A stretch of DNA of 24,946 nucleotides, taken from an uncultured Candidatus Bathyarchaeia archaeon (GTDB lineage Archaea > Thermoproteota > Bathyarchaeia > Bathyarchaeales > Bathycorpusculaceae). A program made the position numbers and the translations under genes. Of the stretch, positions 1-24,946 are shown in pieces. The notes under the pieces were generated by a model. That model worked only from the letters and a program-made list of their open reading frames with translations. It made no database searches and had not been told where the DNA came from. Where the stretch lies: NCBI GenBank assembly GCA_964450845.1, contig CAYVGZ010000011.1, positions 1-24,946 of the forward strand. Direction: 5' to 3'. Each line of letters begins with the position of its first letter. The first letter of the stretch is position 1.

Positions 1-2
1 TA

Positions 3-83
3 GAACCTAGAACATGCCCACGATTCTATCGCTTAACGCCAAAACTGCTTCTGCGTTTGATGCCCGAGAATACTAGAGTATGA
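3..83 (+). CDS. Probable 3' end of an element gene (partial, EPRTCPRFYRLTPKLLLRLMPENTRV*), possibly a winged-helix wing
   Basis: Frame 3 is open from the window edge to TGA at 81-83. RFYRLT resembles the wing of wHTH proteins. Too short to be sure. Confidence 0.3.
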   Translation, partial: EPRTCPRFYRLTPKLLLRLMPENTRV

Positions 84-99
84 CTGGTGGTCGACCAAA

Positions 100-444
100 A
101 TGGTTGAAACTAGGTCCCTCTGCCCGAAGTGTGGTTCACATAACATTGAGAAGCTGGTCTTACTTTCTAGGAAGATTTATTGGGGCTGTTTCATTAAGGA
201 TCAGGAAAATTGCCCCGTTCGAGAGGACTGTATAAACTTTGGTTCTGGACGCTGCAATTTATGTCATAGAGAGTATTTTGTAGTACGTCATTTCTTTAGC
301 CGGGCAGAGAAGAAAATTTACGTGGAGTCAAGCAGGGGCGAAAACTTCTGCCAATTCAAGGATAAGGAGTACTATCGCAAAACGGAGCCTTTCATTGAGG
401 TTAAGTGGCTTTTCGTTCAAGCTGGCAAAGGGCAGGGGGCATAG
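100..444 (+). CDS. Cys-rich putative Zn-finger protein of the element
   Basis: CPKC near the N-terminus, CNLC internally, and further Cys residues. GGTGG SD-like motif at 86-90. Confidence 0.7.
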   Translation: MVETRSLCPKCGSHNIEKLVLLSRKIYWGCFIKDQENCPVREDCINFGSGRCNLCHREYFVVRHFFSRAEKKIYVESSRGENFCQFKDKEYYRKTEPFIEVKWLFVQAGKGQGA

Positions 445-449
445 GGGCT

Positions 450-650
450 ATGAGCTGGCTGGTTAAGGCTTTAGTGAAGCGTGTCGTTGAAATTCACATA
501 GATGACTTCAAGGTCATTGGACGTCTCTTGACTGTGTCGGAATCTCAGAGATATCCTGTTCACTTGCCTGGCGTTCTCATTCTGGAAACCGCAGCTGGGC
601 TCTGTATCATTCGGGATTGGGACTTGATCGTTTTCAGTGGGAGGCTCTAG
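450..650 (+). CDS. Small protein (66 aa) with predicted Sm/Lsm/Hfq-like fold
   Basis: ATG at 450 preferred over 405, which overlaps the upstream ORF. The pattern LVKRVVEIHIDDFKVIGRLLTV...VLIL...IIRDWDLIVF parallels the Sm1 and Sm2 motifs. Confidence 0.55.
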   Translation: MSWLVKALVKRVVEIHIDDFKVIGRLLTVSESQRYPVHLPGVLILETAAGLCIIRDWDLIVFSGRL

Positions 651-653
651 GGC

Positions 654-2060
654 ATGGCCAAAGCTGAGGTTGGGGAAAACCGGTCTTCCACGTTTGCGCC
701 TCCGCGCATACTTGGCAAAAGCGGCTTAAATAACGGGAAGTTGGGCTTACACGGTCCAGTCCAGCCGCGCCGGTCCCAAAAACCTCAGCCCACCAGCAAT
801 ACTACGTACATGCCTGGGTCTCCCCCCAATGGCGTAGCCCCCCAGGATCCTCGTAGTAACAGCCAAGCCCATACATGCCCAGAATGCGGTTCCTCCAAGC
901 TTTTCAAGGACGGATTCCGCTATCTCTACGATGGAACCCCAGTTCAACGGCTGCTATGCCGAAACTGTGGATATCGTTTTAGTCTGGAAAAGGGCCGGGG
1001 GCAATGGGAAAAACCCTTACTAAAAACTTCAAAGCAGTCATTAAATAATAGCATCGCCCTACATTCTAACCGTCAAGTATGCGTAGCCTTGACAAGAGGC
1101 GCGAAAAACTTGGCCGAAGTACAAGCCCGAATAGAAAAGCCGCTGCGGGACGGCACCAGAGACCTTCCAGGAACACTCATAGATTACGCTTGGAAAATGA
1201 AGAAACGCGGCCTAGCTGAAGAAACCATAAAGCACCGGGTCTACCGCCTTAACGTCCTCATCAGGAAAGGCGCAGATCTACAGAACCCAGACAGCGTCGA
1301 AACGGTCCTTGCGACGGAGCCGTGGAAGCCGGCGAACAAACGCTTTTTCGTTATGGCATATCAAAGTTTCACCAAGACTTACAGCATCCCATGGATACCT
1401 ATCAGGCTCAAATGCGAAAACAAGCAGCCCTTCATTCCCTTAGAATCTGAAATCGACCAGTTGATAGCAGGTTGCGGCAAAAGAACAGCCACTTTCCTTC
1501 AAGTCCTCAAGGACACCGGCGCCAGGTGCGGCGAAATCAAAAGCCTCAGATGGACCGACGTCGACGACCCCAAGAGAGCCATCAGGATTAACAACCCAGA
1601 AAAGGGCAGCAATTCGAGAACGGTTCAAGTCACCCCGAAGACCCTGGCAATGCTGAACGCCTTGCCCAAACGAAGCATCTATGTCTTCAGCCCATTGGGC
1701 AGCGAACAACCGCCAAAAATCAGAAGCCTACAAAGCGTCTTCTCAAGACAGAGGAACAAGCTTGCAGTGCGTCTTCAGAACCCACGTCTCAAACAGATTC
1801 ACTTCCACACGCTCAGGCATTGGAAGGCCACAATGGAATATGCGAAGACCAGAGATATCCTTCGTGTCAAACAACTTCTAGGCCATAAGCGACTTGAGAA
1901 CACGGAGATCTATACGCATCTGATTGACTTCGCAACCGACGACTATACAGTGAGGCGCCCAAAGACTTCCAAGGAAGAGGACGAGTTTATAGAGGCTGGT
2001 TTCGAATACGTCCGCTATGACGACAAAGAGCAATGTCCAATCTACCGCAAGAGGAAATGA
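654..2060 (+). CDS. Tyrosine recombinase/integrase with N-terminal disordered region and Zn ribbon
   Basis: Catalytic set intact: TGAR (R), PEKGS (K), HTLRH (HxxR), LLGH, TEIY (Y). Zn ribbon CPECGS...CRNCG. C-terminal GFEYV...RKRK tail. GGGAGG at 639-644 supports ATG 654; ATG 810 is an alternative start. Confidence 0.95.
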   Translation: MAKAEVGENRSSTFAPPRILGKSGLNNGKLGLHGPVQPRRSQKPQPTSNTTYMPGSPPNGVAPQDPRSNSQAHTCPECGSSKLFKDGFRYLYDGTPVQRLLCRNCGYRFSLEKGRGQWEKPLLKTSKQSLNNSIALHSNRQVCVALTRGAKNLAEVQARIEKPLRDGTRDLPGTLIDYAWKMKKRGLAEETIKHRVYRLNVLIRKGADLQNPDSVETVLATEPWKPANKRFFVMAYQSFTKTYSIPWIPIRLKCENKQPFIPLESEIDQLIAGCGKRTATFLQVLKDTGARCGEIKSLRWTDVDDPKRAIRINNPEKGSNSRTVQVTPKTLAMLNALPKRSIYVFSPLGSEQPPKIRSLQSVFSRQRNKLAVRLQNPRLKQIHFHTLRHWKATMEYAKTRDILRVKQLLGHKRLENTEIYTHLIDFATDDYTVRRPKTSKEEDEFIEAGFEYVRYDDKEQCPIYRKRK

Positions 2061-2089
2061 AAAGACGTGTTACTCACGGAAAATGAATA

Positions 2090-2118
2090 CTGTTAAAGCT
2101 GGTAGCCGGCTTGAACAG
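2090..2118. other. Attachment junction (att core): CTGTTAAAGC-TGGTAGCCG-GCTTGAACAG
   Basis: 10-bp inverted arms (9/10 match) around a 9-bp spacer (7 bp if a T/G mismatch is counted in the arms). Lies 30 bp after the integrase stop, exactly where DUF763 homology ends. Confidence 0.75.
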
Positions 2119-2527
2119 CCGTATTATCGACTTTTGCGCTCATTTTGCTTGCATAACGCAAAGCCTCAATTTTATCGCTTGAGAAACCAAATCTTTCGCC
2201 AACATTTCCAATTTCTAATGGAGCTTGCAAAGAAACTTTGCCCTTGCCACCACAAACAGCAATGCCGTGATTTTCCTGTGCAACAGATTGTTTTAAAACG
2301 CCTGTAACAACTGTTGTTACGCCTGATGAATGCCAGTCATAACCTAAAACGCAGCCCAAAGCCTGAAACCAAAAGGGGTCGGAGATTCGTTTTAGAAAAT
2401 CACCAGTGCCATACTCATCAACGATAATGGTCACAATTTCTCTAGCAAGTTTCTCCATGCGAACAACGAGCCATCTTGGCGCTTTGCCATAATGAAGTGG
2501 AAGCCTAGCAACTCCTGTCCTCTGCAT
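2093..2527 (-). pseudogene. 5' fragment (~144 aa) of a DUF763 family gene, interrupted by the integrated element
   Basis: Typical DUF763 motifs LPLHYGKAPRWL, SDPFWFQALGCVLGYDWHSSGVTT, GGKG and AKVDNTAVQAGYQL, then an immediate stop. Full-length members are roughly 2.5 times longer (recalled). Start is 2527 or 2539. Confidence 0.88.
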
Positions 2528-2603
2528 AAGTATGCCCATTTACATGGTGTCTGTTCTGTTCTATTTCAATTTTGTCTCAGTGTGATGATGTGTGTGATTG
2601 TTG

Positions 2604-2632
2604 TAGGACCCGTCTATTTTGAGCCAAATATG
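2604..2632. repeat. Intergenic palindromic motif, copy 1 (TAGGACCCGTCTATTTTGAGCCAAATATG)
   Basis: 23/29 identical to 19924-19952; the core 2610-2632 is 20/23 identical. Confidence 0.5.
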
Positions 2633-2651
2633 AAGCAGAAGCGGATAACTG

Positions 2652-3500
2652 TTATTCTAATATTTGCGCTCGCTTGAGAGCGTACCATGAAATAAGCGAG
2701 AAGGCTAGTACATAGGTTAATGCTACTGCTATTGATCTCAGCAGAACAAGTGAGATGGGCTCCAGTATTCTGAAGAAAGTCACGTTTGATGAGGGGTGAA
2801 GAACATAGGTAATCATGTTGGTGGCAATGTTATCTGTTCCGCTTACTGGCAAATAGCTGAGGACCCACGCTTGATCTGAAAATACTAAAATAATAGGGGC
2901 GCTTATGAGCAAGGCCATGAAAATGCCGAAGGCTCCAAGAGCTACTATTAGCGAGCTTTTGGATAGGGAGCCTATCGCTAAAACTATGGCTACCCAAACA
3001 AAAGTGCTGGTAATGTTCCCTAATAATGAAAGAGGAACAAGGTAAAGGTTGTTTTGAGGACCGTACACAATTGTTGCACCAATGGTCGTGTACGCAAAGA
3101 GAACAGCATAGGCTGAGAGAAGAGTGATGAAAGCTGCAAACAGCTTGCCGAGGAAAACCGTAGTTCTGGAGACTGGCTTCGTTAACAGCGTTACAATTGT
3201 GCCGCTCTCAAATTCACCCGAAATGCTGTTCATAACTGTTACAAGTGCGAAAAGGAAGAAACCTAGACTACCAGCGCTGTAGCTTATTGCGTAATCTGGT
3301 TCTTGGCTTAGCGATTGACCTATCATGTTACTCAAAATAACTGGTAAAGCTAAGCCTAGAGTAGCGAAAACAAACGCAACTATGACCATGCCTAGGAACT
3401 TTTTCTTTCGGATATTCCACAGAAGCTCATATTTTACAACCGCCCAGAAACGAGTTGTCCAGCTTGGATTTGTTCTGATTTTGTTTTTTACAGTGTTCAT
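2652..3500 (-). CDS. ABC-2 type transporter permease
   Basis: About 6 TM segments and the ISGEFESGTIVTLLTKPVSR motif. Overlaps its ATPase gene by 4 nt. Confidence 0.9.
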   Translation of the reverse strand: MNTVKNKIRTNPSWTTRFWAVVKYELLWNIRKKKFLGMVIVAFVFATLGLALPVILSNMIGQSLSQEPDYAISYSAGSLGFFLFALVTVMNSISGEFESGTIVTLLTKPVSRTTVFLGKLFAAFITLLSAYAVLFAYTTIGATIVYGPQNNLYLVPLSLLGNITSTFVWVAIVLAIGSLSKSSLIVALGAFGIFMALLISAPIILVFSDQAWVLSYLPVSGTDNIATNMITYVLHPSSNVTFFRILEPISLVLLRSIAVALTYVLAFSLISWYALKRAQILE

Positions 3501-4444
3501 TCTGCTTTGCCTCCGCTTGGTTTGGTAACAAGCTGCATGAAAACTTCTTCAAGGGTTGGTCCTTTCAAGCTCATGGAAACGATAACCCCTCCAGAGTTTG
3601 TTATTTCTTGAGAAATTTGGGATCTGACGTCATCACGAGTTTTCAACTCAATAATCAACATGTTGCCATCTTGCGACACGTTAGAAACAAATTGCAGTTC
3701 CTTCACTTTTTGAATTGTTGCATCAGAGAGTTTAGCTACCTCTACTTGTAATATCGTTGGTCCTGAAAATTTGTTGGAAACGTTTTGAAGAGTATCCGAA
3801 ACCAAAGATACTCCACGGTGAATAATTGTAACGTGACTACAGATTTGTTCAACCTCAAACAATAGATGGGAGGAGACGAAAATGGTTACGCCTTCTTTCG
3901 CAATTCCTTTTACTAATTCTCTCACTTCAACCATGCCAACAGGGTCTAAACCTAAGCTTGGCTCGTCTAATACAACCAATTCGGGTTCGTTTAGCAATGC
4001 TTGTGCAATGCCTAGGCGCTGTTGCATCCCCTTGCTATACTTTCCAATGAAGTCTCTTTCCCTGCCTTTAAGCCCGACCATTTCCAACAGCTTAGGTATC
4101 TGCTCTTTACGCTCTTGCTCAGTCATTCCATACATTCTTCCATAAATGTCTAGGAGTTCCCATCCCTTCAAGTGTTTGGGAAGCTTTGGCAATTCAGGCA
4201 TGTAACCAATTCTTAGCCTAACATCTGGTCTATCTCCACGAACCTCTTGCCCTAAAACTTTAACAGTGCCCTCATTAGGGTTCAGCAAACCCACCAAAAC
4301 TTTTATTGTGGTGGTTTTTCCAGCTCCGTTAGGACCAAGAAAACCGTGTATCGTGTTCCGTTCGACCTTTAAGTTAAGCTTGTTCACAGCGGTTAGCGAA
4401 CCATACCGCTTTGTTAAGCCGCTAGTTTCTATGGCTGGCTCCAC
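3497..4444 (-). CDS. ABC-2 type transporter ATP-binding protein
   Basis: Walker A GPNGAGKTT, signature YSKGMQQR, Walker B VVLDEP, SSH switch. Confidence 0.95.
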   Translation of the reverse strand: MEPAIETSGLTKRYGSLTAVNKLNLKVERNTIHGFLGPNGAGKTTTIKVLVGLLNPNEGTVKVLGQEVRGDRPDVRLRIGYMPELPKLPKHLKGWELLDIYGRMYGMTEQERKEQIPKLLEMVGLKGRERDFIGKYSKGMQQRLGIAQALLNEPELVVLDEPSLGLDPVGMVEVRELVKGIAKEGVTIFVSSHLLFEVEQICSHVTIIHRGVSLVSDTLQNVSNKFSGPTILQVEVAKLSDATIQKVKELQFVSNVSQDGNMLIIELKTRDDVRSQISQEITNSGGVIVSMSLKGPTLEEVFMQLVTKPSGGKAE

Positions 4445-4514
4445 TTAGACAACTTCCCCAATGCTACTAATCTTATAGCCGAAGATATAAAAGTTGAATT
4501 TAGTTTGAATATTT

Positions 4515-6209
4515 TCACTTCTCCGCCTTAGTCAATAATTCTTCAGCATTTTTAACTGCTACTCTATAGAACACGTAGGTTGTGACAGAGGCTATAACCC
4601 CGCTTAAGGACAATGCCACGTACAGGTATGATTCTGGAAGCGATATGGGTATTGCTATAAAAGCTTGGGTCTCAAACAACATTTTCAAGCCGTAAGGAAT
4701 CATGGGTGAAATTATAGTTAACGCCAGAATAAAGCACACAATTACGTTGATGAAACCCCAGAGGGGCCTAATCATCCTAGGTCTGGGAAATTCACGGAAG
4801 TCGGCACCCCTTATCCCAAAACTCAGCGAGACCATACCTAGAGAGAAAACTAGTAGAATGGCTTCAGTCAAGCCTATACCAGCCATCCGTGGCGAAGGAG
4901 ACATCAAAAGGGCACTAACAACAAAGCAAACTAGGGTTATTACCAAGCTGAAAAGAGTTGCAAAGAAGTATTTTGCCTTAACAAGACTCTTGACCGATAT
5001 TGGAGACGAGTACACGTACCATACGCTTCCTCCTTCTGAGCCAGTTGTGATGCTTCCCAGAGAAATAGCCATTAAAGTTCCCGGCAGCAAAGTGATGTAG
5101 GTAAATAAGAAGGAGTAAAATACAGAGGATGTGGTATCTGCGGTGCTCCTCATCGAAGAGAAAAGGGGCATGATGATAAAAACTATGGGCATGATGAAAA
5201 TGTACATCAACTCGCGTCGCCGTGTGAAGGCCCTAAAGTCCTTTCTCATAATGGCTGCTTCCATGGAAGAGAAGCCCAATCTTCCAAGCAAACCAGTTTT
5301 TGGAATGTAGGGTCCGCGGGATATTGTAATGGATGGTGCTTCGTACAAACCAAACCTGACGTTAAGACGGACAGCAACTAGAAAGAGGGCGTAGATGAAG
5401 GCAAGTGACGCAAAAGTAAAGATTATTGCTTCTAAACTTAAGCTACTGGCAAAAGCAGAGAGGCCTATACCAAGCCAGAGGTAGGGAACGAACCAAAGTA
5501 TTCTTTGTCCACCAGCCAACGACTCGATAAGAGCGGGAAATGACCCGCCATAAATTAACGTGAAATAAACGAGGTAGAATGCGATGAAAAATGTTAGTGT
5601 TCCTAAAAGCCTCACCCATACTGCTCTTCTGCCCGCAACCTTTGTTACCGCTCCCGAAATCCTGACCTGCAAAACTTTAAGAATTTCCGTGGTGACGCTT
5701 GCTAAGAAGAGGCTTCCTAACAAAGCAAACATGGTGAAAACAGCCAAAGATACCACTCCAAAGAACGCCGAAGCCACAAAAATGCTTGAACAGATAAAGA
5801 CAGTGATTATTGATGGTGTACCAATCAGGTTAGCTAGTATAGAGGCTAGTGTATGTTCCTTCCATGTGATGGGAAACCAGTAGAGTGGCTGAATTGAAGT
5901 TTTTGCGCCGATTCGCTGAATTTGGCTCATCTGCGTAAAAACTAGGCTGTATAAGAGCGCGATGGTTGGAAGAGTTACAAAAAGGTTGGTTGCGCCTTCA
6001 AGGATGACTTGCCTCAAGTTTGAGTCAGATATTCCATGGTAAAAGTTTCCGACAAGCAAGCCGACCAACAATCCAAGCACGCATGCCACTATGTATAAAG
6101 CATATGTTACTGCTCTGTTCTCCCGAAACCTTCTGAACTTAATTCCTCTAATCATCCGTGAAGATTTAACGTCTACGCTTATCAGTCGAAGAACGTTCTT
6201 CCAGTTCAC
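4515..6209 (-). CDS. Large ABC exporter permease (564 aa, ~12 TM)
   Basis: Highly hydrophobic, with two permease-like halves. Overlaps the upstream ABC ATPase by 4 nt. Confidence 0.8.
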   Translation of the reverse strand: MNWKNVLRLISVDVKSSRMIRGIKFRRFRENRAVTYALYIVACVLGLLVGLLVGNFYHGISDSNLRQVILEGATNLFVTLPTIALLYSLVFTQMSQIQRIGAKTSIQPLYWFPITWKEHTLASILANLIGTPSIITVFICSSIFVASAFFGVVSLAVFTMFALLGSLFLASVTTEILKVLQVRISGAVTKVAGRRAVWVRLLGTLTFFIAFYLVYFTLIYGGSFPALIESLAGGQRILWFVPYLWLGIGLSAFASSLSLEAIIFTFASLAFIYALFLVAVRLNVRFGLYEAPSITISRGPYIPKTGLLGRLGFSSMEAAIMRKDFRAFTRRRELMYIFIMPIVFIIMPLFSSMRSTADTTSSVFYSFLFTYITLLPGTLMAISLGSITTGSEGGSVWYVYSSPISVKSLVKAKYFFATLFSLVITLVCFVVSALLMSPSPRMAGIGLTEAILLVFSLGMVSLSFGIRGADFREFPRPRMIRPLWGFINVIVCFILALTIISPMIPYGLKMLFETQAFIAIPISLPESYLYVALSLSGVIASVTTYVFYRVAVKNAEELLTKAEK

Positions 6210-6979
6210 TTCATCAACGCCTCAACCACGGGCTTAATGTCTCTAGTTCCAGTAAGCTTAAGGAAAATGTCCTCTAATCCCGATTCAGGCATTTTTGCCC
6301 TTTGCCGCAACTCATCCATGGTACCTAACGCCAACAACCTTCCTTCATACATGATAGCTATTCGATCGCACATGGCTTGGGCAATCTCCAAAACATGAGT
6401 AGACATTATAGCGATCACACCCTTCGCAGCTAACTCATGTAACAGGTCTTTAACGATTCTCGCGGATTTTGGGTCTAAGCCACTTAAGGGTTCATCTAAA
6501 AGCAGAAGTTCAGGTTTATGCATTAGTGCAGAGATAATAATGACCTTCTGTTTCATCCCCTCAGAATAAGAGCTTATCATGTCACCTTCTCTCCCCTCCA
6601 AATCCAAAGCCTTAACAAACTCGTCGATTCGCTTTTTCTTCTCATCAGGAGCCATCCCATAAATGTCGCCAGTGAAGTCGAGAAATTCAAGACCAGTTAA
6701 GAATTCGTAGGTGCGTGGTGATTCAGGCACGTAACCCACTTTTCTCTTTACCGCAACAGGGTCATCCTCCACATTGATGCCCAAAACGTTTACAGATCCG
6801 GAATCAGGCTTGACCAATCCTAAGATCATTTTAAGAGTTGTCGATTTGCCCGAGCCATTTGGACCAAGAAGACCGAAGATTTCACCTTTTTTTATGTCTA
6901 GGTCAAGGTAATCTACAGCTGTGATATCGCCATATCGCTTAGAAACGCTTGTCAACTTGACACTTGGAAGATAAGTCAA
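6206..6979 (-). CDS. ABC transporter ATP-binding protein
   Basis: GPNGSGKST, YSEGMKQK, LLLDEP, STH. TTG start. Confidence 0.95.
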   Translation of the reverse strand: MTYLPSVKLTSVSKRYGDITAVDYLDLDIKKGEIFGLLGPNGSGKSTTLKMILGLVKPDSGSVNVLGINVEDDPVAVKRKVGYVPESPRTYEFLTGLEFLDFTGDIYGMAPDEKKKRIDEFVKALDLEGREGDMISSYSEGMKQKVIIISALMHKPELLLLDEPLSGLDPKSARIVKDLLHELAAKGVIAIMSTHVLEIAQAMCDRIAIMYEGRLLALGTMDELRQRAKMPESGLEDIFLKLTGTRDIKPVVEALMK

Positions 6980-7061
6980 GGTCTAACCACCTATATCAAA
7001 AGCAAAGCGAAGAACCACTTAAGATTTTCGTGGATTTTCTCTTTTCGAACAATCGCTTGGC

Positions 7062-7538
7062 TCAGAAGTTTAGTAAGTGGCCCTCTCGGTCAATTTCTCC
7101 GCGACGAATTCGTGTGGTGGAGATGGGCGAGTGATTCTCAGATGGAATCATGTCAATGACAATTATTCGCAACGGAGGCAATTCCCTTCTTCCTCTTTCT
7201 TCATTGATCTTAACAGCTATGGGCTGAGTCTCGCGACTCACAATCAGAGCCTCAATACACCCTTCAGATAACGTCACCCCAAAAGGGTCATTCAACGGTA
7301 CAATGTCAGCCCTCTCCCAAACGCCTCTTTCTCGCAGAAACCTGCTCAACTCCTCCAACCTTTGCTCATAAGAGGCAGTTACATGCGGCTTACTAAGACT
7401 CTCAACAAGTCTATCAGAACATAAACCAACCAAAACACGCTCTCCAACCTCAAAGGCTTTCATGAGCAACGCTTTATGTCCCTTATGAAACTCGTCAAAG
7501 GTGCCGCCAACAGCCACGGTTTTGAACTTTTTCTCCAA
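7062..7538 (-). CDS. coaD: Archaeal phosphopantetheine adenylyltransferase
   Basis: VAVGGTFDEFHKGH (HxGH), LIVSRET and ISTTRIRRGEID motifs. Directly downstream of pantoate kinase. Confidence 0.9.
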   Translation of the reverse strand: MEKKFKTVAVGGTFDEFHKGHKALLMKAFEVGERVLVGLCSDRLVESLSKPHVTASYEQRLEELSRFLRERGVWERADIVPLNDPFGVTLSEGCIEALIVSRETQPIAVKINEERGRRELPPLRIIVIDMIPSENHSPISTTRIRRGEIDREGHLLNF

Positions 7539-7547
7539 TTCCTTTTT

Positions 7548-8480
7548 TCATCCCATTAGTCTAGCGCCCTGAATGTCAACTTGGGATACGAGAATTTTTT
7601 CTTTTGGCAAAACCCGCTTAAAAGCTTGAACCACATTTTCAGCATTTTCTAATGTTGTAAGCGCATGAACTGCTTCACCCACCATATTTTGCGTTGCACC
7701 TATTGCGCCAGCTTCTTCAGCAAGTCTTATCAACGTTCTCACACGTTCCGTCATAAACCCCGTCTTCTCAGCAAAGTCGCAGCAACAAGCTAAGAAGTTT
7801 TCAAGGGAAGGCTCGGAAAGAATTTTCTCTAAAGTTTTTTTACCCCACTTGTTGACTGCTAGACGCTTTTCAGGGGAAGCCAGCACTTCCTTCGTTGGTA
7901 TAGGCCCAAAGACTCCAGCAACAATTACATAATCTGTGGATATGGGTATTCGGTCTATAATGGCTATTCCAGGCGCACCAGGCTCTATGGTGAGTATGCA
8001 TCCGCCGAGCATTAGTGGTCCGACTGTGCCTAAACCTGTTTTACATTTAACTTCAGCGACATGCGCAATTCTGCCTATCTGATTATAAGTCAAATCTAGA
8101 CCTAACGCTTTTGATAATGCTAAAGCCGTGGTTAACGCTCCAGCAGCACTTGAACCGAACCCTGCACCAATTGGGACATCAACTCTATGCTTAACCACAA
8201 CATTGTAGGTTCCGCTGACCTTGCTAAGCAACATTTGCACTACAGTTTTTGTTGTTCTAGCTTCGAGTAGAGACTTTCCGTTAATACTGACTTTTACAGA
8301 GTTCTTTTCCGCTTCCGTTACACTTGTTTTTGTTAATACTCCTTTCTTAATTCCGAAGCCTCCGCCTCGGGCACCTACTTGTTCAAGATTAAGTATAGGT
8401 TTCCCATCAGCCGTTGTATCACAAATCTCGAAAAAACTTGATATACCTGCTGGAGAGAAAGCCTTCGAGGTTTTACTCAA
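7548..8480 (-). CDS. pok: Pantoate kinase (GHMP family)
   Basis: N-terminal FSPAGISSFF, GHMP motif PIGAGFGSSAAG, AHVAEV...TGLGTV, NMVGEAV. Confidence 0.85.
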   Translation of the reverse strand: MSKTSKAFSPAGISSFFEICDTTADGKPILNLEQVGARGGGFGIKKGVLTKTSVTEAEKNSVKVSINGKSLLEARTTKTVVQMLLSKVSGTYNVVVKHRVDVPIGAGFGSSAAGALTTALALSKALGLDLTYNQIGRIAHVAEVKCKTGLGTVGPLMLGGCILTIEPGAPGIAIIDRIPISTDYVIVAGVFGPIPTKEVLASPEKRLAVNKWGKKTLEKILSEPSLENFLACCCDFAEKTGFMTERVRTLIRLAEEAGAIGATQNMVGEAVHALTTLENAENVVQAFKRVLPKEKILVSQVDIQGARLMG

Positions 8481-8482
8481 AA

Positions 8483-9253
8483 TTACTCTTTCCTTGGTTC
8501 GGTTTTCTGGGAAACTCTTAGTGATGGATAGGCTTTATAGCACGCCTTTATTATGGGAGGTCCAAGGAGAAGAATGAAAGGGATTTCTGTGGCGAATGTC
8601 CAGACAAATATTATAGGGATAAACAAAGATGATATAGGAGCCGTGAAATAGCCTGTGGGAGCAAAGAAAACTTGGCTGTAGGCCCACACCACTATAGCTA
8701 TAATTGTACTCCCAAGTCCTAATCCTATTATGGATCCAGCAACATAATTTCTCCATTCACTCCAAAATCTAGCAACAATTACCATAACAAGCGAACTTAC
8801 AACAACTGTCAAAACAAACAAAAGAATAATTTCTAAAGATGACAAGTTGGACGAGAAGTAAGCTACGGATTCAGCTGGTAGCAAAATCGTGGGCAACAGA
8901 AGACCAATAGCAATGATTATACCGCCTATAATTGCACTTATGCTTATTTTTTTCCAACCAAGATTTGTACAAGAAATGTAACCGATGATGAAGAACCCGA
9001 CAAAATTGGCTGTAACACCAGCGGATAGGCTCAGCAATGGGTCTCCATGAAATAGCATGTCTCTAATGAATATTCCGATAGCTGCTCCTATTCCTCCAGT
9101 CCAAGGTCCAAATAAAACAGCGAAAATGGCTGGTATTACTGCTGCAGGCCAGAATGCGACTCCGCCTACTGTAATACCTAAGTCTGTTAAACGTCCTACT
9201 ACAGCGTACAAAGCTGCACAAACCCCCACCATTGCAACGTCTAGTGCCTTCAT
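8483..9253 (-). CDS. ECF transporter S-component-like membrane protein (long, 256 aa)
   Basis: N-terminal A-x-x-x-A-type helix (VCAALYAV) and LFGPWTGGIGAAIG motif typical of S components. Carries extra central TM segments. Confidence 0.7.
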   Translation of the reverse strand: MKALDVAMVGVCAALYAVVGRLTDLGITVGGVAFWPAAVIPAIFAVLFGPWTGGIGAAIGIFIRDMLFHGDPLLSLSAGVTANFVGFFIIGYISCTNLGWKKISISAIIGGIIIAIGLLLPTILLPAESVAYFSSNLSSLEIILLFVLTVVVSSLVMVIVARFWSEWRNYVAGSIIGLGLGSTIIAIVVWAYSQVFFAPTGYFTAPISSLFIPIIFVWTFATEIPFILLLGPPIIKACYKAYPSLRVSQKTEPRKE

Positions 9254-9312
9254 GTAATCTCCTTCCTCGTTTTGTCAATGTGGGTTTTCTAAATAAGAGT
9301 TTTCTATGAATT

Positions 9313-9330
9313 GTTTATACATGTTTAAAC
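9313..9330. promoter_or_regulatory. 18-bp near-perfect palindrome GTTTATACATGTTTAAAC, candidate operator
   Basis: 8 of 9 pairs complementary. Lies between the divergent S-component and rbkR genes. Confidence 0.4.
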
Positions 9331-9463
9331 TTTCTGATGATAAATCCATTGAATATTACACTGTTGCACACATGTTATGGAGCCTAATCTATGTGCCTGA
9401 ATTTTCGAGCCGCTTAAATATGCATTGTATTAACTTCTAACTAGCGGAAACTGAGGCTTTGAA

Positions 9464-10153
9464 ATGACTGAAAAGCATGAGTGGCGTCATGTTTTTATAC
9501 TCTTAAAGTTAGCTGAGATGGGAGCACATCGAAGAACAGCCAAAATTTCCACAGAATATTTAGCCGGAAAGTTGGGGATTTCCCAGCAGACGGCTTCGCG
9601 TTATTTAATTGAATTGGATAGCAATGGATGGGTTAAACGGACTATGACGCCTGAAGGCTGTCTCTTAAAAATCACGGATGCAGGCATTAAAGAACTGAAA
9701 AGTCTTTATTCGAATCTGCGTTTTTTGATGGAGGCTACTTATCCTCCCTCAATAACTTTAGAGGGCGTAGTTTTTACGGGATTAGGTGAGGGAGCCTATT
9801 ATATCTCAAAAGAGCGTTATAGGAAGCAGTTTATAGAGAGACTGGGCTTTGAACCTTATCCTGGCACGCTTAATTTGAAACTTACAACTGATTATGATGT
9901 TAAGACCCGCTCAGAACTTGAAGCTTACCCAGCAATTGAAATTGAAGGTTTCACAAATGAAGACCGCACTTTTGGATCGGTGAAATGCTATCCAGTAACA
10001 ATAGAGAACAAAGTGAAGGGTGCCTTGATTTTAGCTTTAAGAAGCCACTATGACACTTCAGTGATCGAGGTTATTGCTCCTGTTTTTCTGCGGAAACATC
10101 TTAAACTGAAAGATGGGCATAAAGTGAAAGTGGAAGTTTTAACGCTTCCATAA
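9464..10153 (+). CDS. ribK: Bifunctional CTP-dependent riboflavin kinase / HTH regulator (RbkR type)
   Basis: N-terminal wHTH (LAGKLGISQQTASRYL) fused to a kinase domain (GVVFTGLGEGAYY, GFEPYPGTLN). Confidence 0.92.
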   Translation: MTEKHEWRHVFILLKLAEMGAHRRTAKISTEYLAGKLGISQQTASRYLIELDSNGWVKRTMTPEGCLLKITDAGIKELKSLYSNLRFLMEATYPPSITLEGVVFTGLGEGAYYISKERYRKQFIERLGFEPYPGTLNLKLTTDYDVKTRSELEAYPAIEIEGFTNEDRTFGSVKCYPVTIENKVKGALILALRSHYDTSVIEVIAPVFLRKHLKLKDGHKVKVEVLTLP

Positions 10154-10169
10154 AACTTTAACCTTTAGT

Positions 10170-10802
10170 TTAGAAAGAATAGCGATAGTTATAAGTATGT
10201 GTTACAGCGCGTCTGCGTGTTGCTCCAAGCACATAACCAATCAACAATCCAATAACCAAACCGCCAAGATGAGCTAGAACGTTCACATCTGGACCTGAAC
10301 TAATGATCAGGAGAAAGAAGGCGTACATTAACGCGCTTATTATCGACTGCCCAATCGCACGTCTAAAGTAAATGATACATGCGCCAAACATTCCAAAAAT
10401 AGCTCCTGAAGCTCCTGCAGAAACAAAGAGAATGCCAGGAGCACTGTAAGGTCCAAACGCTAATGACAGCAAGTTTCCAGTTAAACCGCTTAGGAAGTAG
10501 ATGAGAAGATACTCTTTGAGGGAAAACAAGTCTTCTGCTCTAAGCCCAAAAATGAGTAGAAAAAACATGTTACCCAGCAAGTGTGTGATGTTGACGTGGA
10601 CAAACATGGCTGTAAAAAGTTGCCAGTACCAGCCGTGATAGATAACAAAATAGTTCACTTGCCCAAACCAAAAGATTGCATCCTCACCTGTTGTTATGAA
10701 GTCTCCGCCAATTATGGAAGTGTAAACATAAAAAATTATGTTCAATGTGATGATTATGTAGGTTGGCATGTACTCTTTAGAACTCTTAAACAAGGCGTTC
10801 AT
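10170..10802 (-). CDS. Rhomboid family intramembrane serine protease
   Basis: WQLFTAMFVH, HLLGNM, GASG (catalytic Ser), AHLGG (catalytic His). Confidence 0.93.
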   Translation of the reverse strand: MNALFKSSKEYMPTYIIITLNIIFYVYTSIIGGDFITTGEDAIFWFGQVNYFVIYHGWYWQLFTAMFVHVNITHLLGNMFFLLIFGLRAEDLFSLKEYLLIYFLSGLTGNLLSLAFGPYSAPGILFVSAGASGAIFGMFGACIIYFRRAIGQSIISALMYAFFLLIISSGPDVNVLAHLGGLVIGLLIGYVLGATRRRAVTHTYNYRYSF

Positions 10803-11266
10803 CTTTTGAAGTCTTCAATGATTTTCTGTTTAATCTTTGAGGAACTGTCCAACTCGTCTTCACCAAACTTGCCAATTTTCACAATTTTTATCTTCAACCC
10901 TCTTTCCTTTACATGATTTCTTACCGTTTGTTCCATGTTGGTCTTATGGCTGTCGTGGCCAATAGCTATAATGTTAGGCTTGATTTTCTCGATGACTTTT
11001 TGCATGTTAAAGTCTTCGTAGCCAAGAATCGCCTCATCAACAACTTTTAACGATTCTAAAAGGGCGCGTCTCTGATTTTCGGGCATAATGGGTTTCTTAC
11101 CCTTCCTCTTTTCCACAGTGCTGTCTCTAGCTACAATTACTATAAGTTCAGCGTTTCTTCCACCAGCCTTTTTTGCTTCTTCAAGAAACTTTACGTGTCC
11201 AAGATGCAGCAAGTCAAATACGCCTGAAGCCAAAACTATCTTTCGCTTTTTCTTTTCACGGGCCAT
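10799..11266 (-). CDS. ribL: FAD synthase (archaeal cytidylyltransferase-like family)
   Basis: ASGVFDLLHLGH, VARD, LKVVDEAILG and SSSKIK motifs. Sits in the dph5-DUF357 gene context. Confidence 0.85.
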   Translation of the reverse strand: MAREKKKRKIVLASGVFDLLHLGHVKFLEEAKKAGGRNAELIVIVARDSTVEKRKGKKPIMPENQRRALLESLKVVDEAILGYEDFNMQKVIEKIKPNIIAIGHDSHKTNMEQTVRNHVKERGLKIKIVKIGKFGEDELDSSSKIKQKIIEDFKR

Positions 11267-11517
11267 TCGAATTTCACGGCTCCCAACAGTTTTAACGCAT
11301 CAAGTAAGCCTTCGCAATAGGCAACAGAAGCCAAGCTTACCTCAAATTTCTTTTCATCCCTATAGTATTTGGCGTCCTCTAAATAGGCTTTGGCAGATTC
11401 CAACACGTTCTTAACACTTAACACATCAATATTTGTGCGAGTTTCAGCAATCTCCATTTCGCGGAAGACATGTTCAGCAGAACCGATGTACTTAGAAACA
11501 AGCTCCTCCAAACTCAT
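11236..11517 (-). CDS. DUF357 domain protein
   Basis: AKAYLEDAKYY...ASVAYCEGLLDA motif. Immediately follows dph5. Confidence 0.85.
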   Translation of the reverse strand: MSLEELVSKYIGSAEHVFREMEIAETRTNIDVLSVKNVLESAKAYLEDAKYYRDEKKFEVSLASVAYCEGLLDALKLLGAVKFEWPVKRKSER

Positions 11518-12317
11518 TTAGCATCCTTCCTCAACTTTTCTGGACCGCCAGCCAACACTATGAGGGCTTCTGCTTCCATAAAGTGAAGTTTGCCTGGAAA
11601 AATGACGCTGTAGGGCGGTTCTCCAAAATCGTAAACCAACAATTTCTTCACAGAATCAGCTTTAACGGTCGGATTGTTGCTTCCTGCCCTAGCTATTCCA
11701 ACTGCAAGCGAATCTCTTGTGATTATTCCCTTTTTCTTTTTTTCTTCTATTTTCAAAAGAGAACCCAAGCCTTCATGAATGCTGAGGTAACGTTTCTCTT
11801 CAGCCTTGATATCTAGTAGACAAAGAGTATGAAGCCCAAGTTTTTTGTTTTGTGCTATAACATCGTATGGAGTTTCAGAAGGGGTTTCGTCTGGGAAAGG
11901 TATTGTCACGCTTTTCCCGAACTTATAATTGTGTAAACCAGACAAACCTATAACTGCAGAAATGATGGAAGCCCCGTGGACTATGCGAGTTTTTATTCTA
12001 CGCTTTTCAGCTTCTATTCTTAAGGCAACATGCGTTGTGGCTATTAGTGGATCACCAGGAACAAGCAGAACAGTCTTACCATTTTTAGCAGCTTTTAAAA
12101 CAGCTTCTCCATTTTCTTCTTCAAGCTCCCTTCTCGAAACAACTTTAAGCCTCTTTCCAGAAATATCCTCAAAGCGCTTTAATGAAAAATTCGGCAAGAA
12201 ACTCGTGTAAACCTCTATAAAGGCGGCGTCTGCGGTTTTGACTTCTTCTAAACCACGTAAACTTATTCCCATCTCGTCATTTAAACCAAGTCCGACAAAA
12301 ATAATTTCACCCAACAT
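11514..12317 (-). CDS. dph5: Diphthine synthase
   Basis: IFVGLGL, EVYTS, GDPLIATTH, LHNYKFGKSVTIPF and GLHTLCLLDI motifs. ATG 12317 preferred over the ORF-track start at 12335. Confidence 0.95.
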   Translation of the reverse strand: MLGEIIFVGLGLNDEMGISLRGLEEVKTADAAFIEVYTSFLPNFSLKRFEDISGKRLKVVSRRELEEENGEAVLKAAKNGKTVLLVPGDPLIATTHVALRIEAEKRRIKTRIVHGASIISAVIGLSGLHNYKFGKSVTIPFPDETPSETPYDVIAQNKKLGLHTLCLLDIKAEEKRYLSIHEGLGSLLKIEEKKKKGIITRDSLAVGIARAGSNNPTVKADSVKKLLVYDFGEPPYSVIFPGKLHFMEAEALIVLAGGPEKLRKDAK

Positions 12318-12425
12318 TTTCAGCCTCACAATCAAAATTTAGGATTAGACTTAAAACTGTTGACTTTCTCAACGCATTGTCATAAACAGAACCAGCTTAA
12401 TAAGATTCGGAAGCCAAAAGCTAAA

Positions 12426-12433
12426 TTTATTAA
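12426..12433 (+). promoter_or_regulatory. TATA box of the tRNA gene (TTTATTAA)
   Basis: About 32 bp upstream of tRNA position 1, with an A-rich BRE-like sequence upstream. Confidence 0.55.
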
Positions 12434-12464
12434 AGCGAGATGAAATGCATAATCCACGAAGAAG

Positions 12465-12563
12465 GGGCCCGTAGCTCAGTAAGGCTAGAGCACCGGACTC
12501 TTAAGTGCAAAAGTTCACGCAGGCATCCGGGTGTCACGGGTTCAATTCCCGTCGGGCCCGCCA
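12465..12563 (+). tRNA. tRNA-Lys(CUU) with a 21-nt intron at the canonical 37/38 position (12504-12524); CCA encoded
   Basis: Acceptor GGGCCCG/CGGGCCC with G discriminator and CCA. D arm GCTC/GAGC. Anticodon stem CCGGA/TCCGG with loop CT-CTT-A|A. T arm ACGGG-TTCAATT-CCCGT. BHB-like splice motif. Confidence 0.93.
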
Positions 12564-12602
12564 TCATCGAAACTTTCCTAAATTAAAAAAGGGCGCCTAC
12601 GT

Positions 12603-13658
12603 ATGGTTGACTGGTCAAAGATTTTAGAAAAAAGTCCAATCGATTGGCTTCTCGAAGAAACAAATCCATCCGTTCGTTACTTTACGTTGCGCGACATCCT
12701 CGACAAAGACGAAAATAACCCTCAACTCGTAGTTGCAAAACAAGCCATCCCAAAATCAGAAGTGGTAAAAAAAATATTACAGAAGCAAAAACCAGATGGG
12801 TACTGGGAAGAACCAGCAAAACCTTACCTTCCGAAGTACAAGTCTTCTTATTGGCAGATAATGATTCTTGGACAGTTGGGCATGGATAAAACTGATAAAA
12901 GGATTGAAAAAGCCTGCGAACACATTTTCCAATTTCAATTTGAAGAAGGTGGCTTCACATCTGAAACCAGAGAAACAGCACTCATGGAATATCGTTGGCT
13001 CTTGAAAAGAGGAAAAAAGCTGCCTCCCTATGACAAGTGGATATCTAACATTATTTTTGAACAGCAACTTTCATGTCTCACTGGAAACATGGTCGTAGCT
13101 CTGATTAGACTTGGATACGAAAATGATTCTCGAGTGCACAAAGCCATAAAATGGCTTGTTAAAATTCAAAACAAAGACGGAGGATGGCTCTGTCCATACT
13201 GGAAAGCCCACATCAAAGACAAACATGGATGCTTCCATGGAACAATTTGCCCCTTAGAAGCCTTTTCGGAAGTGAAGAAGGAAAATTTAACTAAAGAAAT
13301 GAAGAAAGCGATTGAAAAAGGCGAAGAATTTCTACTTATGCATCGTTTATTTAAGGCTGACCATCACGGCTATAAGGTGATTAACCAATCTTGGTTAAAG
13401 CTGAGTTTCCCATGGTTTTACGGATACAACATCCTAAGAGGATTAGATGTCTTAGCCAAACTTGGTTATGTGAAGGATGAACGTTCAAACGATGCTGTCG
13501 AGATTCTCTTACAAAAGCGGCAAAGCAGTGGAGCGTGGATTTTGGAAAGTGCTCCAATTGGAAGAATGCAAACTAACATAGAAGCAAAGGGCAAACCTAG
13601 CAAGTGGATCACCCTCATTGCTTTAAGAGTGCTAAAGCGTCTTGGTGACGAGAGGTAA
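12603..13658 (+). CDS. Prenyltransferase/squalene-cyclase-like (alpha/alpha)-barrel protein of unknown function
   Basis: Repeated QW-like motifs: QKPDGYW, QFEEGGF, QNKDGGW, RQSSGAW. Confidence 0.75.
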   Translation: MVDWSKILEKSPIDWLLEETNPSVRYFTLRDILDKDENNPQLVVAKQAIPKSEVVKKILQKQKPDGYWEEPAKPYLPKYKSSYWQIMILGQLGMDKTDKRIEKACEHIFQFQFEEGGFTSETRETALMEYRWLLKRGKKLPPYDKWISNIIFEQQLSCLTGNMVVALIRLGYENDSRVHKAIKWLVKIQNKDGGWLCPYWKAHIKDKHGCFHGTICPLEAFSEVKKENLTKEMKKAIEKGEEFLLMHRLFKADHHGYKVINQSWLKLSFPWFYGYNILRGLDVLAKLGYVKDERSNDAVEILLQKRQSSGAWILESAPIGRMQTNIEAKGKPSKWITLIALRVLKRLGDER

Positions 13659-13662
13659 ACCG

Positions 13663-14163
13663 TTATTCGCCAATCCCTTTCTGATATGCGTCTATCAAGT
13701 AATTGAATGTGAAGGACTTCATTATGACACTTCCCGATATGCTCATGAGAAAGACTTTGAAATCTTCGAGATATTTGCCCCAGTCTCTCCTAAAAACGTG
13801 GTAAAATTTTACGAAATCAGCGTAATCCTTATGGATCGAAACCATCACAGCGTCTGAATCTATCCCTTGACCAGTGCTTATAAACATCACGTTCGGCTGA
13901 TCCTTCGCCCATTCCTTTCCTTTGTCCCAAAGAGGGTGCACAAGCTCCTTTGAACGGAAAAGTGTCAAGGCTAGTATGTCAAAGCCAAGATAGGAAAGAT
14001 TCGGGATTATAGTATACTGTTTTATCGCTTCTCTTTCTAGAACTTTCCTTAGCCGAGTTACAGTAGGCTGGGAAATGTCTAGGATCTTCGCTAGGTCTCT
14101 GTCGCTTCGCTTCGAATTTTTAATCAATTCGAAAAGTAGTTTGACTAGTTTTTCTTGTTTCAT
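13663..14163 (-). CDS. Lrp/AsnC family transcriptional regulator
   Basis: N-terminal HTH (NSKRSDRDLAKILDISQPTVTR) followed by a RAM-like domain. Confidence 0.85.
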   Translation of the reverse strand: MKQEKLVKLLFELIKNSKRSDRDLAKILDISQPTVTRLRKVLEREAIKQYTIIPNLSYLGFDILALTLFRSKELVHPLWDKGKEWAKDQPNVMFISTGQGIDSDAVMVSIHKDYADFVKFYHVFRRDWGKYLEDFKVFLMSISGSVIMKSFTFNYLIDAYQKGIGE

Positions 14164-14236
14164 AAATAACTTTTATGCTGAAATCCCTTATGAAACTTTG
14201 CACTAATCCAGACATTTTTGATAAGTATTTAATGAT

Positions 14237-15271
14237 TTAGAGGTTAGCTTTTGCGCATTTGACAACATTTACTGTTCTCTGCAAAAGAAGTTGAGCTGCC
14301 TCTTGTGTAGGCCATCCGCCTAAGCCACAGTCAGGACCTGTAAAAGTCATTCTATCTCCATATTTTTCTTTGGCTGTTACAAATCTTTTTCTTATAGTTG
14401 CTTCGCTTTCAACCAATTGCTCTGCATTTGGTTTCATTATGCCCTTCTCATATAGTTCTGCCATAATTGAGTTTATGTCTGTTCGTGATACTCCAACCCT
14501 TATCTGCTTGTCCGCTCGCTCCAGCATTTTTTTTGAAACTTCTTCGATGTTTTTAGGAGATGCTGCATACTCAAACGATAACACATCAAGATTTTTAACG
14601 TCCAATATGTTGGCAACCCTTGATGGAGAATGTAAATGAACCTGTTTTGTAACACCATTGAAATCGAAGGCTTTTTCAAGAGCGTCTAAAATTGTGTCTT
14701 CATCGGCAGATATGTCTTGAAATCCAAAGCTGGGCTCATCCAGTGACACCACTTCTGTTTTGATGTATTTGGAATTTAGAATAGAATTTTTTGCAAATCG
14801 TTTTACAGTTTCTGCAAGCATTAAGAGAATGTCCTTATAAGCTATGGTTCCAATCTCTTTCAGATACAATTCCATAGGTCCTGTAACACATACACGAAGC
14901 AAAACTTTTTTCCCAGTTTCTTCACAGATTCTTTTTGCTTCGTCATTAATTACATGCACTTCTGGCATAATTGCCTGTTTTTCGTCGACTGCATATGTGC
15001 CTTTATCCATAGCCCTGTGGATAACATCTGTAAATTGCCAATGCATGTCGCAATGTTGCGGGTAGTTAACAACATCCAAACCTGTGTCGAATTTTTTCTT
15101 GAAGGAATCAATTATAACTCGGCAAAAATTGTTGAGGATGAACTCATCTTTTCTGAAATCTTTTTCATTTATTAATGCGTCTCTTGTACGAACATATGCT
15201 TCATTGAACAATTTTCTATCCACATAATCGGGTAACGGAAAACTTCCCACATCATCAACCAGAGTATTCAT
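14237..15271 (-). CDS. Core (single-barrel) MetE-like methionine synthase family protein
   Basis: N-terminal DDVGSFP, VTGP, SLDEPS and PDCGL motifs. Zn ligands appear as H-x-H...E...C. Confidence 0.75.
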   Translation of the reverse strand: MNTLVDDVGSFPLPDYVDRKLFNEAYVRTRDALINEKDFRKDEFILNNFCRVIIDSFKKKFDTGLDVVNYPQHCDMHWQFTDVIHRAMDKGTYAVDEKQAIMPEVHVINDEAKRICEETGKKVLLRVCVTGPMELYLKEIGTIAYKDILLMLAETVKRFAKNSILNSKYIKTEVVSLDEPSFGFQDISADEDTILDALEKAFDFNGVTKQVHLHSPSRVANILDVKNLDVLSFEYAASPKNIEEVSKKMLERADKQIRVGVSRTDINSIMAELYEKGIMKPNAEQLVESEATIRKRFVTAKEKYGDRMTFTGPDCGLGGWPTQEAAQLLLQRTVNVVKCAKANL

Positions 15272-15401
15272 ACAAAAAAGTTAACCGCTGAACCATTTAA
15301 AACTAGTCTTCACTCGCAAAATCTTTGATGCTGTGACGCTTGTTTTTTATAGTAAAAGATATAAGCTGCTGCTACTTCGTGAGCATTGGTTGAGATTTAA
15401 T

Positions 15402-16358
15402 ATGAATATTTGGAAACTTCGCATGTCCATGTTGGGCACACTAGCCATAATAATAGGCCTATCTACACTAGTTTTCACAGTAGTTCTAAGCTTAGCAGGC
15501 TCTTTAGACATAATGGCCTTAGGCGTTTTAGTGGTTGCCTTCAACATTGGTCAATGGTTAATATCACCATACATAATTGACGCCCTCTATCGCACACGCG
15601 AGTTGCCTGTGAATGAAGATCCAAAACTGCATGAAATAGTTGAAAATCTTAGCAAAAAAAGTGGAATAAAAAAGCCGAGGTTGATGGTTGCTCAAATTCC
15701 GATTCCAAATGCATTTGCTTATGGTTCGCCTATAGCTGGAAACCGCGTGGCAGTTACGAGCGGTCTACTGAAAACGTTGGAAAGTGAGGAAGTTGAGGCT
15801 GTTATTGGACATGAGCTTGGACACTTGAAACATAGGGACGTGCAAATAATGATGTTTGTGTCGCTACTGCCAGCATTGTTAACGTACATAGGTTATTCGC
15901 TTATGCTTTCGTCCATGTATCGTCAAAGAGAAGGGGGCGGCGGATCGGCATTGTTGGGCATAGGGTTTATGGCTTTCTCATGGGTATTAAACATGTTTAT
16001 ACTTTATCTAAGTCGTCTGCGTGAATATTACGCGGATAGACACAGCGTCTTAATAGTTGATGATGGTCCGCGGAAACTTTCAGAAGGCTTAGCAAAAATA
16101 GTTAACACGACTAGAAACATGAAAAAAGTCAGAAAGGAGACACAAAACCTAAGCTCCTTTAAAGCATTATTCATAGCCGACCCAGACCATGCAGACACAG
16201 ACTCCATGGCAATATCGGCAATAGCAGCATCAAGTGACCAAAAACTAGTCCAAGAAATCATGTCACAGAAGCTGACGACAATCGACAGAATAACAGAAAT
16301 TTTTTCAACACACCCTAACATAATCAAACGACTTAAAGCTCTGCAAGAAGCAAGTTAG
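15402..16358 (+). CDS. htpX: Zinc metalloprotease HtpX (M48)
   Basis: PNAFAYG, HELGH (HExxH), SRLREYYAD and FSTHP motifs. ATG 15402 preferred over 15333. Confidence 0.93.
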   Translation: MNIWKLRMSMLGTLAIIIGLSTLVFTVVLSLAGSLDIMALGVLVVAFNIGQWLISPYIIDALYRTRELPVNEDPKLHEIVENLSKKSGIKKPRLMVAQIPIPNAFAYGSPIAGNRVAVTSGLLKTLESEEVEAVIGHELGHLKHRDVQIMMFVSLLPALLTYIGYSLMLSSMYRQREGGGGSALLGIGFMAFSWVLNMFILYLSRLREYYADRHSVLIVDDGPRKLSEGLAKIVNTTRNMKKVRKETQNLSSFKALFIADPDHADTDSMAISAIAASSDQKLVQEIMSQKLTTIDRITEIFSTHPNIIKRLKALQEAS

Positions 16359-16451
16359 CAACAACACATTCTGCTAAACATTCTTTTTGTTTCTCTGTCT
16401 GCAGCAAAACATTAAAGTTAACAAGCAACACTTTATTTCAAGCTATTAAAT

Positions 16452-17687
16452 GTGATGTCTATGCAATATTCAAGCGTTTTCTCCGAAATTGAAAGGCAAA
16501 AAAACGAAATGGCGCAAACTTTAATGGAACTTATCCGCGTTCCAGCGATTGCTCCAGAAAACAGTGGAGAAGGGGAATCGAGGAAAGCCGAAAAACTAAT
16601 GCAGACATTAGAAGCGGTTGGCTTCGATAAAATAGAACACTTCGACGCTGACGATGAGAGAGTTCCATCTAAAAAACGACCTAATGTCGTGGCTTACTGT
16701 TATGGAGAAAATAAAGCCGAAAAACTCTGGATAATATCTCATTTAGATGTGGTTCCACCGGGAGAAGAGTCTCTTTGGACCATCACAAAACCCTTTGAAC
16801 CAACAATTAAAGAGGAGCGGATTTACGGACGCGGCAGCGAAGACAACGGGCAATCGATGGTTGCATCAATTTTCGCAGTTAAAGCTCTAAAGAATTTGGG
16901 CATGAGACCAAAAAGGACGGTCGCTTTAGCCTTTGTTGCCGATGAAGAACAAGGAAGCACGTATGGAATTCAACACCTCATAAAACAAGGACTTTTCAAA
17001 AAAGACGACTTAATAGTTGTACCTGACGGCGGAAACGAGAATGGAAGCCTTATAGAAATAGCTGAGAAAAGTGCCTTATGGTTTAGGGTGCACACAATTG
17101 GAAAGCAGACTCACGCCAGCAGGCCTAATAAAGGCTTGAATGCCCATCGCATAGGAATGGAATATGCTCTAGCTCTCGACAAAATGTTACACGCGAAATA
17201 TTCACTTAAGGACGAATATTTTGATCCACCAGAAAGCACATTTGAACCGACGAAAAAGGACAAAAACGTTGATGCTGTAAACATTGTCCCAGGGGAAGAC
17301 ATAATCTGCTTCGACTGCCGAGTTCTGCCAAACTATAATATAGAAGAAGTGTTGAATGGCATTCATGGTCTTGCAGAAAAATTTGAAAAGAAAACTGGTG
17401 CGACGATAAAAATTGAGGTTTTGCAGAAAAGTGTTGCTCCAAGACCAACAGACGCCAGCGCGAAAATAGTAAGCATGCTTACGGAAGCAATTAGAAGAGT
17501 GAGAGGAACAGAGCCGAAAGTTGGGGGAATTGGCGGAGGAACATGCGCGGCCTTCTTCAGAAAAATAGACGCTCCAGCAGTTGTCTGGAGCACTATAGAC
17601 GAAACAGCCCACCAACCAAACGAATACGCAAAAATAGAAAACTTACTCAATGACGCTAAAGTCTACGCCTTCTTAATGATTTCCTAA
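16452..17687 (+). CDS. M20 family metallohydrolase (DapE/ArgE-like)
   Basis: SHLDVVP, GRGSEDNG, DEE, HAS, and C-terminal AHQPNEY. Confidence 0.92.
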   Translation: MMSMQYSSVFSEIERQKNEMAQTLMELIRVPAIAPENSGEGESRKAEKLMQTLEAVGFDKIEHFDADDERVPSKKRPNVVAYCYGENKAEKLWIISHLDVVPPGEESLWTITKPFEPTIKEERIYGRGSEDNGQSMVASIFAVKALKNLGMRPKRTVALAFVADEEQGSTYGIQHLIKQGLFKKDDLIVVPDGGNENGSLIEIAEKSALWFRVHTIGKQTHASRPNKGLNAHRIGMEYALALDKMLHAKYSLKDEYFDPPESTFEPTKKDKNVDAVNIVPGEDIICFDCRVLPNYNIEEVLNGIHGLAEKFEKKTGATIKIEVLQKSVAPRPTDASAKIVSMLTEAIRRVRGTEPKVGGIGGGTCAAFFRKIDAPAVVWSTIDETAHQPNEYAKIENLLNDAKVYAFLMIS

Positions 17688-17703
17688 TCCTTTTTGCGCA
17701 AAC

Positions 17704-17710
17704 TTTATAT
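17704..17710 (+). promoter_or_regulatory. TATA box (TTTATAT) of the CbrT-like operon; short leader
   Basis: About 25-30 bp upstream of ATG 17735. Confidence 0.5.
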
Positions 17711-17734
17711 GGCTGGATAATCCATCCAACACTC

Positions 17735-18295
17735 ATGGAACACGCACTCAAAAGTCCTCGTAGAATAGCGCTGATAAGTGTTTTAACAGCCTTATGCTTG
17801 GCTCTTCAGTTGTCTCCGAGACCCCCTAATGTGGAGTTTACTTCACTTTTCACTTTTGTTCTAGGTTTTATCTCCGGGTCCTTTATGGGAATTTTCTTTG
17901 GTAGTTTTGTAATGTTTGTTAATGGGTTCATTTCGCCATGGGGATTTGCGGGTCTAATGATGCCTTTTCAGATTGTGGGAATGGCTTTAGTGGGCTTGGC
18001 TGGAGGTTTATACAGAAAGTATTCACAAAACTACATTAGCTCAGCTAAATTCTACCTTGAAGTGGCTGTTCTAGGAGCATTTCTCACAGTAGTCTACGAC
18101 CTCATAACCAATTTTGCAGTAGCCCTACCCATGATGACTGCAATGCATCCTGCTTTGGCAGTGATGACTGCTCTGGCTTATGGCACACCTTTTTCTCTAG
18201 TACATGTGATTTCCAACATTGCAGTGTTTGGGGTAGTCTTCTTCCCAGTAATAAAAGCATTAAACAATGTGTTGATGGTGAAAAACCTTGGTTGA
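17735..18295 (+). CDS. ECF S component, CbrT-like (predicted cobamide-specific)
   Basis: RRIALISVLTALCLALQ...PNVEFT resembles the CbrT N-terminus (RIA...PNVQP). About 6 TM. Overlaps the DUF4430 gene. Confidence 0.7.
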   Translation: MEHALKSPRRIALISVLTALCLALQLSPRPPNVEFTSLFTFVLGFISGSFMGIFFGSFVMFVNGFISPWGFAGLMMPFQIVGMALVGLAGGLYRKYSQNYISSAKFYLEVAVLGAFLTVVYDLITNFAVALPMMTAMHPALAVMTALAYGTPFSLVHVISNIAVFGVVFFPVIKALNNVLMVKNLG

Positions 18296-19124
18296 AAAAA
18301 GAGTGTTCTTATTTGCGAGTTTAGCTATGTTTGTTTGGGCAGTTTTAGCTTCAAGCGTCGCAGGATTTTTCTATTTGCAAAATACGATGAATAGTGAACA
18401 AATCTCTGAAAATCAAAAATCACTAAACACTATGGCAACCACTTATAATGAAGCGATGGCCAAGTATGATGGGTTATTAAGCGATTATTCCTTTCTGTAT
18501 GGAAATTACTCGTTTCCACTAAATACTAATTTTACTTTACTTACGAATTCATTCCTAACTTTACTACACAACGTGAAAGGAAACTTTAGTTCCCTTTTAA
18601 CAGAACAGAAAGACCTAAATGAAACTCATTATGCGCTACAGAGTGAATCTGAAATACTTCTTCTTAGGGGCAATGTGACAAGAGAAGAATTCGGAGAATT
18701 ACTGGATGAATGCTACGAATTTTTAAATCTCGTTGTAATCCGAGAACTTAGCAAAACAATAAGCGAAATTACGACATTGACTGTGAACATTTGCATTGAT
18801 TACGGAAATGGAACAGTAGAGTGGCACAATAAAACTGTAATACCTGCAGGCTCTTCGCTATTTCAATTGACACAAAACGTCGCAACAGTTAACTTCACTT
18901 ATGATGCTTTAATGAAGCCAGGACATATTCGCGTAACTTCAATTAACGATAAGACGGAATACACAACTTCTACATTCAGCGGTTCTGAAGGAGCCGCTTG
19001 GTTATGGTATTATTGGAATGACGATAAACAAGAATGGGTCTTTGGACCTGTAGGTTGTGACGCTTGGATGCTGAAAGATGGCGGCACCTATAAGTGGAAC
19101 TTTGAACATTGGCATTGGCCATAA
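18288..19124 (+). CDS. Membrane-anchored surface protein with helical stalk and C-terminal DUF4430 (transcobalamin beta-like) domain
   Basis: N-terminal TM and 8 N-x-S/T sequons. C-terminal VTSIN...WLWYYWN...VGCDAWMLKDG...W pattern. Confidence 0.7.
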   Translation: MVEKRVFLFASLAMFVWAVLASSVAGFFYLQNTMNSEQISENQKSLNTMATTYNEAMAKYDGLLSDYSFLYGNYSFPLNTNFTLLTNSFLTLLHNVKGNFSSLLTEQKDLNETHYALQSESEILLLRGNVTREEFGELLDECYEFLNLVVIRELSKTISEITTLTVNICIDYGNGTVEWHNKTVIPAGSSLFQLTQNVATVNFTYDALMKPGHIRVTSINDKTEYTTSTFSGSEGAAWLWYYWNDDKQEWVFGPVGCDAWMLKDGGTYKWNFEHWHWP

Positions 19125-19180
19125 TAGTTTTTAAAGGATAAATACGCTCATAATAGTCTATTCTTTAAGGTGTCTCAACT

Positions 19181-19876
19181 ATGAGCACAGTATCCGAAAT
19201 CTTCGACAAGGTAAAGAAAGAAAAGAGAAAGTTTTTGCTTGAACCAGAAGCCAAAACTGTATGCCTAAAATGTGGAATTCCAGTCACCAACTTTAAAGTA
19301 GCCAAAAATGAAGCAGAGGCTGTCAAGTTTGCAGAGGAAATAGGGTATCCAGTGGTTTTGAAGATTGTTTCGCCAGACATAATTCACAAATCAGATGTTG
19401 GCGGCGTCGTAGTTGGATTGAAGGATGCACAAGCGGTTCAGAACGCTTACAAGCAGATTTTGAAAAATGTTAAGAAACATAAGGCGAACGCAAAAATTGT
19501 GGGTGTGCTTGTGCAGGAGATGGCTCCGTCATCTACGGAAGTCATAGTAGGCGCTATTAAAGACCCACAGTTTGGTCCCGCGCTAATGTTTGGGCTCGGC
19601 GGAATCTTTGTAGAAGTTCTTAAAGACGTGACTTTCAGGGTTGCGCCAATAACAAGGGATGAAGCCTGCGAAATGATTACTGAAGTTAAGGCTTACCCGT
19701 TGCTGAAGGGATACAGGAATCAACCTCCAGCAGATATAGAAGCCATAGTGCAAATTCTGCTGAACACTTCAAGGCTTGTCATGGAGCATCAAGAGATTAA
19801 AGAGCTTGACCTAAACCCTATAATGGTTTATGAGAAGGGAGCAAAAACAGTAGATGCAAGAATTGTTCTCGAATAA
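19181..19876 (+). CDS. acdB: ADP-forming acetyl-CoA synthetase beta subunit (ATP-grasp)
   Basis: LLEPEAK, GYPVVLKIVSPDIIHKSDVGGV, DPQFGP, FGLGGIFVEVLKD and LDLNP motifs. Confidence 0.93.
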   Translation: MSTVSEIFDKVKKEKRKFLLEPEAKTVCLKCGIPVTNFKVAKNEAEAVKFAEEIGYPVVLKIVSPDIIHKSDVGGVVVGLKDAQAVQNAYKQILKNVKKHKANAKIVGVLVQEMAPSSTEVIVGAIKDPQFGPALMFGLGGIFVEVLKDVTFRVAPITRDEACEMITEVKAYPLLKGYRNQPPADIEAIVQILLNTSRLVMEHQEIKELDLNPIMVYEKGAKTVDARIVLE

Positions 19877-19923
19877 GCCAGGTACTGAATAAGATGTCAT
19901 TGACTCTATGTATGCAACGGCGC

Positions 19924-19952
19924 TAGAGTCCCTCTATTTGGAGCCAAATGTG
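19924..19952. repeat. Intergenic palindromic motif, copy 2 (TAGAGTCCCTCTATTTGGAGCCAAATGTG)
   Basis: Contains perfect inverted repeats TAGAG/CTCTA and ATTTGG/CCAAAT. 23/29 identical to 2604-2632. Confidence 0.5.
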
Positions 19953-20002
19953 CTTTTGGTTATAGGTTTGTGAAGGCGAAGTTTTATCGAAATTAGGCGA
20001 AC

Positions 20003-20440
20003 TCAACCCAGATACATGTAGACCAGACATCCTATCAATATCCAGAACGTTAACGTCACCACAAATCCCATCTTTCTGTTTCTGTTGAAGGAAACGCCTA
20101 TCATACTGAACTCAGCAGCATAGAAGATTATAATGTAAGCGACATGAATTGCCAGAATTTCTCTGAATGGGATTGCAAAAATGTAGTCGAGTAGCAATTC
20201 CGCAAAGAGGTAAAGGAGAATCACTAGATGAGATATCACTATCTTCTTTTCCGCCTTTTCTCTTACATATCCTAGCAACGTGAAAGTGAAAGGAAATATG
20301 AGAGAAAGGACAATAGCACCACACACCCACAAGAGTAGCAAATTGTCAAGTTTTGTTGCAATGTACAAAAAACTCACTGAAATGTTGAAGACGATAGCGG
20401 AGCAAACGAAGACAATGTCCAATAATCTACTCATTGCCAA
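20003..20440 (-). CDS. Hypothetical membrane protein (~5 TM)
   Basis: Hydrophobic ORF filling the gap between flanking genes. Start is TTG 20440 or ATG 20434; GAGGA lies upstream. Confidence 0.75.
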   Translation of the reverse strand: MAMSRLLDIVFVCSAIVFNISVSFLYIATKLDNLLLLWVCGAIVLSLIFPFTFTLLGYVREKAEKKIVISHLVILLYLFAELLLDYIFAIPFREILAIHVAYIIIFYAAEFSMIGVSFNRNRKMGFVVTLTFWILIGCLVYMYLG

Positions 20441-20589
20441 TTCCGTTCGTCATTCCTCATCTGATAGTCGTCTTGGTTCAAATATATCTATTCCAAATCC
20501 ATCGTCGTTTTGGTTGGTTGAGGTAAAGTTTTATCCAACGCGCGAGTGTTAGTTCAAAAGAGAGGTTCAGCGGGCGGGTTGATTGAAAG

Positions 20590-21063
20590 ATGACAAGAAA
20601 AGGCTTCGAATTACTCGGGTTTTGCGGTGTCTACTGCGGAGCTTGCACTACTTACAGAGCCTACAACGACAACGACCAAGCCTTGGTAGAATTGGAAATC
20701 AGAATGGGAATGCCGAGGGAAGAAATAATCTGCAAGGGCTGTCGCTCAGACCTTGTCAACAAATGGTGTTCTGAATGTAAGTTCAGAAAATGCATAGAAA
20801 GTAGGAAAATCGAAAATTGCTTCCAGTGCGATATCTTCCCCTGCAAAATGCTCGTTGATTTCGGCAAAACAAGACCACACAGAACGCTGGGTCTGAAAAA
20901 TCTTATCCAACTAAAAAGCACCAGCTTTGAAAAATGGTTGAAAGAGCAAGAAAAGCGCTGGACATGCCCCTCCTGCGGGAAAAAGTTACATTGGTATGCT
21001 GAAAAGTGCCCAAAATGTGGAGCAAAATTCCTGACCGCAACGCAAGAAGTAAGCTTGCACTAG
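20590..21063 (+). CDS. DUF3795 family Cys-rich protein with C-terminal Zn ribbon
   Basis: CGVYCGAC, CKGC, ENCFQCDIFPC and RWTCPSCG...CPKCG motifs. Confidence 0.85.
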   Translation: MTRKGFELLGFCGVYCGACTTYRAYNDNDQALVELEIRMGMPREEIICKGCRSDLVNKWCSECKFRKCIESRKIENCFQCDIFPCKMLVDFGKTRPHRTLGLKNLIQLKSTSFEKWLKEQEKRWTCPSCGKKLHWYAEKCPKCGAKFLTATQEVSLH

Positions 21064-21073
21064 CATGCACCTG

Positions 21074-21089
21074 TTTTTTTCGTTTTTTT
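21074..21089 (+). terminator. Archaeal oligo-T terminator
   Basis: T7-CG-T7 starting 11 nt after the DUF3795 stop. Confidence 0.55.
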
Positions 21090-21176
21090 GCTGGTTGGAT
21101 TAGATTTTAACGCTTGGGTCTGAGGATAAAACTTAACTTCAGAAAGAACGTGAAAAAGATGGTAGGTGTTTGTAAA

Positions 21177-22220
21177 TTGTCTAAAGAGATTGCGCTTCTT
21201 GAAAAGCTGTCAAACGCTTTTGGACCTTCTGGAAATGAAGAGGACATAGCTGAAATTCTCAAAGACGAGCTTAAAGAATACGCGGATGAAACAAGCGTTG
21301 ACAAGCTTGGAAACATATTCTTCTACCACAACGGAAAAAATGGATACCCCAAAATTATGCTTTCAGCTCACATGGACGAAGTAGGCTTCATCATCACCTT
21401 CATAGAAGAAAACGGCTTCCTCCGTTTCGACACGCTTGGTGGCATAACAAGCAACATCATGCTTGGACAGCGAATACTCCTCCGAGGAGACAAAGGATAC
21501 CTTAAAGGAATAATTGGAACCAAACCTCCCCACATCATGACGCCTGAAGAACAAAACAAAATCATACCCAAAGAAGACCTCTTCATAGACATAGGAGCCG
21601 ACAGCATCAACCAAGCACAAGAAAAAGGAGCAGATGTAGGAACAATGGGCGTTTTTGAGGTTGAGTTCGCAGACTTAGGAAACGGATACTTCAGAGGCAA
21701 AGCATTTGACGATAGAGCCGGATGCACAGTACTCGCGGAAGTGTTTAAGCTCACGAAGGATTCTCCATATAATATTGTAGCCGTTGGATCCGTCCAAGAA
21801 GAGCTTGGGATGAGAGGAGCAAGAACCGCGGCCTGGCAGGTAGACCCGGACTATGGACTTGCCTTGGAGGGAACATTCGTAGCGGACGTCCCGAACACCA
21901 GACCAGATAGAGTCTCGTCCAAGATTAAAGGTGGCCCTGTCGTTACAATATTAGACAGAACAGCTTTCACTCATCCCATAATTCTTAAAACATTGATCAA
22001 AGTGGGAAGGAAAAAATCAATACCCTTCCAGTTCAAAAAAGTGCCAGTGGGTGGCACAGACGCAGGCGCAATTCATTTAACAAGAGCAGGCGTGCCAAGT
22101 GGAACTGTAGCCGTGCCTTGCAGATACATCCATGGACCAGCTTCAATCGTACACATCGACGATTTGAAGAATACCATACAGCTAGTAACTGAATTTGTGA
22201 AAACAATCTCGTCAAAATAA
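21177..22220 (+). CDS. M42 family aminopeptidase (TET type)
   Basis: GPSGNE, SAHMDEVG, KAFDDRAG, VQEELG, GGTDA and RYIH motifs. TTG 21177 preferred (GGTG upstream); alternatives are 21159 and 21114. Confidence 0.93.
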   Translation: MSKEIALLEKLSNAFGPSGNEEDIAEILKDELKEYADETSVDKLGNIFFYHNGKNGYPKIMLSAHMDEVGFIITFIEENGFLRFDTLGGITSNIMLGQRILLRGDKGYLKGIIGTKPPHIMTPEEQNKIIPKEDLFIDIGADSINQAQEKGADVGTMGVFEVEFADLGNGYFRGKAFDDRAGCTVLAEVFKLTKDSPYNIVAVGSVQEELGMRGARTAAWQVDPDYGLALEGTFVADVPNTRPDRVSSKIKGGPVVTILDRTAFTHPIILKTLIKVGRKKSIPFQFKKVPVGGTDAGAIHLTRAGVPSGTVAVPCRYIHGPASIVHIDDLKNTIQLVTEFVKTISSK

Positions 22221-22335
22221 CCGCGCACGATAAAATTTAAAATCAAACACCTACTGGATAACAGAGTTGTAATCCGGCAAAAGTTAATCAAGCAGATTTT
22301 AAAATGGACAAGAAAGGCAAAGAGGAAAGAAATAG

Positions 22336-23202
22336 TTGTCCCAGCAACAAAAAATCGAGGAACTAGCCCAAAAACTTTCAGTGCTAAAAAACCAGAAAGA
22401 CAAGCTAAATGTCGAAGCAAGAGAGTGGGCTGAAAAACGAAACAAGCTAAATGAACAGTTCAAGAGCTTACGCAGTGAAGCCTTTGAACTTAAAAACGAA
22501 CGAGACAAGTTGAATGAGAGGGTTAAAGAACTAAAACAGCAAAGAGATGGAACGAGAACAGAATTCCGTGAAAAAATTGAAGAGATAAGGAAAATAAATC
22601 AAGAAATTAAAGCCCTAGCTAAGAAAGAACCCTCGAGAAGTGCTGAAAACCTACAAAAAGAGTTTGACAGTATAGAATGGAAAATTCAAACGTCATCCCT
22701 AAGCCTAAAAGAGGAGAAGGAACTTGTAGAGCGGGTTAAACAGCTAGAAACTCGGTTGAACGTTTATAGAAAACTTGACCAGCTAAACCAAAAAATTATC
22801 GAGTTAAAAGCAGAACTTAAAATTCTTGAAACCAAAAGCAGAGTGTCTCATGAGAAACTAACGGAAACAGCACTAAAAAGCCAGCAAATTCATGAAAAAA
22901 TGCTGGATAAAATTGATGCGTCAAAAAAACTTAAAACAGAAGCCGACAGCCTACATAAACTCTTCCTGCAAACAAAAGAAATGGCAAAACCTATTCAAGA
23001 AGAAATTTTGGAAATTTCAAATCAACTAAAAGGACTAAAAGAGGAAATTCAAAGGGAGGAAGATAAAGAGAAGAAGAAAATTGAGGAAGCCCTTCGTGAA
23101 AAGCTTGAAAAACAGGCAAGGGAAAAATTAAGACAAGGACAAAAATTAACTTGGGAAGAATTCCAACTCCTCGCTGAGAAGGGAACTGTAGCGCAAGATT
23201 AA
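22336..23202 (+). CDS. Archaeal coiled-coil protein (COG1340-like)
   Basis: Heptad-rich throughout, with the IEWKIQTSSLSLKEEKELV motif and C-terminal KLTWEEFQLL. Confidence 0.8.
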   Translation: MSQQQKIEELAQKLSVLKNQKDKLNVEAREWAEKRNKLNEQFKSLRSEAFELKNERDKLNERVKELKQQRDGTRTEFREKIEEIRKINQEIKALAKKEPSRSAENLQKEFDSIEWKIQTSSLSLKEEKELVERVKQLETRLNVYRKLDQLNQKIIELKAELKILETKSRVSHEKLTETALKSQQIHEKMLDKIDASKKLKTEADSLHKLFLQTKEMAKPIQEEILEISNQLKGLKEEIQREEDKEKKKIEEALREKLEKQAREKLRQGQKLTWEEFQLLAEKGTVAQD

Positions 23203-23243
23203 AGTGAGGCACCATGAATAAGTATTGAGGAACAGAGAGCCAA

Positions 23244-24419
23244 ATGGCTAAGGAAGAACCCGCAAAGAAGAAACAAAAGCGAATCTTTATTTTATGTGTA
23301 GACAGGGATGATGATTTAGGAGCAAAAGCAGGAGTTAAAACCCCTATCGTTGGAAGAGAAGAAAATTTAAACGCCGCAGTAGCCCTAGCTTTACGGGATC
23401 CAGAAGAGCCAGATGCAAATGCGATTTTCGAGGCAGTACGCATATATGACCGCCTACTAGGCGAAGGCAAATCAGAAGAAGTTTTTAAAATAGCGACTAT
23501 ATCTGGCTCTGAACTTGGCTGGGTTGAAGCAGACAGAAAAATAGTTGCTGAGCTAAACGAATTATTGGGTTCTTTTCCCGCAAATGAAGTTATTCTAGTT
23601 ACGGATGGTTATTCAGATGAGGCAGTTTTGCCCCTTGTAGAGTCTAGAGTACCAGTTTCATCGGTTAGAAGAATAGTAGTGAGACACAGTCAATCAATTG
23701 AGGAAACAGCCGCCCTCTTCACGCGATACTTGAAAATGATTATGGAGAACCCGCGTTACTCCCGCATAGCGCTGGGTTTACCTGGATTACTCTTCTTGAT
23801 TTTAGGAGTTCTCTCAATTTTCAATTTGCTTTATTATTATTGGATAGCCTTCATTTTCGTCTTTAGCGCATTCATGCTCGTGAAAGGCTTTGGAGTTGAC
23901 AAGACAGTTGAAAACTTCATTAAATGGATGAAAGAATATTCTCCGCCACCCCTTCCAGTTCAGATTTCAAATTACTCTACAGTTGCAGGGTTCTTATGCA
24001 TTATAGTTGGCATTTACTTGGGAACAACAAAAATTCCAATACCAACAGACATTGCCAGTTGGATCAGCGATTTTCCGCGGATCATCGGTTTTTTCATCCA
24101 AGGTTCCATGGACCTCATAGTTGTGGGCGTTTGTGTAGTGCTTTTTGGAAGAGCTATACGTTGGTATTTCGAACATGACATAAAGCTACTGCGTAATACA
24201 GCTGTGATGGTTACTGTTGCGTGGTCTCGGTGGATTCTTGCAGGAACTGCCGAAGCATTAATTACACAAGGGATGAGCTATGAAAAACTTATTTTCTCCG
24301 TAATCGTCGGCGTCTTAATAGGCATCGCCTCAGTTCTGGTTGTGTTTGTCATCTACAGATCTGCTAGGGGATTTTTCAGGAAGACTGAAGAGCGGGTTGA
24401 AGAGTTTGGAGAAGGTTAA
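23244..24419 (+). CDS. DUF373 family membrane protein
   Basis: LCVDRDDDLG, DPEEPDAN, VTDGYSDE and VRHSQSIE motifs, followed by a TM region. Confidence 0.9.
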   Translation: MAKEEPAKKKQKRIFILCVDRDDDLGAKAGVKTPIVGREENLNAAVALALRDPEEPDANAIFEAVRIYDRLLGEGKSEEVFKIATISGSELGWVEADRKIVAELNELLGSFPANEVILVTDGYSDEAVLPLVESRVPVSSVRRIVVRHSQSIEETAALFTRYLKMIMENPRYSRIALGLPGLLFLILGVLSIFNLLYYYWIAFIFVFSAFMLVKGFGVDKTVENFIKWMKEYSPPPLPVQISNYSTVAGFLCIIVGIYLGTTKIPIPTDIASWISDFPRIIGFFIQGSMDLIVVGVCVVLFGRAIRWYFEHDIKLLRNTAVMVTVAWSRWILAGTAEALITQGMSYEKLIFSVIVGVLIGIASVLVVFVIYRSARGFFRKTEERVEEFGEG

Positions 24420-24946
24420 AGTTGCAGTTATTGGTGGAACGGGCTTCAAAGGTTTGTTTGATGACGCTGAGCAACTACGTTTGGGAACACCTTATGGAAT
24501 TGCTCCACCATTGTTAATTGGGAGAATAGATGGTAAAGAAGTTGTTTTTCTTCCGAGACACGGTCCAAATCATTCTGTTCCCCCGCATAGAATTAACTAT
24601 AGGGCAAACGTTTATGTATTATATACGATGGGTGTGGAAAGAATAATCGCTGTAAACGCGGTTGGCGCCATAAACCGCAATTTCAAACCAGGCGATGTTG
24701 TTATTCCTCATGATTTTATTGACTTCACAAAACTTCGCTGTACTACCTTTTATGACGAAAGCCCAGTGACGCATGTCGATGTTTCTCAGCCTTATTGCCC
24801 TGAATTACGCAAGCTGCTTAGTGAAGCTGCAAGAAAACTTGGGCTGCGGTTGTGGGATAGGGCTGTGCTGGTTTGTACTGAAGGACCACGTTTTGAAACT
24901 CCTGCAGAAATTGAAATGTTTAGGCGGTTAGGCTGCGATGTTGTTG
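24406..24946 (+). CDS. mtnP: S-methyl-5'-thioadenosine/inosine phosphorylase (partial, runs off the window; not in the ORF track)
   Basis: TTG start, then EKVKVAVIGGTG, LPRHG, HRINYRAN, NAVG and TEGPRFETPAEI. Confidence 0.9.
   Translation, partial: MEKVKVAVIGGTGFKGLFDDAEQLRLGTPYGIAPPLLIGRIDGKEVVFLPRHGPNHSVPPHRINYRANVYVLYTMGVERIIAVNAVGAINRNFKPGDVVIPHDFIDFTKLRCTTFYDESPVTHVDVSQPYCPELRKLLSEAARKLGLRLWDRAVLVCTEGPRFETPAEIEMFRRLGCDVV

Follow-up and report, generated by a model that had tools for sequence, protein, structure and literature searches.

Elements that control the integrity of a host gene are known from bacteria, namely skin in sigK of Bacillus subtilis, the nifD element of Anabaena, and phi10403S in comK of Listeria; their excision is triggered developmentally or conditionally, and those that are domesticated are fixed in their lineage. 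In archaea, the SSV-type (type I, 'suicidal') integrases carry attP within the int gene, which is split on integration (PMC7253208). In the case of thaumarchaeal iMGEs, Krupovic et al. (2019, PMC6563490) reported 14 cases in the 3'-distal part of protein-coding genes, and in the element NitEve-E2 a stop codon brought in by the element reconstitutes the open reading frame at the junction. A few more coding targets, none of them tested, are named in a review on the tyrosine recombinases of archaea (PMC8371274). In a search of the literature, neither DUF763 as a target nor the disruption of an archaeal gene in its middle was found described, and the same holds for elements of this kind in Bathyarchaeia. 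To our knowledge, the Bathyarchaeia are uncultured and their mobilome has barely been described.

The DNA analyzed here (the window, a stretch of 24,946 nt) represents the entire contig C11 of a metagenome-assembled genome (MAG; 1.64 Mb, 120 contigs, 93% complete). Only the last 2.1 kb of an element are present on this contig, comprising two small open reading frames and an intact integrase. Most probably, the locus represents an ordinary integrative element, inserted site-specifically at the Gln-Leu-Tyr codons of DUF763, with the near-invariant motif GYQLYHH of a dispensable gene serving as attB. Along these lines, it resembles the archaeal type II (pNOB8-type) elements and the thaumarchaeal iMGEs in its intact integrase, the location of attP beside int, the short att core, and the cryptic plasmid-like cargo with a primase-helicase; as in NitEve-E2, the stop codon at the junction comes from the element itself. 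In contrast to the thaumarchaeal iMGEs, the insertion is located in the middle of the gene (residue 145 of about 380), the host belongs to the Bathyarchaeia, and the target is DUF763. With the SSV-type elements it shares the archaeal tyrosine integrase of a small integrative element, but the integrase in the window is whole, and the gene that is split is the DUF763 gene of the host. As with skin, nifD and comK, the element resides within an open reading frame and the gene could be rebuilt by a site-specific recombinase, whereas the DUF763 site is occupied sporadically and the cargo is variable. The mechanism is thus a known one (type II, integrase-preserving); the DUF763 target, the host lineage, and the gene-destroying position are new. 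For comparison, 401 genomes of the same order were used, together with metagenome contigs scanned with the integrase; genome G002, from the same genus, served as the empty-site reference.

The element end and its junction with DUF763

The features of the window are as follows:
1-2093, no strand assigned: right-hand end of the element, its left part lost at the contig start; recognized by a GC shift and a conserved arm
100-650, plus strand: two small element open reading frames, 100-444 (114 aa) and 405-650 (81 aa), no family match
654-2060, plus strand: tyrosine integrase, 468 aa, intact, with an N-terminal Zn-ribbon (PF00589, NCBIfam)
2061-2093, no strand assigned: attL element arm, from the integrase stop to the crossover; departs from the G002 attB at 2093 and is conserved in window-like elements
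2093-2095, minus strand: junction TAA stop; T from the core, middle A (2094) also in attB, last A (2093) from the element arm only
2094-2107, minus strand: crossover region GGCTACCAGCTTTA, codons Gly-Tyr-Gln-Leu-(Tyr); identity to the G002 attB stops at 2094
2096-2539, minus strand: 5' part of DUF763 (PF05559), residues 1-148; likely true start ATG at 2525-2527

The GC content changes from 48-54% across the integrase to 40-45% in the host flank. The two small open reading frames gave no match in Pfam, PHROGs or PADLOC, and the window can be aligned to the related element L071 from position 447 onward only. The integrase matches PF00589 with an E value of 1.3e-19 and 71 bits, compared with a cut-off of 27 bits; according to NCBIfam it is XerA-like, with an IS1-type Zn-binding domain at residues 75-111. 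Alignment with XerA (PDB 5hxy) revealed the catalytic Arg, the HxxR motif and the Tyr (ARCGE, HTLRH, and IYTHL), all within an uninterrupted reading frame. The frame is unbroken while the element is integrated, with attP outside int, as is the case for the type II (pNOB8-type) integrases, and int is whole both in the window and in the full-length relatives L028, L029, L032 and L033, which sets them apart from type I (SSV-type). Self-splitting of the SSV type was also considered for the short-integrase relative L030 and rejected; its attP, rebuilt in silico, has no int start upstream of the core.

The closest relatives of the enzyme, at 88-90% identity, are found in L071, L072 and L122. A look-up of the exact 468-aa protein yielded no record, and viral contigs scanned with the integrase yielded no relative; when scanned for the arm motif, they gave a single chance match in an unrelated gene. 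The family is abundant in the genomes of the order, where a single genome may have as many as 26 matches, and the nearest relatives without a link to DUF763 adjoin tRNA genes, so that the enzyme is best described as a member of a conventional family of integrases, one sub-group of which has been retargeted to DUF763. In a quick maximum-likelihood tree, the DUF763-linked enzymes are not resolved as one clade; a single origin may be compatible with this tree. Contig C98 of G002 was rejected as a DUF763-site locus, the frameshifted integrase there not lying beside a DUF763 arm. Among database entries, the open reading frame P0142 is an in-frame fusion of DUF763 and an integrase.

The reading frame on the opposite side of the junction (2093-2539, minus strand, 148 aa) matches the PF05559 (DUF763) profile at positions 1-139 of 319, with an E value of 2.5e-61; these positions alone give 208 bits, compared with a cut-off of 35.5 bits. 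Its C-terminus reads ...VDNTAVQAGYQL, i.e., ...QAGYQL, followed by TAA, and the frame beyond this stop (2093-2095) encodes QYSFSVSNTSFHFLLR and then a further stop, unrelated to DUF763, whereas intact homologues run on as GYQLYHHAF...WAV(I/V)QQGM. With the insertion at residue 145 of about 380, 60% of the protein is lost. Across 70 aligned homologues, Tyr145, the crossover codon, is invariant and His147 nearly so, and most other invariant residues (Q161, Q162, G163, R172, R173, Y174, H175, W176) are located downstream of the cut. According to an AF2 model of DUF763 (pLDDT 83, pTM 0.82), the cut falls within strand 143-152; this strand opens a run of three long ones (143-177) on which these residues are located. 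The 148-aa product is thus very unlikely to be functional, because the sheet with most of the invariant residues is missing. A DUF763 protein made from two pieces is unlikely too, since a conserved start codon is missing from the 3' halves, and the half in L033 (genome G318) is preceded by two stops immediately before LYHH.

At the junction, the minus strand reads ...GCC GGC TAC CAG CTT TAA CAG TAT TCA TTT, exactly as described in the original prediction, which was also correct in its statements that the frame after the stop leaves the DUF763 family, that the integrase is intact, and that the element arm supplies the stop, with TAA in the window compared with TAY in the host. The uninterrupted sequence of G002 reads ...GGCTACCAGCTTTACCATCAC..., from which the window diverges at base 2093; the minimal core, AGCTTT, occupies 2095-2100. 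The integrase and the DUF763 fragment converge with 32 nt between them, and the crossover is located 33-40 nt past the integrase stop codon. Six metagenome loci share the arm of the window, TAACAGTATTC..., with host arms that differ at synonymous sites, and for this reason the boundary between host and element was placed at the Leu/Tyr codons.

The 3' half of DUF763 is missing from the MAG because contig C11 begins inside the element. All contigs of this assembly are at least about 2.5 kb long, so that a short contig was possibly dropped; none of those retained overlaps with the beginning of C11, and a search of the MAG for the 14-nt core elsewhere gave chance matches with 1-2 mismatches only. 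Neither an HMM search nor tblastn with 11 full-length homologues detected any other DUF763 sequence in the MAG, a point of weight for the original prediction, which had named an intact copy elsewhere in the genome as evidence against itself. With the open reading frames of six related elements as queries for the remainder of the element, the sole match in the MAG was a second integrase paralogue on contig C118.

Recurrence of the split in Bathyarchaeia

DUF763 occurs in 303 of the 401 genomes of the order, with nearly all copies intact, and the site is occupied in seven of these 303, spread over three families. In six genomes (G166, G246, G270, G295, G318 and G319) the two halves flank an insert of 3.9-17.5 kb on a single contig; the 5' part, with QAGY(Q/P)L at its end, extends to profile position 145-148, and the 3' part starts from position 133-138 with LYHHAF. 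In each of the six, attL is adjoined by a homologue of the window integrase with 35-54% identity. In L071, a metagenome contig of 35.9 kb, the two halves flank an element of 8.6 kb with an 11-nt core, CAGCTATATCA, and the integrase is 88% identical to that of the window. In all seven of these loci both halves are free of internal stops, and a second DUF763 copy was found neither in the window genome nor in the other split genomes. About 14 further metagenome loci display the identical type of junction between an integrase and the DUF763 5' part. The split is thus real, given that in seven other loci a single contig retains both halves, interrupted precisely at the Gln-Leu-Tyr codons. Short direct repeats at attL and attR mark cores at the same codons in L028-L033 and L071; five loci have a repeat of 6 nt (AGCTTT or AACTCT), compared with 11 nt in L071 and 19 nt in G166.

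The cargo of the elements is diverse. G318 has an element of 17.5 kb with a primase-polymerase/D5-type helicase that overlaps the int start, wHTH regulators, and a PKD-domain protein, and a glycosyltransferase and a D5-like HTH protein are encoded on the element of L071; judged by gene content, both appear to be cryptic plasmid- or virus-like. Between L031 and L032 the cargo shows no relation at the DNA level in spite of similar att arms, and these insertions are therefore regarded as independent. The integrase is broken by a frameshift in L031 and L071, with the gene halves still open in both. In this context one should recall that 42 of the 238 high-quality genomes of the order gave no DUF763 match, as did whole genera, and that the gene is frameshifted or a remnant in at least eight more genomes. 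As a consequence of these frequent losses, the host can be said to tolerate the absence of DUF763.

In terms of a mechanism, the integrase would recognize a short core, AGCTTT, possibly extending up to 14 nt in the window, with attP located just 3' of the int gene. Integration would inactivate DUF763, and excision by the same integrase would rebuild the gene exactly (CAG CTT TAY). The site would have been chosen as a strongly conserved sequence within a gene that is dispensable to the host. The reversibility is a property of the recombination chemistry, with no sign of a regulatory circuit of the host.

All 23 distinct element junctions fall at GY(Q/P)L, and in 17 of them the codon that follows Leu is TAA or TGA. 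Counted by arm lineage, a stop is present in 5 of about 8, compared with 3/16 (19%) expected with the first T fixed by the core, an excess that is suggestive only because the lineages are related to one another. As far as can be judged from these sequences, the truncated product may be under some selection, which would go beyond the needs of plain insertion. Dyad symmetry as a source of the stop is weak in the rebuilt attP sites (4-nt outer inverted repeats only). Either selection for clean termination or a role as part of the integrase-binding arm is a candidate reading of the junction stop. The closest relatives of the window carry TAT (L071) and TCA (L072) at this codon, and the frame ends anyway within about 20 codons, so that the stop is not needed for inactivation.

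A hint of polymorphism within a population comes from G002. Its intact DUF763 is spread over two contigs, the ends of which overlap by exactly 55 nt, and the 55-mer common to both has its first base 14 nt ahead of the crossover, at the G equivalent to 2107; the core of the window type may comprise up to 14 nt (2094-2107). An exact overlap of 55 nt is the signature of a branch in an assembly graph with k=55, and the estimated chance of a break so near the site is roughly 0.003 (about 150 contigs, 1.6 Mb). The simplest reading would be that filled and empty sites co-exist in the G002 population. In genome G159, one contig terminates 30 nt beyond the insertion site.

Alternative readings of the disrupted gene

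It can be considered whether DUF763 is more than a passive landing pad, in that insertion either aids the establishment of the element or gives rise to a heritable on/off polymorphism, an archaeal form of active lysogeny; where the integrase follows DUF763 in the same direction, the host promoter of the gene could even drive it, coupling excision to gene expression. We regard this reading as rather improbable.

A targeted knock-out, in which DUF763 hinders mobile elements, e.g., as a DNA-binding or repair-like protein, and the elements profit by disabling it, is an improbable explanation as well, even though it would account for the convergence of several unrelated elements on a single gene, which is reached by three different architectures. 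The first, seen in the window, has a long integrase convergent on DUF763. In the second, a short integrase (about 280 aa) follows immediately behind the DUF763 5' part in the same direction and at the same codons (L030, i.e., genome G166, as well as L113, L115, L117 and L127). The third is represented by a 14-kb element in G096 with a distant 457-aa integrase, located about 30 codons further downstream at the invariant RRYHW. Insertions in the middle of the gene destroy the protein, as opposed to the 3'-distal thaumarchaeal insertions, which are reported to preserve the reading frame (PMC6563490), and residues 270-309 of the model resemble a helix-hairpin-helix by sequence (GIGxxT). On the other hand, conserved motifs provide a good attB whatever the role of the gene, and the neighbors of DUF763 are housekeeping genes (ribosomal proteins, Spt4, CoA/flavin genes) and not defense islands. 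Furthermore, no relative of known function emerged by structure or by sequence: searches gave no match in PADLOC or NCBIfam and no sequence match in the PDB, Foldseek returned no convincing fold (best E value 0.47), and the best hit of VIA-align against 48,161 chains had a Z score of 5.2 over residues 207-306 only. The neighborhoods of two distant DUF763 homologues were uninformative, and a literature search on DUF763 brought up nothing relevant.

The original prediction went further and proposed a regulated gene-integrity switch, with the element retained as an on/off device for DUF763 and excised under defined conditions. Several observations would fit such a device, i.e., the intact integrase, the open gene halves in the seven other split loci, the missing replacement copy, and the clean truncation by a stop at 17 of 23 junctions; the break in the contig graph of G002 suggests both states in one population. 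The DUF763 5' part of the window is 90% identical to that of G002 at the nucleotide level, with 25 synonymous and 10 non-synonymous codon changes beyond residue 4, and a rough count gives an omega of roughly 0.15, such that purifying selection has dominated since the split from G002. A recent insertion explains the low dN/dS equally well: the divergence would mostly predate the insertion or be constrained, and on sequence grounds this fits the switch and plain insertion alike. The distribution of the element argues against a switch. A domesticated device is expected to be fixed and vertically inherited, whereas just 7 of 303 genomes in three families are occupied, G002 from the same genus is empty, and cargo varies between copies, to the point of being unrelated in L031 and L032. 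A broken integrase next to intact gene halves, as in L031 and L071, fits recent insertion followed by decay better than maintenance; the loss of DUF763 is tolerated; and no condition, regulator or excisionase has been identified. Taken together, sporadic occupancy, unrelated cargo, decayed integrases and frequent gene loss leave the regulated switch unsupported and, in our view, highly improbable. Its supposed off-signal, the stop at the junction, proved unnecessary, L071 having TAT with the gene truncated anyway despite an integrase 88% identical to that of the window. The part of the proposal that excision would restore the gene fared better, since both halves survive in seven other loci, albeit the 3' half is absent from the present assembly.

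An artefact of assembly or binning, in which a chimeric contig fuses the integrase with an unrelated DUF763 fragment, could be suspected from the fragmented MAG, the contig start inside the element and the missing 3' half, but is hardly credible, because the same junction with a homologous arm recurs in more than 20 independent assemblies, contigs of hundreds of kb up to 2.5 Mb included, and is thus neither chance nor artefact.

DUF763 as an integration site

With the locus read as an ordinary site-specific insertion, a precise and recurrent attB within a protein-coding gene is defined for an integrase family of the Bathyarchaeia, and the att sequences are ready for use in tests of archaeal integrase specificity. 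DUF763, a widespread protein of no known fold or function, is marked as dispensable and as repeatedly targeted by elements, which provides a first functional hint. If excision were conditional, DUF763 would be the first archaeal gene controlled by the excision of an element. A copy of DUF763 is also present in Sulfolobus acidocaldarius.

Elements at the Gln-Leu-Tyr codons

In G002, a genome of the same genus with an intact DUF763, two contigs end within that gene, at the end of locus L014 (G002:C137) and at the start of L015 (G002:C61), and share there an overlap of exactly 55 nt, which begins 14 nt before the crossover. This overlap is a branch of the assembly graph at the att site and thus suggests the presence of filled and empty sites within one G002 population.

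The same DUF763 codons are also used by a second element architecture (L030, L113, L115, L117 and L127), with a short integrase (~280 aa) that is co-directional with, and directly downstream of, the DUF763 5' part. P0142 (420 aa), a called ORF in the protein library, is a DUF763 5' part fused in frame to an integrase of this type; judging from this fusion, integrases of the short co-directional type might be expressed from the host promoter.

Element and integrase loci
L030 (G166:C59), 1893-5895: second architecture, element with a 19-nt core
L071 (metagenome contig), 9863-11445: broken integrase of a DUF763-resident element
L031 (oriented), 2059-3235: broken integrase of a DUF763-resident element
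L147 (G000:C118:1715-2647): second integrase paralogue in G000, 43-46% identical to that of the window

In L071 and L031 the two halves of DUF763 are still open, while the integrase is split over two ORFs; both elements are therefore probably trapped. The L147 integrase is incomplete, as the 2.6-kb contig G000:C118 ends within the gene.

The RRYHW motif and damaged DUF763 copies

The invariant RRYHW motif of DUF763, ~30 codons downstream of the first site, is a second insertion hot spot.

Insert at the RRYHW motif
L149 (G096:C5:7300-23400), junctions near 1027 and 15065: 14-kb insert
L149, 13625-14998 (-): integrase (PF00589), 457 aa, distant

Eight large ORFs of this insert had no Pfam match. 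G271 and G051 retain DUF763 residues ~170 to 319 alone.

Several genomes of the order carry DUF763 with a frameshift, an internal deletion or only short remnants left (G364:C8, G378:C1, G284:C9, G377:C7, G394:C18, G194:C5, G123:C9 and G241); in G364:C8 (L035), the frameshift lies 9 codons past the att core. Sequencing errors may account for some of them.

DUF763 fold and neighboring host genes

The AlphaFold model of DUF763 (m219cf8da7e47), obtained from P0001 of G014, is confident (pLDDT 83). In the PDB comparison its N-terminal 200 residues had no match, and the sole matches, in the helical region 207-306, were weak (Z ~5); the modeled fold may be undescribed.

Host genes next to DUF763
window 2652-6979: ABC-transporter block (ABC-2 permease, two ATPases, 564-aa membrane protein)
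window 7062-8480: cytidylyltransferase/GHMP-kinase pair

The ABC-transporter block separates DUF763 from the pair, both genes of which adjoin DUF763 directly in G166, as does a cytidylyltransferase homologue in G318. In the window, the pair is followed by flavin genes, namely an ECF riboflavin S component, a CTP-dependent riboflavin kinase and an FAD synthetase-like gene.
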